Source: an uncultured Actinomycetota bacterium (lineage in GTDB: Bacteria; Actinomycetota; Actinomycetes; Actinomycetales; Microbacteriaceae). Taken from it: DNA of 64,000 bases. Shown in pieces: positions 1 to 64,000 of the stretch; the stretch's first letter is position 1, and each line of letters begins with the position of its first letter. The translations under genes were made by a program, and so were the position numbers. Location of the stretch: the NCBI GenBank assembly GCA_963791605.1, contig CAWBTB010000002.1:108887-172886 (forward strand), written 5' to 3'. The notes below the pieces were generated by a model that made no database searches, was not told the origin of the DNA, and worked only from the letters and a program-made list of their open reading frames with translations.

Positions 1-138
<138 letters not shown>

Positions 139-187
139 CCTCGCGGGCCAGCAGGAGCCGCCTGAGAACGGTCGGTAGGATCAGAGC

Positions 188-982
188 GTGTCAGTGACCG
201 AGGTGCGCGGAGGAGGGATCTCACGGCGCTACCTGCACTCGCTGTGGCTGCTGTCCGCGCGCGATCTGCGTGTGCGCTACGCGACCAGCGTGCTCGGCTA
301 CCTGTGGTCCGTGCTGGATCCGCTGGTGATGAGCGCGATCTACTGGTTCGTCTTCACGGTGGTCTTCCACCGCAAGGGCGTCGGCGAGGAACCGTACATC
401 GTGTTCCTGATCGCGGCGCTGCTGCCGTGGGTCTGGTTCAACACCGCGGTGGGGGAGTTCACCCGCGCCTTCAAGAAGGACGCGCGCCTGATCCGCTCGA
501 CGGCGATCCCGCGCTCGATCTGGGTGGTCAGGGTGATCCTGACCAAGGGCATGGAGTTCACGTTCGCGATCCCCGTGCTCGTCCTGTTCGCGGTCTTCGC
601 CGGCGCGAAGCCGAACTGGGGGCTCCTGCTGTTCCCCGTCGCGATGATCTGGCAGGCGGTGCTGCTGGTCGGGCTCGGGCTGCTGATCGCGCCGCTGTGC
701 GTGCTCTGGACGGATCTGGAGCGCACCACCGCGCTGATCCTGCGCGCGCTGTTCTACGTGTCGCCGATCATCTACGGCTTCAAGGATCTGCCGCACGCGT
801 TCCACGTCATCGCCGCGCTGAACCCGCTCTCCGGGATCTTCACGCTGTACCGGGTCGGACTGTTCCCGAGCCAGTGGCAGGCGGAGCCGGTGATCATCGG
901 CGCGATCGTCACGCTCGTCTTCCTCGCCCTCGGGCTGTTCACGTTCCGCTCGCTCGAGCGCGACGTGCTGAAGGAGCTGTGA
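188..982 (+). CDS. ABC-2 polysaccharide export permease (Wzm/RfbA-like)
   Basis: RDLRVRY..S.LGYLWS.LDPL motif, about 6 TM segments, FYVSPIIY and LNP motifs. Confidence 0.9.
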   Translation: MSVTEVRGGGISRRYLHSLWLLSARDLRVRYATSVLGYLWSVLDPLVMSAIYWFVFTVVFHRKGVGEEPYIVFLIAALLPWVWFNTAVGEFTRAFKKDARLIRSTAIPRSIWVVRVILTKGMEFTFAIPVLVLFAVFAGAKPNWGLLLFPVAMIWQAVLLVGLGLLIAPLCVLWTDLERTTALILRALFYVSPIIYGFKDLPHAFHVIAALNPLSGIFTLYRVGLFPSQWQAEPVIIGAIVTLVFLALGLFTFRSLERDVLKEL

Positions 983-1724
983 TGGGGCAGGACCAGGCCG
1001 CGATCGAGGTCGACGGGCTCGGCGTGCGGTTCCGGCTCGGGCGTCGGGGCCGTCGCAGCGTCAAGGACCTGTTCGCGGGCAGCGAAGCGGCGCAACCGGC
1101 CGGACGAGTTCTGGGCGCTGCGCGAACGTGTCGTTCCGGGTGCACCACGGTGAGGCGATCGGCGTCGTCGGGCGCAACGGCCAGGGCAAGTCGACGCTGC
1201 TCAAGCTCGTGGCGGGGGTGATGCTGTCCGATGAGGGACGGGTCAGCGTGCACGGCGGCGTGGCGCCGCTGATCGAGCTCACCGGCGGCTTCGTCGGCGA
1301 TCTGACCGTGCGCGAGAACGTGCGGCTGACGGCGGGACTGCACGGCATGAGCCGGGCGGAGATCGCGGAGCGCTACGACGGGATCATCGACTTCGCCGAG
1401 CTGCGGAAATTCCAGGACACCCCGTACAAGCACCTGTCCAACGGCATGAAGGTGCGCCTCGCGTTCTCGGTCGTCTCGCAGCTCGAGGAGCCGATCCTGC
1501 TGGTCGACGAGGTGCTCGCGGTCGGCGACAAGGCGTTCCGGGACAAGTGCTACCGGCGCATCGACGAGCTGCTGGCGGAAGGGCGCACGCTGTTCTTCGT
1601 CTCGCACAACGAGAAGGATCTGCGCCGGTTCTGCACCCGCGGGCTGTACCTCGACAAGGGCGGCCTCGTGCTCGACGCCTCGATCAGCGAGGTGCTGGAC
1701 CGCTACAACGCCGATCATGCCTAG
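982..1724 (+). CDS. ABC polysaccharide export ATP-binding protein (Wzt-like); apparent frameshift(s) near 1085-1125
   Basis: ATG at 982 overlaps the permease stop (MGQDQAAIEVDGLGVRF); the downstream frame has Walker A GRNGQGKST, LSNGM signature and ILLVDEVLAVGD. Confidence 0.88.
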
Positions 1725-1751
1725 TGAACAGGTCGGGGCGGCCGCGCTAGG

Positions 1752-2850
1752 TGTACTTCCCCGGCAGGTTGTGAACGGCTGGGGTAGGCGAAGACCTCCG
1801 GGCAGGATGTGGGTTACCACACTCACACTCTGACCACGGAGGTCTTCGTGACTCACGCTAACGCGCCCTTGACGCCGGAGGGGCGTCGTCGTCTTGCTGT
1901 TCTCGTCGTCGATCGGGGCTGGAGCTTGCGCCGGGCAGCGGAACGGTTCCAATGCTCACCCGCGACGGCGAAGCGATGGGCTGATCGATACCGGCGAGGG
2001 TGGCCGTTGACAGATCGCAGCTCGAGGCCGCGAACCTCACCGAACCGGTTGCCGCGCAAGGCGGAGCGACGCATCGTGTCGTTGCGATTCACCCGCCGGT
2101 GGGGGCCGCACCGGATCGCGTATCACCTGCACCTCACACGCTCGACGGTCGGGCGGGTCCTGGCCCGGTACGGGATGCCGAAGCTCGCGAACATCGACCA
2201 GGCCACCGGGCTGCCGGTCCGCAAACCCAAGCCGGTGCGTTACGAGGTCGACAGGCCAGGACAGCTCGTGCACGTGGACATCAAGAAGCAAGGTCGGATC
2301 CCTGACGGCGGCGGATGGCGGGCACACGGGCGCGGCTCCGCGCAGGACCGCGCGGCCGGTGTCGTCCGAGACAAAGCCACCCGGGCAGGAGCGGCCGGCT
2401 CACGCGGCTACCGGTATCCTGCACCATGCTGTCGACGACCACTCCAGGGTGGCGTACTCGGAGATCCTCGACGACGAACGCAAGGAGACCGCCGCGGGAT
2501 TCTGGACGCCGCGCGAACGCGTTCTTCGCGAGCCTCGGCGTGACCGTCACCGCGGTGATGACCGACAACGGTGCATGCTACCGATCCCACGCTTTCGCGA
2601 GACGCCCTCGGCGATAACGTCAAGCACAAGTGGACCCGCCCCTACCGGCCGCAGACCAACGGGAAAGTCGAACGCTTCAACCGAACCCTCGCGGCGGAAT
2701 GGGCCTACGCGAGGCCTACTACACCGAGCGAAGCCGAACGCGCCGCGGCTTACGACACCTGGCTGCATCACTACAATCATCATCGACCCCACACCGGCAT
2801 CGACGGCAAAACCCCCTCAGAACGCGTTCACAACGTCACGGGGAAGTACA
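1752..2850 (+). mobile_element. IS481-family insertion sequence (~1.1 kb)
   Basis: 26-bp terminal inverted repeats TGTACTTCCCCGgcagGTTGTGAACG (1752-1777) and the reverse complement of 2825-2850 (23/26 identical); 6-bp target duplication GCTAGG at 1746-1751 and 2851-2856. Confidence 0.95.
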
Positions 2851-2855
2851 GCTAG
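1848..2855 (+). CDS. IS481-family DDE transposase (frameshifted in this sequence)
   Basis: THANAPLTPEGRRRLA N-terminus, PGQLVHVDIKK, AVDDHSRVAYSE, VMTDNG and RPQTNGKVERFNRTL..EWAY spread over three frames. Confidence 0.9.
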
Positions 2856-2871
2856 GCAGTCGTCGCCGCAG

Positions 2872-3447
2872 TCAGACGCCGATCAACTTCCGCATCTGAT
2901 CGATAACGGACGATGCGGCATCCAGGTCCGTCGTCGCGTCAGTGCCGGCCGATAGTGCGACTTGAGTTCGCTGCAGCGCGGAGTCGAGCTGAGATAAGAG
3001 CGTGCTCCAATTCGGGCTGATCTCGGACGGAGCGCCGAGATCAGCCATGCGCTGAAGAGCGCCGCGCATGTTCTCGATGACCTGCGTGCCTGAAGGGTCG
3101 GCGCTGCCTCGGAGCGTCGCAATGCCAGATGTTATGGAGTCGAGTCGAGGGACAACGGCGTCGCGGAACGTCGAGAGATCGGGCGGCGGTGGCGCAGAGG
3201 GGGAGCGCGCCGGATCCGGCGCCGGTGAGGGGGACACCGCCGGGGTGGACGTGGACGTTGGGTGTGACGCACTCGGCGTCGCCGATGGCCGCCGTTCGTC
3301 GGCGCTATGGGGAATGAAGAAGATCACCAGGCCCAGGGTGACGAGGAGCACGAGCCCGACCAGCAGAGCCGTCAGCGCGATTCTCGGGCCGCGCTTCTTC
3401 GTCTCCTCGGGGAAGACCCAGACGGCCTCCGGCTTCTGCTCGCTCAC
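2872..3447 (-). CDS. Membrane-anchored hypothetical protein (one TM, Pro/Ser-rich linker, helical C-terminus)
   Basis: 191 aa ORF abutting the upstream glycosyltransferase stop; hydrophobic segment at about aa 22-45. Confidence 0.7.
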   Translation of the reverse strand: MSEQKPEAVWVFPEETKKRGPRIALTALLVGLVLLVTLGLVIFFIPHSADERRPSATPSASHPTSTSTPAVSPSPAPDPARSPSAPPPPDLSTFRDAVVPRLDSITSGIATLRGSADPSGTQVIENMRGALQRMADLGAPSEISPNWSTLLSQLDSALQRTQVALSAGTDATTDLDAASSVIDQMRKLIGV

Positions 3448-4410
3448 TCAGTCCTCCAGAGCAGGCATCGGACGCCAGCTCTTGTCGCGGCCGATCCGGC
3501 CGCCGTCGCGCAGGCCCCGGAACAGGTTGCTGGTGCCGCGCACGGTGCGCTCCACGAACACCAGCCGGATGAGCTCCTTCGCGAACGTCATCGCGGTGCC
3601 GAGCCCGAACAGGACCGGGTTGTACACGTCGTGCACGCAGTAATACTGCTTGAGATATGCCCGGTTGCGCATGATGTAGTAGCGGTACGCGTTGCTCGAC
3701 GCGTTCATGTGCCGGATGCCCATGTCCCATTGCCGGATCTCGCGGGTGCGGCGCAGCACGAACTCGTCGACGATCACGGCCTGCGTCTTGCGCGACGCGA
3801 GCCAGCCGTACATCTGGTCGTCCCAGTAGATGAAGAACCGCGGATCCGGCAGGCCGATCTGCTTGACGATCGAGCGGTGGATGAACATCCCCTCGAAGCA
3901 GCCGCTGTTCATCGGCTTGAACCCGGTGGCGTCGAAGCCCGCCGGGGCGAACGGGATCGGGATGCCCATGCGCTCGGCGATCCGGTACTGCCAGTAGAAC
4001 GCGCTGCCGTCGTAGTCGTAGCGCCGGCCCTGGATGCTCTTGAACCGCGGCGCCCACGCGCCCATCCGGGCGAGGCCGTCGGGGAGCACCTCGACGTCGT
4101 CGTCCATCATCCAGATCCACTCGGATCCCAGCTCGTACGCGGTGCGCATGCCCTCGCTGAACCCGCCGGATCCGCCTGTGTTGGTCTCCAGACGGCGGTA
4201 CACGAGCTCGGCGCCCAGCTTCTCGCGGTACGAGTCCACGACCTCGGTGGTGTCATCGGAGGAGGCGTTGTCGATCACGACGACGCGCCCCGGCTTCGGA
4301 TCCATCTGCACGATGCTGTCGAGGAGCCCGGTGAGCAGATGCGAGCGGTTGAAGGTGACGACGACGATCGTCGCGCTGGCCGGGTCGAAGTCGACGGCCG
4401 GAACGCTCAC
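3448..4410 (-). CDS. GT2 glycosyltransferase, galactofuranosyltransferase GlfT1-like
   Basis: VVVTFNR, VIDNASSD, NTGGSGGF, WIWMMDDD, FFIYWDD motifs; GTG at 4410 with AGGAG RBS overlaps the upstream stop. Confidence 0.85.
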   Translation of the reverse strand: MSVPAVDFDPASATIVVVTFNRSHLLTGLLDSIVQMDPKPGRVVVIDNASSDDTTEVVDSYREKLGAELVYRRLETNTGGSGGFSEGMRTAYELGSEWIWMMDDDVEVLPDGLARMGAWAPRFKSIQGRRYDYDGSAFYWQYRIAERMGIPIPFAPAGFDATGFKPMNSGCFEGMFIHRSIVKQIGLPDPRFFIYWDDQMYGWLASRKTQAVIVDEFVLRRTREIRQWDMGIRHMNASSNAYRYYIMRNRAYLKQYYCVHDVYNPVLFGLGTAMTFAKELIRLVFVERTVRGTSNLFRGLRDGGRIGRDKSWRPMPALED

Positions 4411-6326
4411 GAATGCTCCTCGAACGTCGTCAGCCATGCCTCTGCGGACACCAGTTCCGGCAGCGCCTCCCGGTATTGCTTTCGGAGCTCGGGCCAGCGT
4501 CGGCGCAGTTCGGTGTGCAGCCGCAGGCTCTCGCGGAGAAGTTCGCGGAACTTCGCCCTGTCGCGGGTGTACACGTTATGTCCGGATCCGTCGGCCGCGC
4601 TCACCAGAACGCTGTCATACAGCGGCACACGCCACCAATTGGCGTCACCTTTGCCGAACTCCACTTCCGGACGCCCGACGTTGCGTGCGTTGGGCTTGTG
4701 GAACCAGTGCGACACGAGCGTCGACGCCGTAAACCAGCGCAGCTTGAGACCTGTCGGGCTGTCGTACACGTGCGTCTTCATCCGTTTGAACACGAGTCGA
4801 CCACGCCACGACCGCATCGGCACGCCGGAGTCCTTGTGGATGACGGTCTCTGGGAAGTCTGCAGCGATCGCGCGAGCCTCGGGCATAGCCGTGGCGAGAT
4901 TTGCACGCATGTGCTGTGGTCCGGAGAGCACGTCGCGCAGGGCCTTCATGCGCAAGGCGGCCGGGTAGTACTGCATCATCATCAGGTGTTTCAGGTCGAC
5001 CCGTCGACTGTGCCGCAGGAGCGTTCCGCCACGATGAGCGTTCGAGTGAATCAGGGCTGCTGCGATCCTATTGCGGACGTGAAAGTATGCCTGCCAGTCG
5101 ATCGAGTCATCTTTGCCCACCCAGGAGACATGCCAAAGAGCCACTCCGGGAAGGGATACGGTCGGGAACCCCGCTTCCCCGGCGCGCAGGCAGAATTCCG
5201 CATCGTCCCATTTGATGAAAGCGGGGAGGGCGAGCCCGACTTTGCGGATCACCTCGACCGGGATCAAACACATCCACCAGCCGTTGTAGTCCGCGTCCAG
5301 GCGCATGTGCAGAAGCGGCTGCTGCCGAAGGTTCACTGCGGAGAAATCGTGAGGCATCTTCTCCTGGAACAGGTTGCGCCACATGAACGAAGACTCGTCT
5401 ACGACCTCCGCCCAGGCGTGCAGCTTGGGACGGTCGAGCAGATCGAACATGTGTGCCCCGACGAGAGTGGGCGTCGTGGCGTAGCGCCCGAACGTGATCG
5501 AACGGCGCAACGACTCCGGTTCGATGCGGACGTCGTCATCCAGGAGCTGGACGAAGTCGCTCTCGGGACGTTGCAAGGTCTCGAACATGGCGCGAGCGAA
5601 GCCGCCTGAACCCCCGAGGTTGGGCTGAGTGATCACCTGCAGCGTCTCGCCGAGACTCTGTGCGATCGCGGGGTACTCCTCGCGGGCGTCCACGCGCTGA
5701 GTCCCCTGGTCGATGAGGAAGATCCGATCGACAAGTTCGAGCGCCTCCGGGGCATCGATGAGCGCCTGGAGTGTTTGCACGCAGTAGTCCGGCTTGTTGT
5801 ACGTAGTGATGCCCAGCGAGGCCTTGCCCGCGCGTACCGGCTCCTGCTCGGTCGTCCACTCGGCGCCCTCGAAGATCGACTCATCGTGGTCGGCGACGAT
5901 GTCGAACCAGATCCATCCGCCATCACTGTACTGATCCAGTTTGATATCGAATGACGAAGAGGCCGTGCCGTCCACCTCTCGGGTCGCGATGCGCTGACGC
6001 GTGCCGCCGCCGTTCGACCGGTATACGAGCACTGTGGCGCGTCCGTCCGTGCGCACAGTGAGGCGGATGTCACGCACAGCGGTCCAGTGCTGCCAATACG
6101 AGGCCGGGAACGCGTTGAAGTATGTCGCGAAGGAGACACGGCGGCCGGACACGATCCGTGCGCGGTTGCGTCCCAGGACATTACCGAGGTGCGCTCGGTT
6201 CGATACACGGACCGGCTCTTCGTCGATGACGGACCACGTCTCGGGGTCGGCGTAGAGCGGAAGGAGGTCGGGGTCGCGCTCGAGGGGGAACACGACGTTC
6301 TGAAGGACGTGGGTCAAGACAGGCAC
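4407..6326 (-). CDS. Galactofuranosyltransferase GlfT2-like (polymerising GT2); start approximate
   Basis: SFATYFNAFPASYWQHWT, QPNLGGSGGFARAM, LLDDDV, DYNGWWMCLIP, FIKWDDAEF, WQAYFHVRN. Confidence 0.88.
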   Translation of the reverse strand: MPVLTHVLQNVVFPLERDPDLLPLYADPETWSVIDEEPVRVSNRAHLGNVLGRNRARIVSGRRVSFATYFNAFPASYWQHWTAVRDIRLTVRTDGRATVLVYRSNGGGTRQRIATREVDGTASSSFDIKLDQYSDGGWIWFDIVADHDESIFEGAEWTTEQEPVRAGKASLGITTYNKPDYCVQTLQALIDAPEALELVDRIFLIDQGTQRVDAREEYPAIAQSLGETLQVITQPNLGGSGGFARAMFETLQRPESDFVQLLDDDVRIEPESLRRSITFGRYATTPTLVGAHMFDLLDRPKLHAWAEVVDESSFMWRNLFQEKMPHDFSAVNLRQQPLLHMRLDADYNGWWMCLIPVEVIRKVGLALPAFIKWDDAEFCLRAGEAGFPTVSLPGVALWHVSWVGKDDSIDWQAYFHVRNRIAAALIHSNAHRGGTLLRHSRRVDLKHLMMMQYYPAALRMKALRDVLSGPQHMRANLATAMPEARAIAADFPETVIHKDSGVPMRSWRGRLVFKRMKTHVYDSPTGLKLRWFTASTLVSHWFHKPNARNVGRPEVEFGKGDANWWRVPLYDSVLVSAADGSGHNVYTRDRAKFRELLRESLRLHTELRRRWPELRKQYREALPELVSAEAWLTTFEEHS

Positions 6327-6424
6327 TCCGATTGGTTGGATATCGACTCGTGACGGGTCATCTTCCAGACTACCGGTCACTCGTTCCTGTTCCGCCGAGA
6401 CGCTCAGCAGCCGCGACGGTCAAC

Positions 6425-7723
6425 TCAGCGGCCGGGCAGAGTCGGCATCGTGTTCGTCTGCGCGGCGTCGATGTTCTCCCGCCACGAGCGCGACTGCCCG
6501 GCGCGGAGCGCGCACAGCACGAGCAGGAACCATCCCGCATCGACGAGGGTGAAGCTCTCGAACAGCGAATCCACCGCGAGCGTCACCAGGACCAGCGGCG
6601 TCCACGCGTACACCACCGAGCGCCGCACGCTGGCGACCAGCCAGGACCGCACCAGCGCCACGCCGCCGAGCAGCGCGAACAGCAGCAGGCCCCCGGCTCC
6701 GACCTGCAGCAGCGTGTCGAAGAACGCGTTCAGGGCGCTCCCGTGGTGATCGCTCGTGAAGTAGTTGATCGAATTGAACGGGTACGCGTCGGCGTCCCAC
6801 AGCCCGAACCACCCCCAGCCCTGCACCGGCCGCTGGCTGGTGTACTGCGACAGCGTGGTCCACAGCTCCACCCGGATGTTGAAGTCGCTGCCGGCGTCCA
6901 GCACCGCGATGATGCGGTGCCGCAGCAGGTACGCCGCGATCAGCCCCGCCACGACGACGCCGCTGATCGACCATTGCAGCGCGGCTCTGCGCCGTGGGGG
7001 CGCCTGGCGCACCATCACCAGCGCGACGCTCGCGACGCCGACCGCGGCCGCGAGCACCAGGACGGTGGGGGAGGCGGAGAAGAGCGCGAGGAAGCCGGCC
7101 ACGGCGATGGAGGGGATCGCGACCACCGCCGACAGGGCCTGCGAGCGCCACTCCACGACGAACGTGATGACGGCGATCACGGCGACGAAGCCGAGCAGGT
7201 TGCGGGTCCCGAACAGCCCCTGGAGCGGGCCGCCGTGGGCGATGTCGCCCTGGATGCCGAGGAAGCGGAACGGCATGTCGAGCAGGATCCCGGACATGAT
7301 CTCGGCGATCAGTGAGGCACTGAGCAGGATCCGCAGCGCGTCGCCGAGCGCGCGCACGGTCTGCAGGGTGTCGCGGATGTGGCCGATGACGACGGCGATC
7401 AGCGCGTAGCCGGCCAGCGCGGACCAGGCGCGCAGCGACGGCGTCAACGCGGTCGACCAGAAGACGCTGGCCAGCGTCCAGGCGAGGAAGGCGAGCAGCG
7501 TGGAGGGTGCGATGCGCAACGGGCTGAGCTCGTCCCTGCGCGCGACCAGGATGCCGGCGCCGACGACGCAGAGCACGGCGATGATGGTGTTCATCGTCGC
7601 CGTGGCGGTGAAGGAGGAGATCGCGAACGATCCGAACACGCTCAGCAGGGCGCACGTCGTGTAGGCGCGCGCCATCTCGACCGACGCCAGCAACCTGGCC
7701 AGACGGCGCCGGTGCGTGGTCAT
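6425..7723 (-). CDS. O-antigen ligase/polymerase (Wzy_C) family membrane protein
   Basis: Polytopic; QGLFGTRNLLG, R.ELW, RPVQGWGW, ALNAFFDTLLQVG. Confidence 0.8.
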   Translation of the reverse strand: MTTHRRRLARLLASVEMARAYTTCALLSVFGSFAISSFTATATMNTIIAVLCVVGAGILVARRDELSPLRIAPSTLLAFLAWTLASVFWSTALTPSLRAWSALAGYALIAVVIGHIRDTLQTVRALGDALRILLSASLIAEIMSGILLDMPFRFLGIQGDIAHGGPLQGLFGTRNLLGFVAVIAVITFVVEWRSQALSAVVAIPSIAVAGFLALFSASPTVLVLAAAVGVASVALVMVRQAPPRRRAALQWSISGVVVAGLIAAYLLRHRIIAVLDAGSDFNIRVELWTTLSQYTSQRPVQGWGWFGLWDADAYPFNSINYFTSDHHGSALNAFFDTLLQVGAGGLLLFALLGGVALVRSWLVASVRRSVVYAWTPLVLVTLAVDSLFESFTLVDAGWFLLVLCALRAGQSRSWRENIDAAQTNTMPTLPGR

Positions 7724-9141
7724 GCGGCCCGCCTGCGTCGCCTCGATCCGCGGGTCTCCGGCGGAGCCCCCTCACCGGGACCCGTGCCGACCAGCGGCGA
7801 GATCTTGATCTTGAACGAGAGCACGATCAGCAGCAGCCAGCCCCACAGCATGATCGGCGTCGACTCCGCGAGCCCCAGCACGAGCATCATCGCGACGAAC
7901 ACGGTGGGCAGCAGCGACAGCGCCGAGAAGGGGCGATCCCGCACGAGGTCCCAGCGCGGCCGGTCCACGGCGAAGAACCAGGCCCGCCAGGCGAAGGCGA
8001 AGAAGGCGACCGCGATCAGCAGTACGCCGATCGTGCCGAGCTGCAGGAACACGTCCAGCCACATGTTGTGCGCCATGAACACCGTGATGCGGTGATCCAG
8101 GATCCAGTTGTGGAACGCCGGATCCCACGGCACCCAGGGCGAGGAGAAGCCGTTGCCGAAGATCGGATGCTGCACGGCCCGCGCCCAGACCTTGCGCCAG
8201 ATCTCGACGCGGCCGGTCAGGTCGGACGACTTGCCGAGAGCGCTGAACACGGCGTCGCGCGCGAGCCACAGCCCGGCCGCGCCCAGCACGGCGATCGCGG
8301 CGAACAGCGCGTACAGCCGGGTGCGCCGCCCCGGGGTCTCGGCCCGCCGCATCAGCAGCGCGGCCAGCAGCACGAGCACCCCGGCGGCGAGAGCGGCGTA
8401 CGACGTCGCCGACCCGGCGCGGAGGAGGAAGTACGCGGCCAGCACGATCCAGATCAGCAGGGCCGGCCGGTGCCGCGCGCGCTCCGCGTAGAGCAGGGCG
8501 AACACCACCAGCGCGAGCGCGCACAGGATCCCGAGGGTGTTCGAGTTGCCGACGATGCCCTGGATCCGCCCGGTGCCGATCAGGTCGCCGCGCACCCAGT
8601 ACCAGTGCGGGTCGATCTTCCCGGGCGGGAATTCGGCGAAGTTCGGCACCAGCGGGTGGCGCAGCACGAGCGCGACCCACGCCTCCAGCAGGAGGGAGAG
8701 TCCGAGGATCCACTTGAACGCGCTGGACAGCGCGCGCACGATCTCCTGCCAGCTCAGCGTGAACGCGACGAACAGGCCCACCGCGGTGATCGACGCCTGC
8801 AGCACCCAGGTGAGCAGCGTGGCCATCGGCCAGCGCGACCAGAACACGGAGAGCAGGGCCAGCACGACATAGATCAGTGCGGCCCAGGGCATCCGGCGCC
8901 ACGGGAACCGGGCGGGACGCGCCAGCGCGATCCGCGGGATCGCGAGGCCGAGCGTGCCGAGCAGCAGCACCGCCAGCACCACGGCCGCACCGTCGACGCC
9001 GAGCAGATTGAACACCGCGGTGTGCGCGAACACGCCGAACAGGAGCAGCACGATGTGCGCGCGCAGCAGCAGATGCCGCGTCGATTCGCGCGCCGGAGCG
9101 CTCGGCACCGGGGCCGTGGAGAGTCGGGAGTGCTGCGCCAT
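7720..9141 (-). CDS. O-antigen ligase/polymerase (Wzy_C) family membrane protein
   Basis: Polytopic; QGIVGNSN, DLTGRVEIW, HPIFGNG, AHNMWLDVFLQLG. Confidence 0.85.
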   Translation of the reverse strand: MAQHSRLSTAPVPSAPARESTRHLLLRAHIVLLLFGVFAHTAVFNLLGVDGAAVVLAVLLLGTLGLAIPRIALARPARFPWRRMPWAALIYVVLALLSVFWSRWPMATLLTWVLQASITAVGLFVAFTLSWQEIVRALSSAFKWILGLSLLLEAWVALVLRHPLVPNFAEFPPGKIDPHWYWVRGDLIGTGRIQGIVGNSNTLGILCALALVVFALLYAERARHRPALLIWIVLAAYFLLRAGSATSYAALAAGVLVLLAALLMRRAETPGRRTRLYALFAAIAVLGAAGLWLARDAVFSALGKSSDLTGRVEIWRKVWARAVQHPIFGNGFSSPWVPWDPAFHNWILDHRITVFMAHNMWLDVFLQLGTIGVLLIAVAFFAFAWRAWFFAVDRPRWDLVRDRPFSALSLLPTVFVAMMLVLGLAESTPIMLWGWLLLIVLSFKIKISPLVGTGPGEGAPPETRGSRRRRRAA

Positions 9142-9266
9142 CGAGGTTCAGGCTACCGCCTGCGGCACGCCCGAACCGGAGCCGACGCGGGCCGTCGCCA
9201 CCGGCTGCGACACGCCGTGGATCCGAAGAACGTTCAATGAGTGCTTGAGGGTTTACCATCTGCGAC

Positions 9267-9295
9267 TTGACCGGAGCGAATGACACGGGTGTAAT
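9267..9295 (+). promoter_or_regulatory. SigA-type whiB promoter with an internal GACAC (WhiA-type) box
   Basis: TTGACC (9267-9272), 17 nt, TGTAAT (9290-9295); GACAC at 9282-9286. Confidence 0.65.
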
Positions 9296-9348
9296 TAGGA
9301 GTGCAACGCGGCCCGCGGGGCACCCGGGGGAAACAGGGAGAGGGCGAA

Positions 9349-9666
9349 ATGACGGCTTACCGATCGGACGTTCCCGACAACTGGTTCGTTGATCCAGTGC
9401 AGTTGGGAGTGCCGGGCGTCCGTCGCCCGACCGAGGACGACGACAATGCGCTCGCCTGGCAGAGCGAAGCGCTGTGCGCGCAGACGGATCCGGAGGCGTT
9501 CTTCCCCGAGAAGGGCGGCTCGACCCGCGACGCCAAGCGCATCTGCACCACCTGCGACGTGCGCGGCGAGTGCCTCGAGTACGCGCTGAACAACGACGAG
9601 CGCTTCGGCATCTGGGGCGGGCTCTCCGAGCGCGAGCGCCGCAAGCTCAAGCGCCGCGCCAGCTGA
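9349..9666 (+). CDS. whiB: WhiB-family Fe-S transcriptional regulator (WhiB/WhiB2 type)
   Basis: ALCAQTDPEAFFPEKGGSTRDAKRICTTCDVRGECLEYAL..DERFGIWGGLSERERR; ATG at 9349 after GGGAGAGG. Confidence 0.95.
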   Translation: MTAYRSDVPDNWFVDPVQLGVPGVRRPTEDDDNALAWQSEALCAQTDPEAFFPEKGGSTRDAKRICTTCDVRGECLEYALNNDERFGIWGGLSERERRKLKRRAS

Positions 9667-9696
9667 CTCGGCGACCGGGCGGCTTGACGGGCGCTG

Positions 9697-9813
9697 CGAC
9701 AGGCTCAGCGACCGGTTCTGCGACAGGCTCAGCGACCGGGCGCTTCGACGGGCTCAGCGACCGGTGCTGCGACGGGCTCAGCGACCGGGCGCTTCGACAG
9801 GCTCAGAGACCGG
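9697..9813 (+). repeat. Five tandem copies of a REP-like unit CGAC(A/G)GGCTCAG(C/A)GACCGG, period 24-25 bp
   Basis: Copies start at 9697, 9721, 9746, 9770 and 9795. Confidence 0.9.
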
Positions 9814-9876
9814 GAATCTCGACGCGCCCGTGCGCAGACGCCGAGCCGCGGGCTGGCCGCTTAGGCTGACCCCGCC

Positions 9877-12800
9877 ATGTCTGCCCGAGTACACGCCGTT
9901 CTCGTCGCCCGTTCCGGGGCGACCTCCCTCGCGCGCCTCCTGCGCGCCCTCGACGCGCTCGCCGCGCAGACCCGTCGGCCGGACGCGCTGACGATCGTCG
10001 CGTGCGGAGCCTCGCCGACGATGCGCTCCAGCACGCGAATCGCCGGCGCGGCCGAGGCCGTCATCGAGACCAGGCCGTCGACCACGCTCGCGGCGGCGGT
10101 CGCGCTGGCCGCGCCGCGCGTGGCGGAGGACGCCGCGCTGTGGATCCTCACCGAGGACTGCGCTCCCGCCCCGGAGGCGCTGGAACAGCTGGCCGGCGCG
10201 CTGGAGCGTTCGCCGTCGTCCGCGGCGGCCGCCCCGAAGCTCCTCAGCGACGCCGATGAGCGCCGCATCGTGTCGTTCGGGCAGAGCATGACCCGACTCG
10301 GCCGCGCGGTGGATCCCGCCCGCGGCGAGCTCGATCAGGGCCAGCACGACGCGCAGGACGACGCGCTCGGTGCGGACGTGCGCGGGATCCTGATCCGCCG
10401 GGGGCGCGCACTGCTGCCGGATCCGGGCCTCGGCGGTCGCGACGAGGGCCTCGACCTCGGCGTGCGCGCCCGTCTCGCCGGAGGGCGTATCGTGCTCGCG
10501 CCCGGTGCGCGCATCGCCGTGGACGACGCCAGCGCGGCCGAGGGCACCGCCGCGGACGCCTATGCGATCCGCCGTGCGCAGCTGCACCGCCGCCTCGCCT
10601 ATGCGCCGGCCATCGCGGTCCCGCTGCACTGGCTGTCGCTGCTGCCCCTCGCGCTCTGGCGCTCGATCACGCACCTCACCGGCAAGCGCCCCGCCGCGGT
10701 GCTGCCGGAGTGGGGCGCTGCGGCCGTCGCCCTGGTCTCCGGCTCCGCCGTCTCCCGGTCCCGCCGCGCGATCCGCGCCGAGCGCAGCGCGAGCTGGCTG
10801 AGCATCGCGCCGCTGCGCGTCTCCCGCGCCCAGCTGCGTCAGCGCCTGGACGACGGACACGGATCCGAGGCCGGCGTGCACCATGAACTCGGGTTCTTCT
10901 CCGGCGGCGGCGCCTGGGCGGTGCTCGCCGCCCTGGTCGTCGGCGTCGGCCTGTTCACGTCGCTGCTGGCCTGGCCCGCGCTCGGCGGTGGCGCGCTGCT
11001 GCCGCTGCGTCAGACCGTCGCCGCGCTCTGGCGCGACGCCGCCTACGGGCAGCGCGGATTCGGCGTCGGCGTGGTCGGCCCCGCCGATCCGTTCTCGGGC
11101 GTGATCGCCCTGCTCGGCTCGCTCTGGCCGGGGTCGCCGTCCTTCGCGCTCGTGCTGCTGTGGGTGGCCGCGCTGCCGCTGGCGGTGCTGGGTGGCTGGT
11201 TCGCAGCCACGCGGATCACCGACAAGGCCGCGTTGCGGATCCTCGCCGGCGCGCTCTGGGCGCTCTCGCCCTCCTTCCTGATCGCACTCGCGCAGGGCCG
11301 GCCCGCCGCCGTGCTGCTGCACCTGCTGCTGCCGTGGGTCTTCCACACCGCGCTGGTCGCCCAGCGCTCCTGGGGTGCGGCGGGAGCCGCGTCTCTGCTG
11401 ACCGCGGCCGCGCTGGCCTGTGCACCCTCGCTCGCCCCGGCATTCGTGCTGCTCTGGCTCGTCGCCATCGTCTGGCTGCTCGCCCGCCGCGCGGTGCGCG
11501 GTGCGGTGCGCATGGTGTGGGTTCTGGTGCCCGCGGTCGTGGTGTTCGCGCCGCTGCTCGTCTGGCAGCTCGCGCACGGCAGCATCCTCGCGCTGTTCTC
11601 GGATCCCGGCGCGATCGTCGCGGCCCCGCAGGCGTCCGCCGACGCGGCCGGCCGGCTGGCGCTGCTGAGCGGCCTGCCGACGATGGATCAGGCCGGCTGG
11701 CCCGCGCTGCTCGGGCTGCACACCGGCGGTGCCCCCTGGGTGCTCTGGCTTGCCGCACCACTCGGACTGCTCGCGCTGGTCGCGACGATCTCGCCGCGCT
11801 GGAGTGTCGGGATCGCCGCTCTCGTCGTCGCCGCGACCGGGCTCGGCACGGCGTTCGCCGCGGTCGGGATCTCTGTCGCCTTCGCCCAGTCGGCTCCGGT
11901 GCCGATCTGGCCGGGCAGCGCCCTGAGCCTGGCCTGGATCGGAGTGCTGGGCGCGGCGCTGGTCACCCTGGACAGCGCGGTCACGCTGCCGACGCTGCGT
12001 GCGGCCGCCGCGCTGATCGCGGCGGCCGGAGTCGTGGTGTGCGCAGTTCCCACGGCGGTCTCGCTCGTGAACGGCACCGCGGCGATCCAGAGGGGGGAGC
12101 TCAGCACCCTTCCCGCCTACGTCAACGCGCAGGCACGCGACGATCGCGATCTCGGCACCCTGGTGCTCACCGCCCAGCCGGCGGGACTCGGCACGACGGT
12201 CGTGTGGGGCGCGAGTTCCACGCTCGGAGCGCAGGCGAGCATGCTCAGCACCGCCACCGCGCCGGTGGGGAAGAGCCTCGCGAAACTGTCGGTGGACCTG
12301 GTCTCGGCGCGGCAGTTCGATGCACCGGCCGAACTCGGAGCCCTCGGCGTCCGCTACGTGCTGCTGCAGGCCGCCTCGTCGAAGGAGACCGGGCCGGAGC
12401 GGACACTGCGCCTGCAGTCCGCCACCGCGCTCGATCAGCGTGCCGGGTTCGTGCGCGTGGGCGAGACGGCGCGCGGCGTGCTGTGGCGGATGGAGGCGGC
12501 CCCGGCGGCGCGCCCCGCACCCGGCGCCGGGCAGCGTGCGACCTCCCAGCTGGTCGTCACGGTCGAGCTGATCGTGCTCTTCGCCGCCCTGCTGCTGTCG
12601 ATCCCGACGCGCGCCTCCCGCCGCGCCGCACGCGCGGTCCCGAGGGCGGTCGGTGTGCTCCCGGAGCGCGCCCCCCGCGCGCCGAAGCCGAAGGCCGAGC
12701 GGAAGCCGCGTGAGCGCAAGGTGACCACGCGCGAGAAGGCGCCCAAGGAGTCCGTCGTGATCCCGCCATCCGCCGAGGAGACCTCGCCGGGCACGCAGCC

Positions 12801-13020
12801 CGTCGAGGAGACCTCGCTGGGCATGCCATCCGCCGAGGAGACCTCAGAGGGCACGCCGCCAGCCGAGGAGGAGACCGTTCTGGCCACGCCGCCTGTCGGG
12901 GACGAGCCGGCGCCCGCCGAGGAGTACGCGGAGGAAACCTCTGCGGACAAGCCGAGCACCGAGGAGGAGCCCGTGCCCGCCGACCTGCAAGCCGCACCCG
13001 CGAAGGAGGCCGACGAGTGA
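9877..13020 (+). CDS. Large membrane protein with a degenerate N-terminal GT2-like domain, many TM segments and an acidic repetitive tail
   Basis: 1047 aa; RVHAVLVA start, LWILTED, GELDQGQHD, DEGLDLGVRARLAG; usual position between whiB and DUF5719. Confidence 0.8.
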   Translation: MSARVHAVLVARSGATSLARLLRALDALAAQTRRPDALTIVACGASPTMRSSTRIAGAAEAVIETRPSTTLAAAVALAAPRVAEDAALWILTEDCAPAPEALEQLAGALERSPSSAAAAPKLLSDADERRIVSFGQSMTRLGRAVDPARGELDQGQHDAQDDALGADVRGILIRRGRALLPDPGLGGRDEGLDLGVRARLAGGRIVLAPGARIAVDDASAAEGTAADAYAIRRAQLHRRLAYAPAIAVPLHWLSLLPLALWRSITHLTGKRPAAVLPEWGAAAVALVSGSAVSRSRRAIRAERSASWLSIAPLRVSRAQLRQRLDDGHGSEAGVHHELGFFSGGGAWAVLAALVVGVGLFTSLLAWPALGGGALLPLRQTVAALWRDAAYGQRGFGVGVVGPADPFSGVIALLGSLWPGSPSFALVLLWVAALPLAVLGGWFAATRITDKAALRILAGALWALSPSFLIALAQGRPAAVLLHLLLPWVFHTALVAQRSWGAAGAASLLTAAALACAPSLAPAFVLLWLVAIVWLLARRAVRGAVRMVWVLVPAVVVFAPLLVWQLAHGSILALFSDPGAIVAAPQASADAAGRLALLSGLPTMDQAGWPALLGLHTGGAPWVLWLAAPLGLLALVATISPRWSVGIAALVVAATGLGTAFAAVGISVAFAQSAPVPIWPGSALSLAWIGVLGAALVTLDSAVTLPTLRAAAALIAAAGVVVCAVPTAVSLVNGTAAIQRGELSTLPAYVNAQARDDRDLGTLVLTAQPAGLGTTVVWGASSTLGAQASMLSTATAPVGKSLAKLSVDLVSARQFDAPAELGALGVRYVLLQAASSKETGPERTLRLQSATALDQRAGFVRVGETARGVLWRMEAAPAARPAPGAGQRATSQLVVTVELIVLFAALLLSIPTRASRRAARAVPRAVGVLPERAPRAPKPKAERKPRERKVTTREKAPKESVVIPPSAEETSPGTQPVEETSLGMPSAEETSEGTPPAEEETVLATPPVGDEPAPAEEYAEETSADKPSTEEEPVPADLQAAPAKEADE
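12763..12876 (+). repeat. 30-bp coding tandem repeat (about 4 copies, PSAEETSxG) in the GT2 tail
   Basis: GAGGAGACC recurs at about 30-bp spacing. Confidence 0.8.
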
Positions 13021-14420
13021 GCAAGCCGACCACCGTCCGGATCGCCACCACCGGAGCGCGCCTGATCGCGGGAGCGGTGGTCTCGGCCGCCTGCGTCGCC
13101 GGCGCCGTCGTCGCGATCCCCGCCGCATGGCCCACCGTCACGCACGCACCGGGACACACCACGGTCACCCCGGTCGCCGGCGTCACCCAGCTCACCTGCG
13201 CCGGGCCCTTCCTCGCGATCGGCCGTGACGCGTCACAGGCCTCGCAGCTGACGGTGGCCGGGACGCCCACGGTCGTCAGCGGCGCAGCCTCCGGATCCAC
13301 GCTGACCTCCGGACGCATCGCGTTGACCGGGATCGCCGACGCCACGGACGCGCCGATGTTCACGGCGCCGCCGAACGGGAGCGCGCCGGCCCAGGTCGCC
13401 GCTGCCGAGTCGAGCACCGTCTCCGCCGACGACCTCAGCGGTTTCGCCGCCTCCGCCTGCCGGCCGCCGAGCATGGAGTCCTGGATCGTCGGCGGCGCCG
13501 GCACCACCGGATCCAACGACGTCCTGCTCATCGCGAACCCGGGCGCGGTCGCCGCGACCGTCACGTTCACAGAGTACGGATCGCAGGGCGGCGCGCCGCA
13601 CACGTCCGAGATCGTGGTGCCGCCGGGCACCCAGTCCTCGGTGCCGCTCGCCGCAGGATCCGCGGGAGAGGCGAGCCCGGTCGTCGAGGTCACCTCGAGC
13701 GGTGCGCCGGTGCGCGCCGTGCTGCAGTCCAGCCTGATCCGCACCCTGGATCCGGTCGGCATCGACATGCAGGACGCCATTCCGCAGCCGCACACCGCGC
13801 AGTCGCTGCTCGGGGTGCGCGCGCTCGTGCCGTCCATGGACGACGACAACGCCACCACCGCCGTACGACTGCTCGCGCCGTCCCAGGACGCGACTGTGAT
13901 GCTGCAACCCCGCAACGCCGCGAACGGCAGCCCGACCGGATCCGCGAAGAAGGTGCAGCTCACCGCCGGTCAGGTCGGATCCGTCGACTTCTCCGCGCTC
14001 AAACCCGGGCTGTACTCGATCGACGTGACGTCCACCGCGCCGGTGGTCGCGGCGGCGTGGCAGACCACCGGGCTCGGAAAGGGCTCCGACTTCGCCTGGA
14101 TGACGCCCGCGCCGGACATCACGGGAAGCACCGCGTTCGCGGTCGCCGATGGCCCCGCGCCGCAGCTGCATGTGCAGAACGCGTCGGATCAGGCGGCCTC
14201 GGTCGAACTCGCTCCGGTCAATGGCGCAGCGACGCAGCGCATCGCCCTGCCGGCGGGCGGCGCGGCCACGGTCGCCCTCACCGCGTCGACCGTGTATTCG
14301 CTCTCCGCGGCGACCGCCGTCCGCGCGGCGGTGACCTATGCGGGGACCGGCAAGCTCGCCGGCTACCCGGTGTGGCCGACCGGTGCCGCGGCCGCTCCGG
14401 TCGACGTCTACCAGCGCTAG
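13017..14420 (+). CDS. Secreted or membrane-anchored DUF5719-like protein
   Basis: N-terminal TM, LTCAGP, GFAASAC..P..ESWIVGG, LLIANPG; start overlaps the upstream stop. Confidence 0.75.
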   Translation: MSKPTTVRIATTGARLIAGAVVSAACVAGAVVAIPAAWPTVTHAPGHTTVTPVAGVTQLTCAGPFLAIGRDASQASQLTVAGTPTVVSGAASGSTLTSGRIALTGIADATDAPMFTAPPNGSAPAQVAAAESSTVSADDLSGFAASACRPPSMESWIVGGAGTTGSNDVLLIANPGAVAATVTFTEYGSQGGAPHTSEIVVPPGTQSSVPLAAGSAGEASPVVEVTSSGAPVRAVLQSSLIRTLDPVGIDMQDAIPQPHTAQSLLGVRALVPSMDDDNATTAVRLLAPSQDATVMLQPRNAANGSPTGSAKKVQLTAGQVGSVDFSALKPGLYSIDVTSTAPVVAAAWQTTGLGKGSDFAWMTPAPDITGSTAFAVADGPAPQLHVQNASDQAASVELAPVNGAATQRIALPAGGAATVALTASTVYSLSAATAVRAAVTYAGTGKLAGYPVWPTGAAAAPVDVYQR

Positions 14421-14444
14421 GGCGGGGATCGCGAGCGATCCGCG

Positions 14445-14882
14445 TCACTCCTCGGGGTGATTCGGATCCATCTCCCATGGCTCCCGCCCGATGTACTGCG
14501 CGGCGGCGCGGAACACCGCCCCTTCGATCGCGACGCGGCGATGCGCGGCATCGTCGTGCCCCGGCTCCATGAGCCGCTCGATCGGCACGCGGAACAGCAC
14601 GATGCGCTTCGCCTCGGTGTCCACCAGCCAGCGCGGCAGGCCATCGGGATCGGAGTGCGCGGGCATCGAGGCGATCTCGATGCGCACCGGACGCAGATCC
14701 GGCCACATCGACCGGAGCAGCTCCACCGCGGATCCGACGTGCAGATCGAACGAGTCCAGCCGGCCGTCCAGCGGAGGCAGCGGCGGGCGGACGACCGAGC
14801 TGCGTCCGAGTCGGCCGTGTCGTCCATGCCGGTCGCCGCGGCGCGGCGCCGCCGCGCGGCGAGAGGTTCGGGAGCGGCGCAT
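14445..14882 (-). CDS. Zinicin-like metallopeptidase family protein
   Basis: DRHGRHGR N-terminus, RIVLFRVPIER, C-terminal PWEMDP; usual neighbour of DUF3499. Confidence 0.7.
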   Translation of the reverse strand: MRRSRTSRRAAAPRRGDRHGRHGRLGRSSVVRPPLPPLDGRLDSFDLHVGSAVELLRSMWPDLRPVRIEIASMPAHSDPDGLPRWLVDTEAKRIVLFRVPIERLMEPGHDDAAHRRVAIEGAVFRAAAQYIGREPWEMDPNHPEE

Positions 14883-14948
14883 GCGGCCAGTCTATGTGCT
14901 CGGTTCGGACGCGGAGGCGTGGCTCCCGAGGTTCGGTCCCTGAGGTTC

Positions 14949-14981
14949 TCGAAGGGCTCGAAGGGCTCGAAGGGCTCGAAG
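14949..14981 (+). repeat. 9-bp intergenic tandem repeat TCGAAGGGC (3 full copies plus a partial)
   Basis: tcgaagggc tcgaagggc tcgaagggc tcgaag. Confidence 0.85.
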
Positions 14982-15040
14982 CGCGGCGTTCTCCGCGCGG
15001 CATCCCTCGGCAGCGGGGGAGGGACCGTACGCTGAACCCG

Positions 15041-15247
15041 ATGTACGGACGACACTGCTCCAAGGTGGGTTGCGCGCGCGAAGCCATGGCGACCCTCACC
15101 TACGACTACGACGACCAGATGGCGGCGCTCGGGCCGCTGGGCGCCGAGAACGATCCGCACGCGCACGACCTGTGCGCGATCCACGCCGATCGGCTGTCGG
15201 TGCCCGCCGGCTGGATCGTGGTCCGGCACGAGACGCTGCGGACCTGA
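15041..15247 (+). CDS. DUF3499 family protein
   Basis: RHCSKVGCAREAMATLTYDYDDQMAALGPL....PHAHDLCAIHADRLSVPAGW. Confidence 0.88.
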   Translation: MYGRHCSKVGCAREAMATLTYDYDDQMAALGPLGAENDPHAHDLCAIHADRLSVPAGWIVVRHETLRT

Positions 15248-15278
15248 GCCGGCGCGCCCGCCGACGCCGAGACGACGC

Positions 15279-16116
15279 TCAGACGCCGACGCGCATCCCG
15301 CTCAGCCGCTCCACGCGCTCGTCGGCGAGCGCGAGTGCGCGACCTTCGCGGCCGCGGCGCAGCACCGTGGCCGCGACGAGCACGACCTCGGCAGGTGCCA
15401 CGGGCACGGGCGAGATGTAGGCCGAGGCCTCGGTGAGCAGATCCTGCGCGATGCGCACCCGTGCCGCGGGAAGCAGCTGAGGTGCGTTCTCCAGGAACTG
15501 CGAGATGCGCCGGGCCAGGCGATCCGGCATGCGCGCGACGTCGGCGATCGCCGCCCACGACTCCAGGCCCGCCGGCATCACCGGCACCCGGACGGGCAGG
15601 ATCGGCGTGCGCACGCGCTGGCTGTACGTGCCCGCGACGAGGTCGCCCAGGCGCTGCGAGCGCCCGCTGAACGCGGCGGTGAGGAAGGCGATCGCACCGA
15701 ACGTCATGTAGATCTCGAGCACGCCGATCAGGGCACGGATGAACGCGTGCCGGAAGCCCGCCGCCCCGCCGTCGACGCGCACGATGCGCCCGCCCACGGC
15801 GAGCTTTCCGAGGCTGCGGCCGTGCGTGAGGGTCTCCACCGCGCATGGCACCACGACGAACGAGGTCACGATCGCCAGCACCGCGAGGATCCGGTCCAAT
15901 GCGGGATCGCGCGGTGACCCCGATCATCCAGTACCGCACCGCGATGTAGCCGATGAAGAGCGCGAAGCACAGCAGCATGTCGATCAGGGCGCCGAGGGAG
16001 CGCAGGAAGACGCCGACCGGTTGCACCTCGATCGCGACGGCCTCGCCGGAGAGCACCTCGTCCTCGCCGTCGAGAATGCCCGGGGCGGGCGCATCCGCGT
16101 TCTGCGTGCTCGACAT
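15279..16116 (-). CDS. RDD family membrane protein; apparent frameshift near 15905-15920
   Basis: LSGEAVAIEV..R.LGALID in one frame, ETLTHGRSLGKLAVG and QRLGDLVAGT in another. Confidence 0.85.
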
Positions 16117-16132
16117 GAGTACAGTAAATCAG

Positions 16133-17125
16133 GTGGACGCCGACGCTCTCGCCGATGCCAGGAACCGCGAATGGGCGCGCCTGGACGAGCTCAGCCGTCA
16201 GCGCCTCGACGGCGCCGGAGTCGATGAGCTGATCACCCGATACCGGGCGGCCTCGGCGGATCTCGCGGATCTGCGCTCCTCCGTGGGCAGCTCGCCGCAG
16301 GGCGCGCACGTCTCCACGATCCTGGCCCGTGCCCGGCTGCGCCTCACCGGTCAGAGCGACAATGTGCTGCGCCAGACGGGGCGCTTCTTCACCCTGCAGC
16401 TGCCTGCGGCGCTGTACCGGCTGCGCTGGACGACGCTCGTCATCGCCCTGGCCAGTCTCCTCGTCGTGGCTGTCGTCGCGGTGTGGGTCGCCTCGGATCC
16501 GGCCCTGGTCGCCTCGCTCGGGTCGAAGGCGGACCTGGCCTACTACGCCGAGCACGCGTTCACCGACTACTACACGGAGAATCCGGCCGCCGAGTTCGCC
16601 GGGATGGTCTGGACCAACAACGCGTGGATCGCGGCGCAGTGCGTGCTGTTCGGCGTGACCGGGATCTGGCCGATCATGGTGCTGATGCAGAACGCCGTGA
16701 ACGTCGGCCTGGCGGTGGGCGTCATGTTCGCGTTCGGCCGCGGCGACGTGGTCGTGCTGTACCTGCTTCCGCACGGGATGCTCGAGCTCACCTGCGTGTT
16801 CGTGGCCGCGGCCGCGGGGCTGCACATCTTCTGGGCGTGGCTGGTGCCGGGGGAGCGCACGCGCGGGGCGGCGCTCGCGGCCGCCGGGCGCTCGCTGGGC
16901 ACGGTGGCGCTCGGCCTCGTCTTCGCGCTCGCCCTCGCCGGCACGGTCGAGGGGTTCGTGACCGGCTGGGGACTGCCCTGGCCCGTGAAGATCGGGATCG
17001 GCGCGCTCGCGCTCGGCGTGTTCCTCGGGTACATGCTGATCCTGGGCCGCCGCGCGCAGCGGCTCGGCGAGACCGGCGACCTCACCGAGTTCGAGGCCGG
17101 GACGCCCACGCTCGTCGTCGGCTGA
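16133..17125 (+). CDS. Stage II sporulation protein M (SpoIIM-like) membrane protein
   Basis: VDADAL...W.RLDEL, YRAASADLA, VWTNNAWIAA, LLPHGMLELT, VEGFVT. Confidence 0.88.
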   Translation: MDADALADARNREWARLDELSRQRLDGAGVDELITRYRAASADLADLRSSVGSSPQGAHVSTILARARLRLTGQSDNVLRQTGRFFTLQLPAALYRLRWTTLVIALASLLVVAVVAVWVASDPALVASLGSKADLAYYAEHAFTDYYTENPAAEFAGMVWTNNAWIAAQCVLFGVTGIWPIMVLMQNAVNVGLAVGVMFAFGRGDVVVLYLLPHGMLELTCVFVAAAAGLHIFWAWLVPGERTRGAALAAAGRSLGTVALGLVFALALAGTVEGFVTGWGLPWPVKIGIGALALGVFLGYMLILGRRAQRLGETGDLTEFEAGTPTLVVG

Positions 17126-17133
17126 CCCTTCGA

Positions 17134-17197
17134 CAGGCTCAGGGACCGGCAGGCTCAGGGACCGGCAGGCTCACGGACCGGCAGGATCAGGGACCGG
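17134..17197 (+). repeat. Four tandem copies of 16-bp CAGG(C/A)TCA(G/C)GGACCGG, same family as 9697-9813
   Basis: Preceded by CCCTTCGA; copies at 17134, 17150, 17166 and 17182; the last overlaps the aquaporin stop. Confidence 0.85.
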
Positions 17198-17978
17198 TTC
17201 GGCCGGCGGCGGAGCGTGCGGATCCTGCACCGTCGAACAGCGCGCGGTACGTGAAGCCCGCGATCAGCGCGCCCAGGCTCGGGAACACCAGGAACACCCA
17301 GAGCTGGGAGAGCGGTCCGATGCCGCCGTAGATCGCGGTGGCCAGCGAACGTGCGGGGTTCAGCGAGGCGTTGTCGATCGGCAGCGTCGCCAGCACGCCG
17401 AGGGTCAGCGCGAGTCCGATCGCGACACCGGCGAACGGGGTGCCGCGCACCGGGTGGGTGACGCCGAGGATCACGAACAGGAACAGGGCGGTGAACACGA
17501 CCTCCGCGATCACGGCGGCCCACACGCCGAAGCCGCCGGGCGAGAGCGTCCCCCAGCCGTTGCTCGCGAAGCCGGCGTCCTGCGCCTTGGCGAGCCAGCC
17601 GTCGGGGCCGAACGTGCCGATCAGCGTGAGCACGGTCGAGGCGATCACGCCGCCGATCAGCTGGGCGAGGATGTACGGTCCGGTATCGCGCCACGCGAGC
17701 CGTCCCGCCGCCGCGGCGCCGAGCGTCACGGCGGGGTTGAAGTGCCCGCCGGAGATCGGGCCGAAGGCGTACACCCCGACGAGCACGGCGAGCCCGACCG
17801 CGAGCGCCACGGCGAGGTACACGCCCGACTGCGCTCCGGGATCGGTGAAGGTGCTCGAGGCGAACACGGCGGTGCCCATCGCTCCCGCGACGAGCAGGAA
17901 CGTGCCGAGCCCTTCCGCCACCAGGCGCGCGGGCAATGCCGCGGCCGGCACGGCCGGCGTATCGATGGGGGAGGTCAT
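17187..17978 (-). CDS. aqpZ: Aquaporin (MIP family, AqpZ-like)
   Basis: Two NPA motifs (SGGHFNPAVT, NASLNPARS) and ASNGWG.LSPGG. Confidence 0.9.
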   Translation of the reverse strand: MTSPIDTPAVPAAALPARLVAEGLGTFLLVAGAMGTAVFASSTFTDPGAQSGVYLAVALAVGLAVLVGVYAFGPISGGHFNPAVTLGAAAAGRLAWRDTGPYILAQLIGGVIASTVLTLIGTFGPDGWLAKAQDAGFASNGWGTLSPGGFGVWAAVIAEVVFTALFLFVILGVTHPVRGTPFAGVAIGLALTLGVLATLPIDNASLNPARSLATAIYGGIGPLSQLWVFLVFPSLGALIAGFTYRALFDGAGSARSAAGRTGP

Positions 17979-18163
17979 CTCGATCCTGTTCCTGGGCGTC
18001 GCGCGGAGACGCCGCTGTCCGTGAGCGAGACTAACGCTGCCCGGGCCGGCGACCCAAACGGCGGCCCAGGATCCGTCGGATCCGCGATCCGGATCCGGGT
18101 CCGGGTCCGGGTCCGCCCGATCCCGCCCCGGCCAACGTCCGCCCGGACCCCGCGGCCACCGGA

Positions 18164-18236
18164 CCGCGAGACTGCATCCCCGCGACGAGACTGCAGTAAT
18201 TTCCTGCAGTCTCGCCGCCCAGTTGCAGTCTCGCGG
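18164..18236. repeat. Nested inverted repeat built from four CGAGACTGCA units (long hairpin)
   Basis: CCGCGAGACTGCA..GCGACGAGACTGCAG-TAATTTC-CTGCAGTCTCGCCGC..TGCAGTCTCGCGG. Confidence 0.85.
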
Positions 18237-18305
18237 ACGGGAGGGCCGGGAGGGTCGGGAGAGCCGGGAGAGTCGGGAGGTTGGGGGAGTCGGCGGGCGC
18301 TGGGG

Positions 18306-20561
18306 TCAGCGGACGTCGAAGCGGTCGAGCTCGGCGACCTTGACCCAGGCGCGCACGAAGTCGTCGACGAACTTCTCGGCGGCGTCGTCGCTGGCGTAGA
18401 CCTCGGCGACCGCGCGCAGCTCGGAGTTCGAGCCGAACACGAGGTCGGCGCGGGTGCCGACCCAGGTCCTCTCGCCGGTCGCATCGTCGGTGGCCTGGAA
18501 CGCGTGCGATCCCGGATCCAGCGGCGCCCACGACGTGTTCAGATCGAGCACGTTGACGAAGAAGTCGTTCGTGAGCGCACCGGGGGTCTTCGTGAAGACG
18601 CCGTACGGCGAGCCGTCCCAGTTCGTGCCGAGCACGCGCAGGCCGCCGACGAGCACGGTCATCTCGGGTGCGGACAGCGTGAGCAGGTTGGCCCGGTCGA
18701 CGAGCAGGTGCTCGGCGGGGACCGCGCGCGCCACGTCGCTGACGTAGTTGCGGAAGCCGTCGGCCTGCGGGTTCAGGTACTGGAACGACTCCACGTCGGT
18801 CTGCTCCTGCGTGGCGTCGGTGCGGCCCGGAGTGAACGGGATCTCGACCGTGCGGCCCGCGGCGGCGGCGGCCCGCTGCACGCCCACGTTCCCGGCGAGC
18901 ACCACGAGGTCGGCGAACGAGACCTGCGCGCCGCCGGCGGCGTTGAACTCGCGCTGCACGCCCTCGAGCGCCTCGATCACGCGGCCGAGCTCGGCCGGCC
19001 GGTTCACCTCCCAGCTGCGCTGCGGCTCCAGGCGGATCCGACCGCCGTTCGCCCCGCCGCGCTTGTCGCTGCCGCGGAACGAGGCCGCCGCCGCCCACGC
19101 CGTCGACACCAGGTCGGACACGCTCAACCCGGTCTCGGCGATGCGCGCGGAGAGCGTCGCGACGTCGGCGGCGTCGATGAGCGCGCCGGTCTGCGCGGGC
19201 ACCGGATCCTGCCAGATCAGGTCCTCGGCGGGCACCTCGGTGCCGAGATACCGCGACTTCGGGCCGAGGTCGCGGTGCGTGAGCTTGAACCAGGCGCGGC
19301 TGTACGCGTCGGTGAACGCGGCCTGGTCGTCCTTGAACCGCAGCGAGATCTCCCGGTAGAGGGGATCCTCGCGCAGCGACAGGTCGGTCGTGAGCATCCG
19401 CGGCTCGCGGCGGCCCTCGCCCTGCGCCTCGGGAACCAGGTCGCTTCCTGCGCCGTTCTTCGGCTTCCACTGCGCGGCACCGCCCGGGCTGGTCATCAGC
19501 TCCCACTCGTACGCGAACAGGATGTGGAAGAACTCGTTGTCCCAGCGGGTCGGGTGATAGGTCCAGGTGACCTCGAGGCCCGATCCGATCGTGTCGTTGC
19601 CGGATCCGGTGCCGTGACCGTTCTTCCAGCCCAGGCCCATCTGCTCCATCGGGGCGCCCTCGGGGCTCTCGCCCACGTTGCCGGCCTCGGGCGCCGCACC
19701 GTGGGTCTTGCCGAACGTGTGGCCGCCGGCGATCAGGGCGACGGTCTCCTCGTCGTCCATCGCCATGCGGCGGAACGTCTCGCGGATGTCCTGCGCCGCG
19801 GCGAGCGGATCCGGGTTGCCCTCGGGCCCCTCCGGGTTGACATAGATGAGGCCCATCATCGTCGCCGCGAGCGGCTTCTCCAGCGTGCGTGCGCCCTGCT
19901 CGTCCGTGTCGATGCGCTCGCCGGAGCCCAGCCAGAGCTTCTCGGATCCCCAGTACACGTCGTTGTCCGGCTCCCAGACCTCCGGTCGGCCGCCGGCGAA
20001 GCCGAACGTCGGCATGCCCATCTGCTCGTGCGCGACGTTGCCGGCCAGGATCATCAGGTCGCCCCAGCTGAGCGCCTTGCCGTACTTCTTCTTGACCGGC
20101 CAGAGCAGCCGGCGGGCCTTGTCGAGACCCACGTTGTCGGGCCAGCTGTTCAGCGGGGCGAAGCGCTGCTGCCCGGTGCCGCCGCCGCCGCGGCCGTCGA
20201 ACACGCGGTACGTGCCGGCCGAGTGCCAGGCCATCCGGATCATCAGCGGACCGTAATTGCCGAAGTCGGCGGGCCACCACGGCTGCGACTGCGTGAGCAG
20301 CCCGGCGATGTCCTGCTTCACCTCGTCGAGGTCGAGCGCCTCGAACGCGGCCCGGTAGTCGAAGCCGGCGCCCTGCGGATCCGCCACGGCCGGGTTCTTC
20401 GCGAGCACGTGCAGGTCGAGCCGATCCGGCCACCAGTCGGTGTTGACGGTGCCCTGGAAGGCGCGGCGGGTCTCGCGGAACGACGGGTCCGGGGTGCCGG
20501 AGTGGTCGATGGGGCCTCCAGCGGAGTGGCTGATCGGGCAGGCGTCGGTGATGTCAGTCAA
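18306..20561 (-). CDS. katG: Catalase-peroxidase
   Basis: [44 protein letters not shown]-terminal DRFD. Confidence 0.98.
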
Positions 20562-21006
20562 TGCTGATCCTTTCCTGGGGGTGGCTTTCGGCGTCGGCCG
20601 GTGCGGCGTCGCACTCCCGGCAGATCGCCCGGTACGTGACGGACGCCTCGAGCAGGCGCATGCCGTGATCCTCGGCCGGGTGCAGGCAGGGCGCGGCGCC
20701 GATCGCGCACGACACCGTCTCCAGCCGGCCGCAGCGCACGCACTGCATGTGGTGGTGGTTGTCGTCGGGCTCGACCTCGAACAGCGCTCGATCGGCGTCC
20801 GGCAGGCTCACCCGGCGGATGATCCCCGCCGTGGCGAGATCGCCGAGGATCGCATGCACGGTCGGCAGGGCGATGCCGCTGCCGGCGACGGCGGCGTGGA
20901 TCCGGTCCGCGGAGCTGTGCGGCGCCAGGGCGAGCGCCTGCAGCACGGCGATGCGCTGCACCGTGACCCGCAGTCCTGCTCCGCGGAGGATCGATGAGGT
21001 GTCCAT
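20554..21006 (-). CDS. furA: Fur-family regulator FurA
   Basis: [33 protein letters not shown]-terminal CxxC; coupled to katG. Confidence 0.92.
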
Positions 21007-21018
21007 GCCTCCACGCTA

Positions 21019-21045
21019 GCTTTTCCTGAATGATTCAGGAAAAGC
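21019..21045. promoter_or_regulatory. Perfect 13-1-13 AT-rich palindrome, probable FurA operator
   Basis: GCTTTTCCTGAAT-G-ATTCAGGAAAAGC, 12 nt upstream of the furA start and adjoining a TAGCGT -10. Confidence 0.8.
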
Positions 21046-21110
21046 CGAGGTCCCGCGGGCGTGTCGCGCGCACCTCCTTGACCGCGATGACTCCTGCAGC
21101 TGGCGGAGGG

Positions 21111-22422
21111 TCAGAGACGGCCGGCGGCCTTGAGCTCGAGGTAGCGGTCCGCGATGCGCGGCGGCAGGTCTTCCGGATCCGCAGCGAGCGGCTCGCCGCC
21201 TGCGCGCCGGATCGCGTCGGCGACGCGCGCGGCGTCCTGAAGGGTGTGCTCCGCCGCGGCGGCGAGGTAGACGTCCTCGCGGGAGTCCCTCGCCCGCGCC
21301 AGGTCGCCGATCCGGACGTCGGTGGCGGATCCGACCAGGATCGTCGTGGCGCGCGACGCGTTCGGGAAGGCCCCGAGGAACGAGCGCGCGCTCTCCACCG
21401 CGTCCTGCGCGGTCAGCACCACGATCAGCGACGGCCGGGTGGTGACGGTGCGGATCGCGGCGAACGCGGCGCCCCAGTCCGTGTCCACGAGTCGCGCGTG
21501 CACGGGGGCCATCGCGTCGGACAGGGCGGGCAGCAGCCCCGGTCCGTCCACGCCGCTGACCCGCCCCCGCACGGTGCGGTCGAACAGCAGCAGGTGCACG
21601 TGGTCTCCCGCGCGCTGGGCGAGGGCCGAGAGCAGCAGCGCCGACTCGTACGCCGCGTCCAGCCGGGTGCCGTCGCCGACGCGCGCCGCCGAGGTGCGGC
21701 CGGTGTCGATCAGGATCACCACGTGCCGGTCGCGCTCCGGACGCCAGGTGCGCAGCATCGTGGTGCCGGCGCGGGCGGTGGCGCGCCAGTCGATCGAGCG
21801 CACGTCGTCTCCGCGCACGTACTCGCGCAGCGAGTCGAACTCGGTGCCCTGGCCGCGCACCTGCACGCTGGTGTTGCCGTCCAGCTCGCGCAGCCGGGCG
21901 AGCCGGGACGGCAGGTGCCGGCGGGACGCGAACGGGGGCAGGATCCGGATCGCCCCGCGCACCCGGTGCCGCCCCTGGCGTCCGGCGAGCCCGAGCGGGC
22001 CGACCGAGCGCACCGCGACGAACTCGCTGGACAGCTCGCCGCGACGTCGGGGGAGCAGCTCGACGCCGATCCGGCGACGTTCTCCGGCGGGCAGGTCCAG
22101 CCGCGCCCTGCCCCGCCCGGCGGCGCCTGCGGTGGGCTGCCAGGCGTCGCGGATCAGCCCGCGCAGGCGCCGCTCTCCGAGGTTCTGCACGATCACGGTC
22201 GCGGTCACCGTCTCGTGCTGCCGCCCCCGCGCCGGCACCTCGCGCGTGATCCGCAGCGCGCCCACCGGCGCGGCGATCAGCACGTCGATCCCGACCAGCA
22301 CGGCGCACAGCGCGAGCCAGCCCAGCAGCGTGAACCACGGCGGCACGTGCGCGCCGTCGAGCAGCACGAGCGGTACGACGCCGAGGGCGGCGACGAGCGA
22401 CGATCCGGCCGGTGAGGAACAC
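21111..22422 (-). CDS. DUF58 (vWA-like) protein; apparent frameshift near 22400
   Basis: GQGTEFDSLREYVRGDDVRSIDWRATAR, ILIDTGRTS, YLELKAAGRL; the MFLTG start is in another frame. Confidence 0.88.
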
Positions 22423-23541
22423 CTAGATCGGCACCCTGGTCTGCTGCACCACGCTGGTGAGCACCGCGTCGGGCGACACGCCCTCCATCTCGGCGTCGGG
22501 GCGCAGCTGCAGGCGGTGCCGCCAGACCGGGATGAGCATCGTCTGCACATGGTCGGGGGTCACCGCGGACGATCCGTTCAGCCAGGCCCAGGCCTTCGCC
22601 GCCGCGAGCAGCGCGGTGGAGGCGCGGGGGCTCGCGCCCAGCTGCACGGACGGCGACTGCCGGGTCGCCCTGGCGAGGTCGACGACGTAGCCGAGCACGT
22701 CGTCGGTGACCTGCACGCGGCCGGCGGCGCCCTGCGCGGCGAGGATCTCCTCGGCCGAGACCACCGGGTGCAGGTCGGTGAGCTCGCGCGGGGAGAAGCC
22801 GTCGGCGTGCCGGCGCAGCACGGACACCTCCGCGTCGCGCTCGGGCATGCCGACCACGAGCTTCATCAGGAAGCGGTCCAGCTGCGCCTCGGGCAGCGAG
22901 TACGTGCCCTCGTGCTCGATCGGGTTCTGCGTCGCCGCGACGAGGAACGGATCCGGCAGCGCCAGGCTCGCGCCGTCGGACGACACCTGCCGCTCCTCCA
23001 TCGCCTCCAGCAGCGCCGCCTGGGTCTTCGGGGGCGTCCGGTTGATCTCGTCGGCGAGCAGGATGTTCGTGAACACCGGGCCGCGGCGGAACTCGAACTC
23101 CCCGGTGCGGGCGTCGTAGACGAGGGATCCGGTGACGTCGCCCGGCATCAGGTCGGGGGTGAACTGCACGCGCTTGGTGTCGAGCCCGAGCGCGCGCGAG
23201 AACGAGCGCACCACGAGGGTCTTCGCGACGCCCGGCACGCCCTCGAGCAGCACGTGTCCGCGGGCGAGCAGGGCCACGAGCAGGCCGGTGACCGTGCCCG
23301 CCTGGCCGACCACCGCCTTGTCCACCTCGGCCCGGACGCGCTGCATGGCCTGGCGGAGCGCCGCGTCGTCGTCCGCGGGCGGCGCGGCCGACGGCACCGG
23401 GGCTGCGGATGGCGCGGATGGCACGGACGGCGCGGCGGGCGGAGCGCCCGGCGCGGACGAGAATTGCGGGGCGACGGCGTGGCCGTCGGGCGCGCCCTGG
23501 GCCGGGCCCGCCGGGGCCTGAGTGATCCGCGGGTCAGTCAC
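22423..23541 (-). CDS. MoxR-family AAA+ ATPase
   Basis: GHVLLEGVPGVAKT, RVQFTPDLMPGD, LADEINRTPPKTQAALLEAM, GASPRA. Confidence 0.95.
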   Translation of the reverse strand: MTDPRITQAPAGPAQGAPDGHAVAPQFSSAPGAPPAAPSVPSAPSAAPVPSAAPPADDDAALRQAMQRVRAEVDKAVVGQAGTVTGLLVALLARGHVLLEGVPGVAKTLVVRSFSRALGLDTKRVQFTPDLMPGDVTGSLVYDARTGEFEFRRGPVFTNILLADEINRTPPKTQAALLEAMEERQVSSDGASLALPDPFLVAATQNPIEHEGTYSLPEAQLDRFLMKLVVGMPERDAEVSVLRRHADGFSPRELTDLHPVVSAEEILAAQGAAGRVQVTDDVLGYVVDLARATRQSPSVQLGASPRASTALLAAAKAWAWLNGSSAVTPDHVQTMLIPVWRHRLQLRPDAEMEGVSPDAVLTSVVQQTRVPI

Positions 23542-24751
23542 GGGTGCTCCTTTCGATGCGGACCGCGTCCTCGACGGCGGTCTCCAGGTCGGTGAGGCTT
23601 CGGGCGTAGGGGACGAGCGCCGCGTCCGTGGCCGGGAGCGCGCCGGTCAGCAGCGTGCGGCAGGCCGCGCGATCCGCACGGATCCGGTCCGCGGCGGCAT
23701 CCGCGACGGTGCCGGGATCCGCGCGCGCAGCGAGGCCCAGATGCTTCGCGAGGCGGGCGGTGGTCCCGGCGCGCAGCGCCTCCGCGGCGTGCGCCGCATC
23801 CGCCGCCTTGGCGGTGAGCCTGGCGCGGCCGAGCATGGTCTCCGAGGCGCGCACCGTGACCGGCAGGGTCTCTGCGACGAGCGGGCCGAACCGCCGTCCG
23901 CGCCACACCGCGGCGAGCAGGGCGGTGAGCATCAGCAGCGCGATGGCGGGCGTGACCCAGCCGGGCGTGAGATCGGCGAGCGACTTCTCCGGGTCGGCGT
24001 CGGTGCGGTCGGAGTCCTGGTACGACGGCACGTACCAGACCAGGTGCGGCTGGGCGCCGAGCAGCGCGAGTCCGAGTGCGGCGTTGCCGTCCTCCGCCAG
24101 CCGCGCGTTGGTGAACAGCTCGGTGCCGTCCACGATCGCGCGCCTGCCCGAGCCGCCGTCCCGCAGCAGCACCGCGGCTCCGTCCGCGTCGCCGAAGCAG
24201 GCCGTGACGCCGGGGTCCGCCTGGAAGAGCTGGCCCGGCGCGATCGAGCCGATCCGCGCGAACGCGGCGACGTCGCAGTCCGCCTGCGCTCGGGCCGGGG
24301 AGGGAGCGGAGGAATAGGATCCGAGCCCGAGGATCCGCAGCATCCGGGCGCTCGCGGTGAGCAGCACGACATCGTGTGCGCGGCCGAGGAGCGCCTGCAC
24401 TGCGCCGTCGCTGAGGGTGTACGGATCGCTCATCACGAGCGTGGTGTGCCCGTCGAGGAGGTTCGCGGCCTCGCTGCGGGAGCGCACCACGTCGACCCTC
24501 ACGCCCTGCTGGCGGAGGATCTCGGCGAGCGCCCTGGTGCCCCCGGGGCCGGGCAGCTCGGGGTCGTACGTCTGGCGCTGGGAGCCGGAGGGCACCGTGA
24601 GCAGCAGGCCGGCACCGGCCACGACGATCACGAGTGCGACGATCAGCAGCCAGCCCAGCGCGCGGCGCAGCCGCCGCGGATCCCGGATCAGCGTGCCACC
24701 GGATTCCTCGGGCGGCGCCGCATCGGCCGGTGCGAGAACGGCCGATGTCAC
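23534..24751 (-). CDS. DUF4350 domain membrane protein
   Basis: GTRALAEIL..QGV, FTNARL....NAALGL.LLG, WRGRRFGPLV.E.LPV. Confidence 0.85.
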   Translation of the reverse strand: MTSAVLAPADAAPPEESGGTLIRDPRRLRRALGWLLIVALVIVVAGAGLLLTVPSGSQRQTYDPELPGPGGTRALAEILRQQGVRVDVVRSRSEAANLLDGHTTLVMSDPYTLSDGAVQALLGRAHDVVLLTASARMLRILGLGSYSSAPSPARAQADCDVAAFARIGSIAPGQLFQADPGVTACFGDADGAAVLLRDGGSGRRAIVDGTELFTNARLAEDGNAALGLALLGAQPHLVWYVPSYQDSDRTDADPEKSLADLTPGWVTPAIALLMLTALLAAVWRGRRFGPLVAETLPVTVRASETMLGRARLTAKAADAAHAAEALRAGTTARLAKHLGLAARADPGTVADAAADRIRADRAACRTLLTGALPATDAALVPYARSLTDLETAVEDAVRIERSTRD

Positions 24752-25455
24752 GCGGTCACCCGCGATCGATCACGGGCCGGCTCGGCGGCGCCGGTCCCGG
24801 CCGGATCCGCTGCAGGGCGCAGCGCGCGGAGCCGCTCATCGGTGCCGGCGACCCTGCGGTACAGCTCCGCGTCGCCCGGGTGGCCGAGATAGCGGACGTC
24901 GTCGAAGGTCACCGCCGCGGCGTGCAGAGCCTCCGCCTCGTCGGGGAACGGGACCACCGCCTCCCGGGCGATCGTCTGCGCGGTGGCGCCGGGGGCGGGG
25001 GAGAGCAGATCCCGTTCCATCAGCGCCCGGGCGATCGCGCGGTAGCGCAGCACGATCGCGGCCGCCCAGTCCTCCTCGCGCGCGGCGCGGTCCGCGTCGG
25101 TGCGCAGCTGCGCGGCCGTGCGATCATCGGCGGCGCCGAGCAGCACGGAACCGGCGGTGCCCGAGCGCGAGCGGCGCGGGCGTCCCCAGATCACCAGCAC
25201 GGCGACCAGGGCCGCGACCAGCACGATCCCGATCACGACCGCACCCCACGGGCCGATCCCTGCCGCGTTCCGGCCGGTGAACAGGTGCGCCAGGAATTCG
25301 GCGAACGCCCGCGCCCACTCATCGATCGGCGTGGGCTTGGCGGCCTGGTACTCCGGCTTGGCGAGCTCCTGCTCGGCGAGCCTCCGGGCACCGTCGCCGT
25401 CCGGGATCAGCGGGATCGCCGACAGCCCGCGCAGCATCACGATCAGCCGGGTCAT
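24748..25455 (-). CDS. DUF4129 domain membrane protein
   Basis: ELAKPEY, RYRAIAR.L.ER, PGATA, FDDVRYLG. Confidence 0.85.
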   Translation of the reverse strand: MTRLIVMLRGLSAIPLIPDGDGARRLAEQELAKPEYQAAKPTPIDEWARAFAEFLAHLFTGRNAAGIGPWGAVVIGIVLVAALVAVLVIWGRPRRSRSGTAGSVLLGAADDRTAAQLRTDADRAAREEDWAAAIVLRYRAIARALMERDLLSPAPGATAQTIAREAVVPFPDEAEALHAAAVTFDDVRYLGHPGDAELYRRVAGTDERLRALRPAADPAGTGAAEPARDRSRVTA

Positions 25456-26873
25456 CGATCCGGGGATCCGGGGGCCGCCCAGCCGTCATCCTGCGGCCGC
25501 GCCCACGGGCTCTCCTGCATCGGCGGAAGCGGCGCGGGGGCGGCCGACGGCGCGGCGGGCGATGCCGGGTACGCCGGAGGCAGCTGCGGGGGCGCCGGAG
25601 CCACGGGCGCCGGAGCCCCAGGCGCCGCGTACGCAGGCGGCGCCTGGTAGCCCGCCGGTGCCGGGTACGCGGGGGCCGGATACCCCTGCGGCGGCGCCGG
25701 ATACCCCTGCGGCGGCGCGGGATAGCCCTGCGCCCCGTACGCCGCCGGCGGGTAGTAATAGGGGGTCGCGGCCGCGGGCGCGGGACGGAATCCCCGCCGC
25801 ACCGCACGTCCGGCGTCGACGCGGAACGGATCGGATCCGTCGTCGTACCCCGCCGCCCTGCGCTCCATCGTCGCCATCAGATCCTGATCCAGCCCCTCGT
25901 AGCGCATGCGGCAGTCGATGTAGATGAGGGCTCCGGCGGTCGACTGCACGACGGCGCTGATCGACTGCACCACGACGACCGCGAGTTCGGTGATCACCAG
26001 CGACACGATCGCGGCGGTGCCGAACGAGGTCGCCGTGTCCCCGGTGGGGCTGAGCACCGCGCCGAACAGAGAGGTGACGAGGCCCGCGACCATGCTGAGC
26101 ATCTGCGAGAGGACGTAGAAGATCGCTCCGATCAGGAACACGACGCCGAACGCGAACCAGAACCGTCCGCGCGTGAGCCGCCAGGAGCGGACCACGGCCT
26201 CGCGGATCCCGGCCCCCTCGAGCACCAGCAGCGAGGGAACCAGCATGAGCTTGGTCCCGATCCAGATCGCGAGCAGCAGCACGCCGAGCATGCCGACGAT
26301 GCTGACGATGATCGTGAAGACGAGTCCCGCGCCCTGGAAACCCGTCGGGATCCCGATCGCCCCGAACGCGATCGCCATCACCAGGGCGACGGCCAGCACG
26401 GCGGCGAGGCCGTAGAGCAGGATGTAGCCGATCAGCCGCCAGGCGGCGGGCTTCACGCGCTGCCACAGCACCCGCAGGGTCGCCGGTTCGCGGAGCACGG
26501 CCGCGCGCACGTCCGCGGCCACGATGCCCTGCACGATCGCGCTGAACGCCGCCGAGAACAGCCCCATCAGCAGACCCGCGAGCCCGATGAAGGCGAAGGA
26601 CCCCAGGTACAGGGTGATCCAGTCGTCGCTGCCGGGCCGCACCGTGTCCAGGCGGGAGAGGGTCGCGGCGGCCACCCCGCCGACCACCGCGCCGACGACG
26701 ATCAGGACAGCCAGCTGCACCACGATCGCGAACCCGAACAGCACCTTCGGGTTGTGCCGCAGCGCCGAGAACGACTTGCCGAGCACGGTGCCGAACCCGA
26801 GCGGGCGCAGCGGGATCAGGCCCGGTTTGGGCGCGGGGGTCCACCCCGTTCCGCTCACAGTCTGTCCGCTCAC
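25452..26873 (-). CDS. Conserved polytopic membrane protein with a Pro-rich tail; first gene of the MoxR operon
   Basis: GWTPAPKPGLIPLRPLGFG..L..SF, RSW.LTRGRFW, YID.RMR.EGLD; true start likely GTG 26873 rather than 27341. Confidence 0.8.
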   Translation of the reverse strand: MSGQTVSGTGWTPAPKPGLIPLRPLGFGTVLGKSFSALRHNPKVLFGFAIVVQLAVLIVVGAVVGGVAAATLSRLDTVRPGSDDWITLYLGSFAFIGLAGLLMGLFSAAFSAIVQGIVAADVRAAVLREPATLRVLWQRVKPAAWRLIGYILLYGLAAVLAVALVMAIAFGAIGIPTGFQGAGLVFTIIVSIVGMLGVLLLAIWIGTKLMLVPSLLVLEGAGIREAVVRSWRLTRGRFWFAFGVVFLIGAIFYVLSQMLSMVAGLVTSLFGAVLSPTGDTATSFGTAAIVSLVITELAVVVVQSISAVVQSTAGALIYIDCRMRYEGLDQDLMATMERRAAGYDDGSDPFRVDAGRAVRRGFRPAPAAATPYYYPPAAYGAQGYPAPPQGYPAPPQGYPAPAYPAPAGYQAPPAYAAPGAPAPVAPAPPQLPPAYPASPAAPSAAPAPLPPMQESPWARPQDDGWAAPGSPDR

Positions 26874-27005
26874 GAGTCCTCCGGTTCGCGTGGTGGCTCC
26901 ATCGTGCCACACCGCCTGCGACGCGGTAGGCCGCGAAAGAATGCCAAGAAGGCGATCGCAGGGCGACGAATCCGTGATACTCGACCGACACGCTATTGTG
27001 ACGAC

Positions 27006-30000
27006 GTGACGAAGCACGCGCCCGCCTCCGCGGTGGGGATACGCGACCTGGCGCACTGTGCCGAAGCCATCGCCCTCGGGCGCTCGGTCGCGGTGCAGAC
27101 CATCAATTCTGCAGCTCCTGTGATGTTTCAACTGTTGCAGTATGGCGTCCTCGCGAGCCTCATCAACGGCGAGCCAGATAGTGCCACCGTCCGTCGCATC
27201 GCGCTGCAGTTCTCTCAGCTTGCTTCCGCTAACGACGCACGCGACATCGTGCCCCTCGTTGACTGGTGGCACATGGTGTTTCTCGGGGAAGCGCTCGACG
27301 GAAGCTTTCACCTCGGTGCGCGCGTTCCGAAACAGCTGCATGCCGCCCTGCGGCGCGCCCTACCGCACCGCAGGGCGCTCCTGCACCGGGCACTGCAGAG
27401 CTGGTACATACACAGTGTTGTTGCGTTGCGCCAGCTCGCCGATCAGCCGACTCCGACCGATCGGGTCATCTTCGAACGGCTGATGATCCAGAACGCGGAC
27501 GCTGCGATCGCCGCGCTTCAGGACGGTCGAGTCGAGTTGCTCGACGACATTCTCGGTCGATCTCCTGAGGACCTGGTCACACGGGCCGACCCTGGGCGCA
27601 CCATCCCGAGGAACGGGGTGCGATGGCCGGGACTTGTGGAACGCGCCCGCGAGTTGCAGGAAGCTGTGGCCTGCGCTCGCGAGACGGCGGTAGCAATGGG
27701 ATCGCTCGAGTCCGACACAGATTTCGACCCTGCTCGCATTGGCGGTGCCTCGTTCGGCCTCTACGAAAGCCTGGTGACGGGTGTCGAGCGCAACATGTGG
27801 GACTCAGTCTGGATTCCCGCACATGAACTCTCTCAGAACGCCGCCCAGTGCCTAGCCGCACTTCTTCACATGCTGGGTGTGCGCTCTGACGAGGTAGTGG
27901 CGGAGTGGGATGCGATCGACAGGGAGACCGCACCCTACCGTGGCGAGCTGAACAGCCTTCTGGGGGAAGCGTCGTCGGGGGTTGACACCGCGGCGGCGAG
28001 AGAAGCCGCCGATGCCCTGAGGTGGGGGCTCGTCGACGACGCCCAGGTTTGGATTGCGGAGTTGCGTGCGACACTCGCCCTCGAGCGGATGCGATTGCGC
28101 AGTGCCGCCCTCTCCGGATTGGTCGGTCGGCTTCACGACGACGAAGAACGGCGGCGCGTGCGCGCGCTGCTGGAGTCGGCGAACGTGCTTCTCGCCTCGG
28201 GCAACGCCACGCCGGTCTCCGATCTCCTGGCGCTCGCCGAGAATATTGTCGAGCGCCAGGGCGATGTGGCTTGGCCGTCCCGAACCGGTAACGCTGAAAC
28301 TTCGGACGAGGTCTGGCCAGATTCGGCAGATCACCCGCCCGACGGCCTGCAGGCCCGGGCGAGAACGGCTCTGGCGGCCGGGCACTTTGACGAACTGATT
28401 GCTCTAGCACCCAGCATGGTTGGCGCGGAGGATCAATGGTTCTGGCGTCTACTGGCCAACGAGGTACCGATCGCTTCGAGGGCAAAGGTTTGGGTCGGTG
28501 TGCGGCGGCCTTACCTGGAAGTAACTGAACGCAACGATGACCTCACTGGTCTCCTCCTGCCACCCCAGCCACCACGGGTCATATCGCTTTCCGGAAGTCC
28601 GGCCGATCGTTCGCTCCTCGTGCACCAGCCCAAGCGCGAGTTCACCCTCACGAGCCGAGAGATTCCCGTTGTCGATGGCGCGATCATCGCCCTCGAACAT
28701 TCCGATCCGGCAACCGCCGCCGACTTATTCCGGCAGTCGTTTCAAGAAGGCTGGTTCCCCGGACTGGGTCACGCCGTTGCTTGTTATCTGGAGGCGGGAC
28801 GCCCCGATCGCGCGCTGTCGAGTTACGCCGACTTTCTGGTCGCCTATCCAACGGGCTTCATCGCCCCCGGCGTCGCGTGGAACCTCGCCGTCGCATACGA
28901 GTGGGTGGGCGAGGTAGCGAGGTCCGCCGCCTCTCTGCGCTACTTCTTGCGCGTGCTGCCCGGTGACCTGATCGACGATCAGGCCACACAGATCGGTCTG
29001 TTCGAAAAGCGCCATCCTGGCGCGGTCGGCCAGATACCCGCGGTCGCGGCACTCGCCCCGGTGGAACAGCCCAGGTCCGGGACGGCGCGTACCAACCGAA
29101 CACCCCAGAGCGAAAACCAGTTGCAAGAGATCCGGGCACGCGAGGAATACGAGCGCGGCGACACCCGTGCTGCAATCGTACGTCTCCGGCGTCACCTCGA
29201 GAAGGTCCCCCGATCGCCCGCAGCGCATCAGCTCCTGAAGTACTATCGCGAACTCGGGCAGTGGGAGCCGGCCGAGAAGCTTATCGCCGACCTGGATAGG
29301 CGAGGTACCGCTTCGTGGCGTCACTTCGTTGAACTCGCACGGGTTCAACTCGTCTGCAACCGATTCGCCGAGGGCATCGCCGTGCTCGATCAGATCGTCA
29401 CCGCGAATGAAGGAATCGCCTTTGACGCCACTTATTCGGCGTTGCGCGAGCAGCTTGAACGGTCGCTCGATGAGGAGCACAGATCGAAGGAACGCCTGAA
29501 CCCGACTGCGCCGAGCGGTACGAGCGACCATGACGGACAGACGCCCCTGTCGCGCGACGACTTGCGCCGAGTCCTGCTTCGCTACGTCACCGACGGCGAG
29601 CTCGCGCGAGCGGTTGCCCTGGCTGACTCGTCCACATCGGTCGGATCGTGGGCTGCCATCGCCCTTCTTGAGGCGGTGCGCGACCTGTCGCCATCGCTGG
29701 CGGACGACGATAATCGCGCGCGCCTAATCGAAGTGCTCGCCCGGGCAAGCGTGCCGGTCGTCATCCAGACGGTCGAGGTTCTGCGCGTCGCCGCGGATCG
29801 CGAAGCTGAGTCAGCGCCGCGTATCCGAGCCGACGTCATCCGGCTGCTTGAGCTGGCTCGTGGATACGACGAGACTCCATTGCGCTCCATCCGGTTGGGC
29901 TGGACCCTCGCCCGCGCGCTGGAGGCAGCAGACCGCGAGCCAGAGGCGCAGCAGATTCTAACTGCCATTATGCCGCCGCCGCCCAATCGGGACGTCCTCC

Positions 30001-33000
30001 CAACGGTTGATTCTTTGCCTCGCATCGATCCGTTGTTCCTCTCGATTAACATCACGAATGCGATGCCCGAATCTGTGGTGCGGGCGCTCGGCGCCGCGCG
30101 GTCAGCCGTCGGCGACCCGGCCCGTGTCGCCGACAGCTGGGTGACCGCGTTCGACGAAGGTGCTGTGATTGCAGGGCCTTCCGCAATCGGATGGCTTGTC
30201 GCTGCGGGTCGATGCGCCGAAGCGCTCGACTTCTACCTGCGCAATGAGAAGCGAATAGTCCCGAACGCAACACTTCTGTGGAACATCGCGGCGGCGCTTG
30301 CGAACTGTGGTCAGTACACGGAGGCAGTCCGCTGGTTCCGCACCGCCAGCGACCTTTCGCAGAACGACCCGCCAGGGAGCCTCCGCGAGGCGCGTGACGC
30401 TCTGTTTGCTTACTTGGGCGAGTCTCCGCCGTCGCCGCGGACGCCGTTCGAAGAGTTGCCTGATCCTGCCGCGCCTATCACGCCAGGCCTGTTCCGACGA
30501 GTCGTCAAGATACTGCGGAACAGACTATCGAGCGGGCGAATAGCACTCGCTGATGCCTACGCCGTGGGGCTGAAGTATTACGGCGGGCTCGCTGACCCAG
30601 CGAGCGCGCGAGGGCCATGGGCGGTACTGCTCCATGAGACAGAGCACAGCGACGAGGCGTATATGCTCCTCGCCGAGGTGCTATCTGAGGCCGATGCCTC
30701 GAATCTGCCTTTCGTTGGGTCCTTCGTCAAGGTTGCGGAGCGGACAGGACGCGCTATCGAGGGGATAGCCGTCATCACGAGGCTGCCGAAGAATTCTGCC
30801 GTGCTCGTGGCGCGGGCCAAGCTTGAGCTCGCAGCTGGCGATCGTGCGGCTGCGAAGAAGTCGCTCGAAGCCGCCCTCGCTCTCTCGCCGCGCCACGACG
30901 AAGCCTCGAAACTCTACGCGCGCCTCGGGAAACCCATGGTCGAGTCCCTTGAAGCGCTTGGTCCGCTGTTCGAGGCTCCGGCGGTGCGGGCTGTCACCCG
31001 CACGGCGAACGGCGACATCGAGGTCGTCCTTGGTCTGCGGATCCGCCGAGCCCTCTCGCAGGTGATCTGCGCGATCGGTGACGCCACACCCATTGCGGAG
31101 TGGCATGATCTGTTGCCGTGGACCGTATCCGACGCCAAGTGGCAGTGGCACCTACTCCCAATCGCCGTGAAGGGTATTGCGCCGGCCGAGATTAGCGTCA
31201 CGCTTGTCGAAGACTTCGGTGACACGCACGTTCACAGAGTGACTCTGCCAGCCCCGCAAGCACCACAGACGGTCTTCCTCCCGTTCGACCCCAACGAGGT
31301 CGTCGAGGACCTGTTTGTCGGCAGAAGCGAGACGATACGCACTATCGAGGAGCACTACCGCGCTCGGAAACAGATCCTCTTTCTCGGAGGGCCCCGGCAG
31401 GTGGGCAAGTCCTCGCTCGTGGTTCGATGTCGCCGCAGGTCGAGGAATGGCGAAAGCGCTCTCACCTTTGTTTACATGGATGGGGAGAGATATGCCCGAG
31501 GGGAGTCTTTTCTCACTCAGGTGGCGGCCGCGATCAGCTTGGAACTCGAGCAGCGCGGTGCGGATGGGTTCGGTGATCCGCCGCCCGTCGTGACGGCCTT
31601 CCAATTCCAGAAGTGGTTCCGCGACCGGGTCGTTCCCTACCTCCAGCCCGATGGCATGGTGCTTGTGGTCGACGAGATCCAGGTGATGTTTGAGCGTCTC
31701 AGTGCGGAGGATCCCTCACAATCGCTCCTGCGTGAGACCGCTGGTGTGCTCCGGTCGCTAAATGCGGACGTCGACATCCCGCTGAAGATCCTCTTGCTCG
31801 GTTCATGTACGTTTGCGAGCGTTCGCGACCGGTTACTCGACACTAACATCGCCGACGAACTGCGCGAGGAGACCATCGGCTTCTTGACCCCGGAAGAGAC
31901 GCGAGAGCTGGTGGTAAAGGGATTCAATCAGGGCCGCAAGTCGGAGCCGTACTTCTTCGTCCTCCCGGACGCGTTCGACGAACTCTGGGCGATGACCGCG
32001 GGGTACCCAAACCACGTGCATTTGCTCGCTCGAAGGACGGCTGACCACGTCGCTTCCCGAGGCGCGCGAGTGATCTCGGCTGAGACGGTCCGTGACGCAG
32101 CGGAGACTCTCGTGAGATCCGGCCGCACTGTGGTTCAGCACCTGCTTGGACGCGAGCGGGAGCGGGAATATCAGCAACGCGTGCTCTCGGCTCTCGCCGA
32201 GGTGTACGGCTCCGACTCACCCGAAGACGCAGTGGATCCACCCACACTCGACCTACTGAAGAAGAGTCTCGGCCCTGAGAACGCGGAGGGTATCGAACGC
32301 TTCCTCCGCCTTGGTCTGCTCCGCGAAACCGATCAAGGTGCGATCGTGATCGCGAACGGACTTGCCTCGCGGTGGTTGACCGAGAACGCGATACAGCTGA
32401 GGTTCGGCATAGCAGGCCTGCGCGAACGGCCACAGTTCTCTGCGCTTCGCGACGCCGGATTCGCCCTGCAGGGCCAGCCTGCGACCGATGCGTTTGGCTT
32501 GTACATCGTGGTGGAGCGCGAAGGGAGTCTCTACCGTGCCCGCCGCGTCGCCCGCCCAGACGGGGTGAACCCGGACGACCTCATCCAGGTGAAGAGTGAG
32601 TCGCTGTTGGACGATAGCGCGGGCTGGGTCGAGGACGTCGTGGACCCCTGGCTACTCATCTCGCACGCGCAGGGACGCCCGCTCAGCGATTTCGTCCTGC
32701 GCGGACAGGCGGAAAACTGGGAATTGCGTGACACCATCGAAGTCGTCAAACGCATCCGGGATGCCGCGAGCGTGCTCCAGCGCCTTTTGACGGAATCGCA
32801 CTGGGTGCATGGCAACCTTAGCGAGGACAACGTGATCCACCGTGGTTCGCTGGGCACGTTTCTCGCCGACAGTGCGTTCGGTAGCGACTGGATGGTGGGG
32901 CCACTCACCCGCTTCACGCCGGGCCCGCTCCGCCCCCCACAGCAGCAGATCCGCTTTAACAGTGGCAAGCAGTTTTCACCGAAGGACGATGTCTTCGCGC

Positions 33001-33230
33001 TCGGTGCACTTCTCGTGCATGTGCTCGATCGGCAGGGACGCCACCCATACTCGATGGACCCCTCTGGTCACGCCGACGTGTACACGACCTTCATCGCACC
33101 GGAACAGGCGGGCGTCGACGCGGGCCTCGTGCGCATTGCGCGGGCAATGTGTGATCCCGACGAGGAGAGCCGCCCCGATCTCGATTACTGCCTGAGCACA
33201 CTCACTCGCTGGGTGGCGCCGTATCGCTGA
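27006..33230 (+). CDS. Giant multidomain protein: helical N-terminus, TPR repeats, STAND-type P-loop NTPase, C-terminal kinase-like (pseudokinase) domain; start uncertain (26754, 27006 or 27123)
   Basis: Open frame over 6.2 kb; LFVGR, Walker A GGPRQVGKS (31386-31412), Walker B VLVVDE (31659-31676), TAGYP (GYP at 32001); HGNLSEDN (32808), DDVFALG, ESRP. Confidence 0.85.
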   Translation: MTKHAPASAVGIRDLAHCAEAIALGRSVAVQTINSAAPVMFQLLQYGVLASLINGEPDSATVRRIALQFSQLASANDARDIVPLVDWWHMVFLGEALDGSFHLGARVPKQLHAALRRALPHRRALLHRALQSWYIHSVVALRQLADQPTPTDRVIFERLMIQNADAAIAALQDGRVELLDDILGRSPEDLVTRADPGRTIPRNGVRWPGLVERARELQEAVACARETAVAMGSLESDTDFDPARIGGASFGLYESLVTGVERNMWDSVWIPAHELSQNAAQCLAALLHMLGVRSDEVVAEWDAIDRETAPYRGELNSLLGEASSGVDTAAAREAADALRWGLVDDAQVWIAELRATLALERMRLRSAALSGLVGRLHDDEERRRVRALLESANVLLASGNATPVSDLLALAENIVERQGDVAWPSRTGNAETSDEVWPDSADHPPDGLQARARTALAAGHFDELIALAPSMVGAEDQWFWRLLANEVPIASRAKVWVGVRRPYLEVTERNDDLTGLLLPPQPPRVISLSGSPADRSLLVHQPKREFTLTSREIPVVDGAIIALEHSDPATAADLFRQSFQEGWFPGLGHAVACYLEAGRPDRALSSYADFLVAYPTGFIAPGVAWNLAVAYEWVGEVARSAASLRYFLRVLPGDLIDDQATQIGLFEKRHPGAVGQIPAVAALAPVEQPRSGTARTNRTPQSENQLQEIRAREEYERGDTRAAIVRLRRHLEKVPRSPAAHQLLKYYRELGQWEPAEKLIADLDRRGTASWRHFVELARVQLVCNRFAEGIAVLDQIVTANEGIAFDATYSALREQLERSLDEEHRSKERLNPTAPSGTSDHDGQTPLSRDDLRRVLLRYVTDGELARAVALADSSTSVGSWAAIALLEAVRDLSPSLADDDNRARLIEVLARASVPVVIQTVEVLRVAADREAESAPRIRADVIRLLELARGYDETPLRSIRLGWTLARALEAADREPEAQQILTAIMPPPPNRDVLPTVDSLPRIDPLFLSINITNAMPESVVRALGAARSAVGDPARVADSWVTAFDEGAVIAGPSAIGWLVAAGRCAEALDFYLRNEKRIVPNATLLWNIAAALANCGQYTEAVRWFRTASDLSQNDPPGSLREARDALFAYLGESPPSPRTPFEELPDPAAPITPGLFRRVVKILRNRLSSGRIALADAYAVGLKYYGGLADPASARGPWAVLLHETEHSDEAYMLLAEVLSEADASNLPFVGSFVKVAERTGRAIEGIAVITRLPKNSAVLVARAKLELAAGDRAAAKKSLEAALALSPRHDEASKLYARLGKPMVESLEALGPLFEAPAVRAVTRTANGDIEVVLGLRIRRALSQVICAIGDATPIAEWHDLLPWTVSDAKWQWHLLPIAVKGIAPAEISVTLVEDFGDTHVHRVTLPAPQAPQTVFLPFDPNEVVEDLFVGRSETIRTIEEHYRARKQILFLGGPRQVGKSSLVVRCRRRSRNGESALTFVYMDGERYARGESFLTQVAAAISLELEQRGADGFGDPPPVVTAFQFQKWFRDRVVPYLQPDGMVLVVDEIQVMFERLSAEDPSQSLLRETAGVLRSLNADVDIPLKILLLGSCTFASVRDRLLDTNIADELREETIGFLTPEETRELVVKGFNQGRKSEPYFFVLPDAFDELWAMTAGYPNHVHLLARRTADHVASRGARVISAETVRDAAETLVRSGRTVVQHLLGREREREYQQRVLSALAEVYGSDSPEDAVDPPTLDLLKKSLGPENAEGIERFLRLGLLRETDQGAIVIANGLASRWLTENAIQLRFGIAGLRERPQFSALRDAGFALQGQPATDAFGLYIVVEREGSLYRARRVARPDGVNPDDLIQVKSESLLDDSAGWVEDVVDPWLLISHAQGRPLSDFVLRGQAENWELRDTIEVVKRIRDAASVLQRLLTESHWVHGNLSEDNVIHRGSLGTFLADSAFGSDWMVGPLTRFTPGPLRPPQQQIRFNSGKQFSPKDDVFALGALLVHVLDRQGRHPYSMDPSGHADVYTTFIAPEQAGVDAGLVRIARAMCDPDEESRPDLDYCLSTLTRWVAPYR

Positions 33231-33729
33231 GCGAGGAAAATTGTGCCCCCGACCGTCGCCAACGGGCGCCCCGCGCATCCGTGAACTCTACGACGACATC
33301 AAGGATTGCATCGTCCGGCACCGCCACGGCATACCAGACCGCAATGTCTGAACGCCCCTGAGGTGGCACGACCGGGATCCGCTGCGCTTCAGGCACCGCG
33401 GATCCCTCTGTCGATTTCAGTGTCACGACTAGCGCGAAGATCGCCATGTCGCTCGAGTTCTCGATGTGCGCCACGACGTCGGTGTACTTGCCGTTGCCAG
33501 CCACGACCTCTGACCACGCGGTCACTCTCCGAACTTGCTCCTCAGTCTCCGCGCGCTGTTCCCTCTCGGCGCGCTCAGCCTCGCCGGACTCCGCCTCTCG
33601 GCGATCTCGGCGGGATCGGGCGTCCTCCAGCACGAAGGCAAGCAGCGCGAGCGGTGTAGCGACGGCGGCCACCCAATCGGGGATCGAGCCCCAGTTCCAG
33701 CTTGCGACGAGAACGGGCCAGTCGTTCAC
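33202..33729 (-). CDS. Small membrane-anchored hypothetical protein (175 aa)
   Basis: WGSIPDWVAAVATPLALLAFVL TM, charged coil, then a beta-rich domain ending VEFTDARGARWRR; GTG at 33729. Confidence 0.7.
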   Translation of the reverse strand: MNDWPVLVASWNWGSIPDWVAAVATPLALLAFVLEDARSRRDRREAESGEAERAEREQRAETEEQVRRVTAWSEVVAGNGKYTDVVAHIENSSDMAIFALVVTLKSTEGSAVPEAQRIPVVPPQGRSDIAVWYAVAVPDDAILDVVVEFTDARGARWRRSGAQFSSLSDTAPPSE

Positions 33730-33913
33730 GGGGCTCCCCTCCGCCGACGGTCGTCGGCGTCTTATGGGCCAAGTGTGGCATCCGCGAGGCGTCGCGCGAA
33801 TCACGGGACGCCCGGGGCTTCCGCGTACTTCGCAGGACGTGAAGTACGCTGGTGCCACGTGTGGGGCGCCTCGGGGGCGTCCGCACGCCTTGGACGAAAG
33901 ACGGCTGGGCACA

Positions 33914-34594
33914 ATGACCTCACGCATCCTCGTGGTCGATGACGACACGGCACTCGCCGAGATGATCGGAATCGTGCTGCGCACGGAAGGCTTCGAGCCC
34001 GTGTTCTGCGCGGACGGCGCCAAGGCCGTCGACGAATGGCGCACGCAGCGCCCCGACCTCGTGCTGCTGGATCTGATGCTGCCCGGCATGGACGGGATCG
34101 AGATCTGCACGCGCATCCGCGCCGAGTCCGGCGTGCCCGTGATCATGCTCACCGCACGCAGCGACACGGCGGACGTGGTGCGCGGCCTCGAGGTCGGCGC
34201 GGACGACTACATCGTCAAGCCGTTCAACCCCAAGGAGCTCGTCGCCCGGATCCGCACGCGGCTGCGGCCGACGCCGCAGTCCACCACCGAGGTGCTCCGC
34301 ATCGGCGACCTCACGATCGACGTCGACGCGCACGAGGTGCGCCGCGGCACCGCGCCGATCGCACTCACCCCGCTCGAGTTCCAGCTCCTGGTCGCCCTCG
34401 CCTCCAAGCCGCAGCAGGTGTTCTCCCGCGAGATGCTGCTCGAGCAGGTCTGGGGCTACCACTACAAGGCCGACACGCGCCTGGTGAACGTGCACGTGCA
34501 GCGGCTGCGGGCCAAGGTCGAGCTCGATCCGGACAGCCCGCGGATCGTGACCACCGTGCGCGGCGTCGGGTACCGTGCCGGGAGCGTGGCCTGA
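33914..34594 (+). CDS. mtrA: Two-component response regulator MtrA
   Basis: RILVVDDDTALAEMIGIVL, PDLVLLDLMLPG, EQVWGYHYKADTRLVNVHVQRLRAKVE. Confidence 0.96.
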   Translation: MTSRILVVDDDTALAEMIGIVLRTEGFEPVFCADGAKAVDEWRTQRPDLVLLDLMLPGMDGIEICTRIRAESGVPVIMLTARSDTADVVRGLEVGADDYIVKPFNPKELVARIRTRLRPTPQSTTEVLRIGDLTIDVDAHEVRRGTAPIALTPLEFQLLVALASKPQQVFSREMLLEQVWGYHYKADTRLVNVHVQRLRAKVELDPDSPRIVTTVRGVGYRAGSVA

Positions 34595-34620
34595 CGCTCG
34601 CGCGGGCCGCCGGTGGGTCG

Positions 34621-36285
34621 ATGTCGCAGAGCGCGGTGGTGCGCGGTGCCCGGCAGAGCGCACGCCGGGTGGCCATCCTGTGGCAGCGTTCGCTGCGGTT
34701 CCGGACCCTCGCCATCACGCTCGCGCTGACCTCGATCGCGGTGCTCGTGACGTGCGTCGCGATGGCACTCGCCGTGCAGAACAACCTCTGGGAGGCGCGC
34801 AAGGATCAGGCGCTGCTCGACGCGCGCCGCGCGGTCGATTCCGTGCAGTCCGCGGTCTACTCCGCCGACACGCAGGGCAACCGCACCGCGCTGCTCGGCC
34901 TGATGGGCGACGTCAACAGCCGGCTGAGCTCCGTCTCCAGCGCCCAGATGGTGGGGGTGTTCCCGATCGACAACGGATCCGCCCAGGCCGCGCCTCCCGG
35001 GTTCCTGCGCGCGGGGTTCACCGAGGACCTGGTGTCGGACCAGATGCGCCAGCGCGTCGCGAAGGACGACACCAAGCAGTGGTGGCAGCCCGTCGCGCTG
35101 CACGACCCGGACGGATCCCAGCACGCCGGCATCGTCGTCGGCCAGCAGCTGAAGATCCCCGATGCGGGCTCCTACGAGCTGTACATCGCGTACGACCTCG
35201 CCGACACCGAGCAGACCCTCGTGCTGGTGCAGTCCAGCCTCGGGATCGCCGGCAGCGTGCTGGTCGCGCTCATCGCGCTCATCGCGTGGTTCTCGCTGCG
35301 CTCGGTGGTGCAGCCGATCACCGAGGCGGCCGAGACCAGCGCGCGCTTCGCCGGCGGCGACTTCGACGTGCGGCTGCCGGTGCGCGGACAGGACGAGCTG
35401 GCCACCCTCGGCCGCTCCTTCAACGCCATGGCCGACAGCATCGAGGCGCAGATCAAGGAGCTCGGCGAGCTGAGTCTCGTGCAGCAGCGGTTCGTGTCGG
35501 ACGTCTCGCACGAACTGCGCACCCCGCTGACCACGATCCGGCTCGCCGCCGAGATGCTCAACGACCAGCGCGACGAGTTCGACCCGACCACGGCGCGCAC
35601 CGCCGAGCTGCTGCAGACGCAGGTGCACCGGTTCGACACCCTGCTCGCCGACCTGCTGGAGATCAGCCGCTACGACGCGGGATCCGTGCAGCTGGAGACG
35701 GAGGCGACGAGCCTCGCGCACCTCGCCGAGGATCTCGTCGAGGACATGCGGCCTCTCGCCCAGACGCACGACACCGAGCTGCGCTTCGTCGCCCCCGGCG
35801 GGCACACACCGGTCGATCTCGACCCGCGCCGGGTGCGCCGGATCCTGCGCAACCTCATCGGCAACGCGATCGAGCACGGCGAGGGCCGCCCTGTCGTGAT
35901 CACCGTGGACAGCAACCAGAACGCGGTGGCCGTCGGGGTGCGCGACAGCGGTCTCGGCATGTCCGCGCCGGATGCGGAGCGGGTGTTCGACCGCTTCTGG
36001 CGGGCGGATCCGTCCCGGCGCCGCACGATCGGGGGAACCGGTCTCGGGCTCTCGATCGCGCTCGGCGACGCACGGCTGCACGGCGGCACGCTCGCGGTGT
36101 GGTCCGAGCTCGGCCATGGCACCAACTTCGTGCTCACGCTGCCGCGCGGAGCGGGGCCGCTGGACGGCGCGTCGCCGGTCCCGCTGGAGGCGGCGGAGCC
36201 GATCGCCGAGATCGGCGTGAACACCGTTCCCATCACGCAGCCTGCCGACCGGCCCGCAACGCGCGGAGACGAGGAGGAGTCATGA
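34621..36285 (+). CDS. mtrB: Sensor histidine kinase MtrB
   Basis: Two TMs, HAMP, QQRFVSDVSHELRTPLTT, RFWRADPSR.R..GGTGLGL. Confidence 0.95.
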   Translation: MSQSAVVRGARQSARRVAILWQRSLRFRTLAITLALTSIAVLVTCVAMALAVQNNLWEARKDQALLDARRAVDSVQSAVYSADTQGNRTALLGLMGDVNSRLSSVSSAQMVGVFPIDNGSAQAAPPGFLRAGFTEDLVSDQMRQRVAKDDTKQWWQPVALHDPDGSQHAGIVVGQQLKIPDAGSYELYIAYDLADTEQTLVLVQSSLGIAGSVLVALIALIAWFSLRSVVQPITEAAETSARFAGGDFDVRLPVRGQDELATLGRSFNAMADSIEAQIKELGELSLVQQRFVSDVSHELRTPLTTIRLAAEMLNDQRDEFDPTTARTAELLQTQVHRFDTLLADLLEISRYDAGSVQLETEATSLAHLAEDLVEDMRPLAQTHDTELRFVAPGGHTPVDLDPRRVRRILRNLIGNAIEHGEGRPVVITVDSNQNAVAVGVRDSGLGMSAPDAERVFDRFWRADPSRRRTIGGTGLGLSIALGDARLHGGTLAVWSELGHGTNFVLTLPRGAGPLDGASPVPLEAAEPIAEIGVNTVPITQPADRPATRGDEEES

Positions 36286-37995
36286 GGCTCGCGCGGATCC
36301 TGCGCAGCACGATCGTGCTCGCCGCAGCCCTCGGGCTCGCCGCGTGCGCCGCGCTGCCCACGACCGGCGACGTGCGCCCGGGGCTGGCGGCAGGGCAGAA
36401 GAGCGACAACAGCTCCGACGTCGCCTACGTGCCGCAGGGGCCGTCCGACGGCATGGACCCGGAGCAGATCGTGCGCGGCTTCATCGACGCGGCCTCGAGC
36501 CCGAAGGACAGCTGGGGCATCGCCCGCGAATACCTCACCTCGTCGGCGGCGCAGGCGTGGAAGCCGGACGTCGGCGTCACGATCGACACCTCGCTCTCGG
36601 ACCGGCGCTACGACGCACCGGCGGTCGCCAAGAGCGCGACCTCGACGTCGGTGCGGCTCGGGCTGCAGCAGACCGCGAACGTCGACGAGAACGGCAACTA
36701 CGCGGGGCTCGCGGCGAGCGGGCTCGGCAGAGCTCCCGTTCTCCCTCGCCAAGGGCTCGGACGGGCAGTGGCGCATCTCGGCGGCGCCGGACGGCATCGT
36801 GCTGGACGCGCAGTCGTTCGCTGCGGGCGACGTCTTCGCGCCGTACTCGCTCGAGTACTTCGACCCCACCTGGACCTATCTCGTGCCGGACGTGCGCTGG
36901 TTCCCGAAACGCGAGAACACGGCGAGCCGCATCGTGCAGTCCCTGGTGAGCGGCAAGCCCAGCCCGTGGCTCGTGAACGGCGTGCGCACGGCGTTCACCG
37001 GCGACGTGGCGCTCGCCCGCAACACGGTGACCCCCGACGCTCAGGTCGCCGAGGTCGCGCTCACCGACGCCGCCCTGAGCGCGGATCAGGCGACGCTCGC
37101 GCGCATGCGGACCCAGCTCGAGCACAGTCTCGCCGGTGTCGGCGTGCTGCAGGTGAAGCTCACGGTCGGCGGTCGCGACCTCAACGCCGGATCCGCGGCC
37201 GCCGCGTCGACCACGGTGGATCCGCGCCCGCTCGTGCTCTCGGACAAGGGCTTCGGTTTCCTGACCGACGGCGAGGTCACCCCGATCGCCGGGGTCTCCA
37301 CCGAGCTCGCGTCCTTCCCCAAGCCGATCGTCGCGATCCGCGCGGCCAGCGGTGCGCAGCGCGTGGCCGTGCAGGCCTCGGACGGTGTGGTCTACGCCGT
37401 CGCGGACGGCAAAGTCGACGAGGTCGACGGCCGGGGGGCGCTGACCGCCCCCGCGCTGGATCCGTTCGGCTACATCTGGACGGTCCCGCAGCAGTCGCCG
37501 CAGTCGATCATCGCGTGGTCCACGTCGATCTCGCCGAGCCAGATCGCGGGTGCCCCGCAGGACGCATCCCAGGTCTCCGCGATCGCGATCAGCAGGGACG
37601 GCTCGCGACTCGCGATGGCCGTCGTCGCGACGGGGCAGACCAGGGTCGAGGTGTTCGCCATCACGCGCGACGACCGGGGCGAGCCCACCGCGATCGGTCC
37701 GCAGAACGTGCTGACCTGGCCTCCCGGGACGGTGACCGATCTCACCTGGCTGGACGACACGACGGTGGGCGTGCTCACCTCGGAAGGTTCGAGCACGGTG
37801 CTGCTGGAGCAGCCCGTGGGCGGGCCGATGACCACCCTGGTCGTGCCGGACGCGACGCGCACCGTCGCACCGTCCTCGTCCACGGCGTCCATCCGGCTGC
37901 TCGGCGGCACCGGGGTGCTCTGGGTGCGCAGCGGGCCCAACTGGCCCCAGGTGAGCACGAACGTGAAGGTGCTCGGGGTCCAGCTGGGCGGGTGA
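36282..37995 (+). CDS. lpqB: Lipoprotein LpqB; apparent frameshift(s) near 36720-36740
   Basis: Lipobox LAACAALP, IVRGFIDA, AREYLT, then YFDPTWTYLVPDVRWFP in another frame; follows mtrAB. Confidence 0.88.
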
Positions 37996-38108
37996 GATCG
38001 GCGGGCCGGGATGCGGATCGTTCCGCACAGGGCGGGGCGCGCCCGGGTTCCGCACCGAATGCGGCGGGCGGCGGACCGGCGCCTGCGGCCTGCGGTGAGG
38101 ATCGGGGG

Positions 38109-38859
38109 ATGACCGCCGAACCGCTGCGCCTCCTGTTCCGTGAGATCGTCGATCTCGTCTTCGCCTCGGTGTGCGCGGGATGCGGCGCGACCGGTACGGC
38201 GCTCTGCCCGGAGTGCGAGCGCCGGCCTCGTCCCGCGCGTGCTCCGGCCCTGCGCGCAGGGCGCGTCCGCGGCGCTGCCGCTGCGGGCCGGGCTCGCGTT
38301 CGAGGGCGTCGCGGCCTCGGTGCTGCGCGCGGTCAAGGAGGACGGCCAGACTGCGCTGATCCGTGCGCTGCGTCCTGCGCTCGCCGCGGCCGTCTGACGA
38401 TGTGCGTGGTCGGCGCGGCTCTCGGAGCGAGGGGGTGAGCGGCGCCGGATCGACGTGGTGGTCCCCGTGCCGACCTCTCGGGCCGCATTCCGCCGGCGCG
38501 GGTTCCGGGTGCCCGAGCTGCTCGCCGGCGGCACGGGGATCCCCGTGCGACGGGTGCTGCGGTACGCGCGCCGGATCGAGGACCAGCGCGGGCTGAGCGT
38601 CGGCCAGCGCCGGCGGAACCTCGCGGGCGGGCTGATCGCGACCCGGGCGGGCGCGGGGCGGACCGCGCTCATCGTGGACGACGTCATCACGACCGGCGCG
38701 ACGTGCGAGGAGGCGGCGCGAGCGCTGCGTGCGGCGGGCTTCGAGGTGGTCGGCGCGGCGGCCGTCGCGGCGACCCTGCGGCAGCGGCGATCGCGACGCT
38801 GCGCGCGCACCCAGGCGGAGCTCACGGTGAACGCGCACGACACGCAGGTGAATTGTTGA
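38109..38859 (+). CDS. ComF-family phosphoribosyltransferase-like protein (frameshifted)
   Basis: CAGC....TALCPEC zinc ribbon, VVPVPTS.AAFRRRGF, LIVDDVITTGAT. Confidence 0.85.
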
Positions 38860-38950
38860 TGACACGACGGTGCCGCCCGACTACGGTAGGGATTCACAAA
38901 GGCGACCACGGTCCGCCCTTGGCCGGGCGGACCGGAACAAGGAGGTCAGG

Positions 38951-39604
38951 ATGGAAACGAACATCGTCGGTGTCGGAGTCGGCATCAGCGATCGGTTCCG
39001 AGCGGTGGTCGAAGAGAAGACCGCACGGATCGCGACTCTCGCGACGAAGGCGCAACGCGTCGACGTGAAGGTCACCCATCGTTCCTATCGCGGCGGTCAC
39101 GTGGAGGACGAGACCGTCGAACTCACTCTCGCCGGCAAGGGTCCGATGGTGCGCGCGGAAGCGCGCGACGCCGACAAGTTCGTGGCGCTGGACCTCGCCG
39201 TCGACAAGCTCTGCGAGCAGGTGCGGCGGGCGAAGGAGCGCCGCATCGACGGACGTCACCACCCGCGCGGTGCGCACCTGGAGAAGAGCACAGGAGAGCT
39301 CGCCGGCATCGACGTGCACCCCGTCTCGGTGGACACCCTGCACGCGGTCTCCACGGGTTCGATCCCGACCATCGAGATCGAGGAGGAGTACTCCCCGGTC
39401 GTGATCCGCACCAAGAACTTCGACGCCGAGTGGATGACGGTCGAGGAGGCCGTCGACCGGATGGAGCTGGTCGGTCACGACTTCTTCCTGTTCGTGGATG
39501 CGCGCTCCGACCACCCGAGCGTCGTGTACCGCCGCAAGGGCTGGGACTACGGCGTCATCTCGCTGACCACCCAGGCGGCCCCGATCGAGGCGCTCGTCGG
39601 CTGA
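38951..39604 (+). CDS. hpf: Ribosome hibernation promoting factor (long HPF/RaiA)
   Basis: AAGGAGG RBS; MTVEEAVDRMELVGHDFFLF....PSVVYRRKGWDYGVI. Confidence 0.93.
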   Translation: METNIVGVGVGISDRFRAVVEEKTARIATLATKAQRVDVKVTHRSYRGGHVEDETVELTLAGKGPMVRAEARDADKFVALDLAVDKLCEQVRRAKERRIDGRHHPRGAHLEKSTGELAGIDVHPVSVDTLHAVSTGSIPTIEIEEEYSPVVIRTKNFDAEWMTVEEAVDRMELVGHDFFLFVDARSDHPSVVYRRKGWDYGVISLTTQAAPIEALVG

Positions 39605-39689
39605 CGAGGTCCGCTGACGACGCGCGAGTGCGGCCCGAGACTGTCCGTCTCGGGCCGCACTCCGTCGCCCGCGTGCGCCGGGGGACGAC

Positions 39690-41019
39690 TCAGTCGAACA
39701 GATCGTCGATGAGGCCGCCGATGACGAGGCCGCCGAGCACGCCGGAGACGATGTCGCCGCCGGATCCGCGCCGCCGCCGCCCCAGCGTGCCGCCCCAGCC
39801 GTTCCGCCGCCCCAGCCCTGGTCGGGGCGGGACGAGTCGATGTCGCGCTGGGCGAGCTGCAGGGCCTCCGCGGCGAGCTGGGCGACCCTGCGGGCCGCGG
39901 AGAGAGCCTGCTCGCGGGTCTGCTCGGCGGGCAGCAGGGCGGGCACGTCGATGCGCAGCCGCTCGGCCTCGGCGAGGCGGGTGCGGGCGTCCGCGCCGAT
40001 CCAGCCGCGGTGGCCCTCGATCAGGCCGCGCGCGACGCCGAGCTGGCGGTCCGCGTCGTCGAGGGCGTGCTGCACGGCGTCGAGCGTGGGCAGCGGGTGC
40101 TCGGCCCGGTATCGGGCGGCGGCGATCGCGGCGTCGAGGGCGGTGTTGGCGGCGCGCAGCCGGGTCAGGTCGCCGAACGGATCGCTGCGCGAACCCGCGG
40201 GCGGAAGCGCGTCGAGGGCCTGCTGCAGCACGGTCGCGGCGGCGGCGACAGCCGGAGCGTCGGGTGCGGTGGGCAGCGCCGCCAGGTCGCCGCGGGAGTC
40301 GGCCACGACCTCGGCCAGGGTGGACTCGGCGCGCAGCGCCTCGATCTCGAAGTCGTCGACCGCGTCGAGCAGCGACGCGGCGCGCCGGGTGGCCTCGGTC
40401 GCGGTCTCCAGCGCGAGCACCGCCTCCTGGTTGCGCCCGGCCATCGCGGCGGCGCTCGGACACGTCGGCGCCGTGGGTCGCGAAGGCGACGAGCTGTGCG
40501 GCCTCGTCCGCGCTCTTCGCGACGCGCTGCATCGCCGTGTCGGAGTAGCGGGTCGCGAGCCGGTCGACGGCGTCCTGCGCCTGCGGGACCCTGGCCTGGA
40601 GCGCCGCGGCGTCGGCACGCACCTGGGCGACGACCTGCGGCGCGTTGCGCACCCGGCTCACCGCGTCGGCGATCGCGGCGGACTTCTCGTCGATGAGATC
40701 CTCCGCCCACTCGCACAGCTGCGCGATCCGCGCGTTGCGGGTGCGCAGCTCCTCGGCCGTGTCGGGGATCTCGTCGTGGTTCAGCTGGTGCAGCTGGAAC
40801 GCCTCGCCCATGTGCGACGCGCACGGCATCCAGTGCCGCACGGAAGTCGGCGGTCATCTCGTCGCCGAGCTCCGCGGTCGCGAAGGCCAGTTCGTCCGCG
40901 GCGGTGCGGATCCGCTCGTCCGCCGCGACGATCGCCTGCTCGGCGCGGCGCGCGAGATCGTCGTCCTGCGCCTGCAGCTCTTCCTGCTCGCGTTTGCGCT
41001 TGCCCCAGAATCCAGCCAT
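39690..41019 (-). CDS. Conserved coiled-coil hypothetical protein (frameshifted), similar to the C-terminal part of actinobacterial TPM-domain proteins
   Basis: MAGFWGKRKR..ADERIR...DELAFA; EAFQLHQLNHDEIPDT; IGADARTRLAEAER; GVLGGLVIGGLIDDLFD, across frames. Confidence 0.7.
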
Positions 41020-41076
41020 GCGCCGATCCTATGATCCGGCGCGATGCGGGCTGTGCATCGATTGCGCCCTGCGCGA

Positions 41077-41673
41077 TCAGGCGGTCGCCGCTCTGGCGGG
41101 TCGGCCGCGCTTGGGGCGGTCCGCCGAAAGGGCCAGGGCGAGTTCATGCCGCGGATGCCGCGACAGCCGCTGCTCGAGAAGATCCAGCCAGAGCAGTTCG
41201 GCGTCCGCCGCCACGATCTGGGAATCGAGGAGAAGGGTCCGGGCCAGATCCTCCGGCCGATCCGAGTCGGATCCTTCCTGCGCCGCCCGCTGCAGGGCCT
41301 CATGGCGGGCGCGCGCGACGATGCGCTGCGTCGCGATGACCGCGGCGACGTCGATACCTGGCAGGGTCGCGGCGAGCGCGAGCTTGATCGCCAGTTCGTC
41401 GCGCGTGCCCTGGCCGCGCTCGACGGGGGAGGAGAGCCAGCCGTCGACCTCGGCGGATCCGGCCTCCGTGATCTCCCAGTACACGTGCCCGGCCTCGTCG
41501 GCGTCACCGCGCTCGACGAGTCCGTCGCGCTCAAGCCGCTCCAGGGTGTTGTAGATCTGGCCGACGTTCAGAGGCCAGGTCGAGCCGGTGCGGCGGTCGA
41601 ACTCGGCCCGCAGCTGGTAGCCGTAGCACGGGCCCTGATCGAGGATGGCGAGCAGGCTCTGCCGAACGGACAT
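41077..41673 (-). CDS. PadR-family transcriptional regulator
   Basis: MSVRQSLLAIL.QGPCYGYQLRAEF..RTG.TWPLNVGQIYNTLERLERDGLV. Confidence 0.93.
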   Translation of the reverse strand: MSVRQSLLAILDQGPCYGYQLRAEFDRRTGSTWPLNVGQIYNTLERLERDGLVERGDADEAGHVYWEITEAGSAEVDGWLSSPVERGQGTRDELAIKLALAATLPGIDVAAVIATQRIVARARHEALQRAAQEGSDSDRPEDLARTLLLDSQIVAADAELLWLDLLEQRLSRHPRHELALALSADRPKRGRPARAATA

Positions 41674-41696
41674 GGGATTTCCTTTCGGGGAATCTG

Positions 41697-41721
41697 TTTC
41701 CGAGTATATGCATACCGGAAA
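41697..41721. promoter_or_regulatory. Imperfect palindrome upstream of padR, candidate autoregulatory operator
   Basis: TTTCCG-a-GTAT-atgc-ATAC-CGGAAA. Confidence 0.45.
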
Positions 41722-41846
41722 ATGCCGGCGATCGGATTCGTGATCGGCGTGTCGGCGAGGTGATGTCCAGTGCTTTTGATCGGGATCCGGTTGTGATGCA
41801 ACCGTGATGTTTTGACGCCCTGATCTGGGTCTTTTCGGGTCGGGAA

Positions 41847-41868
41847 TGTCGGTGGTCCGGGGTTGACT
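41847..41868 (+). promoter_or_regulatory. RecA-NDp/PafBC-like DNA-damage promoter upstream of the DUF222 gene
   Basis: TGTCGGTG, 8 nt, TTGACT, then 6 nt to ATG 41875. Confidence 0.5.
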
Positions 41869-41874
41869 GGGGTT

Positions 41875-43317
41875 ATGACGAACTCGACCGGCACGATGGC
41901 GGATCCCGGGTGGACCCGGTGGATCCCGTCGCCGTACTGCGCATGCTGGTCGACGGGTTGGCGGCGACGGAGGCGTCGATCATCCGGTTGCAGGCGGTGA
42001 AGGAGGTGCATCTCGCGGTCGCGCACCGCCTCGCCGACGAGATCGGCTCCGTGGATGGTGGGGCGGCGCGGGGAGAATCGGCGGAGCTGGCGGCCCGGTC
42101 GGTGGCCGCGGACTCGCCGCCGTCCTGCACATGTCCGACCGGGTGGTGCAGGGCCGGATGGGCCGCGCGGCGGAGCTGACGACCCGGTACCCGGAAACGA
42201 TGCGGGCGTTCCCGACGCACGGATCGACACCGCCCACGTCCGCCTCATCCAGGACGCGGGCGCCCGGCTGGATGACACGCTGCGGGGCGAGTTCGAACGG
42301 GTCGCGGTGGAGGCGTGCGTGGGGGAGACGCCGCTCGGGCGAAGCGGGTGGTGGAGCGGGTCGCGGAACGTCTCGCCCCCCGCAGCCTCACCGACCGGCA
42401 GCGGGACGCGCAGGACCAGCGTCGGGTGTGGCGGGAGGAGCTCCCCGACGGGCAGGAGGCTCGGGATGATCCATTCCGCGGCGATCATCGACGGCATCTG
42501 GGATCGCCTCACCCAGCAAGCCCGCCTGCTGAAGACCGCGAACACGAAAGCCGCCAAAGACACGGCTGCAGGGCTCAGCCCGGACCCGGACGGGCTCGGC
42601 GATCCCGCGGACGCCCGCACCCTCGACCAGCTCCGCGCCGACGTCTGTGCGGACACGCTGCTCACCGGTGCCGCGTCAGGACACGACACGACCGCGGGCC
42701 TGTTGTCCGCGATCCAGGCGCGGGTCGAAGTCACGGTTCCTGTCTGCACGCTGATGGGCCCGACCTGCGCGCGAACGGACGCGAAACGTCGACGGGAGCA
42801 CGCTCCGCGTTTGGTGTCCGCACCGAGCAGCCCGGGGAGCTCGCCGGCGGGCAACCCATCGACACCGACACGGCGCGGATCGTCGCCGGCGGCGCCGCCG
42901 GCTGGGAGCGAGTGCTCACCCACCCCATCACCGGGGCGATCCTCGCCGTCGACCGGTACCGGCCCAACGCCGACCTGCGCCGCCTCCTGCACGCCCGCGA
43001 CTCCCGCTGCCGATTCACCACCTGCGGGATGCCCCCCGCCGCCCAAGACCTCGACCACACGATCGACGCCGCGTCCGGCGGGGCGACCGCGGAAGGCAAC
43101 CTCGGCGGGTTCTGCCGCCGACACCATATCGTCAAACACCACACACCCCTGGCGGGTGCGACAACTCGGCGCTCGGGATCCGCGGATCGACAGCCCCACC
43201 GGCGCGACCTACATCGACCGACCACCCGCACCCGTCACCTTCACTATCCACGAACCGGATCCAGATCCACCACCCGACGCCGAGTCTGCATCGGATGCTC
43301 AACCACCGCCGTTCTGA
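41875..43317 (+). CDS. DUF222/HNH endonuclease (REP13E12-like), multiply frameshifted
   Basis: [38 protein letters not shown]......DLDH....GGAT..GNL...CRRHH..KH. Confidence 0.85.
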
Positions 43318-43456
43318 TCGCGGTCTCGGAGAGCGGCACGCGGTCGGGAGCTCATCGGATCCGCGCAGAGGATCGACAGGTCACGGCCCGGTAACATGGG
43401 TGCGTATGCCGTGCGTGCGTCGCGCGCGGGCACAGACCACTAGGGAGATGGAATCC

Positions 43457-46270
<2,814 letters not shown>

Positions 46271-46292
46271 CGCGAGACGGTAATCTTGGCCG

Positions 46293-47516
46293 ATGACACC
46301 GAGAACCTTCGACCAGTCGTCCAAGCTGAAGAACGTCCTGTACGAGATCCGCGGCAACGCGCTCGTCGAGGCGGCGCGGCTGGAGGCGGCAGGTCACTCG
46401 GTGCTGAAGCTGAACACCGGAAACCCCGCCATCTTCGGCTTCGAGGCGCCGCAGCAGATCGTGCGGGACATGCTCGCGACGCTGCCCACCGCGCACGGCT
46501 ACAGCGAGAGCAAGGGCATCGTGTCCGCCCGGCGCGCGGTCGTCAGCAGGTACGAGGAGGTCGAGGGCTTCCCCGCAGTGGACCCCGAGGACGTCTACCT
46601 CGGCAACGGCGTCTCCGAGCTGATCACGATGGTGATGCAGGCGCTCCTGGACGAGGGCGACGAGGTGCTGATCCCCGCGCCCGACTACCCGCTCTGGACC
46701 GCGATGACCAGCCTGGCCGGCGGCACGCCCGTGCACTACCTGTGCGACGAGGACAACGGCTGGAACCCGGATCTCGAGGACATCCGCGCCAAGGTGACGC
46801 CGCGCACGAAGGCGATCGTCATCATCAACCCGAACAACCCGACCGGCGCGGTCTACTCGCGCGAGGTGCTCGAGGGCATCGTCCAGGTGGCGCGGGAGAA
46901 CGACCTGCTGCTGCTGTCGGACGAGATCTACGACCGGATCCTGTTCGACGACGCGCAGCACATCCCGACCGCGACGCTCGCGCCGGATCTGCTCTGCCTC
47001 ACCTTCAACGGACTCTCCAAGACCTACCGCGTGGCCGGCTACCGGTCGGGGTGGCTCGTGATCACCGGCCCCCAGCAGCACGCGAAGGGGTTCATCGAGG
47101 GCATCACCCTGCTCGCCTCGACGCGGCTGTGCCCGAACGTGCCCGCGCAGCATGCGGTGCAGGCCGCCCTGTCCGGCGTGCAGTCGATCGAGTCCCTGAT
47201 CGCGCCCAGCGGGCGCCTGCACCTGCAGCGCGACGCCGCGTGGGAGGGGCTGAGTGCGATCCCCGGGGTCACCTGCGTCAGGCCGACCGGCGCCCTGTAC
47301 GCGTTCCCGCGACTGGATCCGAACGTGCACGAGATCCACGACGACGCGAAGCTGATCTACGACCTGCTGGTCGCGGAGCGGATCCTGCTGGTGCAGGGCA
47401 CCGGTTTCAACTGGCCGACGCCCGATCACCTGCGCGTGGTCACGCTGCCGGAGCCGCGCGTGATCACCGAGGCGATCGAACGGCTCGGCAACTTCCTCGC
47501 GAGCTACCGGCAGTAG
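46293..47516 (+). CDS. alaA: PLP-dependent class I aminotransferase (AlaA-like)
   Basis: QSSKLKNVLYEIRG, LKLNTGNPA, INPNNPTGAVY, DEIYD, FNGLSKTYRVAGYRSGW. Confidence 0.9.
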   Translation: MTPRTFDQSSKLKNVLYEIRGNALVEAARLEAAGHSVLKLNTGNPAIFGFEAPQQIVRDMLATLPTAHGYSESKGIVSARRAVVSRYEEVEGFPAVDPEDVYLGNGVSELITMVMQALLDEGDEVLIPAPDYPLWTAMTSLAGGTPVHYLCDEDNGWNPDLEDIRAKVTPRTKAIVIINPNNPTGAVYSREVLEGIVQVARENDLLLLSDEIYDRILFDDAQHIPTATLAPDLLCLTFNGLSKTYRVAGYRSGWLVITGPQQHAKGFIEGITLLASTRLCPNVPAQHAVQAALSGVQSIESLIAPSGRLHLQRDAAWEGLSAIPGVTCVRPTGALYAFPRLDPNVHEIHDDAKLIYDLLVAERILLVQGTGFNWPTPDHLRVVTLPEPRVITEAIERLGNFLASYRQ

Positions 47517-47520
47517 CCGT

Positions 47521-48777
47521 TCAGGCGGGCGCGGGCGCCCTGCCGCGGCGCGCCCGCCGGGTCGTCGGGGCGGCCGGGGCGTCCGGCCGGATCAGCGTGC
47601 CCGCCAGCGTGCGCACGGCGGCGGTGAACGGCGAACGGCCGGACACGTCGGACACGGGGCGGGCATGCAGCGCGGCGGCGTCCAGCGCGCGCTGATCGTA
47701 CGGCAGGAAGTGCACGTCGCGGATCCCGGAGAAGCGGTCCAGCGCGCGGCGGATCTGCCCGCGGGCGTCGATGCCGAGCGGGCCGGGACGCACCTTGTTC
47801 ACCGCGACCGTGACGGGGACGTCGCCGATCTCCGCGCGCAACTCGGCGTAGCCCCGGATGAAGCGGGCGATCCCGAGCGGATCCGCGGCGGCGACGGCCA
47901 CGATGCGGTCGGCCGTGCGCAGCGCCGTCAGCGTGGCGGCGTTGCGGCGCGGGCCGTCCAGGTCGCTCACGATCTCCTCGTCCGACTCGAGCGAGGCGGC
48001 GACGTCGATCAGGGTGACCGCGCTCCACGCGCGGCAGGCGTGGAGCGCTGCGGTCAGCCGGGCGGCGGAGAGCTCGGGCCAGCGTGCGGGGCGGTTGATC
48101 CCGACCAGCACGTCCACGGCGCCCCCCGCGGTCTCCACGGGGCTCGCCAGCCGGCTGAGCTCGGCGCCGTCCAGCAGCCCCAGCTCGGCGCGACGGCAGG
48201 CCGCGGCGATGCCGGGTCCGTCGTCGGTGAGGCCGAGCATCAGGGCGATTGCCGGGGCGTGCGTGTCCGCATCGATCAGCGCGACCCCGCGATCCGGGGC
48301 GGCCAGGGCGGCGGCGAGCTGCACCGCGAGCGTGCTGCGGCCGGGGGCGCCCTGGGGTCCCCACACCGTGATGAGCCGGCTCGGCAGGGACGACGGATCC
48401 GGCTCCGCCGTGCGCGCGGCACCCGCGACATCCGACGGCTCGTGCAGAGCGTCGGCGACATCCCACCCGTTCGCCGCGGCGGGCAGCGGGGCGGACAGGC
48501 CGTGCCGGCGGGCGAGCCGGGCCGCCGCGGGGCCGTCGCCGAGCATCAGGATCCGCACGCCCGCGCGATCGCAGGCGCCGCGCAGCGCCCCGCTGAGCCA
48601 CGCCCGCTCGGCCGGGATCAGCAGGGCGTCCGCGGCGCGGAGCTCCTCCGCGTGCGCGGACAGCTGCGCGGCCTGCTTCGGCGGCATCCGCGCGATCACG
48701 TCGACACCGGCGAGGCCGAGTTCCTCGGCGAGGGCCTCTGCGCGGTCGGCGGCGAGCGCCAGCACGATCCCGGTCAT
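47521..48777 (-). CDS. MinD/CpaE-like P-loop NTPase with a receiver-like N-terminus
   Basis: ITVWGPQGAPGRSTLA, LIDADT, RWPEL, PRRNAAT; start overlaps the SAF gene stop. Confidence 0.8.
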   Translation of the reverse strand: MTGIVLALAADRAEALAEELGLAGVDVIARMPPKQAAQLSAHAEELRAADALLIPAERAWLSGALRGACDRAGVRILMLGDGPAAARLARRHGLSAPLPAAANGWDVADALHEPSDVAGAARTAEPDPSSLPSRLITVWGPQGAPGRSTLAVQLAAALAAPDRGVALIDADTHAPAIALMLGLTDDGPGIAAACRRAELGLLDGAELSRLASPVETAGGAVDVLVGINRPARWPELSAARLTAALHACRAWSAVTLIDVAASLESDEEIVSDLDGPRRNAATLTALRTADRIVAVAAADPLGIARFIRGYAELRAEIGDVPVTVAVNKVRPGPLGIDARGQIRRALDRFSGIRDVHFLPYDQRALDAAALHARPVSDVSGRSPFTAAVRTLAGTLIRPDAPAAPTTRRARRGRAPAPA

Positions 48778-49397
48778 GAGCGGGTCCCCACTGGGACCAC
48801 GGACAGGGACGAGCCTCCGGTCATCGCCGCGAGCACGTCCCCGATCCTGGCGCGGTCGACCACGAGCTCGAGGGTCGTGCTCGAGCTCGCGAGGGGTCCG
48901 TCGTCGCGCTCGACCGAGGCCACCGTCGCCTCGGCGAGCAGGACCTCGGGCTCGGCGAAGCCCTTGCCGTCCGTCAGCGGCGCCGCGGCCCACACCTCGA
49001 CGACCGTGCCGGCCGCGACGGCGGAGGGGACGCGCACCGCGCTCCGCACCACGACCGAGGTCGTGCGGCCCCGGTCGGCGCCCGCGGCGGACGCGACGGA
49101 GACGAGTTCGCCCTCGGTGATCGTGCGGGTCGCGATCAGCCCCGGTTCGAGGGTCGCCGGGGTGAGGTATCCGGACCCGACGGTGCCGAGCGCGACGTCC
49201 ACCACCCGCACGTCCGCCGAGGTCAGCGGCTCACCCGGGACGATCGTGCGCACGGCCTGCAGCGCCGGAGTGGTCTGCTTCGCGGCGCCCACGATCAGCC
49301 ACACGCCGACGACGGAGGCGATGATCAGTGCCAGGCCGATGAAGAAGCGCAGGTCGGTCCAGGGCCGGCGGGCGGCGCGTGCGGTGCTCATGTGCAC
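48774..49397 (-). CDS. SAF-domain (CpaB-like) membrane protein
   Basis: WTDLRFFIG.ALI.ASVVG TM, PGEPL, ATRTI.EGELV, GTVVEVW. Confidence 0.75.
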   Translation of the reverse strand: MHMSTARAARRPWTDLRFFIGLALIIASVVGVWLIVGAAKQTTPALQAVRTIVPGEPLTSADVRVVDVALGTVGSGYLTPATLEPGLIATRTITEGELVSVASAAGADRGRTTSVVVRSAVRVPSAVAAGTVVEVWAAAPLTDGKGFAEPEVLLAEATVASVERDDGPLASSSTTLELVVDRARIGDVLAAMTGGSSLSVVPVGTRS

Positions 49398-49430
49398 ATC
49401 GTCACAGAGTCGGGCGCGGGACCGGGGAAG

Positions 49431-49439
49431 TTATCCACA
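49431..49439 (+). promoter_or_regulatory. Perfect DnaA box
   Basis: TTATCCACA in a divergent intergenic region. Confidence 0.6.
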
Positions 49440-49489
49440 GGCGGGGCCGGGTCCGCGCGCATCCGGCCCCGGGGAGGACAATGGGTGTC

Positions 49490-49768
49490 ATGCCCGACGC
49501 ATCCACGCCCGTCCCGCGCCACCTCGCCCCGGCTCAGGTCGCCGAACTCCTCGGCGTGCGCGTGGACGAGGTCGTCGAACTCATCCTCGAGGGGCGCCTG
49601 CGTGGGGCGCGCCTCGGCGTCCCTGCGGCCTGGCGCGTCGAGGAGCAGAGCATCTCCGAATACCTCGCCGAGCAGGCGGAGGAGGCACGTCGGATGGCGC
49701 TGTGGCGCCAGGCGAACGCGGCGAGCTTCCCCGAGCTGTGGGGCCCGCCGGTGCGCCGGGGCGACTGA
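49490..49768 (+). CDS. Small excisionase-like HTH protein
   Basis: LAPAQVAELLGV....V.ELI.EGRL.G.RLG....WRVE. Confidence 0.8.
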   Translation: MPDASTPVPRHLAPAQVAELLGVRVDEVVELILEGRLRGARLGVPAAWRVEEQSISEYLAEQAEEARRMALWRQANAASFPELWGPPVRRGD

Positions 49769-49783
49769 GCGCGGCCGTCCTGG

Positions 49784-50383
49784 TCACCCGGCGACGCCGG
49801 GGGCGGGCCCGTCGGTTCCGATCGAGAGCACCGCGGCGAACGGCACGATCCGGAACCCCGTCACGGCTCGCGCACGCCGGGGCGCACCGGCATCGTGCAG
49901 CGCGAGGTCGAGGTGATCGGCGCCCGCGCGGTCGATCGTGCCGGCGAGCATCGTGCCGGAACGGGTGCGGATCGTCGCGCCGCTGCGCCGGCGGGCGAGG
50001 TCGCGCACCACGAAGCCGAACGTCATCCGCTCGCGCAGCGGCGACAGCGGCTCGGCACCTGCGCCGCTGGACAGCATCGCGCCGTGATCCAGCGCCCACA
50101 TCTCCACCCCGTGCGCGGGGAGCAGCACCAGCCCGCGGGCATCCAGCGGCTGCAGCGCCGCCCAGTCGGCGCCGACGGCGCGCAGGCGTCCGCGCAGCCG
50201 AGTGGAGTCACCGAGGACCGCGGATACGACGGCGTCCTCGTCGACGAGCGCGCCGAGCCGGGTGCGCAGGTCGAGCCGGGCGATCCGGACCCGCTCCGCC
50301 TCGGCATCGAGGGCGGCGCGCTCCGCCTCCCAGCCCGAGGCGATCTGATCCTCCAGGTCTTCGAACAGCCGGTCCCATTCCAT
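49784..50383 (-). CDS. Conserved actinobacterial hypothetical protein
   Basis: MEWDRLFEDLEDQ, VGADW, LRERM.FG...RDLARRR, GTIDRAGADHLDLA. Confidence 0.8.
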   Translation of the reverse strand: MEWDRLFEDLEDQIASGWEAERAALDAEAERVRIARLDLRTRLGALVDEDAVVSAVLGDSTRLRGRLRAVGADWAALQPLDARGLVLLPAHGVEMWALDHGAMLSSGAGAEPLSPLRERMTFGFVVRDLARRRSGATIRTRSGTMLAGTIDRAGADHLDLALHDAGAPRRARAVTGFRIVPFAAVLSIGTDGPAPGVAG

Positions 50384-50422
50384 GCGGTCGAGGGTACGGG
50401 AACCGCGATGCAGGCATACGGG

Positions 50423-50431
50423 TTATCCACA
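50423..50431 (+). promoter_or_regulatory. Perfect DnaA box
   Basis: TTATCCACA in a divergent intergenic region. Confidence 0.6.
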
Positions 50432-50517
50432 TTCCTCGGCGGATCCTCCCCGAGGTGCGCCCGGATGTGCTCGAATGCCGGACAGACACGCCACGAACCG
50501 TGACCGGGAGAACGCCG

Positions 50518-50904
50518 ATGATGACGCTCGAAGACTTCGCTCCGCAGCCCACACCGACCGCCGAGCTGCCCGATCCGACCCCGTTGCTGGAGAGCCTCAC
50601 GCGCGGCGTGCTCGAAGTGCTGGCCGGCGTGCGCGAGACGGATCAGCTCGCGCGCTGGTTCACCGCGGACGCCTTCCAGGTGCTGATCGCGCGCGCCAAT
50701 CTGTCCGCGCGGGCGCGCAGCGCGCGCGGGGTCGCACCCACCCGTCCCGTGTACCGGATCCTGTCGACGCGCGCCTCGTCGCCCGCCGACGGCGTCGTGG
50801 AGGCGACCGTGATCGTGGAGAGTCCAGGGCGCACGCGTGCCGTCGCGATCCGCCTCGAGGGCATGGATCGCCGCTGGCGCGCGACCACCCTCGCCGTGCT
50901 CTGA
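50518..50904 (+). CDS. Rv3235-family protein
   Basis: LPDP......VLEVLAGVR...QLARW, P.DGVVEA, RTRAVAIRLEG.D.RWRA. Confidence 0.85.
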   Translation: MMTLEDFAPQPTPTAELPDPTPLLESLTRGVLEVLAGVRETDQLARWFTADAFQVLIARANLSARARSARGVAPTRPVYRILSTRASSPADGVVEATVIVESPGRTRAVAIRLEGMDRRWRATTLAVL

Positions 50905-50955
50905 CCCGGGCCCGCAGCCCGTGCGCGCGTGTCCGGCGGCGCCCTCTAGGCTGTC

Positions 50956-52443
50956 ATGGTGTCGACTCTCAGTGACCTCGCCCAGGCTCAGGGCTGCCTC
51001 GCCGACGAGGACGTCGAATGGCTGCATCGGCTTGCGGGCGACGGGCAGCTGCTGGCCGATCTGGCCTCCGCCGACATCGTGATCTGGATCGCGACGGCGG
51101 ACGGATCCTTCGTCGCGGTCGCGCACACCCGCCCGAGCGGCGCCGCGACCCTCTTCTACCGCGACATCGTGGGCGACCGGGTGCGGCCGCAGTGGCGCAC
51201 GCAGGTGCAGGGCGCGTTCACCGAGGCCAGGATCGTCGACTCCGCGAACCCGGACTGGTTCGAGGAGACCCCGACCAGGGTCAGGGCGGTGCCGATCGTG
51301 CGCGCCCGTTCCAGGGACGGCGGAACCGCGCAGCCGATCGGCGTGCTCACCCGGCACACGAACCTCGGCGAGGCGCGCACGCCCTCGCGTCAGCAGATCA
51401 CCTTCAACGAGGCCGCCGACGATCTGTTCGGCATGATCGCCGGCGGCGAGTTCCCGGACCCGTCCGCCCCCACCTCGCCGCGCCGCGGCGCGCCGCGCGC
51501 CTCCGACGGCCTGATCCGGATCGACGTCGACGGGATCGTCACGTTCGCGAGCCCGAACGCCCTCTCCGCGTTCAACCGGATGGGCTTCGACGAAGAGCTG
51601 GAGGGGGAGTCGCTGGTCGAGGTGACCACGCGGATCGTGCCGCCCGCGCGCCAGGTCGACGAGTCGCTGCCCGTGGTCGTGACCGGGCGGGCGCCGTGGC
51701 GCACGGACGTGGAGGCGCGCGGCGTGACCGTCTCGCTGCGCGCGATCCCGCTCAAGGACCACGGCAACCGGATCGGCGCGATCGTGCTGTGCCGCGACGT
51801 GTCCGAGCTGCGGCACCAGGAGCAGGAGCTCATCACCAAGGACGCCACGATCCGGGAGATCCACCACCGGGTCAAGAACAACCTGCAGACGGTGGCGTCG
51901 CTGCTGCGGATCCAGGCGCGCCGGACGCACTCGGAGGAGGCGCGCGACGCGCTCACGCAGGCGATGCGCCGGGTCGAGTCGATCGCGGTCGTGCACGACA
52001 CCCTCGCCGGGGGACTTGCGCAGAAGGTCGACTTCGACGAGGTGTTCGCCCGCGTGCTCAAGCTCGTCGCCGAGGTCGCCTCGGCGCCGAACACCCGGGC
52101 GCGCACCCAGTCGACAGGACGCTTCGGCGTGCTGCCGAGCGAGTACGCCACGCCGCTCGCGCTCGCCCTCACCGAAGTCGTCACCAATGCGGTGGAGCAC
52201 GGCCTGGCAGGGCAGGAGGGCCTGGTCACGATCGAGGCGCAGCGCACGGACGAGAACCTGCGCGTGATCGTCAGCGACACCGGGCACGGGCTTCCGGAGG
52301 GAAGGATCGGCCAGGGCCTCGGCACTCAGATCATCCGCACGCTCATCCAGGGCGAGCTCGGCGGGACGATCGTCTGGCAGGGCGCGGAAGGCGAGGGCAC
52401 CGTGGTGACCATCGACATCCCGATGCGCTGGATGAAGGGCTGA
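50956..52443 (+). CDS. pdtaS: Cytoplasmic sensor histidine kinase PdtaS-like
   Basis: QLLADLA.AD, RP.GAAT, KDATIREIHHRVKNNLQTVASLLR, NAVEHG. Confidence 0.88.
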   Translation: MVSTLSDLAQAQGCLADEDVEWLHRLAGDGQLLADLASADIVIWIATADGSFVAVAHTRPSGAATLFYRDIVGDRVRPQWRTQVQGAFTEARIVDSANPDWFEETPTRVRAVPIVRARSRDGGTAQPIGVLTRHTNLGEARTPSRQQITFNEAADDLFGMIAGGEFPDPSAPTSPRRGAPRASDGLIRIDVDGIVTFASPNALSAFNRMGFDEELEGESLVEVTTRIVPPARQVDESLPVVVTGRAPWRTDVEARGVTVSLRAIPLKDHGNRIGAIVLCRDVSELRHQEQELITKDATIREIHHRVKNNLQTVASLLRIQARRTHSEEARDALTQAMRRVESIAVVHDTLAGGLAQKVDFDEVFARVLKLVAEVASAPNTRARTQSTGRFGVLPSEYATPLALALTEVVTNAVEHGLAGQEGLVTIEAQRTDENLRVIVSDTGHGLPEGRIGQGLGTQIIRTLIQGELGGTIVWQGAEGEGTVVTIDIPMRWMKG

Positions 52444-52459
52444 CGCGAGCCGGCGCGGC

Positions 52460-52708
52460 TCAGCCGGCGCGGCGCGCGCGGGCGGCGCGGCGCTTCAGGG
52501 CGCGGCGCTCATCCTCGCTCAGCCCGCCCCAGACGCCGGAGTCCTGGCTGGTCTCGAGCGCGTACTGCAGGCAGACCTCGGTGACGGTGCACCGGGCGCA
52601 CACGGCTTTCGCCTTCTCGATCTGATCGACGGCCGGACCGGTGTTCCCGACGGGGAAGAACAACTCGGGGTCGACGGTGAGACAGGCGGCCTTGTCGCGC
52701 CAATCCAT
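52460..52708 (-). CDS. whiB1: WhiB1/WblE Fe-S transcriptional regulator
   Basis: MDWRDKAACL..DPELFFPVGNTGPA..QIEKAKAVC..C.V...CLQYAL...QDSGVWGGLSEDERRALKRR. Confidence 0.95.
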   Translation of the reverse strand: MDWRDKAACLTVDPELFFPVGNTGPAVDQIEKAKAVCARCTVTEVCLQYALETSQDSGVWGGLSEDERRALKRRAARARRAG

Positions 52709-52955
52709 GGGGGCTCCTCATGTGGAAATGTCGTGAGCACGCAGAACCTGCGTGCTCGTGATTCAGGGCGGCGTTCGGGGGTCGTCGTCCTCGGTGATGC
52801 GAGCAGATGCTCGCCCCACGCCGCTGTGGGAGCACATGGCTGTCATCTATTCTCGTACATGAAACGTCTTGTTTCAAGGGTTTTCTGCACTGCAGGTGAA
52901 TCAGTGCCGTACACCGCCGTGAACCGCCGTCCGGACGAGTGACCAGGAGCAAGCC

Positions 52956-53354
52956 ATGCGCGTGTCGAGAATGACCATCGCGGCGGCGGCCGTGCTCGCC
53001 GTGGAGGCGGCCGCCCTCCTGGTGATCGCGCTGATCGAGATGTTCGGCCTGGGTTCCGGTGATGCGTCGTCGCTGCCGTCGGCCGTGGCCCTGATCGTGC
53101 TGACCGCGATCGGCGCGGTCGGGCTCGGCGCGCTCGCGTTCGCGGTGCTGCGCGGACGCTCGCTCGGGCGCAGCGGCGGCCTGGTCGTGCAGATCCTCGC
53201 GATCCTGGTCGCGCTCAGCGCGCTCGGCGTGCGGCCGCTGCCCCTGCTCTTCGTGCTCTCGCTGGCGATCCCCGGCACGATCGGCGCCGTGCTGCTGTTC
53301 CTGCTGGCGCGGCGCGAGGGCATCGCGGAGCGCCGGCGCACGGACGCCGAGTGA
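52956..53354 (+). CDS. Small 4-TM membrane protein
   Basis: 132 aa hydrophobic ORF with AGGAG RBS. Confidence 0.75.
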   Translation: MRVSRMTIAAAAVLAVEAAALLVIALIEMFGLGSGDASSLPSAVALIVLTAIGAVGLGALAFAVLRGRSLGRSGGLVVQILAILVALSALGVRPLPLLFVLSLAIPGTIGAVLLFLLARREGIAERRRTDAE

Positions 53355-53360
53355 CGGTCC

Positions 53361-53837
53361 TCAGGCCGCGAGGCCGAGGATCTTGCGGATCCGCGCCACG
53401 TGGCCGGTGGCCTTGACGTTGTAGAGGGCCTGCTCGACGACGCCGTCCTCGTCGATGATGAAGGTCGAGCGGATCACGCCCTGGATGACCTTCCCGTAGT
53501 TCTTCTTCTCGCCCCACACGCCGTACGCGGTGTGCGCGGCGAGGTCCGGGTCGCTCAGCAGCGGGAAGGCGAGCCCGTCGCGCTCGGCGAACTGCTTCAG
53601 CTTCGCCGGCTCGTCCCGCGAGACGCCGAGCACCGTGTACCCCGCTCCCTGCAGCGAGGACAGGCTGTCCCGGAAGTCGCAGGCCTCGGTGGTGCAGCCC
53701 GGGGTCATCGCCGCCGGGTAGAAGTACAGGATCACCTTCGTGCCGCGCTGGTCCCGCAGGGAGACGGTGTTGCCGTCCTGGTCCCTGAGGGCGAAGTCGG
53801 GGGCGGGGGTACCGGGTTCGAGGCGCTGCGCAGTCAC
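53361..53837 (-). CDS. bcp: Peroxiredoxin Bcp
   Basis: ILYFYPAAMTPGCTTEACDFRD, FPLLSDP, RSTFII. Confidence 0.95.
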   Translation of the reverse strand: MTAQRLEPGTPAPDFALRDQDGNTVSLRDQRGTKVILYFYPAAMTPGCTTEACDFRDSLSSLQGAGYTVLGVSRDEPAKLKQFAERDGLAFPLLSDPDLAAHTAYGVWGEKKNYGKVIQGVIRSTFIIDEDGVVEQALYNVKATGHVARIRKILGLAA

Positions 53838-53874
53838 CCGTCCAGGGTACCGGGAGCGGCCGGGCCGGATCCGC

Positions 53875-54942
53875 TCAGAGCTTGTCGGCGAACGTCGCGA
53901 GCAGCCGCTGCAGGGACTCCAGCCGGGACAGCCCCGCCTCGCCGAGCTCGCCGGCGGCTGCGGCCTCGTTGAGCGCGCAGTCCTCGGCGTCGGCGCGGTG
54001 CGTGCATCCGCGCGGGCAGTCCTCGGCGATCGCGGCGAGTTCGGTGAACGCGGCGAGGATGTTCTCCGGTCGCACGTGCCCCAGACCGAACGACCGCACC
54101 CCGGGAGTGTCGATCACCCAGCCGGTGCCCGCAGGCGACACGTAGCGCAGAGACACCGTGGAGGAGGACGTGTGCCTGCCGCGCCCGGTGACCTCGTTCA
54201 CGTGGCCGGTGGCGCGCCCCGCGCTGGGCACGAGCGCGTTCACGAGCGTGGACTTGCCGACGCCGGAATGCCCGACGAAGACCGTGGAATGCCCGATCAG
54301 CGCGGCGCCGATCTCGTCCACCGGCATGCCGCCCTGCCCTCCGGACGAGTCCTGCGCGCTCGTGAAGACCCGCAGGTCCAGGCCCTCGAAGTGCTTCAGG
54401 AACTCGTGCGGATCCGCCAGGTCGGTCTTGGTCACCACGAGCAGCGGGCGGATCCCGGCGTCCAGCGCGGCGACCAGGTAGCGATCGACCAGGCGCTCGC
54501 GCGGCTCGGGGTCGGCGGCCGCGACGACGATGAGCATCTGGTCCGCGTTCGCGACGATGACCCGCTCGACCTGATCCGTGTCGTCGGCGCTGCGGCGCAG
54601 CAGCGAGGTGCGCTCGACGATCCCGATGATGCGGGCGAGCGTGCCCTCGTCGCCCGTGGTGTCGCCGACCACGCGGGCGGCGTCGCCGGTCACGATCGGC
54701 ATCCGGCGCAGTTCGCGCGCGCGCGTGGTGCTGATCGTGCGCTCGTCGTCGGTGCCCTCGCCGAGCAGCACGGTGTAGCGTCCCCGGTCGACGCCGAGCA
54801 CCCGGCCGATCTCGGCGTCGGCATGCGCGGGGCGGCGCTTGGTGCGCGGGCGGTTCGCCTTCGGGTTCGGGCGCGACCGGATCTGGGACTCGTCGAATTC
54901 GTCGAGCTCGTCGTCGTCCTCGTCGTCGTCGAGCCAGCTCAC
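53875..54942 (-). CDS. rsgA: Ribosome small subunit-dependent GTPase RsgA
   Basis: VANADQ, TKTDL, GHSGVGKSTLVN, GRGRHT, IDTPGVRSFG, CPRGCTH. Confidence 0.93.
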   Translation of the reverse strand: MSWLDDDEDDDELDEFDESQIRSRPNPKANRPRTKRRPAHADAEIGRVLGVDRGRYTVLLGEGTDDERTISTTRARELRRMPIVTGDAARVVGDTTGDEGTLARIIGIVERTSLLRRSADDTDQVERVIVANADQMLIVVAAADPEPRERLVDRYLVAALDAGIRPLLVVTKTDLADPHEFLKHFEGLDLRVFTSAQDSSGGQGGMPVDEIGAALIGHSTVFVGHSGVGKSTLVNALVPSAGRATGHVNEVTGRGRHTSSSTVSLRYVSPAGTGWVIDTPGVRSFGLGHVRPENILAAFTELAAIAEDCPRGCTHRADAEDCALNEAAAAGELGEAGLSRLESLQRLLATFADKL

Positions 54943-56327
54943 GCGGTCGCGCTCCCCGGGACCGCGGCCGCCGTGGTGCCCGCCCCGGCGAGCATGCGCT
55001 CCCACAGCAGGGTGAATTCGGGCAGCGTCTTCGCGGTCGTGCCGATCTCGTCGATCTCGACCCCGGGCACGCGCAGCCCGACCAGGGCACCGGTCGTGGC
55101 CATGCGGTGGTCGTGGTGCGCCGGCCACTCGCCGCCGTGCAGCGGAACGGGCACGATCCGGATCCCGTCGGCGAGTTCCTGCACATCGCCGCCGAGGGCG
55201 CGCAGGTTGCCGGCCAGCGCCGCGATCCGGTCCGTCTCGTGCAGCCGGATGTGACCGATGCCGGTGAGGGTGGTGGGGCCGTCGGCGAGCGCGGCGAGTC
55301 CCACGAATGTGGGGGCGAGTTCGCCTGCCGCGGAGAGATCGAGCTCCGCGCCGCGGACGGTGCCGGTGCCGCGGACCGTCAGGACGTCGCCGACCTGCAC
55401 GGTCTCGGCGCCGAGTGCGGAGAGCAGACCGGGCAGCAGTGCGCCCGGCTGGGTGGAGCGGGCGGGCCAGCCGCCGATCGACACCTGGCCGCCGGTGACG
55501 AGCGCGGCGGCCAGGAACGGGGCGGCATTCGACAGGTCGGGCTCGATCGCGGTCTCCAGCGCGCGCGGCGCGCCGGCCTCGACCACCCACTCGCCGGCGG
55601 CGGGGCGCTGCACCTTGATCCCGCGCCGGGTGAGCGCCTCCACGGTCATGTCGATGTGCGGCATGCTCGGCAGCCGGTCGCCCGTGTGCACCAGGTGCAG
55701 GCCCACATCGAAGCGGGGAGCGGCGAGGAGCAGGCCGGACACGAACTGGCTGGAGGCCGAGGCGTCGATCTCGATCCGGCCGCCGCGGATGTGCCCGAGC
55801 CCCCGGATCGTGAACGGCAGCGACCAGCTTCCGCCATCCTCGACGTCGATGCCGAGGTCGCGCAGGGCGTGGATCATCGCGCCCATCGGACGGTGCAGCG
55901 CCGTCTCGTGCGCGGTGAGCAGCACGTCGCCGCGGGTGAGGCCCGCCAGCGGCGCGATGAAGCGCATCACGGTGCCGGCCTGACCGCAGTCGATGGTGCG
56001 GGTCGGCTGCGGGGTCCCGGCCCCGTACGGGACGCGGCCGCGCAGCGGGCCGGGCGTGATCAGCAGATCGGGGCCGAACGCGCCCGACCCCGGCTGCTCC
56101 TGCACGCCGACGCCGAGAGTGCGCAGCGCATCGATCATGCGCGCCGAATCGTCGGAGTGCAGGGGAGCGGCGACCAGACCGGGACCGTCCGCGATCGCCG
56201 CGAGGACGAGTTCCCGATTCGTGAGCGATTTGGATCCCGGCACCCGCAGTTCGGCGCGCAGCGCACCGGCGGAGACGGGTGCGGACCAGCGTCCGCGCGG
56301 CGCGGGGGAATAGGTCGAGTCGCTCAT
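54939..56327 (-). CDS. aroA: EPSP synthase
   Basis: VPGSKSLTNR, DCGQAGTVMRF, ASASSQFVSGLLL, IEPDLSNA, HETDR, DHRMA. Confidence 0.96.
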   Translation of the reverse strand: MSDSTYSPAPRGRWSAPVSAGALRAELRVPGSKSLTNRELVLAAIADGPGLVAAPLHSDDSARMIDALRTLGVGVQEQPGSGAFGPDLLITPGPLRGRVPYGAGTPQPTRTIDCGQAGTVMRFIAPLAGLTRGDVLLTAHETALHRPMGAMIHALRDLGIDVEDGGSWSLPFTIRGLGHIRGGRIEIDASASSQFVSGLLLAAPRFDVGLHLVHTGDRLPSMPHIDMTVEALTRRGIKVQRPAAGEWVVEAGAPRALETAIEPDLSNAAPFLAAALVTGGQVSIGGWPARSTQPGALLPGLLSALGAETVQVGDVLTVRGTGTVRGAELDLSAAGELAPTFVGLAALADGPTTLTGIGHIRLHETDRIAALAGNLRALGGDVQELADGIRIVPVPLHGGEWPAHHDHRMATTGALVGLRVPGVEIDEIGTTAKTLPEFTLLWERMLAGAGTTAAAVPGSATA

Positions 56328-56332
56328 CGGTT
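56307..56332 (+). promoter_or_regulatory. SigH/SigR-dependent promoter upstream of sigH
   Basis: GGAAT (56307-56311), 18 nt, GTT (56330-56332). Confidence 0.7.
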
Positions 56333-56390
56333 CCTACCCTACTGAAGGCCCCCGTCCCGGGGACCGCGGAGATGACACGAGGGAAGGCTC

Positions 56391-57068
56391 ATGCTGGCCA
56401 CGCTGGAGCGGGTGCCGGTCGACGTCTTCGGCCTAGACTGGCTGGCGATGAACGATCAGGCATCGATGAACGCACAGCCGGACGCGGAGCCCGTCTCGGC
56501 GCGTCGCGAGTTCGAGGAGCAGGCGATCCCGTACATGGATCAGCTCTACGCTGCGGCCATGCGCATGACGCGCAACCCGGCCGACGCCGCCGATCTCGTG
56601 CAGGAGACGTTCGTGAAGGCGTACGCCTCCTGGGCGAGCTTCACGCAGGGCACGAACCTCAAGGCGTGGCTGTACCGGATCCTCACGAACACCTACATCA
56701 ACATCTATCGCAAGCGCCAGCGCGAGCCGTATCAGGGCACGATCGACGAACTCGAGGACTGGCAGCTCGGCGGCGCCGAGTCGACCACGGCCTCGCACAG
56801 CCGATCCGCCGAGGCCGAGGCGATCGACCGGATGCCGGCGTCCGTCGTCAAGGAGGCGCTGCAGGCGGTGCCGGAGGACTTCCGGCTCGCGGTGTACCTT
56901 GCCGACGTCGAGGGGTTCGCCTATCAGGAGATCGCCGACATCATGAAGACCCCCATCGGCACCGTCATGAGCCGCCTGCACCGCGGGCGCCGCATGCTCC
57001 GGGAGCTGCTGGCGGACTACGCCGCGGAGCGGGGCATCTCCACGGCCGGCACGAGGAGCACGAAATGA
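56391..57068 (+). CDS. sigH: ECF sigma factor SigH/SigR (alternative start at 56448)
   Basis: [56 protein letters not shown]. Confidence 0.93.
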
Positions 57069-57310
57069 CCGACTGCGGATGCGCCAAGGCGCGGCAGGAT
57101 CTGGAGGAGTACCTCCGCAACGAGATGTGCAAGACCGAGCACGCCGACATCCGTGAGCACCTGGCGGGTTGCCTGTCCTGTGCGGAGGAGGCCCTGGTCG
57201 CGACGACGCTGACCGAGGTCGTTTCGCGGGCGTGCAAGGAGACCGCACCGGAGGAGCTCCGGGACCAGGTGCTGGCGCGGTTGCGCACCGTGCAGGCCGG
57301 CGCGCACTGA
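57065..57310 (+). CDS. rshA: Zinc-binding anti-sigma factor RshA/RsrA
   Basis: MTDCGC...EHLAGCLSC (HxxxCxxC), coupled to sigH. Confidence 0.9.
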
Positions 57311-57368
57311 CGCGGCGCCCGCGCACCCACGACGCCGCATGGTCCGCGGGCGTCGCTAGGGTGGGGGA

Positions 57369-58676
57369 ATGGTCTTGCTCGACGCCCGTGACGTCCCCGT
57401 GGATCCGCTCTCGCTCGAGCGGTTGCGCGGATCCGGCCTCGACTACCGGATCGTGGACATGACGGATCCGGCCGCCGCGCGGGGGTTCGCGCGTGCGGAC
57501 GCGCGCGGGTTCCTCGATCAGGAGCCCGACGACGAGACGATCCGGCTGATGAGCGAGGCGATGGCGCAGCGCCGCAACATCGGCGTGTACGCGTCAGGGC
57601 CCGGCAGCGCGCCCGATGCGCTGCCGGTGGCGACGGTGGACTCGTGGGTGACCCCGATGACGGTGCAGGGCGGGGCGCACGTGCCGATGTGGGCGATCAG
57701 CGCGGTCACCGTCGCGGGCACCCACCGCCGTCGCGGCATCGCCCGGAACCTCCTCGAGGGCGAGCTCCGCGCCGCCGCGCAGGCGGGGGTCCCGGTCGCC
57801 GGGCTGACCGCGTCCGAGGCCACGATCTACGAGCGGTACGGGTTCGGGGCGGCCGTTCCGGTCGCGCGCATCGAGGTGGATGCGCGGCGCGCGGGCGGGA
57901 TCGCGCCGGAACCGTCCGGCATCGTCGAATACGTCGAGCGGGAGGAGCTGGCGACGGCGCTGTCGCAGGTGCACGAGCACGCCCGTGCGGCGCGCGCGGG
58001 GCAGATCCCGGGCTGGCCGCTGCGCTGGACCCGGATGGCCGGTATGACGCCGGACGATGCCAAGGGCAGGGCGGTCCGCGGGGTGCGCTACCGCGACGCG
58101 GACGGCGCGGTGCGCGGTGCGCTGGCCTGCACGCTCGACATGCGGGACTCCGAGTTCGGCGCCGACCTCGCGATCCGTCACCTCGTCGCGTCGACTCCCG
58201 AGGCGCTGCGCGCGCTGTGGGCGTTCGCGGTGAACCACGATCTGGTCCGCACGGTCCGAGCAGACCTGATCCCGCTCGACGATCCGCTGCCGTGGCTGGT
58301 TGCGGACCAGCGCGCGGTGCAGACCGTCGTGCACGACCACGGCTGGCTGCGGATCCTGGACGTGCCGGCCGCGCTCGAGGCCAGGTCCTATCGTGCGCCG
58401 CTGGATCTCGTGATCCGGGTGTCGGATCCGCTCGGGTTCGCCGAGGGCTCCTGGCGGGTGCGCATCGACGGCACCGGCACCGCGGCCGTCGAGGCGACCG
58501 GCGACGCCGCGGACATCGAACTCGGCGTGGCGGCGCTGTCCTCGCTGTATCTGGGCGGCGTGAGCGCGACGACGCTGCGCGCGGCCGGCCGGATCACCGC
58601 GACGGCGGAGTGCGCGGCCTCGTTCGATGACGCGTTCGGCAGCGCCGTGGCACCGGCGCTCACGATCTGGTATTGA
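57369..58676 (+). CDS. Eis-like GNAT acetyltransferase
   Basis: [51 protein letters not shown]2-like C-terminus. Confidence 0.88.
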
Positions 58677-58706
58677 ATGTCCGGACCCCTCGCTAGCGTG
58701 GGCCGC

Positions 58707-60047
58707 ATGACCGCAACCCGCCCCGTCCAGGGGGCCGACGGCACCGAAACCGGCGCCGCCGCGTCCGGCCTCGGCCTCGCCCAGGGCATCGCGCTGTACC
58801 TCGCCGCGGTGCTCGGCACCGGCCTGCTGGTGCTGCCCGGCCTGGCGAGCGCGGTGGCGGGCCCCGCGAGCCTCATCGCCGTGGCGGTGATCACGGTGCT
58901 CGCGATCCCGCTCGCCGGGGCGTTCGCGGCGCTCGCCGCACGCCATCCCGACCCCGGGGGAGTCGCCAGCTACGCCCGCCGGGCGCTCGGGCCCACCGCC
59001 GCGCGGGCGACCGGCTACTGGTTCCTGTTCGGCGTCGCAGCGGGCGGCCCGGTCGTCGCGGTGCTCGGGGCCAGGTACATCGCCGCGGCCGTCGGCATCG
59101 ACCAGGCGGGGATCCCGTGGCTCGCGCTGGGGTTCCTGGTGGCGCCGTTCATCGCCAACCTGTTCGGCGTCCGGCTCACCGGGTGGCTGCAGCTGGTCCT
59201 CACCGGACTCCTGATCGCGATCGTGGTGGTGGTCGTCGCGGTGTCCGCACCCGCCGTCCGCACGGAGAACTTCACGCCCTTCCTGCCGCACGGCTGGGGC
59301 GGCGTCGGCACCGCGATCGTGATGTTCGTCTGGGCCTTCGCCGGCTGGGAGGTGGGCACGCACATCTCCGGGGAGTTCGCCCGGCCCCGCCGGGTGATCC
59401 CGCTCGCGACAGCCATCACCCTGGTCCTCGCGGGCGCCTGCTACCTGGTGCTGCAGATCGTCACCGTCGGCGCGCTGGGGGAACGCGCGGGCCGCGGCGA
59501 CGTCGTGCTGCTCGATCTCGCCGAGGCCGGCGGCGTGCGCGCGGCGCCGACTCTCGTGGGGGTGGTGTCGGCGGTGGTCGCGCTGGGCGTGCTCAACGTC
59601 TACCTCGCCGCGTTCGGCAAGCTGGGTGCGTCGCTCGCCGAGAACGGCGATCTTCCGCGCTGGTTCGCGAAGGGCGTCGCGTCCGGGGCGGTGCCGCGGC
59701 GCGCCCTGCTGCTGTCGATCGCGCTGGTGCTCGGCTACTTCGGCGCGGCGTGGCTGACGGGCTTCGATCTGCAGCCCTTCATCCTCATCCACACGGCGAG
59801 CATGGTGGCCGTCTACACGATCGGCATGATCGCCGCGATCCGGATCCTGCCGCGGCGGACCGCGGGGTGGTGGATGGCCGTGATCGCCTCCGTCTGCACG
59901 ATCGGACTGCTGCTGCTTGCGGGAATCGCGCTCCTGGTCCCGGCCGCGGTGGCGGTCGTCGCGATCGGCGTCACAGCCGTGCGGCGCACGCGACGACGCG
60001 GTGCCCCCGAGGCCGGGAACACCGCGTCGGCCGGCGAAGCGGGCTAG
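58707..60047 (+). CDS. APC-family amino acid permease (YjeH-like)
   Basis: [25 protein letters not shown], about 12 TMs. Confidence 0.85.
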
Positions 60048-63000
60048 AGCGTCAGCGCCCGCCCGAGCAGGTCGGCCTGCTCCGCGGCGTGCACCTTCGA
60101 GGATCCGGTGGACGGGGCCGCCGACGCCGGGCGGGCGATGGGGCGGACGGTGCGCGGGCCGGGAACGGTCAGGAAGTGCAGGGCGAGGAACGGCCAGGCG
60201 CCCTGGTTCTCCGGCTCCTCCTGCACCCACACGAGCTCCGCGTTCGGGTACGTGTCGGCGACCGTCTTGAGCGCGCGCAGCGGCACCGGGTAGAGCTGCT
60301 CGACGCGCACCAGGGCGATCTCCGGGTTCGGGTTCTTCTCCAGCTCCGCGACCAGATCCCAGTGCACCTTGCCGGAGTGGAAGAGCACGCGCTTGACCGC
60401 GGAGCGATCCAGAGCCCGGTCGTCGTCGATGACCGGCTCGAACCGGCCCTGGGTGAAGTCCTCGACCGGGCTGGTCGCGCCGCGCAGGCGCAGCATCGCC
60501 TTCGGGGTGAACACGATCAGGGGCCGGCGCGGACGCGCATACGCCTGACGACGCAGCAGGTGGAAGTAGCTCGCCGGGGTGGACGGCCGCGCCACGGTCA
60601 TGTTGTCCTGCGCGCACAACTGCAGGAACCGCTCGATGCGCGCGGAGGAGTGGTCCGGCCCCTGGCCCTCGTAGCCGTGCGGCAGCAGCAGCGTGACGCT
60701 CGACTGCTGGCCCCACTTCTGCTCGGCCGCGGAGATGTATTCGTCGATGACCGATTGCGCGCCGTTCACGAAGTCGCCGAACTGCGCCTCCCACAGCACC
60801 AGGGCCTCGGGACGCTCCACCGAATAGCCGTACTCGAAGCCGAGGGCGGCGTACTCGCTCAGCAGCGAGTCGTAGACGAAGAAGCGGGCCTGGCTGTCGG
60901 ACAGGTTCGAGAGCGGCAGCCACTCCTGGCCGTTCTCGCGGTCGTGCAGCACGGCATGGCGCTGCACGAACGTGCCGCGGCGCGAATCCTGGCCGGCGAG
61001 GCGCACCGGGGTGCCTTCGACCAGCAGCGAGCCGAACGCGAGCAGCTCGCCGAAGCCCCAGTCGATCCCGCCGTTGCGGCTCATCTCGCGGCGCTTGTCC
61101 ATCGCCTGCTGCAGCTTCGGGTGCACGGTGAAGCCGTCCGGCTTGTTGGCGTGCGCGTCGCCGATCAGGTGCACGACCTCGAGCGGCACGCCGGTGACCT
61201 CGGGGGAGCCGATCTGGTCGTCCACGGGGGCGAGGTCGGGGGCGATCGGCGTGGCACCGGTCGCGGCCGCGTGCGTCTCGGCGAACGCGATCTCCAGACG
61301 GTTCTGGAAGTCCGCCTTGGCCTGGTCGTACTCCTCCTGGGTGATGTCGCCGCGGCCGACGAGCGAGTCGGTGTACAGGCTGCGCACGGACCGCTTCGCC
61401 TGGATGAGGTCGGTCATCTGCGGCTGCGTCATCGACGGGTCGTCGCCCTCGTTGTGTCCGCGGCGGCGGTAGCACACGAGGTCGATCACGATGTCGCGGT
61501 GGAAGCGCTCGCGGTATTCGAAGGCGAGCTGGGCGACGTGCACCACGGCCTCGGGATCGTCGCCGTTCACGTGCAGGATCGGGGCCTGGATCGTCTTGGC
61601 GACGTCGGTCGCGTACACCGAGGTGCGCGAGTCGTTGGGCAGGGTCGTGAAGCCGACCTGGTTGTTCACCACCACATGGATCGTGCCGCCGGTGCGGTAG
61701 CCGCGCAGCTGCGACATCTGCAGCGTCTCCACGACGACGCCCTGGCCGGCGAAGGCCGCGTCGCCGTGCACGAGGATGGGCAGCCAGGTGAACGTGGCGA
61801 TCGGCTTGCGGTCCTGCTTGGCGCGGGCGATGCCCTCGAGCACGCCGTCCACGGTCTCGAGGTGCGAGGGGTTCGCGGCGAGGAGGATGGGCAGCTCGAC
61901 CCCGTCGTCGGCGACGAAGGTGCCCTCCTTGCCCAGGTGGTATTTCACGTCGCCGGACCCGCGCTGGTTGCCGGGGAGGGTGGATCCCTCGAACTCCCGG
62001 AACACCTGTCCGTACGTCTTGCCGGCGATGTTGGCGAGCACGTTCAGCCGGCCGCGGTGCGCCATGCCGATCGCGGCGCCGTCCAGGCCCGCGCCGGCGG
62101 CGCCCTGCAGGATCTCGTCCAGCAGCGGGACCAGCGACTCGGCGCCCTCGAGCGAGAAGCGCTTCTGGCCGACGTACTTGGTCTGCAGGAACGTCTCGAA
62201 GGCCTCGGCCTCGTTCAGCTTGCTCAGCACGCGCAGCTGCTCGTCGTGGCCCGGCTTGACGTACTTGACCTCGACCTTCTCCTGGAACCATGCGCGCTGC
62301 TCGGGATCCTGGATGTGCATGTACTCGATGCCGATCGTGCGGCAGTAGGAGTCGCGGAGCACGCCGAGGATGTCGCGCAGCTTGAGCTGGCGGCGTCCGC
62401 CGAAGCCGTTCGTGACGAACTCGCGATCCAGATCCCAGAAGGTCAGTCCGTGGGTCTCGATCTCGAGGTCGGGGTGCGTGCGCTGCACGTACTCGAGCGG
62501 GTCGATGTCGGCCATCAGGTGGCCGCGCACGCGGTAGGAGTTGATGAGTTCCTGCACGCGGGCGGTCTTGTCGATGCGCTCGGCGAGGTCGACCGCGATG
62601 TCGTGCGCCCAGTGGATCGGAGCGTACGGGATCCGGAGGGCCCGGAACACGTCGTCGTAGAAGTCCGCGCTGGCCGATCAGCAGCTCGTGCACCTTCTTC
62701 AGGAACTCGCCGGATCCGGCGCCCTGGATCACGCGGTGGTCGTAGGTGCTGGTGAGCGTGATCGTCTTGCCGATGCCGAGCACGTCGATCGTCTTCTGGC
62801 TGGTGCCCTGGAACTCGGCGGGGTACTCGAGGGCTCCGACGCCGATGATGCAGCCCTGGCCCTTCATCAGCCGCGGCACGGAGTGCACGGTGCCGATGCC
62901 GCCGGGGTTGGTGAGCGAGAGCGTGGTGCCCTGGAAGTCGGCCGCGGTCAGCTTGTTGCCGCGGGCGCGGACGACGAGATCCTCGTAGGCGGACAGGAAC

Positions 63001-63730
63001 TCGCCGAACGTGAGGGTCTCGGCGCGCTTGATGCTCGGCACGAGCAGGGCGCGCGTGCCGTCCGGCTTCGGGATGTCGATGGCGATGCCGAGGTTGACGT
63101 GCGCGGGGGCGACGACGCTGGGCTTGCCGTCGACCTCGGCGTAGTACACGTTCTGACTCGGGAACTCCTTGAGCGCCTGGATCAGCGCCCAGCCGACGAG
63201 GTGCGTGAAGCTGACCTTGCCGCCGCGCGTGCGGGCCATGTGGTTGTTGATGACGATGCGGTTGTCGATCATCAGCTTCGCCGGGCACGGTGCGGACGCT
63301 GGTCGCGGTCGGGACGGTCAGCGACTCGTCCATGTTCGCGGCGAGGGCCTTCGGCATGCCGCGCAGCGGCGTGACCACGTCCTCGTGCTGCTCGGCGCCG
63401 GACTCGCCCGCGGCGCGATCCTGCGCCTGGGCGGGGATCGGAGCCTCGCGGGCGGGCTTGGTCGTGGTCCGGGCGACCGGCTGCTGACCGATCACCGGGA
63501 TCGGGGCCGTGACCGGGTGCGCCTCGGCGGCCGGATCCGCCGCCGCGGGTGCGGGCGCGGGAGCGGCGGCCGTCATCGGAGGGGTGGTAGTTCTCGAGGA
63601 CGGGCCACCACTCCTTGTCGACGGAGTTGCGATCGACTTTGAACTGTTCGTACAGCTCATCGACGAGCCAGGAATTGGCTCCGAACTCCCCGTCTCCCGA
63701 AGTCCCGGCGCCGGTCACCTGGCTCGACAC
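60044..63730 (-). CDS. kgd: Multifunctional 2-oxoglutarate decarboxylase/dehydrogenase Kgd (frameshifts near 63630, 63285 and 62665)
   Basis: [91 protein letters not shown]. Confidence 0.95.
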
Positions 63731-63890
63731 GCTCGATCGCCCTCTTTCATCGCTGAAGCAGGAGGTGGTTTCCGCGCCGGGCCTCTCCCGGGTATGGCCA
63801 CGCTCCGGGTGTCCAGCCTAACGTGTCGGCGACGCCCGCGACGCGCGTTCGTCCCGGTCCGTTCCGTCGCAGGACGACTACCCTGGGGGC

Positions 63891-64000
63891 ATGCAGTTCT
63901 CCGGTGAACGACCGATGGTGGATCTGACCTACTCGGACGTGTTCCTCGTCCCGCGCCATTCCGACGTGACCAGCCGGCTGCAGGTCGATCTGGCTCCGCA
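63891..64000 (+). CDS. guaB1: GuaB1-family IMP dehydrogenase-related protein, N-terminal fragment
   Basis: MQFSGERPMVDLTYSDVFLVPRHSDVTSRLQVDL. Confidence 0.8.
   Translation, partial: MQFSGERPMVDLTYSDVFLVPRHSDVTSRLQVDLAP

What the first reader, a model, noticed from the sequence alone, without database searches (positions are those of the whole stretch)
27006..33230. Giant TPR-STAND NTPase-pseudokinase protein: a candidate NLR-like system with inverted domain order
Seen: one uninterrupted frame of over 2,070 codons. TPR-like repeats span about 28.7-30.95 kb, followed by a beta-rich linker. The NTPase has LFVGR, Walker A GGPRQVGKS, Walker B VLVVDE, ILLLGS, a GxP motif (TAGYP) and a probable winged helix. 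A kinase-fold domain ends the protein. Established: these motifs define STAND-class NTPases. Characterised bacterial antiphage STANDs (Avs, NACHT proteins) are usually ordered effector-NTPase-sensor, with TPRs at the C-terminus. Inference: here the repeats come before the NTPase and the kinase-like domain after it, so it could be a distinct single-gene immune or conflict sensor-switch. I do not recognise this architecture as a described system.
Basis: partly seen in the sequence, partly recalled or inferred. Interest (0 to 1): 0.88.

Follow-up and report, generated by a model that had tools for sequence, protein, structure and literature searches.

The report
Giant ATPase-pseudokinase with small membrane partner
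A 6.9-kb foreign insert in a Microbacterium genome carries a 2,074-residue repeat-ATPase-dead-kinase protein and a small, probably membrane-anchored partner predicted to dock on it: a rare, unnamed gene pair that looks like a conflict or defence switch, with no function shown.

Summary

- **Anatomy.** The order is a conserved all-helical N-terminal domain with no fold match, TPR-like repeats, an unassigned linker, a P-loop NTPase with lid and winged helix, and a PknB-derived kinase fold.
- **Kinase.** It is a pseudokinase. The beta3 Lys is Arg and HRD reads HGN in all seven close relatives.
- **Not a single-gene system.** A 175-residue gene (33202-33729, -) converges on the giant gene and overlaps its 3' end in 7 of 7 loci. 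A complex prediction places it on the last two helices of the pseudokinase (score 0.70, best control 0.37).
- **Insertion.** The pair is a ~6.9-kb, low-GC3 insert between the MoxR operon and mtrA. It was not found in 36 same-genus genomes.
- **Divergence.** In two Aeromicrobium species it sits at one locus but is only 46-47% identical, against 74-88% for the flanks.
- **Databases.** No named defence model covers it.

Most likely it is an NTP-driven conflict or defence switch. This scan's other notes on the locus come from the same window.

The parts
26860..27005 (.). Left edge of the insert and the 146-bp upstream region of the giant gene
   Evidence: Similarity to a same-genus genome (L019) stops near 26843-26858 and resumes near 33740-33896. 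That relative has 213 bp where the window has about 6.9 kb. No sigma-70-like promoter was found by the consensus scan.
27006..33230 (+). Giant gene, 2,074 codons (P0002)
   Evidence: ORF and translation. Full-length homologues of 31-38% identity.
27006..28685 (+). N-terminal all-helical domain (aa 1-560) with conserved LDWW and IPxNGxRWP motifs; no known fold
   Evidence: AF2 model has pLDDT 79 and is all helices. No informative match in PDB or the Atlas. The domain is shared with the longer clade. Invariant residues are D86, W87, G94, P201, N203, G204, R206 and W207.
28686..30941 (+). TPR-like repeat region (aa 561-1312)
   Evidence: Pfam TPR_19, TPR_14, TPR_2 and TPR_8 hits. The region aligns with a Streptomyces 'tetratricopeptide repeat protein'. 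It was not modelled.
30942..31289 (+). Linker (aa 1313-1428), said to be beta-rich; unassigned
   Evidence: No match to PDB sequences or to the CARDB region of P0027. It was not folded.
31314..32435 (+). P-loop NTPase core, helical lid and winged helix (aa ~1437-1810)
31386..31412 (+). Walker A GGPRQVGKS (aa 1461-1469)
   Evidence: G1461-K1468 and S1470 are invariant in the seven close homologues; aa 1469 is Ser or Thr. G, K and S stay invariant when the longer clade is added.
31659..31676 (+). Walker B VLVVDE (aa 1552-1557), followed by a conserved Gln
   Evidence: D1556, E1557 and Q1559 are invariant in both clades.
32436..33227 (+). PknB-derived pseudokinase domain (aa 1811-2074)
32808..32816 (+). 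Catalytic-loop HGN (aa 1935-1937) in place of HRD
   Evidence: Invariant in the seven close homologues. The longer clade mixes HGD and HGN.
33120..33212 (+). Last two helices of the pseudokinase C-lobe (aa 2039-2069): predicted docking surface for the partner
   Evidence: Interface residues from the complex prediction. R2043 and W2069 are conserved in all eight close-clade rows of the alignment (the seven full-length proteins and the fragment P0010), not in the longer clade.
33202..33729 (-). Partner gene, 175 codons (P0064): N-terminal hydrophobic anchor, charged helix, beta-rich domain. It converges on the giant gene and overlaps it by 29 bp
   Evidence: GTG start 4 nt after a GGAGGGGAG ribosome-binding site. 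Homologues of 31-40% identity sit in the same arrangement in 7 of 7 loci. Hydropathy of the best 17-residue stretch is 1.5-2.0.

Best explanation
The islet is a self-contained, horizontally acquired two-gene module.

**The giant protein.** It is a cytoplasmic NTP-driven switch. A conserved helical N-domain and a long TPR-like array form the probable ligand- or protein-sensing part. They precede an apparently intact AAA+/STAND-like NTPase with lid and winged helix, which is the oligomerising or switching part. A PknB-derived kinase fold that has lost its phosphotransfer residues ends the protein.

**The partner.** The dead kinase is read here as an adaptor. Its last two helices are predicted to hold the beta-domain of the small N-terminally anchored partner.

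**Proposed working (inferred, not shown).** Ligand binding to the N-domain or TPR permits nucleotide-dependent assembly. Assembly clusters or releases the membrane-anchored partner, which produces the output at the membrane. Patchy occurrence, foreign composition and fast co-divergence of both genes make a conflict or defence role the most likely purpose.

**What is shown.** Domain anatomy, pseudokinase status, the conserved gene pairing and the insertion. Partner docking has computational support only.
For: **Anatomy**
- Models and fold matches.
- Walker A and Walker B are invariant in both clades.
- The kinase profile matches PknB at E 1.4e-24, yet R1846, N1937 and the missing Gly-rich loop hold in all seven close homologues. 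Some members of the longer clade keep AxK, HGD..N and DWG/DWD, so the loss is derived.

**Pairing**
- The partner is convergent and overlaps the giant gene by 17-92 bp in 7 of 7 loci. These come from Microbacterium, Gordonia, two Aeromicrobium species, Blastococcus and two metagenomes.

**Docking**
- Complex prediction scored 0.70 against a best control of 0.37.
- That mark was reached by 58 of 80 solved complexes and 2 of 110 mismatched pairs. These counts hold only roughly because my own alignments were used.
- The runs agree in at least 97% of contacts, and the partner's pLDDT is at least 78.
- Interface residues R2043 and W2069, and the partner's invariant Trp strand, are conserved. R2043 and W2069 are conserved only in the clade that has the partner.

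**Foreign and accessory**
- GC3 is 0.73 against 0.86-0.95 in flanking genes.
- The insert is about 6.9 kb where a relative has 213 bp.
- The gene was not found in 60 related genomes.
- Only 57 hits appeared in 1.84 billion representative proteins.

**Fast co-divergence**
- At one Aeromicrobium locus the giant is 46% and the partner 47% identical, against 74-88% for seven flanking genes.

**Contexts of partner-like genes elsewhere**
- A paralogue in the same genome lies tail-to-tail with a NERD protein. Nearby are a C5 DNA methylase, an MTaX1 protein and a mad2-like gene.
- In another genome a copy lies between Mrr and HsdR genes. In a third it lies beside a phage terminase.
Against: - No recognised effector domain (nuclease, TIR, protease, pore former) is present in either protein.
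- Neighbourhoods of the giant gene are housekeeping (MoxR/mtrAB, TetR/Atu, ABC transporters). They are not defence islands.
- No mobility genes or flanking repeats mark the insert.
- The two genes are convergent, so they are not co-transcribed.
- The partner's hydrophobic segment is only marginally of transmembrane strength.
- The longer clade lacks the partner, so the giant protein can act without it.
- Most partner-like genes elsewhere have non-defence neighbours.
- The complex score is a model's confidence, not a measurement.
Confidence: 0.45

Rival explanations
1. It is a regulatory or scaffolding ATPase of cell physiology, such as envelope or developmental signalling. It would be akin to large actinobacterial ATP-binding regulators and to PknK, which joins a kinase to a MalT-type module. 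The pseudokinase would tether the complex to a membrane adaptor. It would not be an immune system.
For: - Neighbours are housekeeping genes, and there is no defence island around the giant gene.
- The locus is shared by two Aeromicrobium species, which fits vertical descent there.
- No toxic effector domain was found.
- Pseudokinases commonly act as scaffolds (established knowledge).
- PknK combines a kinase with a MalT-family domain (bioRxiv 10.1101/2022.02.17.480717).
Against: - The family is very rare and patchy across four actinobacterial orders.
- It was not found in 36 same-genus genomes.
- It has foreign codon composition and is a clean insertion.
- It is 46-47% identical where flanking genes are 74-88%.
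- It has no DNA-binding output such as LuxR/GerE.
Confidence: 0.3
2. One reading: a single-gene NLR-like sensor in which the C-terminal kinase domain is the effector that phosphorylates targets after activation.
For: - The kinase fold is genuine.
- Kinase effectors exist in defence systems: the domain hits MkoA here and PD-T4-6 in relatives.
- Some members of the longer clade keep a full catalytic set.
Against: - In the window's clade the beta3 Lys is Arg and the catalytic Asp is Asn.
- The loop Asn is variable, and no Gly-rich loop exists, in 7 of 7 members.
- A partner gene is conserved in 7 of 7 loci and is predicted to bind this very domain.
Confidence: 0.1
3. The pseudokinase is an integrated decoy. 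It would be a copy of the host's PknB-type kinase that baits an invader's kinase-targeting factor. That would make it the sensor, with the N-domain/TPR or the partner as the output.
For: - The closest relatives of the domain are actinobacterial PknB kinases.
- Catalysis is lost but the fold and the C-lobe surface are conserved.
- The domain sits after the NTPase, where sensors sit in classical STAND proteins (established knowledge).
Against: - No invader factor is known.
- The only predicted ligand of the domain is the module's own partner.
- The long TPR array is the more usual sensor.
Confidence: 0.1

Closest known systems
PF01637 (ATPase_2) archaeal Walker-type ATPases, e.g. PABY2304 (PDB 2qen) and SSO1545 (PDB 2fna)
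   Same: - P-loop core, helical lid and winged helix.
- 16 of 18 family NTPase domains hit the Pfam model.
   Different: - Those are stand-alone proteins of about 350 residues and unknown function. Here the module sits inside a 2,074-residue protein.
- The window protein scores 22.8 bits, below the Pfam cut-off of 33.2.
Bacterial STAND/NLR-like conflict proteins (Avs, bNACHT, and nSTAND1 of Kaur et al. 2021, PMC8195603)
   Same: - A large protein that combines a P-loop switch with lid and winged helix, repeat arrays and an extra signalling domain.
- It has a GxP motif and a patchy, fast-diverging distribution.
- Weak nSTAND1 hits. Relatives P0025 and P0029 pass the nSTAND1 cut-off.
   Different: - Domain order is N-domain/TPR, then NTPase, then pseudokinase.
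- Walker B is DE followed by Gln, as in PF01637 and AAA+ proteins.
- There is no hit to NACHT, NB-ARC or PADLOC Avs models.
- No recognisable effector domain is present.
- It has a separate convergent partner gene.
Mycobacterium tuberculosis PknK (kinase fused to a MalT-family regulatory module)
   Same: An actinobacterial protein that joins a Hanks-type kinase fold to an AAA_16/MalT-type ATP-binding module (for PknK).
   Different: In PknK the kinase is N-terminal and active. Here it is C-terminal and degenerate, there is no LuxR-type output, and there is a membrane partner.
Kinase-bearing defence proteins: Mokosh MkoA, PD-T4-6, MADS MAD6
   Same: The kinase domain gives the only PADLOC matches (MkoA E 9e-9; MAD6 and PD-T4-6 weaker).
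   Different: Only the kinase fold is shared. The match covers 88-278 of the 1,112 MkoA model positions. No other part of the MkoA, MAD6 or PD-T4-6 models is matched, and catalysis is lost here.
Plant ZAR1 with RKS1-type pseudokinase adaptors (from established knowledge, not tested here)
   Same: The concept of an NLR-type ATPase that uses a pseudokinase as a protein-binding adaptor, not as an enzyme.
   Different: There the pseudokinase is a separate protein that binds the repeat domain. Here it is fused after the NTPase and is predicted to bind a small membrane protein. No homology beyond the kinase fold is implied.

Membership tests
STAND-class NTPases (Leipe et al. 2004) | Walker A GxxxxGK[ST] and Walker B hhhhD[DE] | tested here: met
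   GGPRQVGKS and VLVVDE; their G, K, D and E are invariant across both clades.
STAND-class NTPases (Leipe et al. 2004) | NTPase core followed by a helical domain with a GxP motif and a winged helix | tested here: met
   AF2 model. 2qen aligns over the core, lid and winged helix. G1666, Y1667 and P1668 are invariant. ORC/Cdc6-type AAA+ proteins share this layout, so it does not decide the class.
STAND-class NTPases (Leipe et al. 2004) | Profile match to a named STAND clade (NACHT, NB-ARC, nSTAND1-6, MalT-type AAA_16) | tested here: inconclusive
   For the isolated domain, AAA_16 scores 37.4 bits (cut-off 32.6) and nSTAND1 20.6 bits (cut-off 27.1). NACHT and NB-ARC were not listed. ATPase_2, AAA_22 and TniB also hit.
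STAND-class NTPases (Leipe et al. 2004) | Closer in structure to solved STAND proteins than to AAA+ ORC/Cdc6/RuvB | tested here: inconclusive
   The top NTPase matches are 2qen, 2fna, RuvB, ORC and Cdc6. Kinases filled most rows of a 650-residue model, so solved STAND proteins were barely tested.
Classical antiviral STAND layout (Avs, bNACHT) | Order effector, then NTPase, then C-terminal repeat sensor, and a hit to the PADLOC models | tested here: not met
   The order is N-domain/TPR, then NTPase, then pseudokinase. No Avs or NACHT model was listed at E up to 1.
Active Hanks-type Ser/Thr protein kinases | Kinase fold | tested here: met
Active Hanks-type Ser/Thr protein kinases | Gly-rich loop, beta3 Lys, HRD Asp, catalytic-loop Asn, DFG Asp | tested here: not met
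   No Gly-rich loop. R1846 stands for Lys and N1937 for Asp. The loop Asn is variable. Only the DFG-position Asp is mostly kept, with Asn in one of seven.
PF01637 ATPase_2 | Pfam score at or above the gathering cut-off | tested here: not met
   The window domain scores 22.8 bits against a cut-off of 33.2. Even so, 16 of 18 family domains hit at E up to 0.01, the best at 2.7e-10. The resemblance is strong in structure, but membership by the curated score fails for this copy.
Mokosh MkoA / MADS MAD6 / PD-T4-6 | Match over the whole model, not the kinase part alone | tested here: not met
   The MkoA match covers model positions 88-278 of 1,112. The MAD6 and PD-T4-6 matches are kinase-only and weak.

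The most novel reading that the evidence does not exclude
This is an undescribed two-gene actinobacterial immune system. A giant TPR-AAA+/STAND-like ATPase uses a fused, PknB-derived pseudokinase as an adaptor (or decoy) to control a small membrane-anchored effector. The partner-like small proteins scattered through restriction islands and prophages would then be a new family of membrane outputs for conflict systems.
Probability: 0.3. Interest if true: 0.8.

Novelty: new variant of a known kind. Interest (0 to 1): 0.58.

Why it matters
If the module proves to be a defence or conflict system, three things follow.
- It would add a bacterial case of an NLR-like ATPase that signals through a dead kinase, a logic so far known mainly from plant immunity.
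- It would add a new small membrane protein family as an output.
- It would show that NTPases of the PF01637/AAA_16 group, whose function is unknown, act as switches in giant multidomain proteins.

The pair is compact (6.9 kb) and self-contained. It also comes with clear mutational handles: the Walker A Lys1468, the interface residues R2043 and W2069, and the partner's conserved Trp. That makes it directly testable. If it proves to be a regulator instead, it remains an ordinary rare accessory gene.

Tried and rejected
**Upstream gene.** An upstream small ORF (26524-27009) looked like a third component, because two homologous loci have a called gene there. The alignment is poor and of low complexity, so I rejected it.

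**N-terminal domain.**
- The PDB sequence profile gave nothing below E 0.05.
- Foldseek gave nothing at E up to 0.001.
- The Atlas shape search gave TM up to 0.27.
- The Atlas feature search gave no usable hit.

**Linker (aa 1313-1428).** No PDB hit and no similarity to the CARDB region of P0027.

**Insertion mechanism.** No flanking direct or inverted repeats, no tRNA gene in the window, and no mobility gene inside the insert. The consensus scan found no promoter-like or terminator-like site.

**Searches that fell short.**
- The longer clade carries no recognisable N-terminal effector domain.
- The longer clade has no partner gene in three loci.
- The NERD protein next to the partner paralogue shows no similarity to the giant's C-terminal module.
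- Solved STAND proteins did not appear in the fold-search lists of the 650-residue model. Kinases crowded those lists, so this says nothing about class.
- Literature searches found no description of this architecture.


Full report

A frame with no stop runs 26754-33230 on the + strand. Starting at the GTG at 27006 it encodes 2,074 residues, and homologue N-termini align from about residue 6. Codon-position GC (0.71/0.48/0.73) is that of a coding frame along the whole gene.

All are invariant in seven full-length homologues.

Pfam finds TPR_19 at 42 bits (cut-off 25) and other TPR models, plus AAA_16, AAA_35 and ATPase_2 at aa 1437-1671. The host is a Microbacterium, because its MoxR protein clusters at 90% identity with named Microbacterium proteins.

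**2. Anatomy**

| Region (aa) | What it is | Basis |
|---|---|---|
| 1-560 | All-helical domain, no fold match | AF2 pLDDT 79; no informative match |
| 561-1312 | TPR-like repeats | Pfam; aligns with a Streptomyces 'TPR repeat protein'; not modelled |
| 1313-1428 | Linker, unassigned | No match; not folded |
| ~1437-1810 | P-loop core, lid, winged helix | AF2; fold matches |
| 1811-2074 | Kinase fold, catalytically degenerate | |

- **N-terminal domain.** It is conserved in both clades of the family. It has an invariant LDWW motif and an IPxNGxRWP loop.
- **C-terminal module.** I folded aa 1425-2074 with a 21-sequence alignment (pLDDT 86.5, pTM 0.81).
- **NTPase.**
  - Foldseek also ranks RuvB, ORC, Cdc6 and 2fna highly.
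  - The PDB sequence profile agrees, giving 2fna, 2qen and ORC4.
  - For the isolated domain, AAA_16 passes its Pfam cut-off (37.4 against 32.6 bits). ATPase_2 and nSTAND1 do not.
- **Kinase fold.**
  - All seven close homologues have Arg for the beta3 Lys, HGN for HRD, a variable catalytic-loop Asn and no Gly-rich loop.
  - The longer clade includes members with AxK, HGD..N and DWG/DWD.
  - The window's clade is therefore a derived pseudokinase. This agrees with a separate first-stage note on the same window.

**3. The family and its partner**

The family is rare. There are 57 hits among 1.84 billion representative proteins, 14 of them below 1e-30.

- **Close clade (about 2,030-2,140 residues).** It occurs in Microbacterium (this window), a Gordonia bin, Aeromicrobium sp. 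Root236, A. fastidiosum, Blastococcus litoris and metagenomes. Records call these proteins 'hypothetical' or 'ATP-binding'.
- **Longer clade (2,300-2,800 residues).** It includes a Streptomyces protein.

In all seven distinct close-clade loci a 160-190-residue gene lies on the opposite strand and overlaps the giant gene's 3' end by 17-92 bp. These proteins align at 31-40% identity with 16 invariant positions.

In the window the partner is 33202-33729 (-), with a GTG start behind a strong ribosome-binding site. It has an N-terminal hydrophobic stretch of marginal transmembrane strength, then a highly charged helix and a beta-rich domain. The basic residues after the hydrophobic stretch suggest that the bulk of the protein is cytoplasmic; this is an inference. 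The three longer-clade loci examined have no such gene.

**4. Do the two proteins touch?**

A complex prediction of aa 1425-2074 with the partner scored 0.70 against a best control of 0.37. That mark was reached by 58 of 80 solved complexes and 2 of 110 mismatched pairs. These counts hold only roughly here, because my own alignments were used. The three runs agree in at least 97% of contacts, and the partner's pLDDT is at least 78.

The interface is the last two helices of the pseudokinase C-lobe (aa 2039-2069) against the partner's strand around its invariant Trp, plus a hairpin. R2043 and W2069 are invariant in the clade that has the partner and are not conserved in the clade that lacks it. 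This supports binding but does not show it.

**5. Origin**

- In a same-genus genome the membrane-protein gene of the MoxR operon and mtrA are 213 bp apart. In the window they are about 7 kb apart. The insert is about 26860-33740 and holds only these two genes.
- GC3 is 0.73 against 0.86-0.95 in flanking genes.
- The giant gene was not found in 36 same-genus and 24 same-order genomes. The genome has no second copy of the NTPase.
- There are no flanking repeats, no tRNA gene and no mobility genes.
- In two Aeromicrobium species the pair sits at the same place after a TetR/Atu cluster. The giant and the partner are 46% and 47% identical there, while seven flanking genes are 74-88% identical. That means fast co-divergence or allelic replacement.

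**6. Clues to purpose**

- Neighbourhoods of the giant gene are housekeeping and differ between genera.
- PADLOC matches only the kinase fold: MkoA at E 9e-9, MAD6 weakly, and PD-T4-6 in relatives.
- The partner has relatives.
  - One is a paralogue in the same genome (hhalign probability 97.9). It lies tail-to-tail with a membrane-anchored NERD protein. Nearby are a C5 DNA methylase, an MTaX1 protein and a mad2-like gene.
  - With a wider profile, partner-like genes occur in 16 of 400 other genomes of the class, spread over many genera.
  - One lies between Mrr and HsdR genes, one beside a phage terminase, and one beside an 1,170-residue AAA_16 protein. Others have ordinary neighbours.
- Remote relatives of the NTPase also carry it at the C-terminal end of other modules. 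Examples are beta-propeller plus CARDB, and RelA/SpoT-TGS-ACT. The 'inverted' order is therefore a habit of this NTPase group.

**7. Reading**

The best-supported account is a two-gene, horizontally moving module. An NTP-driven giant switch uses a dead kinase as an adaptor for a membrane-anchored partner, most likely in a conflict or defence role (confidence 0.45).

The rivals are:
- a physiological regulator or scaffold (0.3);
- an integrated-decoy reading of the pseudokinase (0.1).

No function has been shown for any member. I rate it a new variant of a known kind, the large NTPase-repeat conflict or signalling proteins. Interest is moderate.

Noticed in passing
G000 contig 6, 398525-399091 (L027:6517-7089, minus strand), outside the window: The same genome holds a 190-residue paralogue of the partner. 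It lies tail-to-tail (48-bp gap) with a membrane-anchored NERD-domain protein. Nearby are a C5 DNA methylase, an MTaX1 protein and a mad2-like gene, so this looks like a defence island.
   Followed up: partly
L053:7875-8597 (+), L050:7877-8941 (-), L061:7826-8575 (-): Partner-like small genes occur in other actinobacterial genomes. One lies between an Mrr endonuclease and a type I HsdR gene, one next to a phage terminase large subunit, and one next to an 1,170-residue AAA_16 protein. The family occurs in 16 of 400 other genomes of the class.
   Followed up: partly
L007 and L010, 10001-16650: Two Aeromicrobium species carry the pair at the same site after a TetR/AtuA cluster. The pair is 46-47% identical there, while the flanking genes are 74-88% identical. 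This is a hypervariable locus.
   Followed up: yes
L005:3893-9716: The Streptomyces member of the longer clade (P0004) lies next to a divergently transcribed CHAT-protease protein and a BTAD-NB-ARC-TPR protein.
   Followed up: no
P0033, P0046, P0027: Remote relatives of the NTPase are fused to the C-terminus of full RelA/SpoT-TGS-ACT proteins, or of a beta-propeller plus CARDB protein. These architectures were not pursued.
   Followed up: no
L001:3248-6377: In the Gordonia locus an ISL3 transposase and an HNH/DUF222 gene lie 4-6 kb upstream of the giant gene. This is the only locus with mobility genes nearby.
   Followed up: no
window 2001-6000 and 44001-46000: There are other stretches of lower G+C (0.64-0.68 against 0.70-0.76 over most of the window). 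Candidate ORFs there have GC3 of 0.73-0.88. They may be further foreign DNA.
   Followed up: no
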